64,000 bases of DNA from an uncultured Collinsella sp. (GCA_937989885.1 CALKBP010000035.1:5427-69426), one strand, 5' to 3'; positions 1 to 64,000 are shown, counted from the first letter of the stretch. Numbers and translations are program-made. The notes: generated by a model not told the origin, from the letters alone.

Positions 1-2
1 GC

Positions 3-1169
3 ATGAACGTGGTGCTGCGCGAGAACATCGTGGGCGTGCGCGTCATTCGTGCATTTAACAAGGAGCGCCACGAGGAGCAGCGCCTGGACGAGGTGTTTAG
101 CGATTACGCGGCCAACGCCATCAAGGTCAACCACCTGTTTGTGGGTCTCGACAGCTCCAGCTTCTTTTTGATGAATATCGCCGAGGTGGCGGTGCTGTGG
201 GTGGGCGGCAACCGCGTGGGCGTCCACGCCATGCAAATCGGTAGCATTTCGGCCGTGCTGGAGTACGCGATCCTGATCCTGTTCTTTGTGATGATGGCGC
301 AGATGGTGATTCTGACGCTTCCGCGCGCCGCGGCGTGCCTCAACCGCGCGCAACAGGTGCTCGAAATCGAGCCGAGCATCGTGGACGGCAAGGCAACGCT
401 GGGCGACGGGGCGCCTGAGTCCGCAGATGGTGCCGACGCGGTTGCCGTGTTCGACCATATGTCGTTCCGTTTTGACGATGCCGACGAGGACACCCTGTGC
501 GACCTGAGCTTTGCCTGTCGCCGTGGCCAGACCACGGCGATTGTAGGCTCAACGGGCTCGGGCAAGTCAACGGTGGCCAAGCTCTTGTTGCGTTTCCACG
601 ATGCCACGAAGGGCGCCATTCGCCTGAATGGCATCGATCTGCGCGACCTTTCGCAAGGTGAGATTCGCGGGCATATCGCTTACGTGCCGCAGAAGGCGTG
701 GCTGTTCTCGGGTACGGTGGCGAGCAACCTGCGCTTTGGCAACGAGGGCGCGACCGAGGCTGACATGCTCCATGCGCTGGAGGTTGCCCAGAGCACCTTT
801 GTGCTCGATCAGCCCCAGGGGCTCGATACTCCGGTATCCCAGGGCGGCACGAACTTCTCGGGCGGTCAGCGCCAGCGCCTGGCGATCGCCCGCGCACTCA
901 TGAAGCATGCCGATCTATATATCTTCGATGACAGTTTTTCGGCCCTGGACTTTAAGACCGATGCCGCCCTGCGCCATGCGCTGCAGGACGAGACGCGCGA
1001 TGCCGCGGTGCTCATCATCGCGCAACGTATCTCGACTATTTTGCATGCCGATCAGATCGTGGTGCTCAAAGACGGCGAGATCGTGGGCCTAGGCACGCAC
1101 GACGAGCTCATGGAAACCTGCGAGGTGTACCGCGCTATCGCGGAATCGCAGATGAAGGGAGGTGAGTAG
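3..1169 (+). CDS. ABC transporter ATP-binding protein/permease (C-terminal part; 5' end outside window)
   Basis: Walker A GSTGSGKST, ABC signature FSGGQRQRLAIARAL, Walker B LYIFDDSFSALD and H-loop; preceded by the end of a TM domain. First member of a heterodimeric exporter pair. Confidence 0.8.
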   Translation: MNVVLRENIVGVRVIRAFNKERHEEQRLDEVFSDYAANAIKVNHLFVGLDSSSFFLMNIAEVAVLWVGGNRVGVHAMQIGSISAVLEYAILILFFVMMAQMVILTLPRAAACLNRAQQVLEIEPSIVDGKATLGDGAPESADGADAVAVFDHMSFRFDDADEDTLCDLSFACRRGQTTAIVGSTGSGKSTVAKLLLRFHDATKGAIRLNGIDLRDLSQGEIRGHIAYVPQKAWLFSGTVASNLRFGNEGATEADMLHALEVAQSTFVLDQPQGLDTPVSQGGTNFSGGQRQRLAIARALMKHADLYIFDDSFSALDFKTDAALRHALQDETRDAAVLIIAQRISTILHADQIVVLKDGEIVGLGTHDELMETCEVYRAIAESQMKGGE

Positions 1170-1170
1170 C

Positions 1171-3171
1171 ATGACCGAGGAGCTCAAGAAGCAGGCCATC
1201 GCCGAGGATGCCGCGGTTGCAGAGACAGTTGAGGAGACGGGCGCCACACCCGGCCTGGACGAAGCCGCCAAGGCGGCGGAGCGCGAGGCTCGCCGCCAGG
1301 CACTCTACGAGGAAAACGAGCGCGCCGAGGACGAGCGCGCCCGCGCCGAGGCGGAACGCATGCGCGACGTTGACGACGAGGACGAGGACGAGACGCCCCG
1401 CGACACCTGGGCGACGGTGCGCCGCCTGTGGAGCGAAGCCGCCGGCGACCATTGGCGCTTCTATATCGTGTTCGCGAGCATCGTGTTCTATGTCATCTTT
1501 AACACCGCGGCGCCGGCTTACAGCGCCCGCGTGATCGATGAGCTGTGGGGGCACATGAAGCTGGCGTTTGCCAACAACGCTACCTTCAGCATTACCTGGG
1601 AGAACTGCGGCAGGACCATCTTCATCTACTTTATGATCTGGACCGCCGCCGCCTCGTTCTACGCACTCCAGAGCTTTTTGATGTCGAGCGTTGCCGAGCG
1701 CCTCAACCTGCGCCTACGCAACCGCATCGCACAAAAGCTCAACCGTCTGCCGCTTGCCTACTTTGACGCGCATCGTCCCGGCGAGGTCGTCAGCCGTGCG
1801 ACCAACGACTTGGACAAGATGTCCGAGAGCATGCAGCGCGGCTTGCTGCAGCTTCTGGTGTCAATCGGTACCGTGGTGGGCGCCGTGAGCGTGATGTTCG
1901 TGTTTAGTGTGCCGCTCACGCTTGTATTTTTGTTCTTTACGGCGCTTTCGCTGCTGGTGACGAAGGTCGTTTCGCGCCGCACGCACGATGTGACGGGCGA
2001 GCGCCAGGAGTGGGTGTCCAAGATTACGAGCGCGGTCGAGGAAGGCTACTCGGGCCGTCTGGTAATCCGTGCGTTTAACCGCGAGCGCCAGAGCTCTGCC
2101 GAGGTGCACGAGGCTTCGAAGGAGCTGGCGCGCGTGAGCACCAAGGCCGACTTTATGATTAACGCCGTCGGTCCCGCAGTGCGCTTTATCGGCCGCTTGG
2201 CGCAAATCGTGATTGCGCTTGTGGGCTGCAGTATGTTGGTTGCCGGGCATATGACCGTCGGCGTGTTCCAGGCGTTCTTCCAGTTTATCTACGAGGCATC
2301 CGAGCCCATGACGCAGCTGTCGTTTACCTTTAACTCGCTGCAGAGCGCGCTGGCGAGCGCCGAGCGCGTGTTCGACCTGCTCGACGAGCCCGAGATGGAA
2401 GCCGATCCGTTGCCGGCGGCCGCCGCCAAGCTGCCGGGCAAGGTGGAGGGCCGTGTTGCCTTTGAACACGTGCGTTTTGGCTATGCGCCCGACAAGCCGC
2501 TCATGCGCGACGTGTCGTTTGCCGCCGAGCCGGGCCAAAAGATCGCGGTGGTGGGAACCACGGGCGCGGGCAAGACCACGCTCATCAATCTGCTCATGCG
2601 CTTCTACGAGATCGACGGTGGTCGCATTACCCTCGACGGCGTGGACACGAGCCGCATGGATCGTGGCGAGCTGCGCCAGCAGTTTGGCATGGTGTTGCAG
2701 GACGCCTGGCTGTTCGATGGCACCATTGCCGAGAACATCGCCTATGGCTGTCCCGAGGCGACGCGCGAGGAGATTGTCGCGGCCGCGCGTGCCGCTCAGG
2801 TCGACTTCTTTGTGCGCACTATGCCGCAGGGCTACGACACGCGTGTGGCTAACGATGCCGAGAGCATCAGCCAGGGCCAACGTCAGCTGCTGACCATCGC
2901 GCGCGTGCTGCTCAACAACCCGGCGATCCTCATCCTGGACGAGGCGACGTCGAGTGTGGACACGCGCACCGAGCTCGCCATCGGCCGCGCCATGGACGCG
3001 CTTATGCGCGGGCGCACGAGCTTTGTGATCGCGCACCGTCTGTCGACGATCGTGGATGCCGACCTGATTCTGGTCATGGATCACGGCAACATTATCGAGC
3101 AGGGCACGCACAAGGAGCTGCTGGCTGCCGAGGGCGCTTATGCCGACCTCTATCTAAGCCAGTTCGCATAA
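1171..3171 (+). CDS. ABC transporter ATP-binding protein/permease (exporter type) with ~90-aa acidic N-terminal extension
   Basis: ATG at 1171 with RBS gaagggagg upstream, overlapping the stop of the previous ABC gene. Six-TM region followed by Walker A GTTGAGKTT, signature ISQGQRQLLTIARVLL and Walker B ILILDEATS. Confidence 0.8.
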   Translation: MTEELKKQAIAEDAAVAETVEETGATPGLDEAAKAAEREARRQALYEENERAEDERARAEAERMRDVDDEDEDETPRDTWATVRRLWSEAAGDHWRFYIVFASIVFYVIFNTAAPAYSARVIDELWGHMKLAFANNATFSITWENCGRTIFIYFMIWTAAASFYALQSFLMSSVAERLNLRLRNRIAQKLNRLPLAYFDAHRPGEVVSRATNDLDKMSESMQRGLLQLLVSIGTVVGAVSVMFVFSVPLTLVFLFFTALSLLVTKVVSRRTHDVTGERQEWVSKITSAVEEGYSGRLVIRAFNRERQSSAEVHEASKELARVSTKADFMINAVGPAVRFIGRLAQIVIALVGCSMLVAGHMTVGVFQAFFQFIYEASEPMTQLSFTFNSLQSALASAERVFDLLDEPEMEADPLPAAAAKLPGKVEGRVAFEHVRFGYAPDKPLMRDVSFAAEPGQKIAVVGTTGAGKTTLINLLMRFYEIDGGRITLDGVDTSRMDRGELRQQFGMVLQDAWLFDGTIAENIAYGCPEATREEIVAAARAAQVDFFVRTMPQGYDTRVANDAESISQGQRQLLTIARVLLNNPAILILDEATSSVDTRTELAIGRAMDALMRGRTSFVIAHRLSTIVDADLILVMDHGNIIEQGTHKELLAAEGAYADLYLSQFA

Positions 3172-3172
3172 G

Positions 3173-3203
3173 GTGGCAAAGGGGCAGTCCCGCATGTCAC
3201 ATC
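3173..3203. repeat. Degenerate copy of the 'gtggcaaaggggcagtccc...atgtcacat' REP-like palindrome family
   Basis: ggtggcaaaggggcagtcccgcatgtcacat lies immediately after the ABC gene stop. The motif is shared with copies at 25094, 38474, 48139, 49686, 52137 and 53619. Confidence 0.45.
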
Positions 3204-3282
3204 GAAAAGAAGGCGCGCCGGGGGCGGATTCCCTGGCGCGCCGTTTGTGTTGGCGTTCATGCTGTGGCGGTTGCCCGCGGCC

Positions 3283-3987
3283 CTAGCGTTCGTCCACAAG
3301 TTTGGCGACGAGGGCTTTGAGCTCGGCCACCTCTTGCTCGAGTTCCTTGACGCGACGGGCGTTTTCGGTGATGCCCTGACGGTTGAGGGCGCTCTGCTCG
3401 GCGGCATCGTCGGGCATGTACTCGCGATGCTGCTTGGCGTCGAAGCTCTCCTCGAACACGCGGCAGCCGTTGCGCTTGATGATGCGCCCGGGCACGCCCA
3501 CGACGGTGCAGTTGTCGGGGACGTCCTTAACGACGACCGAGTTGCCGCCGATCTTGACGTTGTTGCCAATGTGGATGTTGCCAAGCACCTTTGCGCCCGT
3601 GCCCACCGTGACATTGTTGCCCAGGGTGGGGTGGCGTTTGCCGGTCTCGTTGCCGGTGCCGCCGAGCGTGACGCCCTGGTAGAGCACGCAGTTGTCGCCC
3701 ACGATGGCAGTCTCGCCGATGACGACGCCCATGGCGTGGTCGATAAAGAAGTGCTTGCCGAGCTGCGCGGCGGGATGAATCTCGACGCCGGTGATATGGC
3801 GGGTGATTTGCGAGAGCACACGGGCGAGTGAGCGATGGCCGTGTTTCCAGAGCCAGTGCTCGGGCACGTGGTTCCACTTGGCGTGCAGACCAGGATAGGA
3901 AAGGAAGATGACCAGACCGTTTTGCGCGGCGGGGTCCTGCGCCTGGACGGTCTTGATGTCCTCGCGAATGGTATTGATAAAGCTCAC
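3283..3987 (-). CDS. cysE: Serine O-acetyltransferase
   Basis: Left-handed beta-helix hexapeptide region [71 protein letters not shown], typical of CysE. Probable GTG start at 3987 preceded by aagggagggcgg. C-terminal coiled-coil-like tail ([17 protein letters not shown]). Confidence 0.85.
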
Positions 3988-4171
3988 TGGCCGCCCTCCC
4001 TTAGCGCCATGGCAATGCGATTCACTAAAGTATAGCGATTCGCTAGGGATTAGGAAGGACAATCTTGGCGGCTTTGGGTGACAAGTGTCAGTTATGCAAA
4101 CTTGCTGGTAATGAAGTAAGACTTTTGAGGGGTTTGGCCCGCGCCCGCGCCGCAACCGTATACTGGTCAAC

Positions 4172-4858
4172 TTGGACGTGTCCGCGCCCACAACTGAGAG
4201 GTTTTACTTCATGGGTTTCATCAATTTTATCGCCGAGCTGCTTAAGGACCCGCGCACCGCGATCGCCAGCTGGATCGCCGCCGGCCCGCTTATGGCCTAC
4301 GGCTGCGTGTTCCTAATCATCTTTATCGAGACGGGCGTGGTGTTCTTCCCGTTCCTTCCCGGCGACTCGCTGCTGTTTGCCTCGGGCTTCTTTGCCCATA
4401 ATGGCGGCTTTAACATTGTTGCGCTTCTGGCCACCGCATGGGCCGCAGCCATCCTGGGCGATCAGTGCAACTTTATGATCGGCCACTTCTTTGGCCGCAA
4501 GATCATCGCCTCGGGCAAGGTAAAGGCCATGACGCCCGAGCGCATCAAAAAGTCCGAGGATTTCCTAGATAAGTGGGGCCATCTGGCCATCTTCCTCGGT
4601 CGCTTCTTCCCGTTCATCCGCACCTTTGTGCCTTTTATCGCCGGCATGGGCGGCATGCACTGGCGCAACTTTGTCGTCTTTAACGTGCTGGGTGGCATTA
4701 CCTGGTCGACGGTCTTTACGCTGCTGGGTTACTTCTTTGGTGGCATTCCGTTTGTGCAGGAGCACTTTGAGCTGCTGATCATCGGCATTGTCGCCGTGTC
4801 GATTATCCCGACCGTGGTCGGTCTGGTTAAGGCCAAGCTCGGTAAAAAGAACGCCTAG
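4172..4858 (+). CDS. DedA/VTT-domain family membrane protein
   Basis: [29 protein letters not shown], the characteristic DedA motif, within a multi-TM protein; divergent from cysE. Confidence 0.75.
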
Positions 4859-4888
4859 TCCGAGCTTGTTTTCGGACGTTGATTCCAA

Positions 4889-4922
4889 GGCCCGTCATCG
4901 GATTCGATGGCGGGCCTTTTGT
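4889..4922 (+). terminator. Rho-independent terminator after dedA
   Basis: ggcccgtcatcggattcgatggcgggcc hairpin followed by tttt. Confidence 0.6.
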
Positions 4923-5148
4923 GTTGAAGGCAAATGAAAATACTTTACTTAGTTAAAGAAAAACGTTTTATCCAAGGCGCGCGGGGAGTACAATCACCTG
5001 CATGCGAATCGACGCGTCATCGGCTTTGATGCTGCCCGCGTGTCCTACCCGGCTCTACGCTTCCGGGTATGCGACGTTGCGACGCGGCCGGCTTCGGTCC
5101 TTGCGTGCGGGTTCGCGAGTATGCAACCGTGTATGTAAGGAGCGACAT

Positions 5149-6201
5149 ATGACTGTCGAGAAGAAGGATATCGATTGGGGTAGCCTCGGCTTTGGCTACA
5201 TGAAGACCGATTACAGCTACGAGGCCCATTGGAAGGACGGCGAGTGGGACGAGGGCGGCCTGACCACCGACCACACCCTGCACGTCTCCGAGTGTGGCGG
5301 TATCTTCCACTACTGCCAGGAGGTCTTTGAGGGCCTGAAGGCCTACACCGCCGAGGACGGCAGCATCGTCTGTTTCCGCCCCGACATGAACGCCGAGCGT
5401 ATGTACAACTCCGCCCAGCGTCTGGAGATGCCCCCGTTCCCCAAGGACAAGTTTGTCGAGGCCGTCAAGCAGGTCGTCTCTGCCAACGCCGCATGGGTTC
5501 CGCCCTTCGGCTCTGGCGCAACCCTGTATGTGCGTCCGTTTATGATCGGCTCCGGTGACGTGATCGGCGTGGCTCCCGCTCCTGAGTACACGTTCCGCAT
5601 TCTCGTGACCCCGGTCGGTCCGTACTTTAAGGGTGGCCTCAAGCCTGTCAAGCTGCGCGTTTCCGAGTACGACCGCGCCGCACCGCACGGCACCGGCAAC
5701 ATCAAGGCCGGCCTCAACTACGCCATGTCCCTGAAGCCCACGATGGAGGCTCACCGCGAGGGCTATGCCGAGAACCTGTATCTCGACTCCGAGTCCCGCA
5801 CCTATGTCGAGGAGACCGGTGGCGCCAACGTCCTGTTCGTGAAAGAGGACGGCACGCTTGTCGTCCCGCAGTCGCACACCGACTCCATCCTGCCCTCCAT
5901 CACCCGTCGTTCGCTCGTTCAGGTCGCTGAGGACCTGGGCATGACCGTCGACCAGCGTCCCGTCGAGTGGGCCGAGGTCAAGGCCGGCACCTTTGTTGAG
6001 TGCGGTCTGTGCGGCACCGCTGCCGTTATCTCCCCGGTCGGCGAGATCGACAACAAGGTCTACGGTGCCGACGAGACTGTGACCTTCCCGGCTGGCTACA
6101 CCGAGATCGGTCCTGTGATGAAGAAGCTCCGCGAGACTCTGACGGGCATCCAGTCTGGTGCTGTTGAGGATAAGCACAACTGGGTTTACACCGTCGCGTA
6201 A
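5149..6201 (+). CDS. ilvE: Branched-chain amino acid aminotransferase (class IV)
   Basis: ATG at 5149 with RBS aaggagcgac. BCAT-like motifs throughout (EGLKAYTAEDGSIVCFRPDMNAERM, GNIKAGLNYA, C-terminal ...HNWVYTV similar to Gram-positive YbgE/YwaA-type BCAT). The ORF-track N-terminus upstream of 5149 is a leader, not coding. Confidence 0.85.
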   Translation: MTVEKKDIDWGSLGFGYMKTDYSYEAHWKDGEWDEGGLTTDHTLHVSECGGIFHYCQEVFEGLKAYTAEDGSIVCFRPDMNAERMYNSAQRLEMPPFPKDKFVEAVKQVVSANAAWVPPFGSGATLYVRPFMIGSGDVIGVAPAPEYTFRILVTPVGPYFKGGLKPVKLRVSEYDRAAPHGTGNIKAGLNYAMSLKPTMEAHREGYAENLYLDSESRTYVEETGGANVLFVKEDGTLVVPQSHTDSILPSITRRSLVQVAEDLGMTVDQRPVEWAEVKAGTFVECGLCGTAAVISPVGEIDNKVYGADETVTFPAGYTEIGPVMKKLRETLTGIQSGAVEDKHNWVYTVA

Positions 6202-6225
6202 GCTGTCTTGTATGTCCGGCCCGAG

Positions 6226-6332
6226 GGCGACCTTCCTTTCCGGCGCGTCCTCGGACATGAAAGAACCCCCGCTGCGCACTACGTGCGGCGGGGGTTCTTT
6301 CGTCCTGCGGAGTGCGCCGGAAAGGAAGGTCA
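6226..6332. repeat. Nested long palindrome downstream of ilvE (terminator-like, no T-tract)
   Basis: Inner perfect hairpin gaaagaacccccgc...gcgggggttctttc. Outer arms ggcgaccttcctttccggcgcg / gtgcgccggaaaggaaggtca. Confidence 0.5.
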
Positions 6333-6685
6333 CCCCCGGGCCTGCGTTACCTCGGCGCAGTCGTTACGGGCAATATAGATCTGAATAGAGATGGTGCGCG
6401 GCCTTTTGCCGCGCTTTTGTTTTGGTTCGCGCCATGTGGGGGTGGTGGCGACGTGCATTTTTGCGAGTATTCTGCAATCGAAGGCCACTGCATACCGACT
6501 TCGGGCGAAAAATCGGGATTTCTCGATGTTTTCTACGAATGATGGGCGGGGTTATGGGCTGACAGCGTTTGATTTGCAGGGATATTCGCGGTCTTTGGCA
6601 TTTATCGTGGCGCCCGAAGCCCTTGGTTATGTTGAATACTCCTAAAAATGCACGGTGCTTAGAGGGGGACCTTCGCAACAAAGGA

Positions 6686-6720
6686 AACCGCCCCGTCGAA
6701 GTATGCATTCGACGAGGCGG
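6686..6720 (-). terminator. Rho-independent terminator for lemA (hairpin also usable on + strand)
   Basis: aaaccgccccgtcgaagtatgcattcgacgaggcggttt. On the minus strand the hairpin is followed by a T-rich run (tttcctttgtt). Confidence 0.55.
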
Positions 6721-6759
6721 TTTATGCATATACCCGATTAAGGATACGCTGCGGATCTG

Positions 6760-7311
6760 TTAGAACTTGACGGTCGGTGCCTGGCGGGCAGCTTCGGCGG
6801 CCTCGAAGCCCTGGCGCTCCTTAAACTGGAAGATGCCGGCAAAGATGACGGCCGGGAAGGTCTGGATGGCGTTGTTGTAGCTAAGCACGCAGTCGTTGTA
6901 GCTCTGGCGTGCGTAGCTCACCTTGTTCTCGGTGTCTTCGAGCGTGGCTTGGAGCTGCGTAAAGTTGGTGTTCGCCTTAAGATCGGGGTAAGCCTCGGCC
7001 ACGGCGAAGAGCTGGCGCAGGGCGCCGGTCAGCACGTTGTCGGCTTCCATCTTGGCTTCGGGCGTGGTGGCGCTCACGGCGGCGTTGCGCGCGTTGACCA
7101 CGGCGGCAAGCGTGTCCTGCTCGTGTTTGGCGTAGCCCTTGACGGTTTCGACCAGGTTAGGGATCAGGTCGTTGCGGCGCTGCAGCTGCGTGTCGATGTT
7201 CTGCCAGGCGTTATCGATACGATTGCGCTTGGTGACCATGTTGTTGTAGATGCCGGCGATGGCGCAGACAATCACAACGACAACAACGATACCGATGATG
7301 ACGGGAATCAT
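6760..7311 (-). CDS. lemA: LemA family protein
   Basis: N-terminal TM (MIPVIIGIVVVVVIVCAIAG) followed by a conserved LemA region (NAWQNIDTQLQRRNDLIPNLVETVKGYAKHEQ...). Confidence 0.8.
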   Translation of the reverse strand: MIPVIIGIVVVVVIVCAIAGIYNNMVTKRNRIDNAWQNIDTQLQRRNDLIPNLVETVKGYAKHEQDTLAAVVNARNAAVSATTPEAKMEADNVLTGALRQLFAVAEAYPDLKANTNFTQLQATLEDTENKVSYARQSYNDCVLSYNNAIQTFPAVIFAGIFQFKERQGFEAAEAARQAPTVKF

Positions 7312-7523
7312 GGTGTCTCCGTTTCGAATGGCCGCGGCGTCTTCCGCCGGCTGCCGTTGGTGTAACGCTACTAGTATACCCGCAACCTTTGGCGATACCG
7401 AACTTTCCGGTAAGCGTTATGTTTCCACCAAGGTAAGGCCATTCGCCAGGGGGCGGGCGATACAGGTGTAAGATATGCGACAGATTAGTGAGCGCTGTCT
7501 TTTCCTTGAGGAGGGCGATATAT

Positions 7524-8108
7524 ATGGACCTTCGCATCAAGAAAACCTATCGGGCCCTGTTCGAGGCCTTTACCGAGCTGCTCGAAGAGCATCGGTTTGA
7601 GGACGTGACGGTTGCCATGCTGTGCGACCGCGCTATGATTCGTCGGACGACGTTCTACAAGCACTTCCGCGACAAAAACGATTACTTTGCCTTCTATATC
7701 GATGAACTCATGTCGGGCCTGCCGCAAAAGCGGGCCGATGCGGATGGCGCGGAGGGCGCCGAGGACGTACGCGCGCTTCGCCACGAAGTGTTCGCCGATG
7801 CTATGGATCTGATTCTGGCGCATGAGCAGCTCATGGATAACATTTTGGCGAGCAGCATGTCGGGTATGCTGACCAGCATGATTTGCGACCGCATCGCGCG
7901 CTCCATACGCGGGCGCGTGATGATCGCGCTTGACGAGGACGCGCTCGCGCCCGTATCGCTCGAGACAACGTCTGAGTTTGTCGCCGGCGGTATTATTCGA
8001 CTCTTTACCATGTGGTGGGAATCGGGCCACGTACTAGAGCGCCGATCCGAAATCGCCGACGTGGTCGATGCGCTGTTCGAGCGGACCATGACGCCGGTGA
8101 ATCACTAA
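7524..8108 (+). CDS. TetR/AcrR family transcriptional regulator
   Basis: N-terminal HTH IKKTYRALFEAFTELLEEHRFEDVTVAMLCDRAMIRRTTFYKHFRDK. ATG at 7524 with RBS gaggagggcg. Confidence 0.75.
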   Translation: MDLRIKKTYRALFEAFTELLEEHRFEDVTVAMLCDRAMIRRTTFYKHFRDKNDYFAFYIDELMSGLPQKRADADGAEGAEDVRALRHEVFADAMDLILAHEQLMDNILASSMSGMLTSMICDRIARSIRGRVMIALDEDALAPVSLETTSEFVAGGIIRLFTMWWESGHVLERRSEIADVVDALFERTMTPVNH

Positions 8109-8110
8109 GG

Positions 8111-8200
8111 TGGCGGAGAGAGGGGGATTCGAACCCCCGGAACGCTCTCGCGCTCAACGGTTTTCAAGACCGCCGCATTCAACCGCTCTGCCATCTCTCC
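8111..8200 (-). tRNA. tRNA-Ser (anticodon UGA)
   Basis: Reverse complement reads GGAGAGATGGCAGAGCGGTTGAATGCGGCGGTCTTGAAAACCGTTGAGCGCGAGAGCGTTCCGGGGGTTCGAATCCCCCTCTCTCCGCCA. Cloverleaf with anticodon loop CTTGAAA (UGA), long variable arm, T-loop GGTTCGAATCC and encoded CCA. Confidence 0.85.
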
Positions 8201-8251
8201 GTGAGTCGTAATGATAGCATCGTTTTGGATTTGCAACAGGGGAGGCGAACG

Positions 8252-10033
8252 ATGACGAGCACCGGAATCGATGAGAAGTTCATGTGCGAGGCGCTGACGG
8301 AGGCGCGCGCAGCCGCTGCGGTGGGCGAGGTACCGATCGGTGCCGTAGTGGTGCGCGCGGGTGAGATCGTCGCGCGGGCGCATAATCGCCGCGAGCTCGA
8401 CCAGGACCCTTCGGCACATGCAGAGTTTGCGGCCCTATGCGCCGCCGCGCAGTCGCTCGGTCGTTGGCGCCTTTCCGATTGTACGGTCTACGTGACGCTT
8501 GAGCCCTGCTGCATGTGCGCGGGGCTTATGGTTAACGCGCGCGTGGGGCGCTGCGTGTACGGCGCGGCCGATGCTAAAGCGGGCGCTCTGGGGTCGCTAT
8601 ACGACCTCAATGCCGATTCGCGCCTGAACCATCGGTTTAATGTGACCGCCGGCGTGCTGGCAGAAGAGTGCCGCGCGGTGCTAAGTGGTTATTTTAGTGG
8701 GCTGCGTGGCGCCGATGGTGCTGGCCGCGGTTGTGGGGCCGATCTTGAGGCACATGCCGCTCATGCCGAGGCGCTCGCGTGTGTCGAAGATACTGCCGTT
8801 GAGGCGGTCGATTTTGGTGCCGCGTGCCGCCGGCCCCGCCGTGTGCTGCTGGCGATTGATTCCTTTAAGGGCAGCGTTTCGAGCGCGCAGGCGGAGGAGG
8901 CCGTTGCCGAAGGTGTGCGCCGCGTGTGGCCCGATGCCCAGGTAAGCGCGCTGCCGCTGGCGGATGGTGGCGAGGGAACGCTCGATGCCGTTGCCGCGTG
9001 CGGCGGTGAGGTCGTGGCATGTGAAGTCGCAGGCCCTCTGGGCGACTGTGTGTCTGCCCGGATGCTGGTGGACGGCGAGCACGAGTCGGCTGTAATCGAG
9101 ATGGCCGAGGCGGCGGGTATTGGGTATTCGCCTTGCACAGAGCCGGCGGCGTTGGCCGCTACGACCTATGGCGTGGGCGAGCTCATGCTTCGAGCGGTTC
9201 GTGCTGGGGCAAAGACTATCTATATTGGTCTGGGCGGCAGTGCCACCAACGACGGTGGCGCCGGCATGCTGCAGGCGCTGGGCGCGCGTGTGGTCGATGA
9301 TCAGGGCTGCGATGTCGCCCCTGGTCTCGCGGGGCTTGAGCAGGTGGCGAGTATCGATTTGGCACCGGCGCTTCGGGCGCTGAATAGCGCGCGTATCGTC
9401 GTGCTCTCTGATGTCGAGAACCCGCTCGTGGGGCGTCGTGGGGCACTTGCAGTGTTTGGCGGGCAAAAGGGCCTGCCGACAGACGATGTCGAAGCGCTGG
9501 GCAGGTACGACAGCTGGATGGTCGGCTACGGCCGCCTGCTCGATGCGGCGATTACCGGGGTGCGGGCTCAGGGGTTGTTGCGCGTGCCCGAGGGCGTGCG
9601 GACATTTGGCTCGGTGCTCGGCGTGCCTGGCGCGGGCGCGGCAGGTGGCTTGGGCGCCGCGCTGCTGGCGCTCGGTGCTGAGTTGCGTTCGGGCGTGGAG
9701 ACGGTGCTCGATCTGATTGGGTTTGACGAGCGCGTGCGCGATGTCGACCTGGTCATTACAGGCGAGGGCAACATGGACGAGCAATCCGCTGCCGGCAAGG
9801 CGCCGGTGGGCGTGGCCCGCCGTGCCAATCGCTATGGCAAGCCGGTAGTCGCCGTCGTGGGCGGTCGTGCGGATAATTTGGATGCGGTGTATGGTCAGGG
9901 CATCGACTTGGTCCTGCCGGTCTGCCGCAGGCCCATGCCTCTTGACCAAGCGCTCGACCCCCAGGAAGCCACAACCAACCTCATCTGCGCCGGTGAAGCA
10001 GCCGTCCGATCCTTCGACCTTGGCCGTATCTAA
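8252..10033 (+). CDS. tRNA-specific adenosine deaminase (TadA) domain continuous in-frame with glycerate kinase (GarK/GlxK family): fusion or unresolved overlap of two genes
   Basis: ATG at 8252 with RBS aggggagg. Residues 1-153 carry the CDA motifs HAEFAAL and LEPCCMCAG. After a ~40-aa linker, a complete glycerate kinase (LLAIDSFKGS, LPLADGGEGT, GLGGSATNDGGAGMLQALGARV, VITGEGNMDEQSAAGKAPVGVA). No stop codon between the two; a possible internal GTG lies at 8843. The ORF-track start at 8012 runs across the tRNA and is not credible. Confidence 0.6.
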   Translation: MTSTGIDEKFMCEALTEARAAAAVGEVPIGAVVVRAGEIVARAHNRRELDQDPSAHAEFAALCAAAQSLGRWRLSDCTVYVTLEPCCMCAGLMVNARVGRCVYGAADAKAGALGSLYDLNADSRLNHRFNVTAGVLAEECRAVLSGYFSGLRGADGAGRGCGADLEAHAAHAEALACVEDTAVEAVDFGAACRRPRRVLLAIDSFKGSVSSAQAEEAVAEGVRRVWPDAQVSALPLADGGEGTLDAVAACGGEVVACEVAGPLGDCVSARMLVDGEHESAVIEMAEAAGIGYSPCTEPAALAATTYGVGELMLRAVRAGAKTIYIGLGGSATNDGGAGMLQALGARVVDDQGCDVAPGLAGLEQVASIDLAPALRALNSARIVVLSDVENPLVGRRGALAVFGGQKGLPTDDVEALGRYDSWMVGYGRLLDAAITGVRAQGLLRVPEGVRTFGSVLGVPGAGAAGGLGAALLALGAELRSGVETVLDLIGFDERVRDVDLVITGEGNMDEQSAAGKAPVGVARRANRYGKPVVAVVGGRADNLDAVYGQGIDLVLPVCRRPMPLDQALDPQEATTNLICAGEAAVRSFDLGRI

Positions 10034-10051
10034 AACCCATTCCCTCGATAA

Positions 10052-10116
10052 GTTGCGGTGAAATACGGAGTGTTTTTGCCTTTAAGGTGCCAATTCAGTC
10101 CGTATTCCACCGCAAC
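10052..10116. repeat. Conserved hairpin element, family 1 (gttgcggtgaaatacgg ... ccgtattccaccgcaac), copy 1
   Basis: 18-bp perfect stem with a ~30-nt loop. Second copy at 30025-30088 with identical stems and flanks (agttgcgg / caacttcg) and a different loop. Both sit in convergent intergenic gaps. Confidence 0.7.
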
Positions 10117-10169
10117 TTCGAGAATGGCTATCCGAGGCTGACTGCCTTGGGTCTCGAGCCGGACCGCTT

Positions 10170-10329
10170 GCCACGAAATGCGGCCATCTACTACGTTTAG
10201 TCGAGCATCCTCGACTATCCCGGAATATGCGAAAATAAAACCGCAGGTAGACGACTTGCCGATTTTTGAAAAAGCCGGCTATGGTTGGCTCCTGCGGCTT
10301 AAACGTAGTAGATAGGCCCCTTTCGTGGC
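10170..10329. mobile_element. MITE-like element (~160 bp, ~28-bp terminal inverted repeats), copy A (inverted relative to copy B)
   Basis: Ends gccacgaaatgcggccatctactacgttt ... aaacgtagtagataggcccctttcgtggc. Internal core aaaaccgcaggtag (= ctacctgcggtttt on the other strand) and a small internal palindrome ccggctttttcaaaaatcgg. Near-identical to 37075-37234; related to 46651-46810. Confidence 0.7.
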
Positions 10330-10344
10330 ACAGCGTCAGACCAG

Positions 10345-10425
10345 TCCAATTGGGACGGGGCTTATTTGACCACTTGTCGATCTGATTGCCCAAGTAGTCA
10401 AAAAAGCCCCGTCCCAAATTAGCTA
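10345..10425. repeat. ~25-bp inverted repeat (ttgggacggggcttatttgaccacttg / caagtagtcaaaaaagccccgtcccaa)
   Basis: Read directly; lies between the MITE copy and the SRP RNA. Confidence 0.5.
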
Positions 10426-10461
10426 CCTTGCCCCATCGGGCTGGAGCGGGTAAGATATACC

Positions 10462-10586
10462 GAGCGCCTAGCGCGTTCGATGGGTTCGGATGACGACATG
10501 TTCCGAATCTGGTCAGGTCCGGAAGGAAGCAGCCATAAGGAGCCTCTGTCGGGCATCCGAATCCATCGAGCGCACGGGCGCTTTTT
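10462..10586 (+). ncRNA. ffs: Signal recognition particle RNA (small 4.5S-type SRP RNA)
   Basis: Contains the invariant domain IV sequence GGUCAGGUCCGGAAGGAAGCAGCC (24/24 identical to E. coli 4.5S RNA). Flanking arms pair as one long hairpin (gcgcctagcgcgttcgatgggttcggatg / catccgaatccatcgagcgcacgggcgc) followed by ttttt. Confidence 0.85.
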
Positions 10587-10599
10587 GGTGCCGCGACAT

Positions 10600-10694
10600 G
10601 GCCCGGCCGGCGACGAGGTATTTGGTGTCTCGCTGGTCCTCGGCTGCGCCTGCGGGATCGCTCGACTACCAAATACCTCGTCGCCGGCCGGGCC
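10600..10694. repeat. Perfect 27-bp inverted repeat with 41-nt spacer immediately downstream of ffs
   Basis: ggcccggccggcgacgaggtatttggt ... accaaatacctcgtcgccggccgggcc, read directly. Confidence 0.7.
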
Positions 10695-10913
10695 CCGTCG
10701 TCCAAAAATCACCCGTAAAGGCGCGTTTAGCTGAACAATTCAATCCCGTGCTTAGTGGCGCTCGCTGGCGTTGCCAAAACATTGGCTGCTACGTGCCTTG
10801 GGCGCTAGTGACCGTTGCCCTTACATCTGTAACGAGTTGCTTACGCATCCCCAGGGTTCGCCGTACTATCATGAATCAGATTGAATAGAGATGATGATAG
10901 GGAGCGCCTTTTT

Positions 10914-12755
10914 ATGATTGAGCTGCTCAGGCGTTTTGGTGGTAAGTTTCGCCGGTATATGGTGATTGGTCCTGCGTGCAAGTTGATCGAAGTAATCTTT
11001 GACCTGCTTACGCCGCTGGTGATTGCCCAGATGATTGATAGGGGCATCGGCGTGCACGATGTGAACGCTGTCGTCCACTACGGTATATTGCTTGCCGCCA
11101 TGGCCGTGATCGGCATCTCGTTTACGCTCGTCTGCCAAAAGATGGCGGCGCTGACCTCGCAGGGCATGGGCACCGACATTCGCGGTGCGCTCTACCAGCA
11201 CATCAACAAGCTGAGCTATGCTGAGCTCGATCGCTTTGGCACGCCGTCGCTCATCACGCGCATCACCAACGACGTCAATCAGGTGCAGCTCGCCGTGGCG
11301 CTGGGCGTGCGCATGCTTATCCGCTGGCCTTTCCTGGCGGTGGGCTCCATGGTTACGGCCCTCGCCATCGACCTTAAGCTCGGCATTATCTTTTTAATCT
11401 GCACGCCCGCCATCGGCCTGGTGTTTTGGTTTGTCATGGCGCGCTGCATTCCGTACTACAAGCAGCTGCAGGCAAAGCTCGACCGCATTGCGCTCATTTG
11501 CCGCGAGGGGCTTTCGGGCGCTCGTGTGGTCCGCGCGTTTGTGCGCGAGGATCACGAGCGCGAGCGTTTTGCCCAGGCGGCTGACGATCAGGCGCATGTC
11601 GCCATCGCGGTGGGCAAGCTCTCGTCGATTCTCAACCCCGTCACGTTTTTGGTGATGAACCTGGGCGTGTGCGCCATCCTGTGGGTGGGCGGCATCCAGG
11701 TGAATGTGGGCGAGCTCACGCAGGGCCAGGTCATGGCGTTTGTCAACTACATGACGCAGACGCTCACCTCCATCGTGTACGTCGCCAACCTGGTCGTGGT
11801 CTTTACCAAGGCGAGCGCCAGTGCGTCGCGTCTCAACGAGGTGCTCAATTGCGTGCCGAGCATCACCGACGAGGGCAACCAGCCGGTCGCGCTGCCCAAG
11901 CCGGGCAATGTCGCTCCCGTTCCTGCGCTGAGCTTGAGCCATGCGAGCTTCTCGTTTGGCGCCGGCGCGGCCAATGCTGTCAACGATGTGACGCTGGAAC
12001 TCCCACTGGGCAAAACGCTCGGCATTATCGGCGGCACGGGCAGTGGTAAGTCCACGCTCGTCTCGCTCATTCCGCGCCTGTACGATGCGGGTACCGGCAG
12101 CGTGAGCGTAATGGGTGCCGACGTGCGCACCTGGCTGCTCGACCAGCTGCGCCACGTGGTCGCGACCGTCCCGCAGCGCGCGTCGCTGGTGAGCGGCACC
12201 ATTCGCAGCAACCTGACCTGGCGCGACGAGTCGGCGACCGACGAGGAGCTCTGGGCGGCGCTCGATATGGCGCAGGCCAGCGAGTTCGTGCGCAACAAGC
12301 CGCAGGGCTTGGATGCCCCGGTCGAGGCGGGCGGCAAGAACTTCAGCGGTGGTCAGCGTCAGCGCCTGACCATTGCGCGTGCCCTAGTGGGCTCGCCGCA
12401 GGTTCTGATCATGGACGATTCCGCCTCGGCGCTCGACTTTAAGACCGATGCGGCGCTTCGCCACGCCATCCGCGAGCGCAGCGTGCGCGGCGCCGCCGAG
12501 GGCGGGCTGCCGCTGACGACCGTCATCGTGAGCCAGCGCGTCTCGACCGTGCGCGATGCCGACATGATCTGTGTGCTCGATCACGGTTCGGTTGCGGGCC
12601 TGGGTACGCACGACGAGCTGTACGCAAGCTGCCAGCTCTACCGCGAGATTTGCCAGTCGCAGCTCCGCCGTGAGGAGCTCGAGGGCCAGCAGGGGAGTGC
12701 GACGCCCGCTTCGGACTCCGCCCCTGCATCCACCCGCGCAAAGGAGGGCTGCTAA
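10914..12755 (+). CDS. ABC transporter ATP-binding protein/permease (exporter; first of a pair)
   Basis: TM domain followed by Walker A GGTGSGKST, signature FSGGQRQRLTIARAL, Walker B VLIMDDSASALD. ATG at 10914 after gatagggagcgcc. Confidence 0.8.
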   Translation: MIELLRRFGGKFRRYMVIGPACKLIEVIFDLLTPLVIAQMIDRGIGVHDVNAVVHYGILLAAMAVIGISFTLVCQKMAALTSQGMGTDIRGALYQHINKLSYAELDRFGTPSLITRITNDVNQVQLAVALGVRMLIRWPFLAVGSMVTALAIDLKLGIIFLICTPAIGLVFWFVMARCIPYYKQLQAKLDRIALICREGLSGARVVRAFVREDHERERFAQAADDQAHVAIAVGKLSSILNPVTFLVMNLGVCAILWVGGIQVNVGELTQGQVMAFVNYMTQTLTSIVYVANLVVVFTKASASASRLNEVLNCVPSITDEGNQPVALPKPGNVAPVPALSLSHASFSFGAGAANAVNDVTLELPLGKTLGIIGGTGSGKSTLVSLIPRLYDAGTGSVSVMGADVRTWLLDQLRHVVATVPQRASLVSGTIRSNLTWRDESATDEELWAALDMAQASEFVRNKPQGLDAPVEAGGKNFSGGQRQRLTIARALVGSPQVLIMDDSASALDFKTDAALRHAIRERSVRGAAEGGLPLTTVIVSQRVSTVRDADMICVLDHGSVAGLGTHDELYASCQLYREICQSQLRREELEGQQGSATPASDSAPASTRAKEGC

Positions 12756-14615
12756 ATGAATCCGTATACTTCTTCCGGTTCGGTCGCCACGATGACGGCC
12801 AACGTGTCCGGTAATGATAACCTCAACGACCTGGACGACGGCCCACGCCAGCCCGGCGACCCTGAGCGCTATCCCGTGGGCGCGGTGACCCGCCGCCTGC
12901 TGGGCTATGTTCGCCCGCACCGCGTCTCGTTTGCGGCGTCGTTTGTGAGCGCCGCCATCTCGGTGATCTTGCAACTCTATACGCCCATCCTCATCGGCGA
13001 GGGCATCGACCTCATCGTCGCCGCCGGGCGGGTGGACTTCGACGCGCTGCTGCCGCTTGTCACCAAGCTCGCAATTGTCGTCGTAGGCGCTGCGGCCTTC
13101 CAGTGGCTGCAGGGCTACTGCGTTAACCGCCTGTCCTACGAGACGGTGCGCGACATGCGCGTGGAGGCGAGCGACAAGCTCAGCCGCATGCCGCTCAGCT
13201 TTATCGACAGCCATGCCCACGGCGACCTTATGAGCCGCGTGGTCAACGATGTCGACCAGGTTGGCGATGGCTTGCTGCAAGGCTTCACGCAACTCTTTAC
13301 CGGTGTTATCACCATCGTTGGCACGCTCGCGTTTATGCTCTCCATTAACCTGACCATGACGCTCGTGGTGGTGCTCGTCACGCCGCTTTCCATCTTTGCA
13401 GCCGGCGCCATCGCCAAGCTTTCTAACAAAAGCTTTACGGCCCAGCAGCGTATTCAAGGGCAGCTCGGTGGTCATATCGAGGAGTACGTGGGCGAGCAGA
13501 AGCTTGTCGACGCCTTTGCCTACGGCCCCAACGCCCAGCAGCGCTTCGATGCCCTCAATGCCGAGCTCTACACCGCGGGCGAGCGCGCGCAGTTTATGGG
13601 TTCGCTCTCCAACCCCGGCACGCGCTTTATCAACAACATCATCTATGCCGTGGTCGCTGTGATCGGCTGCGTGGGCGTGATCACGGGCGTGCCCGCGGCG
13701 CTTACGGTGGGCGGCGTGCAGATCTTCCTGTCCTATGCCAACCAGTACACCAAGCCGTTCAACGAGGTCACCAACGTCATTACGCAGATCCAGACCGCGT
13801 ACGCCTCGGCGCGCCGCATGTTTGCGCTGCTCGATGCGCGCGAGCAGGAGCCCGATGCGCCGGATGCCGTGGAACTTGCCGCCCCGAAGGGCGAGGTTTC
13901 GTTTGAGCATGTGGACTTTAGCTATGTGCCCGACCGCAAACTGCTGCAGGACATCTGCATCGAGGCCAAGCCCGGCATGCGCTTTGCCCTGGTCGGCCCC
14001 ACGGGCTGTGGCAAGACGACGCTCATCAATTTGCTACTGCGTTTTTACGATATCGATGCCGGTCGCATTGCGGTCGATGGTCGTTCCTCGCGTGACTACA
14101 CGCGCGCAAGCCTGCGCCGCGCCTTTGGCATGGTGCTGCAGGACACTTGGCTGTTCGAGGGCACGGTGGCGGAAAACATCGCCTACGGCTGTCCCGACGC
14201 CACGCGCGAGCAGGTTATCGAAGCTGCCAAGCGCGCGCATGCGCACAAGTTTATCGTGCAGCTGCCAGGCGGCTACGATACGGTCATCGGCGAGGACGGC
14301 GGCACGTTTAGCCAGGGTCAAAAACAGCTGCTGTGCATCGCGCGCGTCATGCTCACTGACCCGGCGATTTTGCTGCTGGACGAGGCAACGTCGAGCATCG
14401 ATACACGTACCGAGCTGCAGGTGCAGGCGGCATTCGATGAGCTCATGGCCGGTCGCACAAGCTTTGTCGTGGCGCACCGCCTGAGCACCATCCGCAACGC
14501 CGACTGCATTCTGGTGATGCGCGACGGCCAGATTATCGAGCGCGGCACGCACGACGAGCTGCTAGTGGCAGACGGCTTCTACGCCGAGCTCTACCGCAGC
14601 CAATTCGCCCAGTGA
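12756..14615 (+). CDS. ABC transporter ATP-binding protein/permease (exporter; second of the pair)
   Basis: ATG immediately after the taa of the upstream gene. Walker A GPTGCGKTT, signature FSQGQKQLLCIARVML, Walker B ILLLDEATSSID. Confidence 0.8.
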   Translation: MNPYTSSGSVATMTANVSGNDNLNDLDDGPRQPGDPERYPVGAVTRRLLGYVRPHRVSFAASFVSAAISVILQLYTPILIGEGIDLIVAAGRVDFDALLPLVTKLAIVVVGAAAFQWLQGYCVNRLSYETVRDMRVEASDKLSRMPLSFIDSHAHGDLMSRVVNDVDQVGDGLLQGFTQLFTGVITIVGTLAFMLSINLTMTLVVVLVTPLSIFAAGAIAKLSNKSFTAQQRIQGQLGGHIEEYVGEQKLVDAFAYGPNAQQRFDALNAELYTAGERAQFMGSLSNPGTRFINNIIYAVVAVIGCVGVITGVPAALTVGGVQIFLSYANQYTKPFNEVTNVITQIQTAYASARRMFALLDAREQEPDAPDAVELAAPKGEVSFEHVDFSYVPDRKLLQDICIEAKPGMRFALVGPTGCGKTTLINLLLRFYDIDAGRIAVDGRSSRDYTRASLRRAFGMVLQDTWLFEGTVAENIAYGCPDATREQVIEAAKRAHAHKFIVQLPGGYDTVIGEDGGTFSQGQKQLLCIARVMLTDPAILLLDEATSSIDTRTELQVQAAFDELMAGRTSFVVAHRLSTIRNADCILVMRDGQIIERGTHDELLVADGFYAELYRSQFAQ

Positions 14616-14642
14616 GCAAGACGCGGGACATGTAACGCAGCG

Positions 14643-15908
14643 CTAGGGCGCGAGCGTGTCAACGGGGGCAACGATGATGCCCTCGGGCGTTGTGTGGACC
14701 GGCATGCCGAACCCGATGACGATGAGTTTGGCCGCGGGAGGCCTCTCGCCGCGTTCGACCAGCTTGCGCTCGAGTCGAAGCAGGTTTGCAGACGCCTCGG
14801 GGATCTGCGGGCTTCCGAGTTTTACTTCCACGGCAATCCAAGTTCCATCGCGCCTGTGTATAACGGCATCGACCTCGAGATCGTCGGCGTCGTGGTAGTG
14901 GGACACCGATGAGTCATTTGCGGCGGCATAGACCTTAAGGTCGTGCAGGACGAGGGATTCGAAGAGCAGCCCCAGTGTCTTCGGGTCGGATGCCAATGAC
15001 TCCGGATTTGCTCCGAGCAGCGCAACGGCAAGCGAAGGGTCGGCGAGGTGCCTTTTCGCACTTTGCCGCAGCTTTACCGGCGACCTGAGCGCCGGATGCC
15101 AAGCCGGGATATCGTCGATGATATTGATTCGTCTCAGAGCATCCATGTATCTGGAGACCGAATTCTTCGAAACGCCGGTACCGATATCTTTATCGATGGA
15201 CTTCGATCCAGCAAGTGTCGACTCATTTCGCGCAAGCGATGTCAAAAGAGACCTGACCTTGACCGGATCACGTTTGACGCCGTCAGTTCTAGAAACATCC
15301 GATTCGCATACGCCATCAACATAAGCAGCGGCAATCCGCATAGCATTTTCAGTTGTTTTCCCCATCGCTTGAGGCCAACCACCGCGACACAGCAAATCGG
15401 CGATGCCGGCGACACCAGCGATCGATCCGACCGCCTGCTTGGCGGGGTGGCCGGAAAGCAGCGCTCTAATCGAAGCCGCGCCCGAAGAAACGCCGAGCTC
15501 AAACAGCGTCATGGTATCCATTCGCAATCTAGCTATTCGCCCAACGCCGCTATGCATTGGCTGCTTCGAATCTTGCGGCGTTGCTGAGCCCGTAAGAATA
15601 AACTGTCCGGATTCTCCCTGTCTTGCGTCACACTCGAAACGTATGGCATCCCATAGTTTTGGTTCTTCCTGCCATTCGTCGATGAGTCTAGGCGACGGTC
15701 CTGCTATTGCCTGCGCTGGGTCGATCCGAGCCAACTGGAGAGCGGAAAAATTTCCAGCCGGATCGGAAAGAGACAAGGATGATTTGGCAAAACGTCTGGC
15801 CGTAGTGGTCTTTCCGCACCACTTCGGGCCTTGAATGAGAACCGCACCGAAGATATCGAGATTATGCCTGATTGCCTTGTCGATGCATCTGTCTACATAC
15901 CTATCCAT
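14643..15908 (-). CDS. AAA+ ATPase fused to a C-terminal PD-(D/E)xK-like domain (COG1373 / AAA_14 + DUF4143 architecture), paralog 1
   Basis: Walker A LIQGPKWCGKTT near the N-terminus. C-terminal LEVDAVIHRRDGTWIAVEVKLG matches a D...E-V-K nuclease-like motif. Same architecture as the genes at 48312 and 52281. Confidence 0.7.
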   Translation of the reverse strand: MDRYVDRCIDKAIRHNLDIFGAVLIQGPKWCGKTTTARRFAKSSLSLSDPAGNFSALQLARIDPAQAIAGPSPRLIDEWQEEPKLWDAIRFECDARQGESGQFILTGSATPQDSKQPMHSGVGRIARLRMDTMTLFELGVSSGAASIRALLSGHPAKQAVGSIAGVAGIADLLCRGGWPQAMGKTTENAMRIAAAYVDGVCESDVSRTDGVKRDPVKVRSLLTSLARNESTLAGSKSIDKDIGTGVSKNSVSRYMDALRRINIIDDIPAWHPALRSPVKLRQSAKRHLADPSLAVALLGANPESLASDPKTLGLLFESLVLHDLKVYAAANDSSVSHYHDADDLEVDAVIHRRDGTWIAVEVKLGSPQIPEASANLLRLERKLVERGERPPAAKLIVIGFGMPVHTTPEGIIVAPVDTLAP

Positions 15909-15954
15909 ACCGTCACCTTCTCAACTTGCCTTGATTATGTATTTTACCAGCTGC

Positions 15955-16045
15955 GTGGTGACGATTGACGGTAATCTGTGGTGACGATTGATTACGAACT
16001 ATGGTGACGATTGGCGGGTATCTGTGGTGACGGTTGTCATCGATT
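15955..16045. promoter_or_regulatory. Four direct repeats of tggtgacgattg at ~22-25-bp spacing, upstream of the AAA+/nuclease gene start (15908)
   Basis: gcgtggtgacgattgacgg / tgtggtgacgattgattac / tatggtgacgattggcggg / tgtggtgacggttgtcatcgattc, read directly. Confidence 0.5.
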
Positions 16046-16240
16046 CGGGGCATAGGGCAGCTTAGCTGTCTCAAAGCTTATAGATTTCGGGGCTTACACC
16101 GCGGACGTTTTGCCCCCATCGGTGTCGCCCATGTCGCCAATCGACAGACGGTGGTTTACATCTGTCACGTTAGTACTAAGATATTCATCTAATAAATTGC
16201 ATTAGTGGCTTTAGTTTTGGGGGAAACGAGCAACGTGACT

Positions 16241-16792
16241 ATGACATGCTCTTTGGTGGTCAACAGCAAGAGCGGTAATACCAGGATGGTTTCGGGCGCG
16301 ATCAAGCGTGCCCTACAGGCTGCGGGCGTTGAGTTTGTCCATGCCGCGGCGTTGAGCGACGATGCGGATGCAGATCAGGTTGCGCTCGAGGCGCAGGGCG
16401 CCTGCGCGGCCGACACGGTGCTCGTCGGTTTTTGGTGCGACAAGGGCGCGTGCACGCCTTCGGTTGCCGCGCTGCTCTCCGCTCTGCACGGCAAGCGCGT
16501 TTTCCTCTTTGGTACCTGCGGTTTTGGCGCCGACCAGAGCTATTATCAGCAGATTATCGATCGCGTGTCGTCCAATTTGGCAGAGGATGCCGAGCTTGCG
16601 GGCTGGGCGATGTGCCAGGGCAAGATGGGCCCCGCGGTCAAGCAGCGTTACGAGGCCATGCTCGAGCAAGATCCCGACAATGCCCGTTTTAAGATGCTGC
16701 TCGACAACTGGGTAGCCGCAAAGGATCACCCCACCAAGGAGGATCTGGACAACATGGCGATGGCGGCCAAGAAGGCCGTTCTGGGGGAGTAG
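16241..16792 (+). CDS. Flavodoxin-like fold family protein
   Basis: N-terminal MTCSLVVNSKSGNTRMVSGAIKRAL resembles the flavodoxin phosphate-binding loop (SxTGNT); size ~180 aa. Assignment from a weak motif only. Confidence 0.45.
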   Translation: MTCSLVVNSKSGNTRMVSGAIKRALQAAGVEFVHAAALSDDADADQVALEAQGACAADTVLVGFWCDKGACTPSVAALLSALHGKRVFLFGTCGFGADQSYYQQIIDRVSSNLAEDAELAGWAMCQGKMGPAVKQRYEAMLEQDPDNARFKMLLDNWVAAKDHPTKEDLDNMAMAAKKAVLGE

Positions 16793-16879
16793 GTCCATCT
16801 TCTAAATGCAATGCCCTCCCGGGTGGCGGCCCTTTATCGATGGAAGGCCTCATAAGCTGAAGTTCAATCCCCGGGATGC

Positions 16880-17125
16880 GTCCAGAGTGGGACGTGCTTT
16901 CCCGATGGGTGGGGTTTCGGAAAGTGGGGACTGGATTTTGAGCCTAGAGTGGGACATGCTTTCCCAAAGGCCGCTCAACGGGAAACCGCATCCCACTATT
17001 AGCCCGAGAAACGGGATGCACTTTCCCAAAGAGAGCCAACGGGAAACTACGTCCCACAATCAGCTTCCAAAGTGGGACACACTTTCCCGTTGAGGGTTGT
17101 TCCGGAAAGTGCATCCCGGAAATGG
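16880..17125. repeat. BIME-like array of ~15-bp palindromic units (GGGAYRYGCWTTCCC) in alternating orientation at a ~32-bp period, upstream of the giant surface-protein gene
   Basis: agtgggacgtgctttccc, agtgggacatgctttccc, gggaaaccgcatcccact, gggatgcactttccc, gggaaactacgtcccaca, agtgggacacactttccc, ggaaagtgcatcccgg. The related array downstream of the same gene is at 21447-21590. Confidence 0.65.
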
Positions 17126-17165
17126 GCTTTGAGCTTGGACGATGCTCCCCCAGTACCTCCGCTTT

Positions 17166-17245
17166 TAAAAATGAGACACGCCGTTGGCGAAAATGAGACA
17201 CGTGATATCGGGCATCGGATGTATCATTTGCAAAAATGAGTCCAC
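17166..17245. promoter_or_regulatory. Three direct repeats aaaatgagacacg / aaaatgagacacg / aaaatgagtccac in the promoter region of the surface-protein gene
   Basis: Read directly; ends ~25 bp before the ATG at 17272. Confidence 0.4.
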
Positions 17246-17271
17246 TCCACTCGAATAAAGCGAGGTCCCTC

Positions 17272-20200
17272 ATGTACGTTCCACACCCCCGTATCCGTAG
17301 GCTGTCGAAAATCCCGCTTGTTGGGACGGCGGCGCTTGCTGCGTTGATCGCCACGAGCGTCGCCTGCTTCACGGCCACGCCCCAGGTTGCCCAGGCGGCA
17401 GACGCGCCCGCAATCACCGATATGACCGAGCAGGATTATCAAGCCCTGGGTCTGGGCACGAGCGAGGACATTCCGGCCGATACCGTTGGCCCCTATTCCA
17501 CTGATACCCCCACGACGTTTGCCACGCGCAGCGAGGTCTATATGGCAGCTAACGGTAGCCATGGCAATCGCTACACTCTGCGCGACAAGCTCGAGAACGT
17601 CGAGCGCGGTGACATTGGCGGCAGCAGCAAACTCACCGATGGCTATGGAAGTGTGTGGGGCGCCGCAAAGTTCTGACAAAACGTCAACAACTTCGATACG
17701 AACAGCGATCTCTACAAGCATAGCGACTACGGTGGCGGCACCTGGTCGTACCTAAGCAACAATGAGTCCTCAACAGTACTCGCCAACGACAACAACGGTT
17801 TCTCGGGCATTCACGCCACGAGTGTTGAGTTCTGCAGCGACGCCAGCACGGGCAAAAAGAGCCGCGTTGCCGAGCTCCGTGCCTACGGCGACAGTTCCTC
17901 CACGACGATTGACGGCAAGTCATACGCCGGAAAGGTTGAGCTGGTCCTCTACTCGTTTAGCAACGGGCGTACGCGCACTCTCGACACACACCTGCCGGTG
18001 ACGGTCAACACTAATATGATGTACGAAGGCCGTTTTAAGTACCTGGATGCCGGTTACCTGCAAGAGCACGACGCCGTCTTTGATGTCGAGGCGGGCGATG
18101 TCGATGGCGACGGCGTCGACGAGCTTTTTGTCTACGCGGGCTGCTATGTCGACGAGAACGGCGTGCGCAAGGCTGTAGTCGACATGTATGACTTGGAGGG
18201 CGGCAACTGGAAGCAAAGCGTCGTCAAGATCGATGCCGGTAACGCCGCGGACTACACCACGCACAACAAGGGCGGGGACGACTCCTGGACGCAGCTTCAG
18301 TCAGCTCCTGTCGTTTCGCTAGCGGCCGGCGACCTCGATCGCGATTTTTGCGATGACCTCGCCATCGTGGTCTCGGCACCCTACGGCAAGAAGAATATTG
18401 ATAAGTCGACGCATTGCGAGCTGTTTTCGTGGGATGCATCCAAGGGTGCGCTCGTCCATGTCGATGCTCTGGGCGACACGGGCGCAATCTCCCTCTCCGC
18501 GAACGGCAAGACCATGGTCGCTGCGAATGCGACGTTCGGCACGTTTGCCGCCTACGATGAAGAAGGAAAAAAGACGGGTGAAACCGTCACGGGCCTTATT
18601 CTTGCGGGCTATGACTGGCAACGCAGCGCTTTTGATTACGGCGCTTCTGACGGCAGCAAGGGGCTGTACGGCGCGCTGTACCGCTACGCGTATTTTGACT
18701 CGGAGTCTGGCGAGTTCAAGCTTTCCGATTGCAAGGAATACAGAGACGGGCTCCTCGCCTCCTATGGGCTGATGCATGTGCCCAACAGCGCATGGAAGGA
18801 TAGCGCTCAGGATAAGCGCTATCCGTGCACCTTGGCGCCTATTGCCCTTGCCACTGCCAACCTTGACGGCCTGTCCGAGCAGCTGGCGGTCGACGAGGTG
18901 CTCGTGGGCGGCGATGTGTTCCGCGACTTTGCCTGCAACACGGCACAGAGCGGGGCTCAGGGCTTGGGGTCCATGGTCGGAACCATGAGCATGTGCGGTC
19001 AGCAATACAACAGCAGCAACAAGCATGACCACAAGGGTATAGAGCAGGTGTGGATCAGCGACGTCAAGGCGGGCAGCGTCTCGGGTTCGGACCGCTATAA
19101 CGAGAGCTTTATCGCCGTGGTGGGCAAGCACCGCGACGAGGACCTGCGCAAGAACGATGACTACTATTGGATGACCGCCTCGCATTTTTCGCTCGACGAG
19201 AACGGAAAGGTGCGCCGCGGCGAGGAGCAGGTGATTAGCGAGAGCAACCGTCGCGGCACTACCTACGGCACATTTATCTCGCTCGCGCTGCCCGATGTCG
19301 ACAACGACAGCGTCAAGATCACGTACAAGGACCGCTACAAGGTCTATACCAACCCGCGCGTGCTTGCCGTGCTGCAGGATGCGCCCTATGTTGAGGATCT
19401 GGAGCAGGCATACGGCTATCTGGTGTTGGGCGGCACGTCATACGGAGAGGAAAAGGGCACGGGGACATCCCAGGGCTATACCATTGGCGCCGAGTTGGGC
19501 GTTGCCGTCGAGGTGCAGACCGGTCCGCCCCTGGTCGCGATGAATGCTTCAGTCGATTTTGCCGCCGAGGGATGCTATGACTACCGGAGCGAGCGCACGG
19601 TCAGCGCAAGCGTAAGCTATGAGTCGCATGCCGGCGAGGGTGACAAGGCCGTGCTCTACACGATTCCGATGGTCTATTACGAGTATGAGATCGAAAATGA
19701 GGAAACTGGTGGCAAGGGCGTGATGGCGGCGCCCGTGTCGCTCGGCGCGCAGACCTCGGTCGTTAATGTCGAGGCCTATGACCGCATTGCCAAACAGCAC
19801 AATATGACGCCGCTCAGCTACTTTTTGACCAACCGGTCGGGAGAACCCGGAACCTATCAAACGACGCTCAACGGCGAGACTCCCGTTGGGGATTCCTTTG
19901 GCCTGGGCAAGCCTGGCGTAACGCGCGCCTACACGCACGATGGGTTTAACGGCGCCGCCGCGCAGTCGGGGGCGAGCATTGAGCAGACCATCGAAGTCGA
20001 GGAGGGCAAGGAGCAGGAGCTCGAGCTCGGCTTGACGCTGAACGGCAGCGTTGTCATGGGCGCGAAGCTCGCAAAGCACGAGTTGTTTGGCGGCCTGTGC
20101 TTTGGTGCCAACGCCGGCTTTACTACGGGTAACTCCTCGAGTGAATCGACCGAATACGGCGGCACCGTCGACAACCTGCCCGAGGCCGCGCAGGGCAAGT

Positions 20201-21360
20201 ACGGTTTTGTGTGGCGTCTGGGCGTCAACGCGGTGGATGTCGACAAGTTCGAGGCAGATTCGGGCGACAAGCTCGGCACCAAGGACACCGACCAGTTCTG
20301 GATCGTGGGCTATGACGTTAAGGACGTCGAGATGCCCGACGCGCCGGCCGTGACGGGCTTTACGGCAAACGCCGTCGATTCGACCAGCGTTACGTTTAGC
20401 TGGGACGATGTGCTCGCAAACAAGAGTGGCTTTAGCTACGGCGTGGGCATGCTGCAGAGCAATGCGGCGGATGCGGTCGTCAATAGCTGGAAGATTGCCG
20501 ACAACACGCAGACCTCGCTCAAGTGGGATGGGCTGCAGCCCAATACGGAGTATCGATTCGCCATCGCCGCCGTTAAGAATGGATCCACGACCGAAACAGG
20601 TATTCGCTCGGCAATCATCACGGTCAAGACCATGCCCGATGGCATGACGATGACCGTGAGCGGACCTGCGGCGGATGCTGCGGAGGGGTCGGATCTTGGA
20701 TACGACTCTTCGGTTGAGCGCACGGCGGGAAGCCACCTGACGCTCTCGGCGATTGGCCATGTGAAGCAACTCGGTGCCGACGATAGCGAAACAGGGCTGG
20801 CACCGACCTATATGTGGTACCGCAAGGGCCGCGGCGAGACAGAGTTTAAGCTCGTGGGTGCCGATGGCAACCTCGCGGCTGGAACGGCCTCAAAGCTCGA
20901 GATTGACCTGACCGCAGACGATGACGGTGCGCAGTATTACTGCCACGTGGGATACAACGAGGTGGGCCTCGACACCGGCACGACGCTCGTGAATATCGAG
21001 GCCGAGGAGACGGCGCTCACAACGGTGAACGCCACCCCGATCCGCACGCGCCGCCTGTTCTCACAGGCAAGTGCGGGCGCCAAGAAGTTCCTGGACCATA
21101 CGCTGGTAAACACCGCCGGCCCAACCGATTCCGAAGGCTCAAAGGACCCCGAGACTCCTGAGACCCCGACGAACCCGGACAAGCCCAAGTCCGACAACGG
21201 AGCTAAGACCGACACCAAGGTCAAGGCTACGACCACAGCGAAGAACCTCGCAAACACCGGCGACCAAACATTCGCCCTAGTCGCCACCGCAGCAGCAGCG
21301 GGAGCAACGCTCGTAGTGATAGCCCTCATCATGCTGATCAAGCGCCGCAAGACCCACTAG
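17272..21360 (+). pseudogene. Giant LAXTG-anchored cell-surface protein (FG-GAP-like repeats + fibronectin type III domain) interrupted by one in-frame TGA at 17674-17676
   Basis: The N-terminal piece (17272-17676) has a Sec-type signal peptide (MYVPHPRIRRLSKIPLVGTAALAALIATSVACFTATPQVAQA) but no anchor. The downstream piece (open in the same frame from 17677 to 21360) has no Met/signal peptide for >100 codons but ends with the sorting signal LANTG + hydrophobic segment + KRRKTH. FG-GAP-like motifs DVDGDGVDELFVYAG and AAGDLDRDFCDDLAIVV; FN3-like VTGFTANAVDSTSVTFSWDD...TEYRFAIAAV. So it is one gene split by a single stop codon. Confidence 0.65.
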
Positions 21361-21446
21361 TAGCCAGTCGAACATATCGACAACCCAAAAACCCGGGTAG
21401 CCAAAAACAGGCCACCCGGGTTTTCTGTTGAGTGGAGACTCCGCAA

Positions 21447-21590
21447 GCGGAAACTGCATCCCACAATTAGCGCCCGGAACGGGACACATTTTCCGTCAAG
21501 CCCTCATCCGGAAAATCCATCCCAGTTTGAGCGGAAACTGCATCCCATTCCAGACAAGAATTCCGGGACACGCTTTCCGGATACAAAGAA
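21447..21590. repeat. BIME-like alternating-orientation repeat array (same unit family as 16880-17125), downstream of the giant surface-protein gene
   Basis: cggaaactgcatcccaca, gggacacattttccg, ccggaaaatccatccca, cggaaactgcatccca, ccgggacacgctttccgg. Confidence 0.6.
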
Positions 21591-21700
21591 GGCCACATGA
21601 CGTGGCCTTCAACTTATATATGTTCAGCAGATTCCCCCATGACAAGCCGCGCTTCAATACCGAGGCGCCGGCCGGGCAGACGAACCGGGATACAGGCCCG

Positions 21701-24016
21701 CTACTTGATCTTGGTCGTACCCGGCGCCAGGTTGGGGTCGGTCTCGTTGGCCTCGGTCTGGAAGTGCTCGGTGTACACATTCTTGCCGTCACGGAACATC
21801 TCGTAGTACTGCATCTTGGCGTAATCCTCGCGCGCCTTGGTTGCGGCTGCGGCATCGGCGTCGTCACCGGTGACGTTGGAGGAAAGCGCCCAGCGCAGGC
21901 TGGCGTCCTCGTAGCCCACCGAGTTGATAGCGGGCAGCGACTCGCGCAGCGTCATGTGCGCCTTCTGGTAGTCGGTCAGCGGTGCGCCGATCAGCTGCAT
22001 AAGCTGCGTGGACAGGTAGTTGGTGGACAGGTCGTCGACCTCGCTCGTCTGGTTGCAGCCGGCAACGTCGTAGTTAGCCCAAATGATGTAGTCGGTCTGC
22101 CACAAGCGCTCCTGGTGGGTGGCGTCGTCCTCGCCGGTAAACCACTTATCGTTGAATTTGGACGGGAAGAACGGCTGATGGTCGCCCCAGAACACCACGA
22201 CCACCTTGCGGTCGAGTTTGCTCAGGGCGTTGAGGAAGTAACGCAGCGCCTGGTCGGACTGCTCGATGCACGAGACGTACTCGTCGACATCGGAGAGCGT
22301 GCCGTCCTCGATGGTCTTGGCGTCCAGATCGGTCGTGTCGATGTTCAGGTGCATCTGCTTGTCGACCGGCAGCAGGCCCGTATCGTAGCCCGAGTGGTTC
22401 TGCATGGTCACGTCGAAGATAAACTGCGGATCGGCGTTCTGGTTGAGCATCTCAAGAATCTTGTCGTAGGTAGCCTGGTCGGTCACCATGCCGCGCAGGG
22501 TATCGGCGCCCTGGAAATCGTTGATGGACAGGAACTGGTCAAAGCCAAAGTCCTTGTAGACGTTCTCGCGGTTCCAGTTGGTGGCGTGGTTGGGGTGCAT
22601 GGCCGTGGTGGAATATCCGAGCGACTTGAACTGCTCTGCCAGGTTCCCGGTCGTTTCCATGTTGTAGATGGTGTAGGGGTACACGCCCGAGCCCAGGTTG
22701 GCCATGGAGTTGCCGGTCATAAACTCAAACTCGGTATTGGCGGTGCCGCCGCCGTAGGCGCTCACGTAGAGCTTGCCGCGGCTGAGGCAGTTGGACAGGT
22801 TCTTAAAGTACTGCGGGCCTTCGTAGCCGGCGCGCATGTTCTGGTAGATCGAAAGATCCGAGAAGGTCTCGTTCATGATGGCGATGACCGTGGGCTTCTC
22901 GCTGTCGAACTGCTCCTTTGCGGCGGCGCGCTCGTCGCTCTCGGCCGCGTCGGACTTGTCGTAGGCCTTGGCGTACTTTTTGAGCGTGGCCTTGGCATCG
23001 TCGACGGAGTAGTCGGCGGGTTTGGGCGGCTTGATGGACTGCGCTGCGCTAATGAAAGCGGGCAGGTAGCCCTCGCGCCAGTAGCTCTCGAGCGGGCGCC
23101 AGGTGTAGACGGTGATGCCGAGGGTGTTGTAGTAGTCGATGAGCGTGACGTGTGCGGTCACACCGCCCAGGCACAGCACGGCGACGAGCAGGTTGGTGAG
23201 CAGCATGCGCTTGGCGTTGGCGGCGCCCTTCTGACGGTGCGGTGCCACCAGGCCGGCGTACTCGCACAGCAGCATGGCGATGGCGGTAAAGCCCATGGAC
23301 AGCACGCAGAACAGTGAGATCGAGAAGGTGTAGCCGGTGCCGGCGACCGCGGCGGCGGTGGAGATGGCCGAAAGGTCGCCCGGCTGGATGGGCATGGATT
23401 TAAATGTGATGACGAAGAACTCGGCAATGCCCAGGACAAAGAGGGCAAAGGCCAGGACCGCGGGAGCTGCGCCGTGGCGCTGGAACAGGAAGAACAGGCC
23501 GGTCATGAGCGTGGTGATGATGGCCCACTCGAGCAGGATGCACAGGGGGTAGACCCAGGTAAAGTCGTGGTTGGACGATACCTCCATGCCTAGCAGCGCA
23601 AAGACGCCGGCGAGCAGCAGGCACAGCACGGCGGCGACGAGTGGCTTGCCCACAAAGGCGCCGCGCAGGCGGGCGAGCTTGCCGGTGGGAGCGGGGGCGT
23701 CGGGCGCGGCGAACGCAAAGACGCGCGGGGCGATGCGGTCGCGTGCGATGCTGGCCCAAGCGCAGCCGGTGAGGATGGCGTTGGTCAGGATGAGCATCAC
23801 AAAGGCGAGCGGCTCGTTTTGGGCGACGAGGCCAATGGCGCCCCAAATGGTCAAAAAGAGCTGGAACAGGCCGAAGGCGACGCTCCACCCAAGAGCGCTT
23901 TTGGCAACGGTGCCCGACTGAGCGCGAATGGCCTTGGCCTCGCGCAAGACAAGGTAGACGGTCGCCGCAAGACCGACGAGCGAGATGGCGGCAGCGAACA
24001 TGCTGAGACTCCTCAC
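21701..24016 (-). CDS. LTA synthase / sulfatase-family membrane protein (LtaS-like phosphoglycerol transferase family)
   Basis: N-terminal ~5 TM helices followed by a large extracytoplasmic alkaline-phosphatase-superfamily domain (e.g. VVVFWGDHQP). Confidence 0.65.
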   Translation of the reverse strand: MRSLSMFAAAISLVGLAATVYLVLREAKAIRAQSGTVAKSALGWSVAFGLFQLFLTIWGAIGLVAQNEPLAFVMLILTNAILTGCAWASIARDRIAPRVFAFAAPDAPAPTGKLARLRGAFVGKPLVAAVLCLLLAGVFALLGMEVSSNHDFTWVYPLCILLEWAIITTLMTGLFFLFQRHGAAPAVLAFALFVLGIAEFFVITFKSMPIQPGDLSAISTAAAVAGTGYTFSISLFCVLSMGFTAIAMLLCEYAGLVAPHRQKGAANAKRMLLTNLLVAVLCLGGVTAHVTLIDYYNTLGITVYTWRPLESYWREGYLPAFISAAQSIKPPKPADYSVDDAKATLKKYAKAYDKSDAAESDERAAAKEQFDSEKPTVIAIMNETFSDLSIYQNMRAGYEGPQYFKNLSNCLSRGKLYVSAYGGGTANTEFEFMTGNSMANLGSGVYPYTIYNMETTGNLAEQFKSLGYSTTAMHPNHATNWNRENVYKDFGFDQFLSINDFQGADTLRGMVTDQATYDKILEMLNQNADPQFIFDVTMQNHSGYDTGLLPVDKQMHLNIDTTDLDAKTIEDGTLSDVDEYVSCIEQSDQALRYFLNALSKLDRKVVVVFWGDHQPFFPSKFNDKWFTGEDDATHQERLWQTDYIIWANYDVAGCNQTSEVDDLSTNYLSTQLMQLIGAPLTDYQKAHMTLRESLPAINSVGYEDASLRWALSSNVTGDDADAAAATKAREDYAKMQYYEMFRDGKNVYTEHFQTEANETDPNLAPGTTKIK

Positions 24017-24214
24017 AAACTAAAACGTACGAAAGCGGGGGTTTACCCGATTGTTACCAAGATATGCGCTGCAATTGGTGTCTGCGCACAACAACCAGCC
24101 ATATTAACGCGCACGTGTGGCGGTGTGGCGCAATGTAGTGGCGACCTGCGCGATAATGGACGGGAATTACACGGAAACGTAAAGGCTTCTTAAAGAATTA
24201 GCGAGGATAGAGCT

Positions 24215-25090
24215 ATGGGCGAGCAGGTTTGTATGACGGGTGCCGAGTACTGCGGCGGAGCTGCGGGCGTGGATGCGAACGGTTATCCGGTCGAGACTAC
24301 GGGTAATGCGGTGCTGGACACGTTGGAGCACCGTTCCTCCACGCGTGCCTTCGCGCGTGATGACGACGACCGCCCCGTGGCGGTGACCGACGAGCAGCGG
24401 GCGGCGATTTTGCATGCGGCGAGTCGCGCGCCGTCGGCGGGCGCCATGATGATGTATTCCATCGTGAGCATCCGCGAGCAGGCAACGCTCGACCGCCTGG
24501 CCGACCTGTGCGACCACCAACCCATGATTGCCAAGGCGCCCTGGGCACTAATATTTGTGGTCGATTATGCCAAGTGGATCGATCTGTTTGAGCACGTGGG
24601 CTGCTTTGAGCCCGAGTTTGTCGAGCGCACGGGCAAGGCACCCCGCCGCGCGCCGGGTTTGGGCGACTTTGCCATCGCGGCGCAGGATGCCGTGATCGCC
24701 GCGCAAAACGCCGTGGTTGCCGCCGAGGCCCTGGGGCTGGGGAGCTGCTACATCGGCGATATCGTCGAGAATGCCGAGGAAGTCGCCGAGCTGCTCGATC
24801 TGCCGCCCTATACCATGCCGCTATCGATGCTCATCATCGGCACGCCCCGTAAGGAGCGCCCGGCAATCGCGCATCCCGTGGTGAACCTGGTGCACGAGGA
24901 GCGCTACTGCCGCGCGGATGCCGCGACCATGGACGCGCAGGTGGCCGAGATGGACGCAATGTTCCGTCCGCATGCCCGCGAGGTGGGGGAGCGCGTCGTG
25001 GACATCTATACCCGCAAGCACACGAGTCCCTTTATGGCCGAGATGAGCCGATCCATGGAATGGTGGTTCAAAAACTGGCTTGGAAAATGA
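24215..25090 (+). CDS. Nitroreductase family protein
   Basis: LEHRSSTRAFARDD...AILHAASRAPSAGAMMMYSIVSI... and ALIFVVDYAKW are consistent with the nitroreductase (NADH oxidase/flavin reductase) fold. Confidence 0.65.
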   Translation: MGEQVCMTGAEYCGGAAGVDANGYPVETTGNAVLDTLEHRSSTRAFARDDDDRPVAVTDEQRAAILHAASRAPSAGAMMMYSIVSIREQATLDRLADLCDHQPMIAKAPWALIFVVDYAKWIDLFEHVGCFEPEFVERTGKAPRRAPGLGDFAIAAQDAVIAAQNAVVAAEALGLGSCYIGDIVENAEEVAELLDLPPYTMPLSMLIIGTPRKERPAIAHPVVNLVHEERYCRADAATMDAQVAEMDAMFRPHAREVGERVVDIYTRKHTSPFMAEMSRSMEWWFKNWLGK

Positions 25091-25093
25091 CGA

Positions 25094-25125
25094 ATGTGAC
25101 AAAGGGGCAGTCCCTTTGTTACATT
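25094..25125. repeat. REP-like palindrome family 2, copy 2 (aatgtgacaaaggggcagtccctttgttacatt)
   Basis: Near-perfect palindrome directly after the nitroreductase stop. Confidence 0.65.
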
Positions 25126-25249
25126 TCATATCGCCGCGGTGGCCTAAAGGCCGTATAAATGTTTATTTAGCTGGGAAAACAGTGCCATTCAAACATGGGC
25201 CGATTACCTATAATTCCTTCGAACATTAAAGTTGGGAGGAAACCGGCTT

Positions 25250-27277
25250 ATGGAACAAAAGGCCAAGGAGGCAGCCTCGCACGCTGCGATTCCTGTGAGC
25301 ATCTCGGCGATGCTCGTCACGCTGGGCGTGGTGTACGGCGATATCGGCACCAGCCCTATGTATGTAACCAAGGCGCTCGTTGCCGGCAACGGCGGCATCG
25401 GAAGCGTGACGGAGGAGTTCGTGCTTGGCGCGCTCTCCCTTGTCGTGTGGACGGTCACGCTGCTGACCACCATCAAGTATGTGCTCATCTCGCTGCGCGC
25501 CGATAACCATGGTGAGGGCGGCATCTTTGCCCTGTACAGCCTGGTCAAGCGCTGTGGCAAGTGGCTTATCATCCCCGCCATGCTGGGTGGCGCCGCGCTG
25601 CTCGCCGACGGCATCCTGACGCCGGCCGTTACCGTTACCACGGCCATCGAGGGCCTGCGCACCATCCCGGCGGTCCATGCCGTGCTGGGCGATGACCAAG
25701 GCCGCGTCGTCGCCATTACGCTCGCCATCATCATCGCGCTCTTCTTGGTACAGCGCATCGGTACGGCCAAGATCGGTCACGCCTTTGGCCCCATCATGAC
25801 GCTGTGGTTCCTGTTCCTGGGCGGCACGGGTCTGTTCTTTGTCTTCCAGCACCCCGCCGTGCTGCTGTGCCTCAACCCGGTGCGCGGCATCGCCTTTTTG
25901 CTGAGCCCCAACAACCACGCGGGCATCATGATTCTGGGCAGCTGCTTCCTCGCCACCACCGGTGCCGAGGCGCTCTACTCCGACATGGGCCACGTCGGCC
26001 GCGGCAACATCTACGCTACCTGGCCGTTCGTTAAGTGCTGCTTGCTGCTGTCCTACATGGGCCAGGGCGCGTGGCTTATCAACAATGCCGCCAACCCCGA
26101 GCTCATGGGTATCGCCGACCTCAACCCCTTCTACCAGATGCTCACCCCGGGCCTGCGTCCCTTTGCCGTCGGCCTTTCCACCGTCGCGGCCATCATTGCC
26201 TCGCAGGCGCTCATCACCGGCGCATTCTCGCTGGTGTCCGAGGCCAGCCGCCTGGACCTTATGCCGCACATGCAGGTTTTCTACCCTGCTGAGACCAAAG
26301 GCCAGCTTTATATTCCCATGGTCAACAACGTCATGCTCGTGGGCTGCGTCATCGTGGTGCTGCTGTTCCAGAACTCGGCGCATATGGAAGCCGCCTACGG
26401 CCTTGCCATTACGCTGACTATGATGTGCACCACGATGCTGCTCTTCTTCTACCTGCACGAGGAGCGCAAACTCAAGGTTGCTCCGTGGATCTTCGCGGCC
26501 TTCTTCCTTTTGCTCGAAGGCTTCTTCTTCGTGAGTTCGCTCACCAAGTTCTTCCACGGCGGCTACTTCACCATCCTTATGGCCATGCTCATCATGGGCA
26601 TTATGGTGTGCTGGTACAACGGCACGGCGGTCGAGCAGCGCCAGTTTACGCTGCTGCCGCTGCGCAGCTACCTGCCGCAGCTCAAGCGCCTGCGCGACGA
26701 CGACCGTTACGAGCGCATGAGCGACAACGTCGTGTACCTGACCAAGGACACCCATACCGACTACATCGACCGCGATATCGTCTATTCGATCTTGGACAAG
26801 CATCCCAAGCGCGCCCGCGCCTGGTGGTTTGTGAATGTCGAGACCATGGACGAACCGCACACCTTTGCCTATTCGGTCGAGACGTTCGGCACCGACTACG
26901 TGTTCCGCGTGCATCTGTACCTGGGCTACAAGATCAACCAGCGCGTCAATGCCTACCTGCGTCAGGTTGTTCAGGACCTGGCTGCCACCGGCGAGTTGCC
27001 GCCGCAGACGCATGACTACTCGGTCTACAAGGATCCGGGTAACATCGGCACGTTCAAGTTCGTCCTGATCCGTAAGCTTCTGGCGCCCGAAAGCGATGTG
27101 GAGCCCAGCGAGCGTACGGCCATCACGCTCAAGTACATCATCCGTCGCGCCGCCGGCACGCCTGCGCGTTGGTACGGCCTGGAGAACTCCAACGTGAGCT
27201 TTGAGTACGTGCCGCTGTTCACCAAGTTCAAAGCCGTGAACAAGATGCAGCGCCTGGCCCCCAACGAGCGCCCGTAG
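25250..27277 (+). CDS. kup: Potassium uptake protein Kup (KUP/HAK/KT family)
   Basis: GVVYGDIGTSPMYV motif at the N-terminus; 12 TM region + cytoplasmic C-terminal domain. RBS gggagga 7 nt upstream of ATG 25250; -10-like tataat at 25210-25215. Confidence 0.85.
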   Translation: MEQKAKEAASHAAIPVSISAMLVTLGVVYGDIGTSPMYVTKALVAGNGGIGSVTEEFVLGALSLVVWTVTLLTTIKYVLISLRADNHGEGGIFALYSLVKRCGKWLIIPAMLGGAALLADGILTPAVTVTTAIEGLRTIPAVHAVLGDDQGRVVAITLAIIIALFLVQRIGTAKIGHAFGPIMTLWFLFLGGTGLFFVFQHPAVLLCLNPVRGIAFLLSPNNHAGIMILGSCFLATTGAEALYSDMGHVGRGNIYATWPFVKCCLLLSYMGQGAWLINNAANPELMGIADLNPFYQMLTPGLRPFAVGLSTVAAIIASQALITGAFSLVSEASRLDLMPHMQVFYPAETKGQLYIPMVNNVMLVGCVIVVLLFQNSAHMEAAYGLAITLTMMCTTMLLFFYLHEERKLKVAPWIFAAFFLLLEGFFFVSSLTKFFHGGYFTILMAMLIMGIMVCWYNGTAVEQRQFTLLPLRSYLPQLKRLRDDDRYERMSDNVVYLTKDTHTDYIDRDIVYSILDKHPKRARAWWFVNVETMDEPHTFAYSVETFGTDYVFRVHLYLGYKINQRVNAYLRQVVQDLAATGELPPQTHDYSVYKDPGNIGTFKFVLIRKLLAPESDVEPSERTAITLKYIIRRAAGTPARWYGLENSNVSFEYVPLFTKFKAVNKMQRLAPNERP

Positions 27278-27316
27278 TCGACGCTCGAGGTTTGTCTGCG
27301 AACGGGCGGGCTTGTA

Positions 27317-27541
27317 TTGATGGGGATTGAGTCCTGGGAGGAAACCATGGATGCAAAGGTGCTTGACGGTTGCGATCTTGCTGCCGAGATGGTGCGTGAG
27401 GCACGCGCCGATGCCGCCGAAGATCGGTTCTTTACGAATCGTGCCAACATGGACATGGCCGATCGCGTGATTTCGATCGTGGTGACGGTGCTTGTCGCGG
27501 CGTGCGTGTGCGCACTGCTCGCGCACGTGCTGTTTGTCTAA
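27317..27541 (+). CDS. Hypothetical small protein with C-terminal transmembrane helix
   Basis: 74-aa ORF ending VISIVVTVLVAACVCALLAHVLFV, followed by a strong terminator; no recognisable family. Could be non-coding. Confidence 0.3.
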   Translation: MMGIESWEETMDAKVLDGCDLAAEMVREARADAAEDRFFTNRANMDMADRVISIVVTVLVAACVCALLAHVLFV

Positions 27542-27573
27542 CGACCGCAGGTTGCAAAGGCTTTACACTTGGA

Positions 27574-27635
27574 ACCACCACAAGGGGAAACCACCACAAG
27601 GGTGCCTGTCCCCTTTGTGGTGGTTTTTGTTTTTG
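27574..27635 (+). terminator. Rho-independent terminator
   Basis: accaccacaagggg(x2) ... cccctttgtggtggt followed by ttttgttttt. Confidence 0.65.
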
Positions 27636-27654
27636 AGAGAGGGGCGGGACGCTG

Positions 27655-29280
27655 ATGGACGTTCGTACGGACGGCGATATTGCCGATAGTTTTTGGTGGC
27701 GGCGCACAACGCTGACGCGCCGCACTCCTCTGTATGACGCCTGCGTATCGGTGGGACTGCTGGTCGCGGCGACGATTGTGGGCGCGCTGCTCGACCATCC
27801 GGGTCTCGCGCCGAGCATCATGATCGTCTATGTGTTCGCCGTTCAGCTGTGCGCATTCTTTACTTGGAGTCGCCTGTATTGCTTGCTGAGCTCGGCTGCC
27901 GCCGTGGCGCTCTACAACTTCTTGTTTGTCGACCCGCGCTACTCGCTGTCGCTTATCGACCGCGGCTATCCCGGCATGTTCTTCATCATGTTCGTGGTCT
28001 CGCTTGTGTCGAGCTCGATTGCGTTGGCCCTGCGCCGCGCCTTGGCACAGGCTGCCGCCAGCGACCGCCGCACGCATATGGTGCTCGAGACCAACCGCAT
28101 GCTGCAGCGGTGCGCCGATCAGCATCAGATCGTTCATGCCATGGCTACGCAGCTGGCGCGTCTTTCGGGCTGTCCGGTCGTGTGGTACAGCGCCGACGCC
28201 GAGGGCGATGACCTGCTGCCGCGTGCGACGTACACAGCCGTGGGCGATGCCGCGCCGGTGCACGAGCTGGCGCCGCAGATGCCGCCGCGGCTCTCGGCGT
28301 CCGCCTACGTGGGAACGCCGCTTGACGCCACGTTTGGCGGATCGGCGTTCTATGGCATCTACCTGACGGTTCGCACGGGCGACGGCTTCGTGCGCTCGGG
28401 CGACCCCGCCTCGGTGGTGGGCGTGCTGGCTATCGTTGCCGAGCCCGACGTGCTGACGCATGAGGAGCGGACACTTGCCGATGCCATCGTGAGCGAAGGC
28501 GAGCTGGCGCTCGATCGCGCCCGCGCCATGGAGGCCCGCGAAGAAGCGGCGGTACTCGCCAAAAACGAACAGCTGCGCGCCAACCTGCTACGTTCCATCT
28601 CGCACGACCTGCGCACGCCGCTCACCAGTATTTCGGGCAATGCCGATGTCCTGCTCGACCAGGGTTCAACCGGCACCGCGGTGCTCGATGCCCAGACGCG
28701 CCGCGGCCTGCTTCTATCCATTCGCTCGGATGCACTGTGGCTCAACGCCACTGTCGAGAACCTGCTCGCCATCACCAAGCTCGAGGGCGGCGGCATGCAT
28801 CTGTCGACTACGCTCGAGCTCATGGACGATATCGTCGAGGAGGCGCTGCGCCACGTAAGTCCGGCCGTGCGCGAGCACGATCTTAAGGTGGTGCCGTGCG
28901 ACGAGCCGGCGCTCGTCAACGTCGATGCGCGTCTGATGGTGCAGCTGGTGGTCAATCTGGTGAACAACGCCATCACCTATACGCCCGCAGGCTCGCATAT
29001 CATGATTTCGATAAGCGTCGACGATGGACGCGTGGCGTGCTCGGTGGCCGATGACGGCCCGGGCATTGCGCCCGAGGACCGCCAGCGGATCTTTGAGTCG
29101 TTCTACACCGCCAACCACGGTCTTGCCGACAGCCATCGCAGCGTGGGTCTGGGTCTTTCGCTCTGCCGCTCCATTGCGCTGGCGCATGGCGGTAGCATAG
29201 AGGTTGCCGCGGCGGACCCGCACGGCTCGGTCTTTACGATTGAGCTTCCCGTCGCCGACGTTTCGTTTGATAAGGAGTAG
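27655..29280 (+). CDS. Sensor histidine kinase, KdpD C-terminal type (DUF4118 membrane domain + HisKA + HATPase_c; lacks the N-terminal KdpD/Usp domains)
   Basis: Four TM helices near the N-terminus; H-box SHDLRTPLTSISGNADVL; ATPase motifs NLVNNAITYTP, DDGPGI, GLGLSL. Confidence 0.75.
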   Translation: MDVRTDGDIADSFWWRRTTLTRRTPLYDACVSVGLLVAATIVGALLDHPGLAPSIMIVYVFAVQLCAFFTWSRLYCLLSSAAAVALYNFLFVDPRYSLSLIDRGYPGMFFIMFVVSLVSSSIALALRRALAQAAASDRRTHMVLETNRMLQRCADQHQIVHAMATQLARLSGCPVVWYSADAEGDDLLPRATYTAVGDAAPVHELAPQMPPRLSASAYVGTPLDATFGGSAFYGIYLTVRTGDGFVRSGDPASVVGVLAIVAEPDVLTHEERTLADAIVSEGELALDRARAMEAREEAAVLAKNEQLRANLLRSISHDLRTPLTSISGNADVLLDQGSTGTAVLDAQTRRGLLLSIRSDALWLNATVENLLAITKLEGGGMHLSTTLELMDDIVEEALRHVSPAVREHDLKVVPCDEPALVNVDARLMVQLVVNLVNNAITYTPAGSHIMISISVDDGRVACSVADDGPGIAPEDRQRIFESFYTANHGLADSHRSVGLGLSLCRSIALAHGGSIEVAAADPHGSVFTIELPVADVSFDKE

Positions 29281-29284
29281 CGCT

Positions 29285-29998
29285 GTGCCGAACTCTGCCG
29301 TAAAACCGCTCATCTTGGTCGTTGAGGACGACCCCGCCGTTCGCAATCTTATTGTTGCCGCGCTCGAGGCGCACGGCTTGCGTCATATGGCCGTGGAGAC
29401 CGCCCATGCCGCCATTGCCGCTGCCTCATCGCAGGCACCGAGCATTGTGCTGCTCGATCTTGGTCTGCCCGATATGGACGGCGTCAAGGTGGTGGAGTCG
29501 GTGCGCGCATGGTCGGGCATGCCGATCATCGTGGTCTCGGCGCGCAGTGAGGATGCGGACAAGATTCGCGCACTCGATGCCGGCGCCGACGATTACCTGA
29601 CCAAGCCGTTTTCGGTCGAGGAGTTGCTCGCGCGCATTCGCACGACGCTCAGGCGTCTTTCGTATGCGCAGACGGGCGGCGTTGTCTCTGAGGGTTCGTT
29701 TGATACCGGTGAGCTGCATATCGATTTTGACGCCGGCATCGCCACGATGGATGGCGAGGAGCTGCATCTGACGCCGATCGAGTACAAACTGCTATGCCTG
29801 CTGGCGCATAACGCCGACAAAGTGCTGACGCACCAGTTTATCCTGCACGAGATTTGGGGCACGGCAACTAAGAGCGACCTGGCGAGCCTGCGTGTCTTTA
29901 TGGGCACGCTGCGCAAGAAGATCGAGTCCGACCCCGCGCACCCGCGCTATATCCAAACGCACGTGGGTATTGGTTACCGATTGGTCATCCAGGGATAG
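29285..29998 (+). CDS. OmpR/KdpE-family response regulator
   Basis: GTG at 29285 after aaggagtagcgct. Receiver domain ILVVEDDPAVRNL...LLDLGLPDMDG...DDYLTKPF plus C-terminal winged-helix (LTPIEYKLLCLLAHN...YIQTHVGIGYRL). Confidence 0.8.
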   Translation: MPNSAVKPLILVVEDDPAVRNLIVAALEAHGLRHMAVETAHAAIAAASSQAPSIVLLDLGLPDMDGVKVVESVRAWSGMPIIVVSARSEDADKIRALDAGADDYLTKPFSVEELLARIRTTLRRLSYAQTGGVVSEGSFDTGELHIDFDAGIATMDGEELHLTPIEYKLLCLLAHNADKVLTHQFILHEIWGTATKSDLASLRVFMGTLRKKIESDPAHPRYIQTHVGIGYRLVIQG

Positions 29999-30024
29999 GT
30001 CGGCATCCGCCATCCCACTATGAG

Positions 30025-30088
30025 TTGCGGTGAAATACGGTCTAAATTTGCCTAATTCCAGGCAAAACAGTCCGTATTCCACCGCAAC
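30025..30088. repeat. Conserved hairpin element, family 1, copy 2
   Basis: gttgcggtgaaatacgg ... ccgtattccaccgcaac; same stems/flanks as 10052-10116. Sits between the convergent kdpE-like and rlmKL genes. Confidence 0.7.
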
Positions 30089-30092
30089 TTCG

Positions 30093-32660
30093 TTATTTGC
30101 CCTTGGGCTTGCTGGCGTAGAACTTTTTCTTTTTGGGCTTGCCGGCGGGGGAGGGCTTGCCGACAAAGTTGGGCTTGCCGTTGCCGGTCTGCGCGTGCGC
30201 GGGCGCCGTTGCGCGAGGCTTGCGCGCCTCGGGGTTGCGCAGCTCCTCGGTTCGCTCGGCAATCTCCTCGGCGCTAAAGCCGACCTCGGCCATGGCGTCC
30301 TCGATGGGCAGGCGGCGCACGATATAGCAATGGTGCACCTTCTGGTTGCGCGCGAAGTCCTCTGGGATGGTTTGCGCCGTAATGTCCTCCAGCACGACGC
30401 CCGCGCGCGCGAGCTTGCGCGTCTCGGGGCGGAAGCCACGCAGGTTGCAGCTAAAGATGGCGTGGCCGCCCTGTGCGAGCAGGCGCGATACGCCGGCCAA
30501 AAGCTCGACATGGTCGCGCTGGACATCCCAGGTGCGGCGGCCCATCTTGGACGAGTTCGAGAACGTGGGCGGGTCGACAAAGATCAGGTCCCAGCGGTTG
30601 CGCGTCTGGCGTTGGTCGCGAATCCAGGCGAGCACGTCGTCGCGCACAAAATGATGCTGCGGTCCCACAAAGTCGTTTTGGCGCATGTTGCGCTCGGCCC
30701 AGTCCAGGTAGGTGTTGGAGAGGTCGACCGTCACGGTCTCCTCGACGCCGCCGTCCGCCGCGTAGCAGGTGGCGGTGCCGGTATAGGCAAACAGGTTGAG
30801 GAAGCGACGCGCCTGCTTGGCGTGCTCGCGCACCAGGTTGCGGGTGACGCGGTGATCCAGGAAGATGCCCACATCCAGATAATCGTCAAAGTTGACGGCA
30901 AAGGTGAGTCCGCCCTCTTCGATGAGCGGCAGGCGACGGCGAGCGATGTTGGCGCGCTCGCCTGATGCGCCCTTACCGGCGCCCTGCTTGCCGTACTGCG
31001 AGCCGCCACGCGAGCGCATGCGGGCCTTGGCGTGCACATGCTCGGCCGGAACATCCAGGATGCGCGGCGCGATGGCCAAGATGTCGAGCATGCGGGCCTG
31101 GGCTAGCGCGGGATCGATGGTCTTAGGCGCGGCGTACTCGGCGATGACGAGCCAGCGGCCCGGCGTCTGCGGGCAGCCCTCGTACAGATCGATGGCGGCG
31201 GAGTAGTCGGGTAGGTCGGCATCGTAGACGCGGTAGCAGCTCACGCCCTCGCGCTTGGCCCACTTGCGACGCAGACGGGCATTCTTACGCAGGCGGTTGG
31301 CGAACTGCTCGGACTCGGGGATGAGCACGGGCAGCGGCTTGCCGTCGCCCAGGTCGAGCATGGCGGCAGGTTCGGGCATGGGGGTGTTGGCGGCGTTGTC
31401 GTTGACTTCGTTGGCATCCGCAACCTCGGCCTCGGCATCCGCACTGGTCGAAGCCTCAAACGCCGCGGCGGCGTGGTCGAGCGAGGGCCAAACCTCAATA
31501 GTTGCCTCCTCGTTATTGGGCATGACGGCGATCGAGCGCTCGGGCTCGGCGTGGAGCGCGCGGGCCAGCAATCCATCGCGGGTGAGCGCGGCGACCGGCG
31601 CCGCGGAAAGCTCGGGCGCGCGGCGCAGCTCACCGACCAGCGTCATGGCGTCGTGCATGAGCGAAAGCGGGGTCTCGGTGGTGTCCGCGACCACGGCGGC
31701 ACCGGCGACGGCGCCCGCGTGGTCCAGCACGGTGGCTGGCTTGGCAGCGCAAAAGTCGACAAAACGCTTGTAGCCGGCGCACTTGACCATGCGCTCGGCA
31801 GTCTTGCGGGCGGCGGGGTCAATGTCCACGGCGACGATGCGCGCCTGGCGCTCACGCGCCGCGGTCTCGCGCTCGCGCGCCTCGGCAAGCAGCTGCTCCC
31901 ACAGGGCGGCGTCGTGCAGCTGCCAGCCCTCAAAGCCCCAGCGCTCGCGTGCGGCGCCCGGGGCGCGGTCGGTCAGAATGTTCACGGCCTCCAGCAGCAG
32001 ACCGCCGCCGGCGCACGAGGCGTCGATCAGCGTAGGCAGCGCTTCGTTTTCGTAATCATCGGCCGTCAGCTCGCGCTCGCACAGTGCGGTCCAGCCGACC
32101 TGCGCCAGCACCAGGGCGGCGTAGTCGGGGCGCAGCACGTGCGCGCCCTCGCCGGCGCGGGTCGCTGCGGGCGGCAGGCGTTTGAACAGCGGGTCGCCTG
32201 AAAGGTCCAGGCTGATGCTCGCGCGGCGCTGGCGCAGCGAAAGCAGCAGGTGAACGTCGGGGTCGGCAGCATCGACGTCGGCGCGACGGCCCGTGGTCTC
32301 GGCCAGACGGTCGCACAGCGCGTCTTTGGCGCGCAGGGCCGAGAAGCGCGTGTTGCGCAGCTGCTCGGTCACGCCGCGGGCTGTGATGGCGATGGTGGCG
32401 CCGGGGCGGACGATGCTCTCCCAGGCGATGTCGTAAACGCTATCGTACAGTTCATCGGCATTCTGCGCCTCAAAGCGCCCGAGCACCACGAACACGCGGC
32501 TCGCCAGGCGCGACCACAGGCATGCTCGGTAGCCTTGCTCGAGCTCGCCCTCAAATGTAGCGCGGCCCTTCAGCCGGCGAACATGCGAAAGCCCGAGGCG
32601 TTTAAGCTCATCGGCGAGTGCGGACTCAAAGCCCTCGGGGCAGCTTGCGTAAAATTCCAT
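30093..32660 (-). CDS. rlmL: 23S rRNA (guanine2445-N2 / guanine2069-N7) methyltransferase RlmKL, with lysine-rich C-terminal tail
   Basis: N-terminal THUMP + methyltransferase (WSRLASRVFVVLGRF, ISLDLSGDPLFKR, LDASCAGGGLLLEA) and C-terminal RlmK-like module (RVYDADLPDYSAAIDLYEG, FVDPPTFSNSSKMGRRTWDVQRDH, DFARNQKVHHCYIVRR). Colinear with E. coli RlmL. The C-terminus adds KPNFVGKPSPAGKPKKKKFYASKPKGK. Confidence 0.8.
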   Translation of the reverse strand: MEFYASCPEGFESALADELKRLGLSHVRRLKGRATFEGELEQGYRACLWSRLASRVFVVLGRFEAQNADELYDSVYDIAWESIVRPGATIAITARGVTEQLRNTRFSALRAKDALCDRLAETTGRRADVDAADPDVHLLLSLRQRRASISLDLSGDPLFKRLPPAATRAGEGAHVLRPDYAALVLAQVGWTALCERELTADDYENEALPTLIDASCAGGGLLLEAVNILTDRAPGAARERWGFEGWQLHDAALWEQLLAEARERETAARERQARIVAVDIDPAARKTAERMVKCAGYKRFVDFCAAKPATVLDHAGAVAGAAVVADTTETPLSLMHDAMTLVGELRRAPELSAAPVAALTRDGLLARALHAEPERSIAVMPNNEEATIEVWPSLDHAAAAFEASTSADAEAEVADANEVNDNAANTPMPEPAAMLDLGDGKPLPVLIPESEQFANRLRKNARLRRKWAKREGVSCYRVYDADLPDYSAAIDLYEGCPQTPGRWLVIAEYAAPKTIDPALAQARMLDILAIAPRILDVPAEHVHAKARMRSRGGSQYGKQGAGKGASGERANIARRRLPLIEEGGLTFAVNFDDYLDVGIFLDHRVTRNLVREHAKQARRFLNLFAYTGTATCYAADGGVEETVTVDLSNTYLDWAERNMRQNDFVGPQHHFVRDDVLAWIRDQRQTRNRWDLIFVDPPTFSNSSKMGRRTWDVQRDHVELLAGVSRLLAQGGHAIFSCNLRGFRPETRKLARAGVVLEDITAQTIPEDFARNQKVHHCYIVRRLPIEDAMAEVGFSAEEIAERTEELRNPEARKPRATAPAHAQTGNGKPNFVGKPSPAGKPKKKKFYASKPKGK

Positions 32661-32735
32661 GGGTGACCTCTCTGGTTGCGTCGCTTCATTATATGATGGA
32701 TGCTTCGTTTGCCCTTATCCTCGAAAGGAACCCAT

Positions 32736-33563
32736 ATGATTGATGCGTGCCCCGATTCCGCCGTGCTCTTTTTTGACGTGGACGGCACGCTGACGTCGTT
32801 CGATCCCGACGATATGACCGATAAGGACTTTTCGGCGGTTCGCCCCTCGCAGATGGTCGTCGAGGCGTTTCATCGTCTGCGCGACGCGGGGCACAAGGCG
32901 TTTATCTGCACGGGTCGCCCCCTGTGGCTCATCGCGGACAGCTTGCGTGCGCTCGACCCCGCGGGTGTCGTTGCCATGGCGGGCGCCACGCTCGAGGTCG
33001 AGGGCCGCGTGGTGCATGAGGACTGCTTTGGCGAGGACGTTATCGAGGAGCTTGCACGCCGTATGGCCGCGGCAGGGATTGAGGCCTTTTTCGAGACCAA
33101 CGTGGCTACTTTTGCCCTGGAACCCGCGGGTGTTGAGCAGTCGTCTCTGATCGGCACTTCTGTGGTGCACAGCGCCGAGGAAATGCGCGTCGACGGCAGT
33201 CTGCGCGTGGGCAAGGTATGCCTCAATGTGCCCAGTTTGGCTCGCGTTGCCAACGATGACGGCTTTATCGATCGCGAGTTTGAGCTGTGCAATACCGGTG
33301 GTCGGAATCGCGAGCTGAGCCCCAAGGGCATCAACAAGGGCGTGGGCGTGGCGCGAGCGCTGGCGTATCTGGGCCGCGAGGGAAATGCGCGCACCTTTGG
33401 CTTTGGCGATTCGGGCAACGACCTGGGCATGCTCGCTGCCGTCGAGACGGCTGTCGCCATGGGCAACGCCATGTCCGAGGTCAAAGCGGTCGCCGACTAC
33501 GTGACTGACGATGTCGCACACGACGGCACCGTCACCGCCATGCAGCATTTCGGCCTCATCTAA
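32736..33563 (+). CDS. Cof-type HAD-IIB family hydrolase
   Basis: N-terminal FFDVDGTL (HAD motif I), C-terminal GDSGNDLGML (motif IV). Confidence 0.65.
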   Translation: MIDACPDSAVLFFDVDGTLTSFDPDDMTDKDFSAVRPSQMVVEAFHRLRDAGHKAFICTGRPLWLIADSLRALDPAGVVAMAGATLEVEGRVVHEDCFGEDVIEELARRMAAAGIEAFFETNVATFALEPAGVEQSSLIGTSVVHSAEEMRVDGSLRVGKVCLNVPSLARVANDDGFIDREFELCNTGGRNRELSPKGINKGVGVARALAYLGREGNARTFGFGDSGNDLGMLAAVETAVAMGNAMSEVKAVADYVTDDVAHDGTVTAMQHFGLI

Positions 33564-33756
33564 TGAATCCCGCATTCTGACGTTTGCCTAAACTGCGGCT
33601 CTTTGCTTTTGCATGCTCAATCGATTTATCAAACCAAACACTAAAGCGTTTATACCGTTCGCCGAGAAGATAAAAACCCGCAGCTCACGCCTTGATAAAC
33701 ATAGGTAAAGTGTTTAGCAGTTTATCGGCCGTATGCTAACGAAAGGAATCAGGCAG

Positions 33757-34461
33757 ATGGCAATCAAGGTGTTCGCTGACGGTGCAAACCTCGAGGGCAT
33801 GCTCGACATGTACGAGAACGGCAACGTTCAGGGTTTCACGACCAACCCGTCCCTTATGAAGAAGGGTGGCGTGACGGATTACCGCGCGTTTGCCAAGGAG
33901 GTTCTGGCTCACATCACCGATGTGTCCGTCTCGTTTGAGGTCTTTGCCGATGACGTCGAGACCATGGAGGTCGAGGCCCGCGAGATCGCTACCTGGGCCG
34001 AGAACGTCTACGTCAAGATTCCGTGCGTGACCACCAAGGGCGAGTCCACCGCCGAGCTGGTCCGCAAGCTTTCGGCCGACGGCATCAAGGTCAACGTCAC
34101 CACCATCTTTACGCCCGAGCAGGTCGACGAGATGGTCGAGGCCGTTGACGCCGAGACGCCGTCAATCATCTCGCTCTTTGCCGGCCGTATCGCCGATACC
34201 GGCGTCGATCCCATTCCGTTTATGACGGAGTCGGTCAAGAAGGCCGCCGCCAAGCCCAACTGCGAGGTCCTGTGGGCGTCCACACGCGAGCTCATCAACA
34301 TCTACCAGGCCGAAGCCTGCGGTTGCCAAATCATCACGGTGCCCAACAGCATCCTGGCCAAGCGCAAGAACATCGGCCGCGACCCGTACGAGGTCTCGCT
34401 CGACACCGTGCGCGGCTTTGCCAAGGATATCGCCGCTTTGGGCTTCCATATTCTGCCGTAA
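33757..34461 (+). CDS. Transaldolase-family protein (fructose-6-phosphate aldolase / TalC-like, short form)
   Basis: FTTNPSLM motif and ~235-aa size typical of Fsa/TalC. ATG at 33757 after gaaaggaatcaggcag. Confidence 0.75.
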   Translation: MAIKVFADGANLEGMLDMYENGNVQGFTTNPSLMKKGGVTDYRAFAKEVLAHITDVSVSFEVFADDVETMEVEAREIATWAENVYVKIPCVTTKGESTAELVRKLSADGIKVNVTTIFTPEQVDEMVEAVDAETPSIISLFAGRIADTGVDPIPFMTESVKKAAAKPNCEVLWASTRELINIYQAEACGCQIITVPNSILAKRKNIGRDPYEVSLDTVRGFAKDIAALGFHILP

Positions 34462-34491
34462 CGCGAACACTGGCTGCGCCGCGGGTTGTTC

Positions 34492-34564
34492 GCCCCGGCC
34501 TTTCCTTTCCCTATCGCTCACGCGCTTCGCGAGGGTCGCGCTAGGCAAAGGAAAGGCCGGGGCT
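34492..34564. repeat. ~26-bp inverted repeat hairpin (gccccggcctttcctttccctatcgc / gcgctaggcaaaggaaaggccggggc)
   Basis: Read directly, 30 bp after the transaldolase stop. It is followed at 34598-34616 by a duplicate of the last ~19 nt of that gene (ggcttccatatcctgccgt). Confidence 0.5.
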
Positions 34565-34699
34565 GCCGACACGAGCTTGCCGGTAGGTTGGTAATCGGCT
34601 TCCATATCCTGCCGTGGGCAAAGGTACCCCCTGCAGCGACGTGCAAAATCGAGAGTATTCAGCAAGGTAAAGGCTTTTACCAGCTAGATAAAGCACGGA

Positions 34700-34747
34700 A
34701 CAGCCCCCGTTTTGGCTCTGATGATGCTAAAACGGGGGCTGTTTTTG
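34700..34747 (+). terminator. Rho-independent terminator
   Basis: aacagcccccgtttt...aaaacgggggctgtt followed by ttttt. Confidence 0.6.
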
Positions 34748-34844
34748 ACTTTATTGCCTCTGAGGGGCGTTCGGAGCGGCAGAAATTGCAGAATACTCGC
34801 GATTTTGCACATCGCGAGAGGGGGGGGGCCTTGCTTTAGGTGGT

Positions 34845-36992
34845 TTACTTCCCCTGCACCATGGTGAGCGAGATCTTCTTGCGGTCGCGATCGACCTTTT
34901 CCACCCACACCTTTACCGTGTCGCCGACGCGTACCACGTCGCTCGGGTGCTTGACGAAGCGGTTGGCCAGCTTGGAGATGTGTACGAGGCCGTCCTGGTG
35001 CACGCCCACGTCGACGAAGGCGCCAAAGTCCACAACGTTGCGCACCGTGCCCTTGAGCTCCATGCCGGGCTCCAGGTCATCGATGGAAAGTGCCGAGCGG
35101 CTAAAGACCACCTCGGGCGCGTCGTCGCGCGGGTCGCGGCCGGGCTTCTTGAGCTCGTTGACGATGTCGATGAGCGTGAGGGTGCCGCAGTCCAGGTCGC
35201 TTGCCAGCGCCGAGATGCTGCCCAGACGGCGCTCAATGTCGGGCACGCCGCCACGGCTGAGCTCGCTGGCTTTAACGCCTGCGCGCTCCAGGACGGACGT
35301 GGCCACCTCGTAGCTTTCGGGGTGGACGCTCGTCGCGTCGAGCGGGTTCTTGCCACCGCTGATGCGCAGGAAGCCCGCGGCGTTGAGATATGCCTTGGGC
35401 CCCAGTTTGGGGACCTTCTTAAGCTGGCGGCGATCGGTAAAGGCACCGTTTTCCTCGCGGTAGGCCACGATGTTCTTGGCCACGCTCGGCGTAATGCCCG
35501 ATACGTATCCCAGCAGGCTCGCGCTCGCGGTGTTCACGTCGACACCCACGCGGTTGACGACGTCCTCCACCACGTGGCCCAGGGTGCGCGAGAGCTCGGC
35601 CTGGTCAAGGTCGTGCTGGTACTGGCCCACGCCGATGGACTGGGGCGGAATCTTGACGAGCTCTGCCAGTGGGTCCTGCAGGCGGCGGCCCAGGCTCATG
35701 GCGCCGCGCACGGTGACGTCCAGGTCGGGATACTCCTGGCTCGCGAGCTCGGAGGCGGAGTACACCGACGCGCCGGCCTCGTTAACAATGGTGTATCGCA
35801 GCCCAGGCGCCTGCTCGGCAATGAACTCCGAGACGACTTCCTCGGTCTCGCGGCTGGCGGTGCCGTTGCCGATGACGATGGTGTTGACGCCGTCCTTCTT
35901 GACGAGGCGGGCGAGTTCGCGCTTGGTGCCGGCGACGTCGTGGCGCGGCTTGGTGGGGTAGACCACGCCGTGGTCGAGCAGTTTGCCGGTCTCGTCCATG
36001 ACGGCGACCTTGCAGCCCGTGCGGTAGCCCGGGTCGAGCGCGAGCACGCGGGCGCCACGGACGGGGCGTGCCGAGAGCAGGCCTTCGAGATTCTTGGCAA
36101 AGACGTTGATGGCCTCGGTCTGGGCGCGGACGGTGAGCTTAGCACGGGCCTCGCGCTCCAGCGAGGGGGCCATGAGGCGCTTGTAGCCGTCAGCGATAGC
36201 GGCGTCAAAGACGGGCGCGAACACGCCCTGGCGTCGGGGCCAACGGCTGCCGAGGCGTGCCGTGGCGGCGGCGCCGTCGACGTTCACGCGCACGCGGAGC
36301 TTGCCCTCGCGCTCACCGCGGTCGATAGCCAGCACGCGGTGGTTGGGTATACGGCGCAGCGGCTCATCATAGCTGTAGTACGGCTCGTAGGGAGTCTTTT
36401 CGGCGGGGTCGGTGGCCTCGACGACGATGTCGGCGGTGTTTTGCGTAAAGGCGCGCAGGTCGGCGACGTTCTCGGGGTCCTCGGCTACCGTCTCGGCCAC
36501 GATGTCGGCGGCGCCGGCGAGCGCCTTCTCGGGCGTGTCGAAGCCGGCCTCCTCGTTGACGTATGCCGCGGCGGCGTCGAGTGCGCTGCCCTTGGCCGAG
36601 GCCTGCATGATGATCATGTTGGCGAGCGGCTCCAGGCCGGCCTCGCGGGCCTTTTGCGCGCGGGTCATGCGCTTTTTGCGGTAGGGCTTGTAGAGGTCCT
36701 CGACACGCTGGAGCTGCGTGGCCTCGCGAATCTGCTGCTCGAGTTCGGGCGTGAGTTTGCCCTGGGCGTCGATGAGCAGAACGACGTCCTCTTTACGCTG
36801 CTCGAGATTGCGCAGGTAGGACAGGCGCTCGTCGAGTGCGCGCAGGGCGACGTCGTCCATGCCGCCCGTGGCTTCCTTGCGGTAGCGCGAGATAAAGGGG
36901 ATGGTGTTGCCCTCGTCGATGAGCTTGACGGCTGCCTCGACGTTGGCGGCCTTAAGGTTGAGCTCGCGGGCGAGCTGGGCGATAAGATCCAT
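34845..36992 (-). CDS. tex: Transcription accessory protein Tex (S1 + YqgF + HhH domains)
   Basis: MDLIAQLARELNLKAANVEAAVKLIDEGNTIPFISRYRKE, the hallmark Tex N-terminus; C-terminal S1 domain GMELKGTVRNVVDFGAFVDVG...ISLTM. Start taken at the internal ATG 36992 preceded by aaggag; the ORF-track 5' extension is not supported. Confidence 0.85.
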   Translation of the reverse strand: MDLIAQLARELNLKAANVEAAVKLIDEGNTIPFISRYRKEATGGMDDVALRALDERLSYLRNLEQRKEDVVLLIDAQGKLTPELEQQIREATQLQRVEDLYKPYRKKRMTRAQKAREAGLEPLANMIIMQASAKGSALDAAAAYVNEEAGFDTPEKALAGAADIVAETVAEDPENVADLRAFTQNTADIVVEATDPAEKTPYEPYYSYDEPLRRIPNHRVLAIDRGEREGKLRVRVNVDGAAATARLGSRWPRRQGVFAPVFDAAIADGYKRLMAPSLEREARAKLTVRAQTEAINVFAKNLEGLLSARPVRGARVLALDPGYRTGCKVAVMDETGKLLDHGVVYPTKPRHDVAGTKRELARLVKKDGVNTIVIGNGTASRETEEVVSEFIAEQAPGLRYTIVNEAGASVYSASELASQEYPDLDVTVRGAMSLGRRLQDPLAELVKIPPQSIGVGQYQHDLDQAELSRTLGHVVEDVVNRVGVDVNTASASLLGYVSGITPSVAKNIVAYREENGAFTDRRQLKKVPKLGPKAYLNAAGFLRISGGKNPLDATSVHPESYEVATSVLERAGVKASELSRGGVPDIERRLGSISALASDLDCGTLTLIDIVNELKKPGRDPRDDAPEVVFSRSALSIDDLEPGMELKGTVRNVVDFGAFVDVGVHQDGLVHISKLANRFVKHPSDVVRVGDTVKVWVEKVDRDRKKISLTMVQGK

Positions 36993-37074
36993 GAAACTCC
37001 TTGCGGTAAAGGTGCGTTTGCAGCACAGAGCTACCAAGGATACCACCCGTCCCAAAAGACTGTTTTGGGGTTGC

Positions 37075-37234
37075 GCCACGAAAGGGGCCTATCTACTACG
37101 TTTGAACCGTATGGGTCGACCATCCCCCGGTTTTCCGAAAATCGGCAAGCCGTCTACCTGCGGTTTTAATTTCGCGAAATTCGGCATGGTTGAGGGTAAT
37201 CGGTTAAACGTAGTAGATAGGCCCATTTGGTGGC
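37075..37234. mobile_element. MITE-like element, copy B
   Basis: gccacgaaaggggcctatctactacgtttgaacc ... ggttaaacgtagtagataggcccatttggtggc. Internal ccggttttccgaaaatcgg palindrome and ctacctgcggtttt core. Confidence 0.7.
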
Positions 37235-37403
37235 GAACGAATCAAGCCGAGGTGCAAAATAGCCCCCGCCCCAGAAAAATCGTCGTTAAGGTAGCAAAAA
37301 GCCCCGCGGGCAGGAGGCTGCTCGCGGGGCAAAGAAGAGGGGCATATTTGTGGCGGACCGAGGGGTTCGGCATGGGGTTTCTGCCGCGGCCGCTCTTAAG
37401 GCA

Positions 37404-38444
37404 TTACAGCTCGACGAGCTGGCCGGTCTCGGCGGCCTCCTTGATGGCGTTAAGCAGCGTGAGCGTCTTAACGTTGTCGGCGGGGGTCACGACGGGCTCG
37501 ACCTCGCGGCGAACGACCTTCACAAAGTGCTTGAGCTGCATCTTGTGCGGCAGCGCCGGGTCGACGGCCGGAATCTCCATCTGCAGCGGCTTGTGCCAGT
37601 TGGAGGCTCCGTCGTAGGAGAACTGGTGCAGGCGGGGCAGCGAAAGGGCACCCAAGGTTCCGCCAATAAAGTAGGCGTCGGCGTCGAAGGGGCGGTACTG
37701 CGGATCCTCGCGAGCGGTGGCCTCCCAGTTCCAGGGGCTGGCGGTGGCGTCGGAGATGGTCATGCTCGCAAGCGCGCCATCGGCAAAACGGACGTTGACC
37801 ACGGCGGAGTCCTCGGTCTCAAAACCGCGGGCGGCGCTGGACTGCATGCCCTGGACGGCAACGGGCTCGCCCAGCAGGTAGCGGAGCAGGTCGACGTCGT
37901 GCACCAGGTTGACCAGGATCGGGCCGGCACCCTTCTTGCGGCGCCACTCGACATCGAAGTACTCGTCATTCTTATAGATCATGTAGTGGAAGCTCGACAC
38001 GGTGAGCTTGCCCAGCTCGCCGGACTCGATGATCTCCTTGGCCTTGTTGACGAGGGGATTGTGGCGACGGTGCTGACCCACGAGTACGGGCACGCCGGCG
38101 GTCTCGGCCTCGGCGGCAAAGGCCTGGGCATCCTCGAGGTCGTTGGAGATCGGCTTTTCGACCAGCGGCACGATGTTGCGCTTCACGGCCTCGCGGGCAA
38201 CGCCCAGGTGCAGGTCGTTGGGGGTGGCGATGATGACGGCCTCGGGCTTGACCTCGTCCATCATCTGGGCGGGATCGGTAAAGAACGGCACGCCGGCGGC
38301 CTCGGCCGTGGCGCGGGCGCCCTCAAAGGCGTCGGCGATGGCGACGAGCTCGGCCTCGGGCTCCTCGGTGACAAAGCGGATGTGGTTGCGGCCCATGGCG
38401 CCGGCGCCGATAACGGCAATGCGGACGGGGTTGAGCTCAGACAT
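37404..38444 (-). CDS. Gfo/Idh/MocA family NAD(P)-dependent oxidoreductase
   Basis: N-terminal Rossmann RIAVIGAGAMGRNH, EKP motif (VEKPISN). Confidence 0.8.
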   Translation of the reverse strand: MSELNPVRIAVIGAGAMGRNHIRFVTEEPEAELVAIADAFEGARATAEAAGVPFFTDPAQMMDEVKPEAVIIATPNDLHLGVAREAVKRNIVPLVEKPISNDLEDAQAFAAEAETAGVPVLVGQHRRHNPLVNKAKEIIESGELGKLTVSSFHYMIYKNDEYFDVEWRRKKGAGPILVNLVHDVDLLRYLLGEPVAVQGMQSSAARGFETEDSAVVNVRFADGALASMTISDATASPWNWEATAREDPQYRPFDADAYFIGGTLGALSLPRLHQFSYDGASNWHKPLQMEIPAVDPALPHKMQLKHFVKVVRREVEPVVTPADNVKTLTLLNAIKEAAETGQLVEL

Positions 38445-38473
38445 TTCGACTCCTTAATACTGGTGACCGGTGG

Positions 38474-38506
38474 AATGCGACAGAGGGGCTGTCCCTTTGT
38501 CGCATC
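38474..38506. repeat. REP-like palindrome family 2, copy 3 (aatgcgacagaggggctgtccctttgtcgcatc)
   Basis: Between the MFS stop and the oxidoreductase start. Confidence 0.6.
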
Positions 38507-38513
38507 GGTAAAA

Positions 38514-39785
38514 CTAAGCGGACTTCTTCTTGCTGTCGGAGACCATCATGTAGACGGTGAGCACGACGGCGATGGCGGCGATCACAATGGCGCCGTAGAA
38601 AGACTGCTGGTAGGCGGCGCTGCCGGCCTCGGCGTGATACAGCACGGCGGTGATGGGCTGGCTGATCCAGGTGGAAGCGGCATAGCCCAGGAACATGATG
38701 CCGTAGTTGACGCCGATGTTGCTGGTGCCAAAGGCGCCACCGGTGAGCGGCGGGTAGATGACGAGCAGGGCGCCAAAGCTAAAGCCGAGCAGGGCGAGTG
38801 CCACAAAGAACATGCTCTGCGTAAAGCTCATCGACATGATGACGAGCGCGACGATGGTGACGACAAGGCTGATGAGCAGCGACTTATAGGCGCCGAGCTT
38901 GTCGATGATCTGGCCAAAGGACAGACGACCGACCAGGTTGGCGCAGGTGTTGACGGAGACGACCACACCGCCGAGGGCGACGGCCGCGGCGCTCGTGGGG
39001 TCGGCGAAGAGCTGGACGGCGGCGATGGAGGCAACCTTGCCGACGAGCAGGGTGCCCGCGGTGGCGGCAAAGGCGAAGGTGACGATGAGAACCCAGAAGC
39101 GCGGGGTCTTGACCATCTCGCCCGGAGTGAGGTCACCGAAGGTGCCGGCATGCGCGCCACCCTTGGGGGCCTCGAAGCCCTCGGGCAGCCAACCGGCCTC
39201 GGGGGCCTTCAGGAACAGGGCGGAGGCGGCAATCGTCACAAAGAAGATGACGCCGAGCGCCTTAAGGGCTCCAAAGATGCCCAGGCTCGGGATGAGCAGC
39301 GAGGCGAGCACCGGGGACAGCACGGCGGGGCCGGCGGTCGAAGCGGCCAGGGTGATGCCAGAGGCAAGGCCCTTCTTGTCGATAAACCACTTTTGGCCGG
39401 TGGTGAGCGCCGGGTTGTAGCCCAGGCCGTTGCCGACGGCGGCGACGAGCGAGAACCACAGGTAGAACTGCCACGGCTCGGTGACGGTGCCGGACATGAA
39501 CCAGCCAACGCCGTAGCACACGGCGGCAGCGATCACGACGTTGCGCGGGCCGATCTTATCGGAGATGCGGCCGGCGAAGATGCCCGTCACGGCCATGATG
39601 GTCTGGAAGACGGGGAAAGCCCAGGTAAGGGCGCTCGACCACTCGGGGTAGACGGCGAGCAGATTTTTGCTCACGACGGAATACAGCGCGATGGAGCTGA
39701 TGAAGAACATGGTGACGCACGCGGCGGAAAGCACGACGGCGCGACCCTTGTTGGAGTTGGTGGAAGCCATTGGACTCTTTCTCAT
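38514..39785 (-). CDS. MFS transporter (OFA/oxalate:formate-antiporter-like subfamily)
   Basis: 12 predicted TM helices; GRISDKIGPR loop motif after TM2. Confidence 0.7.
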   Translation of the reverse strand: MRKSPMASTNSNKGRAVVLSAACVTMFFISSIALYSVVSKNLLAVYPEWSSALTWAFPVFQTIMAVTGIFAGRISDKIGPRNVVIAAAVCYGVGWFMSGTVTEPWQFYLWFSLVAAVGNGLGYNPALTTGQKWFIDKKGLASGITLAASTAGPAVLSPVLASLLIPSLGIFGALKALGVIFFVTIAASALFLKAPEAGWLPEGFEAPKGGAHAGTFGDLTPGEMVKTPRFWVLIVTFAFAATAGTLLVGKVASIAAVQLFADPTSAAAVALGGVVVSVNTCANLVGRLSFGQIIDKLGAYKSLLISLVVTIVALVIMSMSFTQSMFFVALALLGFSFGALLVIYPPLTGGAFGTSNIGVNYGIMFLGYAASTWISQPITAVLYHAEAGSAAYQQSFYGAIVIAAIAVVLTVYMMVSDSKKKSA

Positions 39786-39836
39786 CGATACGGGGGAGGG
39801 GCGGGCGTGTCCGCGGGGCCTCCCTGTTAGGTTGGT

Positions 39837-40718
39837 TTACTGGTCAGTCGGCTTGGCGACGCCGGACTCATCGGACCAGAGCTCGACACCCTTGTTCTTA
39901 AGGTAGTTGTCGGCGTATGCGCGACGGCCGCCGGGCTTGGCGGTGAGGTCGCCCATCATGTTGGAGAAGCCGCCGTCGACCTTGATGGCGTCGCCGGTGG
40001 TAAAGTCCGAGCGCTTGGACGCCAGAAACATGACGGCGTTGGCGATATCGCTGACCTCGCCGATGCGACGCGTGGCGATCAGACGGCTGCGGCTCTTCTC
40101 TACCTCGGGGTCGGCATAGAAGTTGGCCGACATCGGGGTCTTGACGAAGCAGGGCTCGACGCAGTTGGAGCGCACGCCGTAGGGGCCCCATTCGGCAGCC
40201 AGCATCTTGGACATCATGTTGACGCCCGCCTTGGTGGAGCTGTACACGCCCGAGAACGTTTCGGGGGAGTGGCTGGCAACGGTCGAGATGTGCACCAGGC
40301 GACCCTGGCCGGCCTTGATCATCTCACGGCCAAAGCGCTGCGAGGTGATGAAGTAACCGGTGAGGTTGACGTTGATGACCTCGTTCCAGTCGGAGAGCGG
40401 CAGGTCTTCCATGGCTGCGAAGCGCAGGATACCGGCGGTGTTGACGAGAACGTCGACGTGGCCGAAGTCGGCGATGGTGGCATCGACGGCGGCCTGAACC
40501 TCGGCCTCGTCGGTGGCGTTCATCTTGTAGCCCTCGGCGTGGATGCCAAACTCGGCGGCGAGGTCGGCGGCTGCGGCCTTGACCTTTTCCTCGTCCAGGT
40601 CGAGCAGGACGACATTGGCGCCGTTGCGGGCGAACTCGCGGCAGATCTCGACGCCCATACCGCCGAGTGCGCCAGTCACGGCGCAGACATCGCCCTCGAG
40701 CTTAAGCCAGTTGCTCAT
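39837..40718 (-). CDS. SDR family oxidoreductase
   Basis: TGALGGMG cofactor-binding motif; YSSTK catalytic motif. Confidence 0.8.
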   Translation of the reverse strand: MSNWLKLEGDVCAVTGALGGMGVEICREFARNGANVVLLDLDEEKVKAAAADLAAEFGIHAEGYKMNATDEAEVQAAVDATIADFGHVDVLVNTAGILRFAAMEDLPLSDWNEVINVNLTGYFITSQRFGREMIKAGQGRLVHISTVASHSPETFSGVYSSTKAGVNMMSKMLAAEWGPYGVRSNCVEPCFVKTPMSANFYADPEVEKSRSRLIATRRIGEVSDIANAVMFLASKRSDFTTGDAIKVDGGFSNMMGDLTAKPGGRRAYADNYLKNKGVELWSDESGVAKPTDQ

Positions 40719-40951
40719 AGGAACTTCCCTTCTTGTGCCTCCCGGTGGGTCGCTCCCATTAACCGACCCACGTGGTTTTCGCTGGTTATCGTATGCTTTG
40801 CATTTGCGCAGGTGAATTGCATATTTGTTAGAATAGCGTTAACCGTAGGTTTACACTGTGCGATGCAGTTTATTCTCAATTGAGCGCGTGACCTGCGAAA
40901 ACAACCCCCTGTGGCCCCATGCGGTCACGGGCGCGAAAACGGGAGATTGAC

Positions 40952-41830
40952 GTGTACGATCGACGACTCGAGGCCATATCGGCCGCCGCGGAGCTGGGAA
41001 GCTTCTCGCGTGCGGCGGCAAAATTGCGTGTGTCGACTCCGGCGCTCGTCAAGCAGGTGTCGGGCTTCGAGGCCGAGTTTGGCGTCACGTTGTTCGAGCG
41101 CTCGCACTCGGGCGTCAAGGTGACGCCGGCGGGCGCTCTGCTGGTGGACGACGCACGCTCGATCATGCGGCAGTCCGAGGACGCGCTGCGCCGTGCCCGA
41201 CGCGCGGCGGGCGATGGCGGTGCCGTGCGCCTGGGCGTGTCGATGATGTGCCCGGGGCGCCAAACGCTGTCGATGTGGACGGGCATCCACGAGCTGGAGC
41301 CATCGTTGCGATTTGAGATCGCGCCGGTAAGCGACCTCTACGACGAGCGCGAATCCGTCATGCGCAGCTTGGGCCGCGAGGTCGATGTGGTGCAGTCGAG
41401 TTTTTCGACCCCGCGCTGGGGCGACACCTGCCAAAAGCTCCGCATCGTCAACGTGCCGTTTTATATCGACGTGCCGCGCACGAGCCCGCTGGCGCGCAAG
41501 ACACGCATTACGGTCGCCGACTTGGAGGGCATGCGCCTGCGCGTGCTCCGCCACGGCAACGACGCCATGGACAGCCTGCGCATCGACCTGTTGGCCGACG
41601 GCGGCGTGGACGTGATCGACGTGGATAGCTTCGACTTTGCGCTCTTTAACGAGGCGGAGGAAAAGGGTGACGCGGTGCTCACCTGCGGAGCGTGGTCGGG
41701 GGTGCACCCGGCCTTTGTGGGCGTGCCGTTCCTGTGCGGTCGCGAGGTACCGGTCTTTCTGCACTACCCGCTCGAGCCCACCCTCCAAGTCCAAAAATTC
41801 GTGAACGCCATGGCCCAACTCCTCAAGTAG
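40952..41830 (+). CDS. LysR family transcriptional regulator (divergent from the SDR–MFS–Gfo/Idh cluster)
   Basis: N-terminal HTH LEAISAAAELGSFSRAAAKLRVSTPALVKQVSGFEAEFGVTLFER; GTG at 40952 after gggagattgac. Confidence 0.7.
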   Translation: MYDRRLEAISAAAELGSFSRAAAKLRVSTPALVKQVSGFEAEFGVTLFERSHSGVKVTPAGALLVDDARSIMRQSEDALRRARRAAGDGGAVRLGVSMMCPGRQTLSMWTGIHELEPSLRFEIAPVSDLYDERESVMRSLGREVDVVQSSFSTPRWGDTCQKLRIVNVPFYIDVPRTSPLARKTRITVADLEGMRLRVLRHGNDAMDSLRIDLLADGGVDVIDVDSFDFALFNEAEEKGDAVLTCGAWSGVHPAFVGVPFLCGREVPVFLHYPLEPTLQVQKFVNAMAQLLK

Positions 41831-41868
41831 CTCACCTGGAACGGGACTTTTTTGACTCCTTACAAAAT

Positions 41869-41910
41869 GAGGCCCTGGCCAAACGGCCAGGGCCTCACCA
41901 CTTCTTTTTA
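41869..41910 (+). terminator. Rho-independent terminator after the LysR gene
   Basis: gaggccctggccaaacggccagggcctc followed by ...cttcttttt. Confidence 0.6.
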
Positions 41911-41934
41911 GGCTGCGAGAAAAGGCTGCGCGTA

Positions 41935-42038
41935 GGAGTTCCCCGAGGGAGACGGGGTGTTTGCTCCGCGCGCAGTTTCGCAGCGAAGCGAGAATGTTTG
42001 AGCACGGAGTAAACACCCCGTCTCCCTCGGGGAACTCC
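41935..42038. repeat. 33-bp near-perfect inverted repeat with ~38-nt spacer (ggagttccccgagggagacggggtgtttgctccg / cggagtaaacaccccgtctccctcggggaactcc)
   Basis: Read directly; lies in the convergent gap between the LysR gene and the ABC exporter. Confidence 0.65.
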
Positions 42039-42064
42039 GTTGGGAGCGTTGGGGCTGTTTTGAG

Positions 42065-43984
42065 CTACTCCAGCTCAAACGCTCCGGTGTAGAGCTGGTA
42101 GTAATACCCGCGCTTGGCGATCAGCTCGTCGTGGTTGCCGCGCTCGATGATGCGGCCGTGGTCCAGACAGATGATCGCGTCGGAGTTGCGCACGGTGGAC
42201 AGGCGGTGCGCGATGACAAACGTCGTGCGACCCTCCATGAGCTTGTCCATGCCCGCTTGCACGATGGCCTCGGTGCGGGTGTCGATGGAGCTCGTGGCCT
42301 CGTCCAGAATCATCGCCGGCGGATCGGCGACGGCGGCGCGTGCGATCGAAATCAGCTGGCGCTGGCCCTGCGACAGCTGCGCGCCGTTGCCGGTGAGCAT
42401 CGTGTCGTAGCCGTCGGGCAGGCGGGTGATAAAGTCGTCCGCGCCCGCGAGCTTGGCCGCCGCGATGCACTCCTCGTCGGTGGCGTCCAGGTTGCCGTAG
42501 CGGATGTTATCCATCACGGTGCCGGTGAACAGGTTCACGTCCTGCAGCACCACGCCCAGCGAGCGGCGCAGATCGGCCTTGCGGATCTTGTTGACGTTGA
42601 TGCCGTCGTAGCGGATCTTGCCATCGGCGATGTCATAGAAACGGTTGATGAGGTTGGTGATGGTCGTCTTGCCGGCACCGGTGGCACCGACAAACGCGAC
42701 CTTCTGGCCCGGCTTAGCAAACACGGACACGCCGTGCAGCACCTCGTGGTCGGGCGTGTAGCCAAAGTCGACGTTGTCCATGACCAGGTCGCCGCGCAGC
42801 GGTACGTACTCGATCTCGCCGGTCGCGCGGTGCGGATGCTTCCACGCCCACATGCCGGTGTGGTGGTCGGCCTCCTCGAGCTGCCAGGTATCGGGGTTCA
42901 CCTGCGCGTTGACGAGCGTCACGTAGCCTTCGTCGGCCTCGGGCTCCTCGTCGATGAGCTCAAAGATGCGGTCGGCGCCGGCGAGGCCCATGACCACGGC
43001 GTTGATCTGCTGCGAGATCTGACCGATCTGTCCGCAGAACTGCTTGGTCATGTTGAGGAACGGCACCACGACGGCGATGGACAGTGTCATGCCCGAGATG
43101 CTCAGGTTGGGCACGCCCAGCGCCAGGAAAATGCCGCCTGCCAGTGCGACCAGCACGTAGAGCAGGTTGCCCAGGTTCATAAGGATAGGCATGAGGATGT
43201 TGGCGTACATGTTGGCCTTCTGCGAGACCTCGAAGAGCTTTTCGTTGCGCTCGTCAAAATCAGCCTCGGCGGCAGACTCGTGGCAGAATGCCTTGACGAC
43301 CTTCTGGCCGTTCATGACTTCCTCGATATGGCCCTCGACCACGCCGAGCTCGGACTGCTGCGCAATAAAGAAACGCGCGGAGTTGGAGCCGAGCAGCTTG
43401 GTCATAAAGGTCATAAAGACGACGCCGGCCACAATGACCAGGCACATCCACACGCTGTAGTACAGCATGATAAAGAATACCGTGACGATGACGATGGTCG
43501 TCATGAGCAGGTTGGGCAGCGACTGGCTGATCATCTGGCGCAGCGTGTCGATGTCGTTGGTGTAGTGGCTCATGATGTCGCCGCGCTGGTGCGTGTCGAA
43601 GTAGCGAATCGGCAGGTCCTGCATGCGGTTGAACATCTTCTCGCGCAGCTTCTCGAGCGAGCCCTGCGTGACGATGGCCATGGCGCGGTTCCAGAAGAGC
43701 GAAGACAGGATGCCGATGCCGTAGATGCAGGCGAGGGTAGTCACGAGCTGTGCGATCTTGGGCTGTGCGGCTTCCCAATCGCCCGACTGCCACGATTCGC
43801 TAATAATCTGCAGGGCGCTCTGAAGGAAGGTCGCGCCGATGGAGTTGATGATGGCGCAGAGCACCACGCCGACGACGACGAGGGGCAAAAGCACGGGGTA
43901 GAAGCCAAAGAGCGTCTTGATGAGGCGCGACATGGTGCCGCCCTTGCGGTTGAGCGCGCGCTCGGCGGTCGTTGCCTTACTCAT
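42065..43984 (-). CDS. ABC transporter ATP-binding protein/permease (exporter; distal gene of the MarR-linked pair)
   Basis: Walker A GATGAGKTT, signature LSQGQRQLISIARAA. ATG (MSKATT...) at 43984 overlapping the stop of the upstream ABC gene; the longer ORF-track N-terminus is not supported. Confidence 0.8.
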   Translation of the reverse strand: MSKATTAERALNRKGGTMSRLIKTLFGFYPVLLPLVVVGVVLCAIINSIGATFLQSALQIISESWQSGDWEAAQPKIAQLVTTLACIYGIGILSSLFWNRAMAIVTQGSLEKLREKMFNRMQDLPIRYFDTHQRGDIMSHYTNDIDTLRQMISQSLPNLLMTTIVIVTVFFIMLYYSVWMCLVIVAGVVFMTFMTKLLGSNSARFFIAQQSELGVVEGHIEEVMNGQKVVKAFCHESAAEADFDERNEKLFEVSQKANMYANILMPILMNLGNLLYVLVALAGGIFLALGVPNLSISGMTLSIAVVVPFLNMTKQFCGQIGQISQQINAVVMGLAGADRIFELIDEEPEADEGYVTLVNAQVNPDTWQLEEADHHTGMWAWKHPHRATGEIEYVPLRGDLVMDNVDFGYTPDHEVLHGVSVFAKPGQKVAFVGATGAGKTTITNLINRFYDIADGKIRYDGINVNKIRKADLRRSLGVVLQDVNLFTGTVMDNIRYGNLDATDEECIAAAKLAGADDFITRLPDGYDTMLTGNGAQLSQGQRQLISIARAAVADPPAMILDEATSSIDTRTEAIVQAGMDKLMEGRTTFVIAHRLSTVRNSDAIICLDHGRIIERGNHDELIAKRGYYYQLYTGAFELE

Positions 43985-45791
43985 GTGCCTCGCCTCCTTC
44001 CTGGGTCTGAGCTTGCGTTGTGGATGCCTCGGTGTCGGCCTCGACGGCCCCTTCGCCCTCGGCAGACATCTTGTTTTGCGAGGTAAAGGTCTCGCGGTAG
44101 ATCTCGCTTGTCTTAAGCAGCTCGTCATGGTTGCCGATTTGCGCGATGCGGCCACCTTCCATGACGATGATGCGGTCTGCGTCCTGCACGGAGCTAATGC
44201 GCTGGGCGATGATGAGCTTGGTCGTGTTAGGCAGATAGCTTGCCAGCCCTGCGCGAATCTTGGCGTCGGTCTTGGTGTCGACGGCGCTGGTGGAGTCGTC
44301 CAGGATCAAGATCTTGGGGCGACGCAGCAGGGCACGCGCAATGCACAGGCGCTGCTTCTGACCGCCGGAAACATTGGAGCCGCCCTGCTCGATCCAGGTG
44401 TCGTAGCCCTTGGGGAAACCGTCGACAAACTCATCGGCGCAGGCCAGATGTGCCGCCTCGCGGACCTCCTCGTCGGTGGCATTCGGGTCGCCCCAGCGCA
44501 GATTTTCGGCGATGGTGCCGCTAAACAGCACGTTTTTCTGCAGCACCATGGCGACCTGGTGGCGCAGGGCGTCCAGGTCGTAGTCGCGCACGTCCATGCC
44601 GCCCACGCGCACGGTGCCTTCGGTGGCGTCGTACAGGCGGGCGATGAGGTTTACAAGCGTGGACTTGGCCGAGCCAGTGCCGCCGATGATGCCGATGGTC
44701 TCGCCGCTCTTAATGTGCAGGTCGATATCGTCGAGCGCCTGGCGCTTCGCATGCGCGGAATACTTAAAGCTCACGTGGTCAAAGTCGATGGAACCGTCGA
44801 CAACCTCGAGCACGGGCTCGGCGGGATTGGCGATCGTGGGCTCGGCGGCCAACACCTCGGTAATGCGGTGCGCCGATTCGTCGGCCATGGTCACCATGAC
44901 AAAGATCATCGACAGCTGCATCAGGCTCATAAGGATCTGGAAACCATAGGTAAAGATCGAGGAGAGCTGGCCCACATCGAACAGCGTGCCCTGGCTCGTG
45001 ATGATGAGCTTGGAGCCCAGGTAGATGATGACGACAAACGCGCCGTTGACGCAGATGTTCATCATGGGGTTGTTAAAGGCCAGCAGTTTCTCGGCGCGGG
45101 TGAAGTCCATCTGGACGTCGCGCGCGGCGGTCGCGAACTTCTCCTTCTCAAAGTCTTCGCGCACATAGCTCTTGACCACGCGCATGCCGGTGACGTTTTC
45201 CTCGACAGACTCGTTAAGTGCGTCGTACTTGTGGAACACGCGCGAGAAGATGGGGCGCACCTTAAAGATGATAAAGAACAGTCCAAAGCCCAGTAGCGGA
45301 ATGATGACCAGGTAGACCATGGCGACGCTGCCGCCCATGATAAACGCCATGGTAAAGGCGAAGATCAATACCAGCGGCGCGCGCACGGCGATACGGATAA
45401 TCATCATAAAGGCCTGCTGCACGTTGTTGATGTCGGTGGTCAGGCGCGTGACGAGCGAGGAGCTCGAGAACTCATCGATGTTGGCAAAGCTGAACGTCTG
45501 GATCTTGTAGAACAGGTCGTGACGCAGGTTCTTGGCGAAGCCGCAGCTCGCATGGCTGCAGGTGACGCCGGCAGCGGCGCCAAAAGCAAGCGACGTCAGC
45601 GCGATGAGCACCAAAAAGCCTGCGGTGGGAAGCATCTCGGCTACGGTGGTGCCGTCTTTGATGGCGTCGATCAGGTTGGCGGTGATAAATGGAATCAGCA
45701 TCTCGCAGAGCACCTCGCCAAGCACGAGCAATGGCGTGGCAACAGCGACTTTCATATAGTCGCGGATGCTGCCCATGAGGGTTTTAATCAT
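43977..45791 (-). CDS. ABC transporter ATP-binding protein/permease (exporter; proximal gene of the MarR-linked pair)
   Basis: Walker A GGTGSAKST, signature VSGGQKQRLCIARALL, Walker B ILILDDSTSAVD; overlaps the marR stop by 8 nt. Confidence 0.8.
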   Translation of the reverse strand: MIKTLMGSIRDYMKVAVATPLLVLGEVLCEMLIPFITANLIDAIKDGTTVAEMLPTAGFLVLIALTSLAFGAAAGVTCSHASCGFAKNLRHDLFYKIQTFSFANIDEFSSSSLVTRLTTDINNVQQAFMMIIRIAVRAPLVLIFAFTMAFIMGGSVAMVYLVIIPLLGFGLFFIIFKVRPIFSRVFHKYDALNESVEENVTGMRVVKSYVREDFEKEKFATAARDVQMDFTRAEKLLAFNNPMMNICVNGAFVVIIYLGSKLIITSQGTLFDVGQLSSIFTYGFQILMSLMQLSMIFVMVTMADESAHRITEVLAAEPTIANPAEPVLEVVDGSIDFDHVSFKYSAHAKRQALDDIDLHIKSGETIGIIGGTGSAKSTLVNLIARLYDATEGTVRVGGMDVRDYDLDALRHQVAMVLQKNVLFSGTIAENLRWGDPNATDEEVREAAHLACADEFVDGFPKGYDTWIEQGGSNVSGGQKQRLCIARALLRRPKILILDDSTSAVDTKTDAKIRAGLASYLPNTTKLIIAQRISSVQDADRIIVMEGGRIAQIGNHDELLKTSEIYRETFTSQNKMSAEGEGAVEADTEASTTQAQTQEGGEAHE

Positions 45792-46290
45792 CCAGTTCCT
45801 CCCAGGTTACACGGATTTTCTCGAGCATTTCGGCGAGCTGCTCGCGCTCGTCGTGAGTGAGGGCACTAAAGGCCCGTTCTCTAAAGCGGATGCGGGCCGC
45901 CTGGTCGATGCGGGCGTTTTCCCGGCCGGTTTCGGTCAGGCGAATGGTGAGTTGCCGTCGATCCTTGGGGTTACGGCTGCGCTCGATGAGGCCGTTGACC
46001 TCGAGCTTGGACAGGATCTCGGAAAGCGACCCCGGCTTGAGGTCAAAGTGCATGCCGAGTTCCTGCTGCGACATCTCGCCGCCGGGCTGCTTGGCCAGCA
46101 GGCAGATGATGGGCGCCTTGCCGGACACGCCTCCGCCATGAAAATGCATGTAATGGCCGCAAAAACCCAGGCCGCTCAGGATGCGCTTGGCGAGTTTGTC
46201 TTCGGCGCTGACCGCTTCGAGTATGTCTACCGGTTGCGACGGGTCACCGCCGGGCTCGTGCGAACAAAGGTTAAGAGGTTCATCGCACAT
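45784..46290 (-). CDS. MarR family transcriptional regulator
   Basis: Winged-HTH region LLAKQPGGEMSQQELGMHFDLKPGSLSEILSKLEVNGLIERSRNPKDRRQLTIRLTETG. N-terminal ~45 aa are Cys/His-rich (CSH...CGHYMHFHGGG). Confidence 0.75.
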   Translation of the reverse strand: MCDEPLNLCSHEPGGDPSQPVDILEAVSAEDKLAKRILSGLGFCGHYMHFHGGGVSGKAPIICLLAKQPGGEMSQQELGMHFDLKPGSLSEILSKLEVNGLIERSRNPKDRRQLTIRLTETGRENARIDQAARIRFRERAFSALTHDEREQLAEMLEKIRVTWEELDD

Positions 46291-46391
46291 GAATTAGTGT
46301 TGCTCCTTTCTTTAGTTAGGTAGTGGAATTGTTTTGTGCCTAACCAATTTAGGAGCGTGAGAAATCAATGTCAAGGTACCAAACTTATTAA

Positions 46392-46419
46392 GTTACGGCG
46401 TTTTGCCAAACGCCGTAAC
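46392..46419. repeat. Hairpin gttacggcgttttgccaaacgccgtaac followed by gctcgacgctgc (family 4), copy 1
   Basis: The same hairpin + flank recurs at 61531-61570 directly after prfA. Confidence 0.6.
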
Positions 46420-46650
46420 CGCTCGACGCTGCAAGCGTTCCTAAGCGGCAATCTGGCGTTCAATCGTCGGGCATGGCCACAAGGCCTATGCCCTCCTCTT
46501 TCACGCCACCTTGCTCGCTTAGGAACGCTTTCGCTGTCCGTCCTCAACCTGTGATTCCGCCACGGTCCGCTTCGGTGCATGTGGTCCCTTGGGGACGGAG
46601 GAAAAGGGATCACTTTGAGCTGTGATGACGCCATTCGAAGCGGCCTCGCC

Positions 46651-46810
46651 AAAAACTATGCCTAATTACTACGATGAATCCGGCATCCCCGACCACAACG
46701 GCTGTTTCTGAAAAAGCGCAAGCTATCTACCTGCGGTTTTGTTGGAGCGAAATTTGTTGTGGTTGGAGGTGGGCGGTTAAACGTAGTAAATAGGCATAGT
46801 TTTGAAATGG
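46651..46810. mobile_element. MITE-like element, copy C (diverged)
   Basis: aactatgcctaattactacgatgaa ... ttaaacgtagtaaataggcatagtt TIRs; internal aagctatctacctgcggtttt core. Confidence 0.6.
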
Positions 46811-46983
46811 CACTATATGAGTAGAGTCAACTAGGCCGTTATGGAGCAAACAGTCCCCATTTCCGAAACCTATCCGCAACAATCTGCTCTTCGCACTGCT
46901 CGACTCCGCTCGCAACGTCCCCTGCGCTACACTTAGTTGCACTGTGGCGCCGTTGCGCCGCGCCCGACCCAAGGGGGACACTC

Positions 46984-47808
46984 ATGAAGAACACTCAGCT
47001 GCTGCTGATCAACGATATGTGCGGATACGGCAAGGTCGCGCTTTCCGCCATGCTGCCGGTGCTGTCGCACATGGGCTACCGTATCCATAACCTGCCGACG
47101 GCACTTGTGTCCGATACGCTCAACTATCCCAAGTTCTACATCCACGACACCACCGAGTACGTGCGCCAAAGCCTCGCTATCTGGGAGGAGCTCGGCTTTG
47201 AGTTCGACGCCATCTCGACCGGCTTTATCGTGACCGAGGAAGAGACGCGCATCATCTCGGACTTTTGCCACCGCCGTGCGCAAAAGGGCACCAAGGTGTT
47301 CGTTGACCCCATCATGGGCGACAACGGCAAGCTCTATGCGGGCGTGCCCGAGTCCACAATCGGTCTCATGAGGCACCTGCTCGAGTGCGCCGACTACGCG
47401 GTTCCCAACTACACCGAGGCCTGTTTGCTCACCGACACGCCTATCGTCGAGCAAATTACGCCCGATGAGGCCCGCGCCCTTGTGGACGCTGTGCGCGAGC
47501 TGGGTGCCAAGTCGGTGGTCATTACGAGCGCCGTAGTCAATGGCACGAACGCGGTTATTGGTTACGACCATGTGGCGGGGGAGTACTTTACGATTCCCTT
47601 TGAGCTCATTCCGGTCTATTTCCCGGGCACGGGCGACACGTTCTCGGCGGTGCTCGTCGGCCGCGTTATGGCAGGCTGGAGTCTGCAGCGCGCGACGTCC
47701 GATGCCATGCGCGTGGTGGCAGAGCTTATCGAACGCAATGCCGACCAAGAGGACAAATCGGCCGGCCTTCCCATCGAGGCCTGCCTGGATGTGATCGACC
47801 ATGAGTAA
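46984..47808 (+). CDS. pdxK: Pyridoxal/pyridoxamine kinase (PdxK/PdxY, ribokinase superfamily)
   Basis: N-terminal LLINDMCGYGKVALSAMLPVLSHMGY and C-terminal GTGDTFSAVL motifs characteristic of PdxK/PdxY. Confidence 0.7.
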   Translation: MKNTQLLLINDMCGYGKVALSAMLPVLSHMGYRIHNLPTALVSDTLNYPKFYIHDTTEYVRQSLAIWEELGFEFDAISTGFIVTEEETRIISDFCHRRAQKGTKVFVDPIMGDNGKLYAGVPESTIGLMRHLLECADYAVPNYTEACLLTDTPIVEQITPDEARALVDAVRELGAKSVVITSAVVNGTNAVIGYDHVAGEYFTIPFELIPVYFPGTGDTFSAVLVGRVMAGWSLQRATSDAMRVVAELIERNADQEDKSAGLPIEACLDVIDHE

Positions 47809-48130
47809 CGCCGGCGAGGGCGGCATCAGGCCTGCGGGCGAGAGCAAGCCGCTCGGCGCGTCGCGTGGCAAGCGTCCGCGTATCCGCGTGAGCTGCGTGG
47901 ACCAGCTGGGTGCGTGCCGTTGTCACCATGGTCACAAGCCCGGCGACGTTTTTGACTTCGACCGAGACCGCGGCAAGATGTGCGCCATGGCCTGCCATGT
48001 GGGCTTTCCCTATATCGATATCCTGCGCTATGGCGGGACCGTGCCTGGAAACGAGCCCGGCGCGGCAAAGTTCTGCTGCCCCGAAGTCGATACACTGAAC
48101 GTCTGGCTTGCCGAGATCGTTGACGAGTAG
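47801..48130 (+). CDS. Small Cys/His-rich protein of unknown function (possibly TIGR04076-like)
   Basis: 109 aa with clustered C/H (CVDQLGACRCHHGHKPGDVFDF..., CAMACHVGFPY, FCCPEV). Start overlaps the pdxK stop by 8 nt (ATGA-type coupling). Family assignment from memory only. Confidence 0.45.
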   Translation: MSNAGEGGIRPAGESKPLGASRGKRPRIRVSCVDQLGACRCHHGHKPGDVFDFDRDRGKMCAMACHVGFPYIDILRYGGTVPGNEPGAAKFCCPEVDTLNVWLAEIVDE

Positions 48131-48138
48131 TCGAGCGC

Positions 48139-48170
48139 AATGTGGCAAAGGGACAGCCCCTTTGCCACAT
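48139..48170. repeat. REP-like palindrome family 2, copy 4 (aatgtggcaaagggacagcccctttgccacatt, perfect)
   Basis: Read directly. Confidence 0.7.
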
Positions 48171-48211
48171 TCGCCGGTGGTGCCCCTTCTTTTGCTTATA
48201 ATCTCAAATCT

Positions 48212-48292
48212 CTGCATTTCATTTGATTTTAGGTTCTAAAATTCTGCGTTTCATCGATAATCAAGCGTATAAAACTTTGCATTTCATTTGAT
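48212..48292. promoter_or_regulatory. Three direct repeats ctgcatttcatttgat / ctgcgtttcatcgat / ttgcatttcatttgat (~33-bp spacing) immediately upstream of AAA+/nuclease paralog 2
   Basis: Read directly; the last repeat ends 20 bp before ATG 48312. Confidence 0.5.
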
Positions 48293-48311
48293 GACACTGA
48301 GGAGAGAGCCT

Positions 48312-49673
48312 ATGCTGCGCAGGAAAATAGCGGCAGAGCTGGAGCGTTGGCTGAAGTCTTCCGAGCAAAAGGCCTTGTTCATTACGGGTTCTCGCCAGAT
48401 TGGCAAAAGCTATTCGATTCGCGCATTTGGCAAAGCCAACCATGCAACCTACATCGAGCTTAACCTCATGGAAAACCGCCAGGCAAAAGATGCTCTTCTC
48501 GAGGCGCGGGATGCCGATGATTTCATCAGCAGGGTGACGCTTCTTTCGGGAAAGTCGATTGCACCAGGCAAAACGCTCGTGTTTATCGATGAGGTCCAAG
48601 AGGCCCCCGACATCATGACGATGGCAAAGTTCCTTGTTGAGGACGGGAGGTGCCGTTGGGCGTTTTCGGGGTCAATGCTCGGGACCCAGTTCAAGGGCGT
48701 CAGGTCCTATCCCGTGGGGTATGTCCACGAGCTTAGGATGTTCCCGCTCGATTTTGAGGAGTTTTGCTGGGCAATCGGGGTGAGCGAGGGGGCTCGCCAA
48801 ACGATACGTGACGCCTGTATCAGCGAGAGGCCCATTCCTGATTACATTCATGACGCGATGATGGCAAACTTCAGGACCTATACCGTTGTCGGCGGAATGC
48901 CGGAGGTCGTGCAGCGTTTCCTTGACACGCGGGGCGACCTTGCCTCTGTTCGTCAGCTGCAGTCAGAGCTCAACGAACAGTACCGGCGGGATATCTCCAA
49001 GTATGCAAGCGGGCGAGCCCTTCAGGCGCAGAGCATCTACGATCAGCTCCCTATTATGCTCGAGGGCGAAAACAAGCGCTTCGTGCTCAATTCCATTGAC
49101 CCTAAGGCGCACTACGAGAAGTATCAGCGAGATTTTGTATGGCTTGTCGATGCCGGCGTTGCTCTCAAAGCCGATATCGTAACCGAGCCAAAATCGCCCC
49201 TGCTCAAGACGGCACGACCATCGCAGTTCAAGCTATATCAATCGGATACGGGCATGTTGATGGCGCGCTACCCCGTTGGAGTCGCCCAAGCGGCGTATCT
49301 TGATAGCAAGGAGCCCAACCTGGGCGGCATTTACGAAAACGTGGTGGCCCAGCAGCTGGCTGCCCAAAACCGCCAGCTTTACTACTATCAGACAAAAAAG
49401 CGCGGTGAAGTGGACTTTGTGGTCGATGGGCCGGATGGGACGGCTGTTCCGATCGAGGTTAAATCGGGCTCCTATTACCACGCGCACGCTGCGCTCGGTC
49501 ATGTGCTTGATACGGCTGAATATGGCGTAAGGCTCGGGATTGTTTTCTCGAGAGGGAACGTTGAGCGCAACGGAGCGGTTCTCTATTTGCCGCTATATGC
49601 GACCTGGGCCCTTTCGGATGTTTTGGGCGACTCCTGTGCCGAGGGGATAAAGTTGGAGGTCAAGCCGGTCTAG
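48312..49673 (+). CDS. AAA+ ATPase fused to a C-terminal PD-(D/E)xK-like domain (AAA_14 + DUF4143 architecture), paralog 2
   Basis: Walker A ITGSRQIGKSYS; C-terminal GEVDFVVDGPDGTAVPIEVKSG (D..E-V-K). ATG 48312 after ggagagagcc. Confidence 0.7.
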   Translation: MLRRKIAAELERWLKSSEQKALFITGSRQIGKSYSIRAFGKANHATYIELNLMENRQAKDALLEARDADDFISRVTLLSGKSIAPGKTLVFIDEVQEAPDIMTMAKFLVEDGRCRWAFSGSMLGTQFKGVRSYPVGYVHELRMFPLDFEEFCWAIGVSEGARQTIRDACISERPIPDYIHDAMMANFRTYTVVGGMPEVVQRFLDTRGDLASVRQLQSELNEQYRRDISKYASGRALQAQSIYDQLPIMLEGENKRFVLNSIDPKAHYEKYQRDFVWLVDAGVALKADIVTEPKSPLLKTARPSQFKLYQSDTGMLMARYPVGVAQAAYLDSKEPNLGGIYENVVAQQLAAQNRQLYYYQTKKRGEVDFVVDGPDGTAVPIEVKSGSYYHAHAALGHVLDTAEYGVRLGIVFSRGNVERNGAVLYLPLYATWALSDVLGDSCAEGIKLEVKPV

Positions 49674-49685
49674 GGCCAGTCCCGG

Positions 49686-49716
49686 ATGTGACAAAGGGAC
49701 AGTACCTTTGCCACAT
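49686..49716. repeat. REP-like palindrome family 2, copy 5 (atgtgacaaagggacagtacctttgccacat)
   Basis: Read directly; 13 bp after the AAA+ gene stop. Confidence 0.65.
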
Positions 49717-49730
49717 TCATAAGCGTGGAT

Positions 49731-49833
49731 TTATGAGCGTGGATTTTCTCCCACCGAGATAACGAGCGTGGATTTTCTTCCGTTTAGAGCGCACTCGAAC
49801 GCTCAAAGTGGGAGAAAATCCACGCTCGTTTTA
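49731..49833. repeat. Three direct copies of gagcgtggattt(tct) plus one inverted copy, forming a long hairpin that ends in tttt (complex terminator-like structure)
   Basis: gagcgtggattttcttcc ... gggagaaaatccacgctcg followed by tttta. The 28-nt loop contains its own small palindrome gagcgcactcgaacgctc. Confidence 0.5.
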
Positions 49834-49873
49834 TGCCGATGGCGTGGCCCGTGTGTCCGCGCCGCCCGAGCGC

Positions 49874-50320
49874 CTACAGCTGCTCAAGCATAGCGGTGCA
49901 ACCGGCGAGTACATCGCGGTAGGTGGCGTCGAAATTGCCGGTGTACCAGGGATCGGCCACGTCGCCGGGGCGATCGGTCCAATCGAGCAAGCGCGTAATC
50001 TTGACGTCGGGGTCGTCGCCAAAAATGCGACGCAGGCCGCGCGCGTTCTCAGCATCCATATATACAATGTGGTCCCAGTCGCCATACTCCGCGCGACGCA
50101 CCTGGCGGGCACGGTGCGCGACGACGGGAATCCCGACTTCGCGCAGCTTGGCGACCGTGCCATGATGCGGCGGGTTGCCAAGCTCCTCGGTCGAGGTCGC
50201 AGCGGAATCGATGACAAACTCCGTCTCGCGCCCGGCGCGCCGCACCAGCTCGGTAAACACCGACTCAGCCATCGTCGAGCGACAGATGTTGCCATGGCAG
50301 ATAAAAAGAACGCGTTGCAC
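49874..50320 (-). CDS. Low-molecular-weight protein-tyrosine phosphatase (arsenate reductase/LMW-PTP fold)
   Basis: P-loop VLFICHGNICRS (CX5R) at the N-terminus, DP motif (DVADPWY) near the C-terminus. Confidence 0.8.
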   Translation of the reverse strand: MQRVLFICHGNICRSTMAESVFTELVRRAGRETEFVIDSAATSTEELGNPPHHGTVAKLREVGIPVVAHRARQVRRAEYGDWDHIVYMDAENARGLRRIFGDDPDVKITRLLDWTDRPGDVADPWYTGNFDATYRDVLAGCTAMLEQL

Positions 50321-50628
50321 AGGGTTTCCTTTCTAGACAGGGCCGTACGGCCTGCGGTGGCACTGTAACACAGCCCTTTCCAATGAAGCCAACTGCGCAG
50401 AGTGGAGGATGACGCAGCTCACGCCCACCGTCTGATGTAAAGCGGGCAAAAACGTTTTCCACGAAGACAGGGGTGCTCAAGATTTCATGTGTTCCAGATA
50501 CATGAAATCGAAGAAAAACGTGTATCTGAAATACACGAAATTGCACTGCTGAAGCTTCCAGGCGGATAAACACTACTCGTATGGGACGGTTTTCATCGGT
50601 TGCTCGCCACCTTGGGCTATGTTCGCTC

Positions 50629-51930
50629 CTATGCCTGCATCCGGGGCTGTGCTGATTGACGCTTGCGCTCCCAGCGAGCCAACTTAATCGTCACCAGTGT
50701 GAGGGCCCAGGCCACAAGCGAGAACGCGGCGCCCACTGCGCCCACGTACGCAATGCCAATGCTGCTTACCACGGCGCCGCCCACTGCGGTGCCAAACGAA
50801 ATGCCGATATTAAATGCCATGGGCTCAACCGAACTTGCGAGTACCATCGACTTGGGATGGCGGCTGCGTGCCACGTCCATAAAGTGCGTGATGCACGACA
50901 CCGAGAACAGGTACATGAGTAGCGCCAAGCTAAAGACAAAGACCAGCGCGAGCGGCATGGTGCCGCCCACAGCAAACAGCCCGAGTAACGCCGCGGCCTG
51001 CAGCACAAACGTCACAAGCAGTGCCTTCATGCCAAAGCGCGCGTCGATCCATCCGCCCAGGATGTTCGAGATCAGGCAGAACACGCCGTAGGCCATAAGC
51101 GTGGTACTGGCTTGGACCGTGCCCATGCCCAGCACCTGCTCAAGATAAGGCGTCACGTAGCCGTAGAACACATAGACCGAGCCCACGCCAAACAAGAAGA
51201 TGAGCATGCCGGTGATGATGCTCGGCTCGCGTAGCAGCCCCGCCTGCTCGCGGAAGGTGGCGGGCTCATCGGTCTGCCCGGCGCGAGGCATAAACGCCAC
51301 GAGCGCTCCGCAGATCAGAACGGCAAAGGTCAGCGTGCCGTACATGGCTACGTGCCAATCGAGCGTGTCGGCTACAAACTTGCCGATCGAAGTGACAAAG
51401 ACCATTGCCACGGAAAACGCACCATATACCACCGAGATGGCAAGCGAAGTTTGCTGCGGGGACAGAAGCTCAGGAATGTACGTCACGCCCACGGCGAGCA
51501 GCGCACCCGAGACAGAGCCCAGGACAATGCGCGAGGCGAACAGCACTTGAAAGTTGGGCGCCAACGCCATGACTAGGTTGCCGAGCACAAAGACGATGCT
51601 GTAGCACACGAGCAGCTGGTAGCGGCGGAAGCGCCCCGTGCTGAGCGCAAGTACCGGCGTGGCGATAGCGTAGACGAGCGCGAATACGCTGATGAGCTGG
51701 CCTGCGGTGGCAAGCGATATGCCGAGCTCCGTCGCCAGGTCGCTCTCGATGCCGATGACCACGAACTCGGAGCAGCCGAGCGAGAATCCCAACAGCACGA
51801 GCAGCGCCAGGCAGAGCTTGGTGCGCGCGGGGGAGAGCGCGGCGGCGGTTGGCTTACTTTTAGGCGTGGTTGCGGCGGTCAAGGTTGTCACTCCAATGTC
51901 GCATGAATAAGCTGAATTCAGTCCCTGCAA
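50629..51930 (-). CDS. MFS transporter (DHA1-like efflux)
   Basis: 12 TM helices, typical MFS loop motifs; ~40-aa N-terminal leader before TM1. Confidence 0.65.
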   Translation of the reverse strand: MQGLNSAYSCDIGVTTLTAATTPKSKPTAAALSPARTKLCLALLVLLGFSLGCSEFVVIGIESDLATELGISLATAGQLISVFALVYAIATPVLALSTGRFRRYQLLVCYSIVFVLGNLVMALAPNFQVLFASRIVLGSVSGALLAVGVTYIPELLSPQQTSLAISVVYGAFSVAMVFVTSIGKFVADTLDWHVAMYGTLTFAVLICGALVAFMPRAGQTDEPATFREQAGLLREPSIITGMLIFLFGVGSVYVFYGYVTPYLEQVLGMGTVQASTTLMAYGVFCLISNILGGWIDARFGMKALLVTFVLQAAALLGLFAVGGTMPLALVFVFSLALLMYLFSVSCITHFMDVARSRHPKSMVLASSVEPMAFNIGISFGTAVGGAVVSSIGIAYVGAVGAAFSLVAWALTLVTIKLARWERKRQSAQPRMQA

Positions 51931-52136
51931 CTATACCAGAATGTGTCAGGTGCCCGCCCCCTTTGTCGCAGGCTGCGCTTGCCTGTATAGTCGCAATGCA
52001 GGCGAAGATGGTCTCAGGTACATCGCGGGCGACAGGAGATCCCGTGGGCATGCACACGACAAAGGTTGCAGTGGGCGAGGGCAAGTTTGCGCTCGAGGAG
52101 GCCCTCGAGGCCCCCTCCATTCGCGTTGCCCTCGCG

Positions 52137-52168
52137 ATGTGACAAAGGGACAGTCCTTTTGTCACATT
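52137..52168. repeat. REP-like palindrome family 2, copy 6 (atgtgacaaagggacagtccttttgtcacat)
   Basis: Read directly. Confidence 0.65.
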
Positions 52169-52174
52169 CCATTC

Positions 52175-52247
52175 CTTAGAAACTTGCAAATTCTGCAAGT
52201 TTCTAAGGTAACATCTTATAAACTTGCAAAAAATGCAAGTTTATAAG
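52175..52247. promoter_or_regulatory. Two tandem perfect 33-bp palindromes (cttagaaacttgcaaattctgcaagtttctaag and cttataaacttgcaaaaaatgcaagtttataag) upstream of AAA+/nuclease paralog 3
   Basis: Read directly; operator-like, AT-rich relative to the genome. Ends ~33 bp before ATG 52281. Confidence 0.55.
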
Positions 52248-52280
52248 GTTTCATGTCTGGTCGGGCGCTAGGGAGACTCT

Positions 52281-53597
52281 ATGGATATCGTTCGCCGAAG
52301 CCGTTATCTTGATCGACTCATTGCTTTTCAGGATACCGACCTCATCAAAATCGTGACGGGCATACGCCGTTGTGGCAAATCAACGTTATTGGACATGATG
52401 AGGGACTATCTGGCGCAACAGGGGGTGCCAGCCGAGCGTTTGCTGACCTTTAAGATGGAATCTCTAGAGTACGCGGGAATTACGGATTATCTGACGTTTT
52501 ATCGTATGGTTCGGGAGCGCATCGACGGCATCGATCATCCCTACCTGTTCTTTGACGAGCTCCAGAATGTCGAAGGTTGGGAAAAGGCAGTCAACTCGCT
52601 CCGAGTGGATTTGCCGTGCGATATCTATGTCACGGGCTCCAATGCCTTTTTGCTATCGAGCGAGCTCGCAACGCTTATCTCGGGCCGATATGTCGAGGTC
52701 AAGATGCAGCCTCTCACGTTTAGCGAATACCTTGTTTTTCGCTCGATTGATGCGGTCGCCGCTGAAGGGCTTGGTGAGAGGGTCGAACTCGTTTCCAAGA
52801 CGGGCGATCGCCTTAATTCAAATACCGTGCTTGAGCAGTACATAACCTATGGCGGCATGCCGTTTCTGGCCCATGATGAGCCGAGACGTGAGCTGTGTCG
52901 CGACTATATCCGTAGCCTTTACCAGACGATCGTCGCGCGCGATATCCTGTCGCGTGCGACGCGTAGGGGTCGCGGAGCTATCACCAAGCGCGATGTTCTC
53001 GAGCGGCTCTGTGCGTATCTGGCAGACAACATCTCCAACCAAACCTCGGTCAACAAAATCGTAGGGACGCTCAACGAATCGGCAGGCGGTAAGACCAACG
53101 CATCGACGGTGTCGGCATATATTGACGCTCTGGAAGAGACGTACCTGTTTACCAAAGTAAAAAGGTATGACATCAAGGGGCGGGAGCTTCTTAAGACAGG
53201 CGGTAAATTTTACATAGCTGATACGGGAATTCGCAGCTATCTTGACGGATATAGAGGTAGCGATAGCGGAAGGATGCTCGAGAACGTTATCTACAACCAG
53301 CTTGTATTTGAAGGATACGAAGTGTTTTGCGGCCATCTGCGCGCGGGGGAAATCGACTTTGTCGCAATCGGCGAGGGATCGGACCGCAAATATATCCAGG
53401 TTACCGAACGGATCGATGCCGAGGCGACGAGAGAACGCGAGCTGCGACCGCTCAAGCTAAGCACGCTAGGAAAAATTCCTGATTCGTATGAGAAGATCCT
53501 GATTGTCAGGGATGGCGACCATCCAACGGACATCGATGGCATCAGAATCGTGGGGGCAGTCGACTTCTTGTTGAGAAATAAGATTACCCGCGGCTAA
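52281..53597 (+). CDS. AAA+ ATPase fused to a C-terminal PD-(D/E)xK-like domain (AAA_14 + DUF4143 architecture), paralog 3
   Basis: Walker A VTGIRRCGKSTL; C-terminal GEIDFVAIGEGSDRKYIQVTER (D..Q-V-T variant). Confidence 0.7.
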   Translation: MDIVRRSRYLDRLIAFQDTDLIKIVTGIRRCGKSTLLDMMRDYLAQQGVPAERLLTFKMESLEYAGITDYLTFYRMVRERIDGIDHPYLFFDELQNVEGWEKAVNSLRVDLPCDIYVTGSNAFLLSSELATLISGRYVEVKMQPLTFSEYLVFRSIDAVAAEGLGERVELVSKTGDRLNSNTVLEQYITYGGMPFLAHDEPRRELCRDYIRSLYQTIVARDILSRATRRGRGAITKRDVLERLCAYLADNISNQTSVNKIVGTLNESAGGKTNASTVSAYIDALEETYLFTKVKRYDIKGRELLKTGGKFYIADTGIRSYLDGYRGSDSGRMLENVIYNQLVFEGYEVFCGHLRAGEIDFVAIGEGSDRKYIQVTERIDAEATRERELRPLKLSTLGKIPDSYEKILIVRDGDHPTDIDGIRIVGAVDFLLRNKITRG

Positions 53598-53618
53598 ACG
53601 CAAGCAGATTCGTTTCGA

Positions 53619-53649
53619 TGCGACAAAGGAGCAGCCCTTTTTCGCATTC
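53619..53649. repeat. REP-like palindrome family 2, copy 7 (atgcgacaaaggagcagccctttttcgcat, diverged)
   Basis: Read directly; 22 bp after the paralog 3 stop. Confidence 0.55.
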
Positions 53650-53723
53650 CGTGCGAGCCCTCGTGCCGTCTGAGGGTATAAGGCTAGCAAGTGTTTATTT
53701 GCGAGGCCTAAGGGGCGCCCCGT

Positions 53724-54581
53724 ATGGATATCGATAACTTTGAATGGTGGTATAGCGAGGGCGAGGCTCCGGACGAGGGGTGGGACGAGCCCGCGTCGCG
53801 TGACGTGTCGAGCGACGAGGACGAGACCGGCAACGATGCCGCTGTCGAGCCTGATGCCGCCGAGCCCCTAACCTTTGAACAGGCCTGGGCCCAGGCCGAG
53901 GCCGACGAGGCTAAGGCCGATGCCACGGCCACACTCGGTGAGCCGGCCGACATGTCCATCTCGCCGGCCAAGACCCCGCAGCCGCGCCATAACATCGACC
54001 CCGGCAGCACGGCATCCTTCAGCATTCTCGACGTGCCCGCGCAAGGCGCCCAGGCGCCTGCGCCCACGCATCGCCCCGACCTGGCTCGCGAGGAAGACGC
54101 GGGCCGCCGCTCACCACTCGGCCCCATCCTCATCGCCTTCATGGCCGGCGTCATCGCTTGCTCGGCGATCGGAAATGTCTGGAGCCATGTGGAGCAACAG
54201 CGCAAAGATGCTGCCAAGGTCGAGATGTCTGTCGAGCAATCGCTCAGCCGCACGCGTTCGGTGCATGTGTCGGTCGAGGTCAAGGACGGCGCGACGTGGG
54301 ACACCGCCCGCGGCGACAGCCAGATGCTCATCCACATCGTGGGCCGCGCACTCAGGGGGCAGGCGATTGACGAGTATCAATATGTCAACTCCGCTGGCGA
54401 CGGCATCGAACTCAAGCCCGGCGACTACGAGCTCACGGTCGACGAGCCGCCCGTCGCCACCGATGGCACGCGCTTCCGCGCCTCAAAGCGCATGGTTCCC
54501 GTGAGCTTTAACTCGCAGGCGCCCGATACGGTCGACAGCACGCCGCAGGGCGGATTCGACCTTTACGCAATCGCTCAATAA
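53724..54581 (+). CDS. Hypothetical single-pass membrane protein with acidic, disordered N-terminal domain
   Basis: N-terminal ~130 aa rich in D/E/A/P (MDIDNFEWWYSEGEAPDEGWDEP...), a single TM helix (LGPILIAFMAGVIACSAIGNVW), and a ~140-aa C-terminal extracytoplasmic domain with no recognisable motifs. Confidence 0.5.
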   Translation: MDIDNFEWWYSEGEAPDEGWDEPASRDVSSDEDETGNDAAVEPDAAEPLTFEQAWAQAEADEAKADATATLGEPADMSISPAKTPQPRHNIDPGSTASFSILDVPAQGAQAPAPTHRPDLAREEDAGRRSPLGPILIAFMAGVIACSAIGNVWSHVEQQRKDAAKVEMSVEQSLSRTRSVHVSVEVKDGATWDTARGDSQMLIHIVGRALRGQAIDEYQYVNSAGDGIELKPGDYELTVDEPPVATDGTRFRASKRMVPVSFNSQAPDTVDSTPQGGFDLYAIAQ

Positions 54582-54660
54582 CTGCGCCTGCCGCTTCTCC
54601 TTGCCGCCAAGAGTGGCACAATAGCCCTCGACACTATTGTTTACTTTTGGAGGAAGTAGC

Positions 54661-55554
54661 ATGTCCACCGTCACCACTATCAAGCGCGGCGGCCTCACCG
54701 CGGCCATCGATTCCATGGGAGCCCAGCTCACGAGCCTTGCCCTCGACGGCAACGAGTATCTGTGGCAGGGCGACCCGGCCTTTTGGGGCAAGCATGCGCC
54801 CATTCTGTTCCCCATCGTGGGCTCGCTGCGCAACAACACGGCGACGTCTGCGGCTGGCACCTGCGAGATGCCGCGCCACGGACTCGCGCGCATCGTCGAG
54901 CACAAGCTGGTCGAGGTCTCGGAGGACGGCTCCTCGGTAACTTACGAGATCACCGATACGCCCGAGTCGCTCAAGGCTTTCCCCTTCCACTTTAAGCTCA
55001 ACATGACCTATGCCCTAACCGGCGACGCCACGCTCACGCAGACCTTTGCCGTTGCGAACACCGGCGACGTAGAACTGCCGTTCTCGGTGGGCGGTCACCC
55101 TGCATTTAACGTGCCCGCTCCCGGTGCCGAGGACGAGGCATTCGAGGATTACGAGCTGGCATTTACCGAGGCTTGGACCAACGAGGCCCCCATCATCACG
55201 CCCGATGGCCTCATGACGTTCGAGGACAGCTACAAGGCTCCCGATAACTCGGACGTGCTGCCCATCACGCACCGCAGCTTCGATAACGATGCCATCATGT
55301 TCACCGATACCCCGGGTTCCACGCTCACGCTGCGCGGTCGCAAGTCGGGCCATGGCGTCAAGATCGACTTTGAGGGCTTTAAGTACATCGGCGTGTGGTC
55401 TGCTGCCAACGACGCCCCGTTTGTGGCGCTCGAGCCCTGGACCGGTCACACCACCATGGACACCGAGGACGACGTCTTTGAGCACAAGGTCAACACCATC
55501 ACGCTGGCGCCGGGCGAGACGGACGTCCGCAGCTTTAGCGTCACTTTGCTCTAG
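54661..55554 (+). CDS. Aldose 1-epimerase family protein (galactose mutarotase-like, LacX type)
   Basis: ATG 54661 after ggaggaag. Motifs PILFPIVGSLRNN, FHFKLNMTYAL and GGHPAFNVP are typical of the family. Confidence 0.7.
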   Translation: MSTVTTIKRGGLTAAIDSMGAQLTSLALDGNEYLWQGDPAFWGKHAPILFPIVGSLRNNTATSAAGTCEMPRHGLARIVEHKLVEVSEDGSSVTYEITDTPESLKAFPFHFKLNMTYALTGDATLTQTFAVANTGDVELPFSVGGHPAFNVPAPGAEDEAFEDYELAFTEAWTNEAPIITPDGLMTFEDSYKAPDNSDVLPITHRSFDNDAIMFTDTPGSTLTLRGRKSGHGVKIDFEGFKYIGVWSAANDAPFVALEPWTGHTTMDTEDDVFEHKVNTITLAPGETDVRSFSVTLL

Positions 55555-55555
55555 A

Positions 55556-55712
55556 GGTTCCGCCGTTCTGACGAACGGCGGGCCGGTCGACGCTGCGCGC
55601 CATCCAGGGCGACAATTTGTCATTCAAAAGGCACGGCATGACCAGAAGGTCTATGCCGTGCCTTTTTCATGCCAACTTGTTCGCTCTGGGTGGCGCTCGC
55701 TGGCATTGTCAA
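55556..55712. repeat. ~155-bp intergenic repeat containing a small hairpin (ggttccgccgttctgacgaacggcgggcc) and an intrinsic terminator (ggcacggcatgaccagaaggtctatgccgtgcc + ttttt); copy 1
   Basis: ~90% identical to 61579-61732. Confidence 0.7.
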
Positions 55713-55832
55713 AACATCGACGTTCCCAATGACTACCGTGTGTCTATTAATTTTTCGAGCTTGTGCTGCGCTGCTGGTCGGTGGCGTATCCTGTTAAGTC
55801 GTCAGCATACGATTCAACAGGGAAGGCAGATT

Positions 55833-56759
55833 ATGCATTCTCCCCAACAGCGCGGCATGCAGGCCCAGCCGATATGCAGCCGTCGCATCTTTTTGGGTAG
55901 CGCTCTCGCTGCGAGCGCTTCCGTCGTCGCCGGCGCGCTCGCCGGCTGTCAGCGCCCGTCCACGCTCAAGGTGGTTCAGCCCACGACGGGCGGCGGTCGC
56001 GACGACCTGTCCGATTCCGTGATCGGCAAGGATAAGATCCGCATTGGCATGGAGGCGGCCTACGCCCCGTACAACTGGCAGGTTTCCGAAGCCAGTGAGT
56101 ACACCATCCCCATCGACAACGTGCAGGGCGCCTATGCCGATGGCTACGACGTACAGATCGCCAAGATCGTCTGCAAGGCCCTCGGTGGCGAGCCCGTTGC
56201 CGTCAAGCAGAGCTTCTCGGGCCTTATCGATTCGCTCAACAACGGCCAGATCGACCTCATCATCGCCGGTATGAGCGCCACGCCCGAGCGCGAGGAGTCG
56301 GTCGGCTTTTCCGACCCGTACTTCATTGGCTACTTTGGCCTGTTCGTAAAAGAGGGTTCCCCCTACCAAAACGCGACCAAGCTCAGCGACTTCAGTGGTG
56401 CTACGGTCCTCGGCCAAAAGGACACCATGCTCGATACCGTTATCGACGAGATCCCGGGCGTTGTGCACAAAAACCCGGTCGACTCCGTCCCCACGGTGTT
56501 TTCGAACCTGCTGCAGGGCACGTGCGACGCCGTGACCTACAACACCGAGAACGAGAAGGGCTATATGGCCCAAAACCCGGGTATCGTGCCGATTCATTTT
56601 GCCGAGGGCGAGGGCTTCAAGCAGGAGGTCGCGGCAAATGTCGGTTGCCGCAAGGGCTCGGACAAACTGCTTAAGCTCATCGACAAGACACTCAAGGGCA
56701 TTAGCCAAGAGGAGCGCGACCAAATGTGGGACGCGTGCCTCGACCGTCAGCCGGCATAG
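55833..56759 (+). CDS. Amino-acid ABC transporter substrate-binding lipoprotein (PBP type 3)
   Basis: ATG 55833 after gggaaggcag. Signal peptide with an RR motif and lipobox (SRRIFLGSALAASASVVAGALAGC); PBP3-like body (GMSATPEREESVGFSDPY). Confidence 0.75.
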   Translation: MHSPQQRGMQAQPICSRRIFLGSALAASASVVAGALAGCQRPSTLKVVQPTTGGGRDDLSDSVIGKDKIRIGMEAAYAPYNWQVSEASEYTIPIDNVQGAYADGYDVQIAKIVCKALGGEPVAVKQSFSGLIDSLNNGQIDLIIAGMSATPEREESVGFSDPYFIGYFGLFVKEGSPYQNATKLSDFSGATVLGQKDTMLDTVIDEIPGVVHKNPVDSVPTVFSNLLQGTCDAVTYNTENEKGYMAQNPGIVPIHFAEGEGFKQEVAANVGCRKGSDKLLKLIDKTLKGISQEERDQMWDACLDRQPA

Positions 56760-56768
56760 GGAGGCAGC

Positions 56769-57917
56769 ATGAAAACCATCAATCGTCTGGCCTCCTTTAT
56801 CAAGGCCGACCATCGCTATGTATATCTGGGCACGAGCGTTATCGCGGCGCTCGGCCTGGCGTTTAGCCAGCGCAACCCCACGCCGCTGAGCTTTTTGGCG
56901 CCTACGGGCGTGTTCCAAGACTGCCTCTGGGCAATTCTTTGGGCCTGGCTCGTCGTGTCGGCGGCGGCGCTGGTCACCAAGCTCATGCACTGGAACGACT
57001 ATCGCGAAACGTCGCCGTTCGCATCCGAGCGTTTCCGTCGCGGCACACGCTTGGGCAGCTACGTCGTGGCCGCCATCGCGGCAATCTTTTTCGTGGACCG
57101 TTGCGTCATGTCGTTTATCGATCTGGTGCAGGTGAGCATTGTCTCGGACTCCAACCCCAGCGACTTTTTGTCGAGCCTGGTCTACATGACCTACAAGAGC
57201 GGCGACTTCTTTATCCGCGGCATCGAGATCACCATCGCACTTGCGACCCTTGGTACCGTCATCGCCTTTTTCCTGGCGCTGCTCTTTGTGTTCCTGCGTA
57301 TTCAGACGTTCGACCGCGTGGATAACGATCTCACGCGCTTCTTTAAGAGTATCGGCCGCGGCCTTGCGACTGTCTACTCCACCATCGTGCGCGGCACGCC
57401 CATGATGGTTCAGGGCCTGCTCATCTATTACGCGGGCTTCACCGTTTTGCGCGGCATGGGCTTCGAGACCGCCCAGGCCAACCAGATTTGGAGTACCTTC
57501 ACCGCCGGCCTCGTCACCATCTCGCTCAACTCCACCGCCTACATGATGGAGGTCCTGCGCGGCGGCATCGAGTCCATCGATCCCGGCCAGGCCGAGGCGG
57601 CGCGCTCGCTGGGCCTGTCGCAGTGGCAGGCTATGCGCAAGGTCGTGTTCCCCCAGGGCATTAAAAACGCGATTCCCGCACTCACCAACGAGCTCATCAT
57701 CAACATCAAGGACTCGTCGGTGCTCTCGGTCATCGGCGTGTTCGACCTCATGTACGCCACCACCACCGTCGCCGGCGTGTACTACCGTCAGATGGAGGTC
57801 TACTGCGTGGCGCTCGTGGTTTACCTGATCCTGACGCTCGTGGCGAGCCGCCTGCTCGAGGCCTTTGGCAAAAAGCTCGGCGCCGAGGCCCCGGCAACGC
57901 TGCCCAGCTCCAACTAG
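56769..57917 (+). CDS. Amino-acid ABC transporter permease (His/Glu/Gln/Arg/opine family) with long N-terminal membrane extension
   Basis: EAA-loop region [49 protein letters not shown]. Confidence 0.75.
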
Positions 57918-57939
57918 GCTCAAGACGAGGAGAATCATC

Positions 57940-58725
57940 ATGGCAGATACCGCCACTACCGGCACCGCGGCCGCCGCACAGACCAATGAGCCGCTCATCC
58001 GCGTCGAGGGCCTGCGCAAGAGCTTCGGCTCGCTCGAGGTGCTCAAGGGCATCGACCTGTCCGTTAACCCCGGCGAGGTCGTTACCATTATCGGCGCCTC
58101 GGGCTCGGGCAAGTCGACCTTCCTGCGCTGCCTCAACCTGCTCGAGACCCCGGACGCGGGCCACATCTGGTTCCACGGCCAGGACCTCACGGCCGAGCGC
58201 TGCAATATCAATAAACTCCGCGAGGACATCGGCATGGTGTTCCAGGGCTTTAACCTGTTCAACAACATGGACGTGCTCGACAACTGCACGCTTGCGCCCG
58301 TCACGCTCAAAAAGATGAGCAAGGCCGAGGCCGAAAAGGTCGCGATGGAGCATCTGACGAGTGTGGGGCTCGAAAAGTTCGCGCACGCCGCTGTGGGTCG
58401 CCTGTCCGGTGGCCAAAAGCAGCGCGTGGCCATCGCGCGCGCCCTATGCATGAATCCGCAGATCATGCTGTTCGACGAGCCGACCTCCGCACTCGACCCC
58501 GAGATCGTGGGCGAGGTGCTCGAGGTCATGCGCAAGCTCGCTGCCGACGGCATGACCATGGTCGTCGTCACGCACGAGATGGCCTTTGCCCGCACGGTGT
58601 CCGACCGCGTGGTCTTTATGGACAAGGGCGTGGTGCTCGAGGACGCCGCGCCGGCCGAGCTCTTCGGTAACCCCAAACACCAGCGCACTCGCGAGTTCCT
58701 CTCTCGCTATCTCGAGGACAAATAA
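57940..58725 (+). CDS. Amino-acid ABC transporter ATP-binding protein
   Basis: Walker [10 protein letters not shown], signature [15 protein letters not shown], Walker [13 protein letters not shown]. Confidence 0.85.
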
Positions 58726-58797
58726 CCGACCGCAAACGCTTGCGTTGCAGGGCCGCTCCCGTGGGGCGGCCCTCGTCATCACAATCGAAAGGATGTC

Positions 58798-60213
58798 ATG
58801 GCCGAGGTTTGGCGCTTCTTTGCGCATGAGGACGATTTTGCCGATATAGACGAGGCAGGCGCGTGCGAGCGCTTGGGCCGTGTGCTGTCGTTTCCGACTA
58901 TCTCGAGCATGGATGCCGAGGCGGTGGACTGGCGGCCCTTCGACGACCTGCGCGCCTATATGCAGCAGGCCTGGCCGCATGTATTTGCGGCGGGCGAGGT
59001 CGAGCTTATCGACCATTCGTTGCTGGTGACGCTTTCCGGCTCCGACCCCGCACTCAAACCCGTTATGCTCATGGGTCACATGGATGTGGTTCCCGTGGTG
59101 CCGGGTACCGAGGCCGACTGGACGCACGCCCCCTTTAGCGGGCACGTGGACGACACCTACATCTGGGGCCGCGGCGCGATCGACATGAAGGACCAGGTCG
59201 CAGGCATTCTCGAGGCTGTCGAGTATGCGCTGGCGCACGGTTGGCAGCACGAGCGCACGCTGCTCCTGGCCTTTGGCCAGGACGAGGAGACGACGCAGCA
59301 CGGCGCAGGCGCCATCGGCCGCGTGCTCGAGGAGCGCGGCATTGAGCTTGAGTACCTGATCGACGAGGGCGACTACCGCATCGTTCCGGCTGCCGAGTAC
59401 AGCGCGGGCGAGGGTTGGCTCATGCACGCCGACCTGGCTGAGAAGGGCTATGCCGACATTGTGCTCAAGACAAAGAGCGCGGGTGGACATTCTTCCAACC
59501 CCTACGGCGGCACGTCGCTCGAGGTGCTCAGCCGTGCCATCACCGCAATCTGCGATATCGAGTGGCCGACGCGCGTGACCGATTTACTTGCCGCCCAGCT
59601 CGTCGAGCTGGGGCTCTACACGGCGGATGAAATTGCCGCCAACGGGGGCGCCATTGTCCGCGATTGCCTCGCCAGCAAGAAGCTCTATCCGCTGGTGACG
59701 ACCACCTGCGCACCCACGCAGATCGAGGGTGGCAGCACCGGCGCCAACGTAATGCCGCAGGATATGTGGGCCAACATCAACTTCCGTATGCTCGAGGGCA
59801 CGAGCGTGGCCGACGTTGTGGCGCGCTGCCGTGAGGCGGTTGCCGGGGCGGACCTTGCCGGTCGTGTCGAAGTGGAGCTAGGCCCCGGCAGCTCCGAACC
59901 CTCGCCGTCCCCGCGCATCGGTGGTCCCGGCCTCGAGGCGGTTCGCTCCATCGCCGCCCGCTATTTCCGTGATCCAAAGGAGACGGAGGAAAATGGATCA
60001 TTCGAGCCAGTGGCAATTGTGCCCTCGACCGTGATCGGTGCGACCGACGCTGCCAACTACCAGCACATTTGCCCTGAGTGCATTCGCTTCTCGGCCTTCG
60101 TGGTTGATGACGACGAGTGTGATCGCGGCGTCCACGGCACCAACGAGCGCATCACCCGCCGCGCCTACCTCCAAGGCATCCGCTTCCTCGTCGCTCTACT
60201 CCAAACGCTCTAG
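58798..60213 (+). CDS. M20 family metallopeptidase (dipeptidase/carboxypeptidase-like)
   Basis: MGHMDVVPVV, GRGAIDMKD and GQDEE motifs = M20 metal-binding residues. Confidence 0.75.
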   Translation: MAEVWRFFAHEDDFADIDEAGACERLGRVLSFPTISSMDAEAVDWRPFDDLRAYMQQAWPHVFAAGEVELIDHSLLVTLSGSDPALKPVMLMGHMDVVPVVPGTEADWTHAPFSGHVDDTYIWGRGAIDMKDQVAGILEAVEYALAHGWQHERTLLLAFGQDEETTQHGAGAIGRVLEERGIELEYLIDEGDYRIVPAAEYSAGEGWLMHADLAEKGYADIVLKTKSAGGHSSNPYGGTSLEVLSRAITAICDIEWPTRVTDLLAAQLVELGLYTADEIAANGGAIVRDCLASKKLYPLVTTTCAPTQIEGGSTGANVMPQDMWANINFRMLEGTSVADVVARCREAVAGADLAGRVEVELGPGSSEPSPSPRIGGPGLEAVRSIAARYFRDPKETEENGSFEPVAIVPSTVIGATDAANYQHICPECIRFSAFVVDDDECDRGVHGTNERITRRAYLQGIRFLVALLQTL

Positions 60214-60462
60214 CCAAAAAGCAAGCCCTTGGTGCAATGGGGTCAGGTTTGTTTGCACCAATCATTCCGTGCGGGTTATATGCAGGTTTGCCTGCGCACG
60301 CTATCATGTATGGGTTAGACCGCAACTATGTACCCCATACGCGAAGGGATGCGCATGTATCTGAAGATCGACATGTTCTAGCCGGGCTTACCCCCGCAGC
60401 GGCGCCGTGTGCCCCATCAATTCTGCCGATTTTCACCTTCACGCATATAAAGGAGTCCCGCC

Positions 60463-61530
60463 ATGCGCGACAAGCTCGAAAAGATCATCAAGGCCTACGA
60501 GGAGCTCGAGAAGAAGCTTTCCGACCCGGCCGTCGCCTCCGATATCAAGGAGTTTACGCGTCTCAACAAGGAGTACGCGCACCAGTCCGACCTCATTGCC
60601 GCCTCGCGCGAGTACATCGGTGCGCTCGATGACATCGAGGCTGCCAAGGAAATGCTGCACGATACCACCGATGCCGATGAGAAGGAGATGCTCCAGATGG
60701 ACATCTCCGAGAACGAGGAGAAGCTTCCCCAGCTCGAAGAAGACATTAAGTACATGCTCATCCCGAGCGACCCCAACGACGACAAGAACACCATCGTCGA
60801 GATCCGTTCCGCCGCCGGTGGCGACGAGGCGGCCATCTTTGCCGGCGATCTGTACAAGATGTACCAGCGCTTCTGCGAGTCGCGCGGCTGGAAGACCACC
60901 GTGCTCGATTCCAGCCCCAGCGAGGCCGGCGGCTTTAAGTCCATCGAGTTCAAGGTCGAGGGCGACCGCGTCTACTCCGTCATGAAGTACGAGTCCGGCG
61001 TGCATCGCGTCCAGCGCGTCCCCAAGACCGAGTCCCAGGGTCGCATCCAGACCTCCACGGCAACCGTCGCCGTGCTTCCCGAGGCCGAGGAGATCGACGT
61101 TCAGATCAACCAGTCCGACCTGCGCATCGATACCTACTGTGCCTCCGGCCCTGGCGGTCAGTGCGTTAACACCACCTACTCCGCCGTGCGCATCACCCAC
61201 CTGCCCACCAACACCGTGGTGCAGTCGCAGGAGCAGCGTTCCCAGATCCAGAACCGCGAGGTCTGCATGCAGATGCTGCGTGCCCGTCTGTACGAGATGG
61301 AACTCGAGAAGCAGCAGGCCGAGCTCGGCGCCGAGCGCCAGAGTCAGATCGGTCACGGCAACCGTTCCGAGAAGATCCGTACCTACAACCAGCCCCAGGA
61401 CCGCGTGACCGATCACCGTATCGGTTTCAACTCCACCTACAACGGCGTCCTTCTGGGCGATCAACTCGGCACCGTCATCGAGGCGCTTGCCGCCGCCGAG
61501 CGAGCCGAGAAGCTGGCACAAGCAGTTTAA
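60463..61530 (+). CDS. prfA: Peptide chain release factor 1
   Basis: GGQ motif (SGPGGQCVNTTYSAVRITHLPTN); PxT-type tripeptide region (RVPKTESQGRIQTSTATVAVLPE) consistent with RF1 rather than RF2. RBS aaaggag before ATG 60463. Confidence 0.85.
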   Translation: MRDKLEKIIKAYEELEKKLSDPAVASDIKEFTRLNKEYAHQSDLIAASREYIGALDDIEAAKEMLHDTTDADEKEMLQMDISENEEKLPQLEEDIKYMLIPSDPNDDKNTIVEIRSAAGGDEAAIFAGDLYKMYQRFCESRGWKTTVLDSSPSEAGGFKSIEFKVEGDRVYSVMKYESGVHRVQRVPKTESQGRIQTSTATVAVLPEAEEIDVQINQSDLRIDTYCASGPGGQCVNTTYSAVRITHLPTNTVVQSQEQRSQIQNREVCMQMLRARLYEMELEKQQAELGAERQSQIGHGNRSEKIRTYNQPQDRVTDHRIGFNSTYNGVLLGDQLGTVIEALAAAERAEKLAQAV

Positions 61531-61558
61531 GTTACGGCGTTTTACCAAACGCCGTAAC
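61531..61558. repeat. Hairpin family 4, copy 2 (gttacggcgttttaccaaacgccgtaac)
   Basis: Identical stem to 46392-46419 and the same gctcgacgctgcg flank. Confidence 0.6.
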
Positions 61559-61578
61559 GGCTCGACGCTGCGCCCTTA

Positions 61579-61732
61579 GGTTCCGCCGTTCTAACGAACG
61601 GCGGACCAGCTGACGCTGCGCGCCGCCCAGAGCGACAATTTGTCATTCAAAAGGCAAGGCATGACCAGAAGGTCTATGCCTTGCCTTTTTCATGCCAACT
61701 TGTTCGCTCTGGACGTCGCTCGCTGTCCGCTT
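61579..61732. repeat. ~155-bp terminator-containing intergenic repeat, copy 2
   Basis: ggttccgccgttctaacgaacggcggacc ... ggcaaggcatgaccagaaggtctatgccttgcc + ttttt. Relative to copy 1 the terminator stem carries a compensatory pair change (c>a on the 5' arm, g>t on the 3' arm). Confidence 0.7.
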
Positions 61733-61755
61733 TCTACCTGCGGCGTTCTCTTGGG

Positions 61756-61946
61756 TAGTCATTGGGGACGTTCTTAAATGACTAGTCAAAAGGGACATTC
61801 TTGCGGCACTTGGCACTTGGGGACGCTCCTTTTGTGCCGGCAGTTGGGGACTGTCCCTAAAGGCTGGCAGATGGGGACGGTTCTTTGTGGCTGGCTGCGA
61901 AGACTGTCCCTGACAGCTAGTCGTTTAAGAACGTCCCCAATGACTA
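61756..61946. repeat. ~190-bp element bounded by 23-bp perfect inverted repeats (tagtcattggggacgttcttaaa / tttaagaacgtccccaatgacta), internally rich in GGGGAC/GTCCC motifs and nested inverted repeats
   Basis: Read directly; the internal gactagtcaaaagggacattctt ... aagactgtccctgacagctagtc repeats resemble the family 2 REP core (caaagggacag). Confidence 0.6.
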
Positions 61947-62327
61947 GGTCGGGCACATTGCTTTGTGAGTTTATTCAATCTTCTTTAATAGCAATTAAGT
62001 TGTTTACCTGCTTAAATTTACTTATCATTTTTAAAAATAATGCTCGAAAAATCGTTCAAGAAGTCGCGGGGCGATTTTTGATGCGTCGCGCGTCAAACGA
62101 TATGGCAAGTATTTGGTTAGATATTGGTCAGTTTTGGGGCAACCTTACCAAAAGCTTGACGGATGCAGATTTAGACGTCGGCGAATGAACGCTTCGATTG
62201 CAATCCAAGCAAAATTCTGGGCTGATTCTCGATAATCGCTTCCAATCGTCCCTTGCTGCGTGCCACCCTCGCGTACAATCTGCTCCGACATTCGCGCGCC
62301 GCTCGGCGCTTAAGAGGGGAGGACCCC

Positions 62328-63575
62328 ATGGCAAACGAGATCTGGACCATCAAGCGTTGTCTCGAGTGGACCAAGGAGTACCTGGCCGAGCGCGGTGAGG
62401 AGCATCCCCGTCTTTCTGCCGAGTGGCTGCTGTGTGCGGCAACGGGCCTGGCGCGTATCGACTTGTATATGCGCATGGACGAGACACTTGACGCAGCGCA
62501 GCTCGAGACCATGCACGCGGCGGTCGTCCGTCGCGCGAAGGGCGAGCCGCTGCAATACATCACCGGTAGCACGCAGTTTCGCATGATCGACGTCGCGTGC
62601 GCCCCCGGTGTGCTCATTCCGCGCCCCGAGACCGAGATGCTCGTCGAAGAGGTCCTGAACTATCTGGATGCCGAGGTGCTGAGCCCCGAGGCCGCCGCCC
62701 GCCAGCGCGTGGAGCTGCCTTGGAACGATGAGGTCGAGCAGGCTCGCAAAGCCGAGGCCGCGCTGGCAGGCGAACGCGCGACCGCCGAGCGCCGTGCCGC
62801 CAACCTGACGGCCGCCGATGAGGCTGCGCTGGGTAGCGACGTGCTCGGTAGCCGCGCCTATGCCGAGGAGCTAGCCGATCGCGAGGCCGAGGAAGCCGCG
62901 CAGGCAGCAGAAGCCGAAGCCGCGGAAGCCGCCGAGCCCGAGCTCGACGAATACGGCATCGCCATTGAGGGCGCCGACCAGGAGACGGCTTCGGCTCAGG
63001 ATGCTGCTGCACCCGCCCCAGCCGAGCCCCGCACTGCCCGCGTTCTCGAGGTCGGCTGCGGCACGGGCTGCATCTCGCTCTCGCTTGCCTGGGAGCGTCG
63101 CGGCCACGTCACCTGCACTGCTACCGATATCGAGCCGCGCGCCATCGACCTTGCTACCAAAAACCGCGATGCGCTTGGCCTCACGTCCGACGAGGTCGCC
63201 TTTAGCCTCACGAACCTGGTGAGCTCCATTCCCCGCGAAGAGTGGGGCACCTTTGACGTACTCGTCTCCAACCCGCCCTACATCCCCACCGATGTCATGC
63301 GCTCACTGCCGCGCGAGGTCAAGGACTTTGAGCCCGACCTGGCGCTCGAGGGCGGCGCCGACGGCCTCGATATCTTCCGCCGTCTGCTCAACGCGGCGCC
63401 CTACATGCTGCGCGCCGGCGGCCTGTTTGCCTGCGAGCTCTACGAGGGCGCGCTCGACGCTGCGGCCGAGCTCTGTCGTCAAGCGGGTCTGTCGGACGTG
63501 CGCATCGTCCACGACCTCACCGATCGCCCCCGCATCGTCCGAGCCATCGTCACCGAGCCCAAACAGCGCCAGTAA
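62328..63575 (+). CDS. prmC: Release factor glutamine methyltransferase PrmC/HemK with ~120-aa low-complexity acidic/Ala-rich insertion
   Basis: ATG 62328 after agaggggagg. N-terminal HemK domain (EPLQYITGSTQFRMIDVACAPGVLIPRPETE), methyltransferase motifs VLEVGCGTGCISL and NPPY. Between them, an insertion rich in A/E (EAEEAAQAAEAEAAEAAEPELDEYG...APAPAEP). Confidence 0.8.
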   Translation: MANEIWTIKRCLEWTKEYLAERGEEHPRLSAEWLLCAATGLARIDLYMRMDETLDAAQLETMHAAVVRRAKGEPLQYITGSTQFRMIDVACAPGVLIPRPETEMLVEEVLNYLDAEVLSPEAAARQRVELPWNDEVEQARKAEAALAGERATAERRAANLTAADEAALGSDVLGSRAYAEELADREAEEAAQAAEAEAAEAAEPELDEYGIAIEGADQETASAQDAAAPAPAEPRTARVLEVGCGTGCISLSLAWERRGHVTCTATDIEPRAIDLATKNRDALGLTSDEVAFSLTNLVSSIPREEWGTFDVLVSNPPYIPTDVMRSLPREVKDFEPDLALEGGADGLDIFRRLLNAAPYMLRAGGLFACELYEGALDAAAELCRQAGLSDVRIVHDLTDRPRIVRAIVTEPKQRQ

Positions 63576-63643
63576 TATTTATTAACTGGTTAGCAAAAAT
63601 TATAAAGTAGTTTATAATTAGGACGGCTGAAAGAGGTCGGCCC

Positions 63644-63829
63644 ATGCAACCTCCTACCTTTCGGGAAATCATTGCCCTACTCAAGCACGATGGATTCGTG
63701 AAGGTCGCGCAAGTCGGTAGTCATGCTAAGTATGTTTCTGGTGACCGTGCTGTCACCGTGAACGGCTCTGGTGGTGATCGACCAAAGAAGGGCACGTGGG
63801 CAAGTATTCGTCGCCAAGCTGGATGGTAG
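63644..63829 (+). CDS. hicA: Type II toxin-antitoxin system toxin HicA (mRNA interferase)
   Basis: 61 aa; FREIIALLKHDGF...GSHAKY matches the HicA dsRBD-like toxin family with the catalytic His. AT-rich promoter (tttataatt) upstream. Confidence 0.75.
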   Translation: MQPPTFREIIALLKHDGFVKVAQVGSHAKYVSGDRAVTVNGSGGDRPKKGTWASIRRQAGW

Positions 63830-63840
63830 TTGGAGGCAAA

Positions 63841-64000
63841 ATGAGGCAGCGATTTACCTATGACTGCGTTCTCATAAAAGAAGACGACGGTTACTGCGCC
63901 AGCTTCCCGCAGATTCCCGGCGCCTTTGCCGATGGCGATACGCGCGAAGAAGCGATTGCCCATGCCACCGAGGCGCTGATGGCGTTTTTGGCCGACGATC
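63841..64000 (+). CDS. hicB: Type II toxin-antitoxin system antitoxin HicB (N-terminal part; continues beyond window)
   Basis: MRQRFTYDCVLIKEDDGYCASFPQIPGAFADGDTREEAIAHATEALMAFL matches the HicB RNase-H-like N-domain; starts 12 nt after the hicA stop. Confidence 0.7.
   Translation, partial: MRQRFTYDCVLIKEDDGYCASFPQIPGAFADGDTREEAIAHATEALMAFLADD

What the first reader, a model, noticed from the sequence alone, without database searches (positions are those of the whole stretch)
48139..53649. Three paralogous AAA+ ATPase / PD-(D/E)xK-nuclease-like (DUF4143-type) genes, two of them bracketed by REP-like palindromes with private upstream repeat arrays
The genes at 14643-15908(-), 48312-49673(+) and 52281-53597(+) share one architecture: an N-terminal Walker A (GKTT/GKSY/GKST) and a C-terminal D...(E/Q)-V-(K/T) motif. 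That motif matches a PD-(D/E)xK restriction-endonuclease-like fold, i.e. an ATPase-nuclease fusion of unknown role. For the two downstream paralogs a family 2 REP palindrome sits immediately on both sides (48139/49686 and 52137/53619), so each gene looks like a discrete cassette. Each paralog also carries a different short repeat array just 5' of its start: 4x tggtgacgattg, 3x ctgcatttcatttgat, and two tandem 33-bp perfect palindromes. This pattern suggests individually regulated, possibly mobile or defence-related NTPase-nuclease modules rather than housekeeping genes.
Basis: partly seen in the sequence, partly recalled or inferred. Interest (0 to 1): 0.7.

Follow-up and report, generated by a model that had tools for sequence, protein, structure and literature searches.

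The report
Self-regulated ATPase-nuclease genes in Collinsella
The window (Collinsella aerofaciens or a close relative) holds three distantly related members of a very common but uncharacterised ATPase-nuclease family (COG1373 / PADLOC candidate PDC-S01); each carries its own evenly spaced repeat array at its promoter, which is conserved with the gene across many bacteria, while the flanking REP palindromes are ordinary gene-end hairpins found throughout the genome.

Summary
Three ORFs (14643-15908-, 48312-49673+, 52281-53597+) are AAA_14+DUF4143 proteins. This is COG1373, already classed as PD-(D/E)XK, and is PADLOC's untested "phage defence candidate" PDC-S01. They are only 20-26% identical, so they belong to old subfamilies and are not recent duplicates.

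P1 and P2 keep the E..D..ExK motif. The whole P3 subfamily has Q-V-T instead and lacks the lysine.

The REP palindromes are a dispersed family of gene-end hairpins. 32 of 36 unique sites sampled from gut metagenomes are unrelated to these genes, P1 has none, and a NUDIX gene is bracketed in the same way. P2 and P3 are nevertheless present or absent between strains, and the breakpoints lie at or near REPs.

The most interesting result concerns the upstream arrays. They are conserved features of each subfamily and travel with the gene into unrelated genomic contexts:
- P1 type: direct repeats, 23-bp period.
- P2 type: direct repeats, 32-33-bp period, in seven lineages down to 25% identity.
- P3 type: AAACTT/AAGTTT inverted boxes over the promoter, in many phyla.

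In P1, the array and the ATPase-wHTH half were exchanged together between strains. The arrays are most likely self-operators bound by each protein's own winged helix. This is inferred, not shown.

The parts
14643..15908 (-). P1: 421-aa AAA_14+DUF4143 protein (PADLOC PDC-S01 model PDLC04790) with a canonical E..D..EVK motif. Syntenic between a flavodoxin gene and ABC-transporter genes in all strains examined.
15955..16036 (-). P1 array: 4 direct repeats of CAATCGTCACCAC at an exact 23-bp period. It ends just upstream of a conserved extended -10 (TGGTAAAAT).
15100..16141 (-). P1 mosaic segment: array, promoter and codons 1 to about 270 (ATPase plus winged helix). It is 35-83% identical to strain L117, while both flanks are 95-100% identical.
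48137..48173 (.). REP-like palindrome (14-bp stem, -31 kcal/mol, no T tail) after the 109-aa ORF. The left breakpoint of the P2 indel falls exactly at its start.
48212..48292 (+). P2 array: CTGCATTTCATTTGAT-type direct repeats at 48212, about 48244 (degenerate) and 48277, with a period of 32-33 bp.
48312..49673 (+). P2: 453-aa AAA_14+DUF4143 protein (PDLC04792, E 6e-189). E342, E382 and K384 are invariant and D368 is present in at least 90% of its subfamily. Absent in strain L006.
49683..49718 (.). REP-like palindrome directly after the P2 stop codon.
49722..49830 (.). Second, unrelated hairpin (GAGCGTGGATTTTCTCCCAC / GTGGGAGAAAATCCACGCTC) whose left arm is present three times. It is the right junction of the P2 indel. 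CGAGCG is repeated at both ends of the 1.63-kb insert.
50337..50573 (-). Scar of a fourth family member (P4, intact in L012/L174). It keeps the last ~25 codons (SDGGRELRHPPLCAVGFIGKGC) and an orphan operator palindrome at 50516-50540.
51937..51973 (.). Decayed REP copy. It is intact at this position in L011, L012, L014, L017 and L019. It marks the left breakpoint of the P3 indel.
52134..52170 (.). REP-like palindrome upstream of P3. Homology with L008/L012 resumes at 52135, after their extra 5.8-kb block.
52174..52248 (+). P3 operator-like element: two palindromes, (C)CTTAxAAACTTGCA-N5-TGCAAGTTTxTAAG(G), 40 bp apart. The core is conserved in orthologs of other Collinsella species and of Ellagibacter. 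AAACTT/AAGTTT boxes are conserved across phyla.
52281..53597 (+). P3: 438-aa AAA_14+DUF4143 protein (PDLC04787, E 3.5e-139). Its subfamily has E334..D359..Q373-V-T375, with no catalytic lysine. Absent in L011, L014, L017 and L019.
53616..53650 (.). Degenerate REP after the P3 stop codon. The right breakpoint of the P3 indel is 13 bp further on, at 53663.
25091..25127 (.). REP copy between a nitroreductase gene and a convergent sulfatase-like gene, not next to a DUF4143 gene.
38472..38506 (.). REP copy after an MFS gene and before a GFO/IDH/MocA oxidoreductase gene, not next to a DUF4143 gene.

Best explanation
**What the genes are.** They are three independent single-gene modules of the COG1373 / PDC-S01 family. 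Each protein has three parts: a STAND- or Arch_ATPase-like NTPase (nucleotide-binding domain plus helical domain), a winged helix, and a C-terminal restriction-endonuclease-like domain.

**What the arrays are (inferred).** Each gene brings its own promoter-proximal array of 2-5 binding sites in helical phase: 23 bp for P1, 32-33 bp for P2 and 40 bp for P3. I infer that the protein's own winged helix binds this array as a cooperative oligomer and represses its own promoter. Each paralog would then be insulated from the others. The array and the recognition helix would co-evolve.

**What the nuclease domain does (inferred).** It is catalytically plausible in P1 and P2. In P3 it lacks the lysine and may be inactive or atypical. 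It would be the effector of an NTP-dependent DNA-directed activity. Anti-phage defence is the leading candidate, but it has not been demonstrated.

**What the REPs are.** They are a separate, genome-wide family of stable gene-end hairpins in Collinsella. They are dense in this variable region and coincide with recombination and indel breakpoints. They are not a dedicated part of the modules.

**Shown versus inferred.** Shown here: family membership, fold of the N-terminal part, motif conservation, conservation and co-inheritance of the arrays, presence/absence polymorphism, and REP distribution. Inferred: self-binding and autorepression, nuclease activity, and a defence role.
For: **Family membership and fold.**
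- Pfam hits and PADLOC PDC-S01 hits with E 4e-67, 6e-189 and 3.5e-139.
- AF2 models have pLDDT 85-87.
- The catalytic E, D, E and K are conserved in the P2 clade (three invariant, D368 in at least 90%).
- The C-terminal profile matches Cas4 on the D..ExK motif.

**Arrays travel with the gene.**
- P2-type arrays keep a 32-33-bp period in the window, L100, L102, L104 (Bifidobacterium), L239, L242 and L243. Protein identity falls to 25%, the genomic contexts differ, and the repeat sequence is lineage-specific.
- P1-type arrays have an exact 23-bp period in the window, L117 and L114, with different cores.
- In P3-type loci, AAACTT/AAGTTT boxes average 1.36 per upstream region against 0.31 in AT-matched controls (Mann-Whitney P 6e-12).
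- At least 3 copies of a 10-mer occur in 42% of the 76 P3-type upstream regions against 11% of controls (Fisher P 3e-7).
- The boxes overlap the -35/-10 region.
- The motifs occur nowhere else in the window.

**Link to the winged helix.**
- The P1 array and the ATPase-wHTH half were exchanged as one block between strains, while the nuclease half stayed identical.
- The recognition-helix variant tracks the repeat core: KNSVS with GTCACCAC, and RSTLR with TGTTTCAC in two contexts.

**REPs are generic.**
Against: - No binding or expression data exist. The helix-to-repeat covariation rests on two or three lineages and is confounded by shared ancestry.
- The consensus scan found no sigma-70-like promoter upstream of P2 or P3.
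- The fold searches listed only matches to the N-terminal part, so the nuclease fold rests on motif, secondary structure, the literature and a sub-threshold Cas4 match.
- PDC-S01 has never been shown to defend against phage.
- P1 is syntenic in every contig examined, and 3-4 copies per genome is unusual for a defence gene.
- The P4 scar keeps an operator without its gene, so arrays can persist alone.
Confidence: 0.58

Rival explanations
1. REP-gene-REP units are discrete mobile cassettes, and the flanking REP palindromes are their functional ends, for example moved by a REP-associated transposase or by REP-REP recombination.
For: - The P2 indel starts exactly at REP 48137 and contains both REPs.
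- The P3 unit is bounded by REP 52134 and by 53663, which is 13 bp past REP 53616. The empty sites keep one REP.
- The 5.8-kb block of L008/L012 abuts REP 52134.
- REP presence is itself polymorphic: L019 has one after the aldose epimerase gene and the window does not.
Against: - 32 of 36 unique REP sites are not near family genes. The 4 that are belong to the very locus the pattern was built from.
- P1 and the P1/P2 orthologs in other contexts have no REPs.
- A NUDIX gene is bracketed in the same way.
- The R-M insertion in L015 has no REP at its ends.
- The right end of the P2 indel lies in a different hairpin, with a CGAGCG direct repeat.
- The empty and filled P3 sites differ by non-homologous sequence, so this is a replacement rather than a clean insertion.
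Confidence: 0.15
2. The upstream repeats are not self-operators. They are bound by some other factor, act as RNA structures in the 5' UTR, or are promoter/UP-element duplications. Their association with the genes would reflect only shared ancestry.
For: - P3-type and P4-type elements are perfect palindromes that could fold as RNA hairpins.
- AT-rich upstream regions carry some repeats anyway: 75% of AT-matched controls have at least 2 copies of a 10-mer.
- No protein-DNA data exist.
Against: - P1 and P2 arrays are direct repeats and cannot form hairpins.
- The period is conserved (23 or 32-33 bp) while the sequence is replaced completely between lineages. This fits co-evolving protein-DNA recognition rather than shared ancestry.
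- The arrays move with the gene into unrelated contexts and phyla where no other linked gene is conserved.
- The array and the wHTH half are exchanged together.
- There is no Rfam match.
Confidence: 0.2
3. The genes are not immune genes. They are autoregulated DNA-binding NTPases with a housekeeping, regulatory or selfish (addiction-like) role. The PDC-S01 label would then be a by-product of their abundance near mobile DNA.
For: - PDC-S01 is untested and was called only by 'guilt by embedding'.
- P1 is syntenic in all contigs examined and was indexed in 1367 blocks of the collection.
- There are 3-4 divergent copies per genome.
- The P3 subfamily lacks the catalytic lysine, yet is conserved across phyla.
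- The family is rare in viral contigs: 6 loci.
Against: - P2, P3 and P4 sit in a strain-variable hot spot that also receives an R-M system and IS110 elements.
- Orthologs lie next to methylases, RelB, HipA, IS and Mob genes.
- The N-terminal half of P1 shows allele replacement like that of diversifying immune sensors.
- The catalytic residues are strictly conserved in the P2 clade.
Confidence: 0.3

Closest known systems
COG1373 / Pfam AAA_14 (PF13173) + DUF4143 (PF13635) / PADLOC PDC-S01
   Same: All three proteins hit both Pfam domains above threshold. They hit three different PDC-S01 HMMs nearly end to end. The architecture is the same: ATPase plus a PD-(D/E)XK-superfamily domain (PMC12988326; PMC3424549).
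   Different: Nothing differs in architecture. New here: the P3 clade replaces ExK with Q-V-T. I also describe a conserved promoter-proximal repeat array for each subfamily. I found no mention of such arrays in the papers retrieved.
Archaeal AAA+ ATPases SSO1545 (2fna) and PABY2304 (2qen), and STAND NTPases (NB-ARC, CED-4, Avs)
   Different: There is no repeat-type sensor domain (LRR, TPR or WD40). A C-terminal nuclease-like domain takes the place of an N-terminal effector. Sequence identity is only 8-19%.
Iteron or operator arrays of autoregulated DNA-binding proteins (plasmid Rep iterons; parC/ParR of plasmid R1), from general knowledge
   Same: There are several direct repeats in helical phase (about 2 or 3 turns) directly upstream of, and overlapping, the promoter of the gene for a winged-helix protein. 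The repeat sequence is specific to each lineage.
   Different: There is no replication or partition context. Binding is not shown. The P3 and P4 types use inverted rather than direct repeats.
REP (repetitive extragenic palindrome) elements of proteobacteria
   Same: They are 31-37-bp imperfect palindromes that are dispersed and extragenic. Most lie just after stop codons, form stable hairpins without a T tract, and vary in presence between strains.
   Different: The sequence family and the phylum (Actinomycetota, Coriobacteriia) are different. They occur singly rather than as BIME clusters. No RAYT transposase link was examined.
Cas4 / RecB-like PD-(D/E)xK nucleases
   Same: Cas4 (4r5q) is the only PDB sequence matched by the C-terminal domain profile. 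The match aligns GxVD...PiEvKsG.
   Different: E is 0.12, below significance. There is no Fe-S cluster cysteine motif. The domain is fused to an NTPase.

Membership tests
COG1373 (Pfam AAA_14 + DUF4143) | Both Pfam domains above the gathering score, in N-to-C order | tested here: met
   P1 scores 44.7 (AAA_14) and 111.9 bits (DUF4143). P2 scores 82.7 and 92.6. P3 scores 103.3 and 52.9. The cut-offs are 27 and 28.1.
PADLOC PDC-S01 | Full-length match to a PDC-S01 HMM | tested here: met
   Matches are to PDLC04790 (E 4.4e-67), PDLC04792 (E 6.1e-189) and PDLC04787 (E 3.5e-139).
PADLOC PDC-S01 as an anti-phage system | Protection against phage infection | not testable with these tools
   The literature calls it an untested candidate.
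P-loop AAA+/STAND-type NTPase | Walker A GK[ST], Walker B hhhhDE, and a fold match to AAA+/STAND structures | tested here: met
PD-(D/E)xK nuclease superfamily | Catalytic E ... (P)D ... (D/E)xK residues | tested here: met
   Met for P1 and P2. P1 has E317, D347, E361 and K363. P2 has E342, D368, E382 and K384; three are invariant and D368 is present in at least 90% of 30 homologs.
PD-(D/E)xK nuclease superfamily | Catalytic (D/E)xK in P3 | tested here: not met
   Q373 and V374 are invariant. Position 375 is T, A or C and never K in 30 homologs of 45-82% identity.
PD-(D/E)xK nuclease superfamily | alpha-beta-beta-beta-alpha-beta core fold similar to solved nucleases | tested here: inconclusive
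REP elements | Short imperfect palindrome, many dispersed extragenic copies | tested here: met
   The window has 7-8 copies. The metagenome sample has 36 unique sites. Hairpin energies are -17 to -31 kcal/mol.
REP elements | Cognate RAYT (Y1) transposase in the genome | not tested
Intrinsic (Rho-independent) terminator | GC-rich hairpin followed by a T/U tract | tested here: not met
   The hairpin is present but has no T tract. None of the REPs was called by the terminator scan.
Autoregulatory operator / iteron array | Repeated sites in helical phase overlapping the gene's own promoter, conserved with the gene | tested here: met
Autoregulatory operator / iteron array | Binding by the gene's own product, with repression | not testable with these tools
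   The only indirect support is co-exchange of the array with the wHTH half, and helix-to-core covariation.

The most novel reading that the evidence does not exclude
The whole COG1373/PDC-S01 family, one of the most abundant uncharacterised 'defence candidates' in prokaryotes, may consist of sequence-specific DNA-binding NTPase(-nuclease)s. Each would assemble as a phased oligomer on its own lineage-specific repeat array at its own promoter. The array together with the ATPase-winged-helix half would form an exchangeable specificity module that diversifies by allele replacement, while the nuclease half stays constant. Self-array binding might be more than autorepression. It could be the resting state from which the protein is released or activated.
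Probability: 0.45. Interest if true: 0.65.

Novelty: new member of a known kind. Interest (0 to 1): 0.45.

Why it matters
PDC-S01/COG1373 is reported as the fourth most common putative defence system in prokaryotes and the most frequent single locus in rumen genomes. No mechanism, regulation or phenotype is known for it.

Every subfamily examined here carries a helically phased, co-evolving repeat array at its promoter. That gives a concrete, cheap hypothesis to test (self-binding and autorepression) and a handle on DNA specificity.

It also warns against reading REP hairpins as cassette ends. The P3 clade is counted as a 'nuclease' but lacks the catalytic lysine.

Tried and rejected
- **PDB sequence search with P3.** It returned only a spurious repeat-protein hit.
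- **NCBIfam.** No family was found.
- **Genome-contig scan with the P3 alignment.** The organism came from cluster names instead.
- **Rfam.** Nothing was found in the region.
- **Consensus promoter scan.** It found no convincing sigma-70 promoter upstream of P2 or P3, and the number of sites was below the shuffle expectation.
- **Terminator scan.** It did not call the REPs.
- **Literature search for 'AAA_14'.** It returned only noise. One search failed on syntax.
- **Recent-duplication reading.** I considered that the three genes are recent paralogs and rejected it, because identity is 20-26%.
- **Transposon-end reading.** I considered that the arrays are transposon ends and rejected it. They lie on one side of the gene only, and the P4 deletion left its array behind.
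- **Helix-to-half-site covariation across 76 P3-type loci.** Half-sites have a locus-specific 4-5-nt extension, but the pattern cannot be separated from phylogeny.

Full report
**1. Observation.**

The three ORFs are present as described. Each hits Pfam AAA_14 and DUF4143 above the gathering scores.
- Walker A is GKTT, GKSY and GKST.
- Walker B is hhhhDE.
- The C-terminal motifs are EVD..EVK in P1 and P2, and EID..QVT in P3. All are visible in the translations and in the homolog alignments.

The REP-like palindrome ATGTGACAAAGGGACAGxCCTTTGxCACAT occurs at 48137, 49683 and 52134. A degenerate copy lies at 53616. Shuffled sequence gives no matches.

The upstream arrays are real.
- P1 has four CAATCGTCACCAC copies at an exact 23-bp period.
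- P2 has two good CTGCATTTCATTTGAT copies and one degenerate copy, at a 32-33-bp period.
- P3 has two perfect-armed palindromes of 35 and 33 bp, 40 bp apart.

The three proteins are only 20-26% identical. They match three different PADLOC models. They are therefore members of old subfamilies and not recent duplicates.

Cluster names identify the organism as Collinsella aerofaciens or a close Collinsella species.

**2. What the proteins are.**

DUF4143/COG1373 is listed as PD-(D/E)XK family no. 100 in Steczkiewicz et al. 2012 (PMC3424549). All three proteins match PADLOC's PDC-S01.

PDC-S01 is a 'phage defence candidate' found by guilt-by-embedding and has not been tested experimentally. It is reported as the fourth most common defence-type locus in prokaryotes. 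It is described as an ATPase fused to a PD-(D/E)XK domain (PMC12988326; PMC13356809; Payne et al. preprint).

The C-terminal approximately 120 residues have the alpha-beta-beta-beta-alpha-beta order. E lies on the helix, D on strand 2 and ExK on strand 3. E342, E382 and K384 are invariant, and D368 is present in at least 90%, in 30 P2 homologs. A profile of this domain finds only Cas4 in the PDB, aligned on the D..ExK motif, at a non-significant E of 0.12.

The fold searches did not list nucleases, because N-terminal matches filled the tables.

The whole P3 subfamily has an invariant Q373-V374 followed by T, A or C, and never lysine. Calling P3 a nuclease is therefore not justified by its motif.

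**3. The REP palindromes.**

A profile search finds 7-8 copies in the window: 3172 (weak), 25091, 38472, 48137, 49683, 52134, 53616, and a decayed copy at 51940. All but the decayed 51940 copy lie just after a gene's stop codon. P1 has none.

They form stable hairpins of -17 to -31 kcal/mol without a T tract. The terminator scan did not call them.

I analysed 80 loci.
- They gave 36 unique sites.
- 21 of these lie within 80 bp after an ORF stop codon.
- Only 4 lie near a family gene. All four belong to the same P2/P3/P4 locus from which the pattern was derived.

In related strains, REPs also follow the NUDIX, MerR, aldose-epimerase and peptidase M20 genes. The NUDIX gene of L012 is bracketed exactly as P2 and P3 are. 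REP presence is itself polymorphic between strains. Orthologs of P1 and P2 in other genomic contexts have no REPs.

REPs are therefore generic elements that are locally dense in this variable region.

**4. Presence/absence and breakpoints.**

Contigs carrying identical proteins show that the 48-54-kb stretch is a strain-variable hot spot.
- L006 lacks P2. Window 48138-49871 is replaced there by 123 bp. The left break falls exactly at the start of REP 48137. The net insert of about 1.63 kb (48138 to about 49768) carries both REPs and is flanked by CGAGCG. Its right end lies in an unrelated hairpin whose left arm is triplicated.
- L011, L014, L017 and L019 lack P3. Window 51971-53662 is replaced there by about 112 bp of unrelated sequence. 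One intact REP sits at the position of the window's decayed copy.
- L008 and L012 carry an extra 5.8-kb block (NUDIX-LpdD, CitMHS, UbiD, flavoprotein, MerR) that ends at REP 52134. The window keeps only the first 18 codons of the NUDIX gene.
- L012 and L174 also carry a fourth family member, P4. The window keeps only its last ~25 codons and part of its operator palindromes.
- L015 has an R-M system inserted in the same interval. L003 and L014 have IS110 elements nearby.

In contrast, P1 is syntenic in all eight contexts shown. It was indexed in 1367 blocks of the collection.

The REPs are not specific to these units, and the events look like replacements or deletions rather than clean transposition.

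**5. The upstream arrays (main result).**

The arrays are not accidents of this genome.

*P2 type.* Orthologs at 79% (L100), 69% (L102) and 59% identity (L104, Bifidobacterium lemurum) were examined. So were viral-contig relatives at 40%, 30% and 25% identity (L239/L240, L242, L243). All carry 3-4 direct repeats at a 32-33-bp period immediately upstream. The genomic contexts are unrelated. The repeat sequence changes from lineage to lineage (CTGCATTTCAT..., CTGCATTTCGT..., AAACTTGGAATTTTTGACA..., TTGGAAAAGCGGCAAA, GAAAAATGTGTTAAA, TTATTTCTCGGATTTGAGTA).

*P1 type.* The window, L117 and L114 have exact 23-bp periods. The cores differ (GTCACCAC, TGTTTCAC, TAGACCCAC). All arrays end at a conserved TGGTAAAAT-type extended -10.

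*P3 type.* The AAACTTGCA-N5-TGCAAGTTT core is kept in other Collinsella species and in Ellagibacter, at 58-62% protein identity. A total of 76 loci from many phyla were examined.
- AAACTT/AAGTTT boxes average 1.36 per 150-bp upstream region, against 0.31 in AT-matched control upstream regions from the same loci (P 6e-12). They peak at -90 to -55.
- In Firmicutes-type loci the boxes overlap recognisable -35/-10 hexamers.
- At least three copies of a 10-mer occur in 42% of family upstream regions, against 11% of controls (P 3e-7).
- Each locus adds its own 4-5-nt extension to the box.

*P4 type.* It has three TTTCGTGTAYTTCARRTACACGAAA palindromes.

None of the motifs occurs elsewhere in the window.

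**6. Link between array and protein.**

I compared the window with L117, which has the same synteny. DNA identity is 95-100% on both sides. It drops to 35-83% between about 16141 and about 15100. This interval covers the array, the promoter and codons 1 to about 270, meaning the ATPase and the winged helix. The C-terminal 158 residues are identical. The array and the DNA-binding half were therefore exchanged as one block.

Within the predicted recognition helix (aligned to P3 helix 274-286), the variants track the repeat core.
- The window has VSKNSVSRY with the core GTCACCAC.
- P0346 and P0395, which lie in different contexts, share VSRSTLRRY and the core TGTTTCAC.
- P0402 has VSKNSISRY with TAGACCCAC.

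This suggests that each protein's own winged helix reads its array. The sample is small and related by descent, so this remains an inference.

**7. Mechanism proposed.**

Each gene is a self-contained module. A STAND- or Arch_ATPase-like NTPase with a winged helix binds, as a cooperative oligomer, to 2-5 sites spaced by whole helical turns at its own promoter, and represses it. Paralogs are insulated from one another by different site sequences.

The C-terminal PD-(D/E)xK domain is the effector in P1, P2 and P4. In P3 it is atypical or inactive. The biological role is unproven, and anti-phage or anti-plasmid defence is the leading candidate.

Section 2 covers what is shown for membership, fold and motifs. 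Sections 3-6 cover the REP distribution, polymorphism, array conservation and co-inheritance. Self-binding, repression, nuclease activity and defence are inferred.

**8. Comparison and novelty.**

The genes are ordinary members of a known, abundant, uncharacterised family, so I file them as a new member of a known kind.

In the papers I retrieved I found no description of the subfamily-specific, phase-conserved promoter arrays, of the P1 array-plus-wHTH allele exchange, or of the lysine-less P3 clade. These points give the family a testable regulatory and DNA-recognition hypothesis.

The REP part of the finding is largely explained away.

Overall interest is moderate, at 0.45.

Noticed in passing
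window 50337-50573 (- strand): This is the deletion scar of a fourth DUF4143 gene (P4, 456 aa, intact in L012 at 12029-13399 and in L174). The last ~25 codons survive inside ORF 50265-50573. An orphan operator palindrome survives at 50516-50540, with a diverged second one beside it.
   Followed up: yes
window 52044-52098 (+), versus L012 15009-15063: The first 18 codons of a NUDIX/LpdD-chaperone gene (GMHTTKVAVGEGKFALE) remain. The 5.8-kb block NUDIX-CitMHS-UbiD-flavoprotein-MerR, present in L008 and L012, is deleted in the window. The deletion ends 36 bp before REP 52134.
   Followed up: yes
window 15100-16141: A sharp mosaic lies within P1. The operator array and the N-terminal ~270 codons are 35-83% identical to strain L117, while both flanks are 95-100% identical. 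This indicates allele replacement by recombination.
   Followed up: yes
window 49722-49830: A second palindromic element (GAGCGTGGATTTTCTCCCAC ... GTGGGAGAAAATCCACGCTC) lies between P2 and the LMW phosphatase gene. It has three copies of its left arm. The P2-less strain L006 has one left arm and a differently duplicated right side. No other copy occurs in the window.
   Followed up: partly
window ~55555, versus L019 15399-15433: Strain L019 has a REP copy directly after the aldose-1-epimerase gene and the window has none. Homology breaks exactly there. L003, L007, L008 and L011 have a REP after the peptidase M20 gene. REPs are therefore themselves insertion/deletion polymorphic.
   Followed up: partly
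L015 12303-15745; L003 19894-21006; L014 6862-8099: Other strains carry a restriction-modification cluster (RelB-EcoRI-methylase fusion, D12 methyltransferase, PLD-like nuclease) in the LMW phosphatase-MFS interval, where L012 carries P4. They also carry IS110-family transposases and a Fic gene nearby. The region is a general integration hot spot.
   Followed up: no
window 47801-48130 (+): A conserved 109-aa cysteine-rich ORF with no Pfam hit overlaps the end of the phosphomethylpyrimidine-kinase-like gene by 8 bp. It is present in all related contigs.
   Followed up: no
L011 13660-13771 and the equivalent positions in L014, L017 and L019: The P3-less allele carries a different hairpin with a T tail (AAACCGTCACAACATTCG...CGAATGTTGTGACGGTTTTT). 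It looks like a classical terminator and is absent from the window.
   Followed up: no
window 8114-8200 (-) and 10477-10572 (+): Rfam finds a tRNA and the bacterial small SRP RNA. These are ordinary features unrelated to the finding.
   Followed up: no
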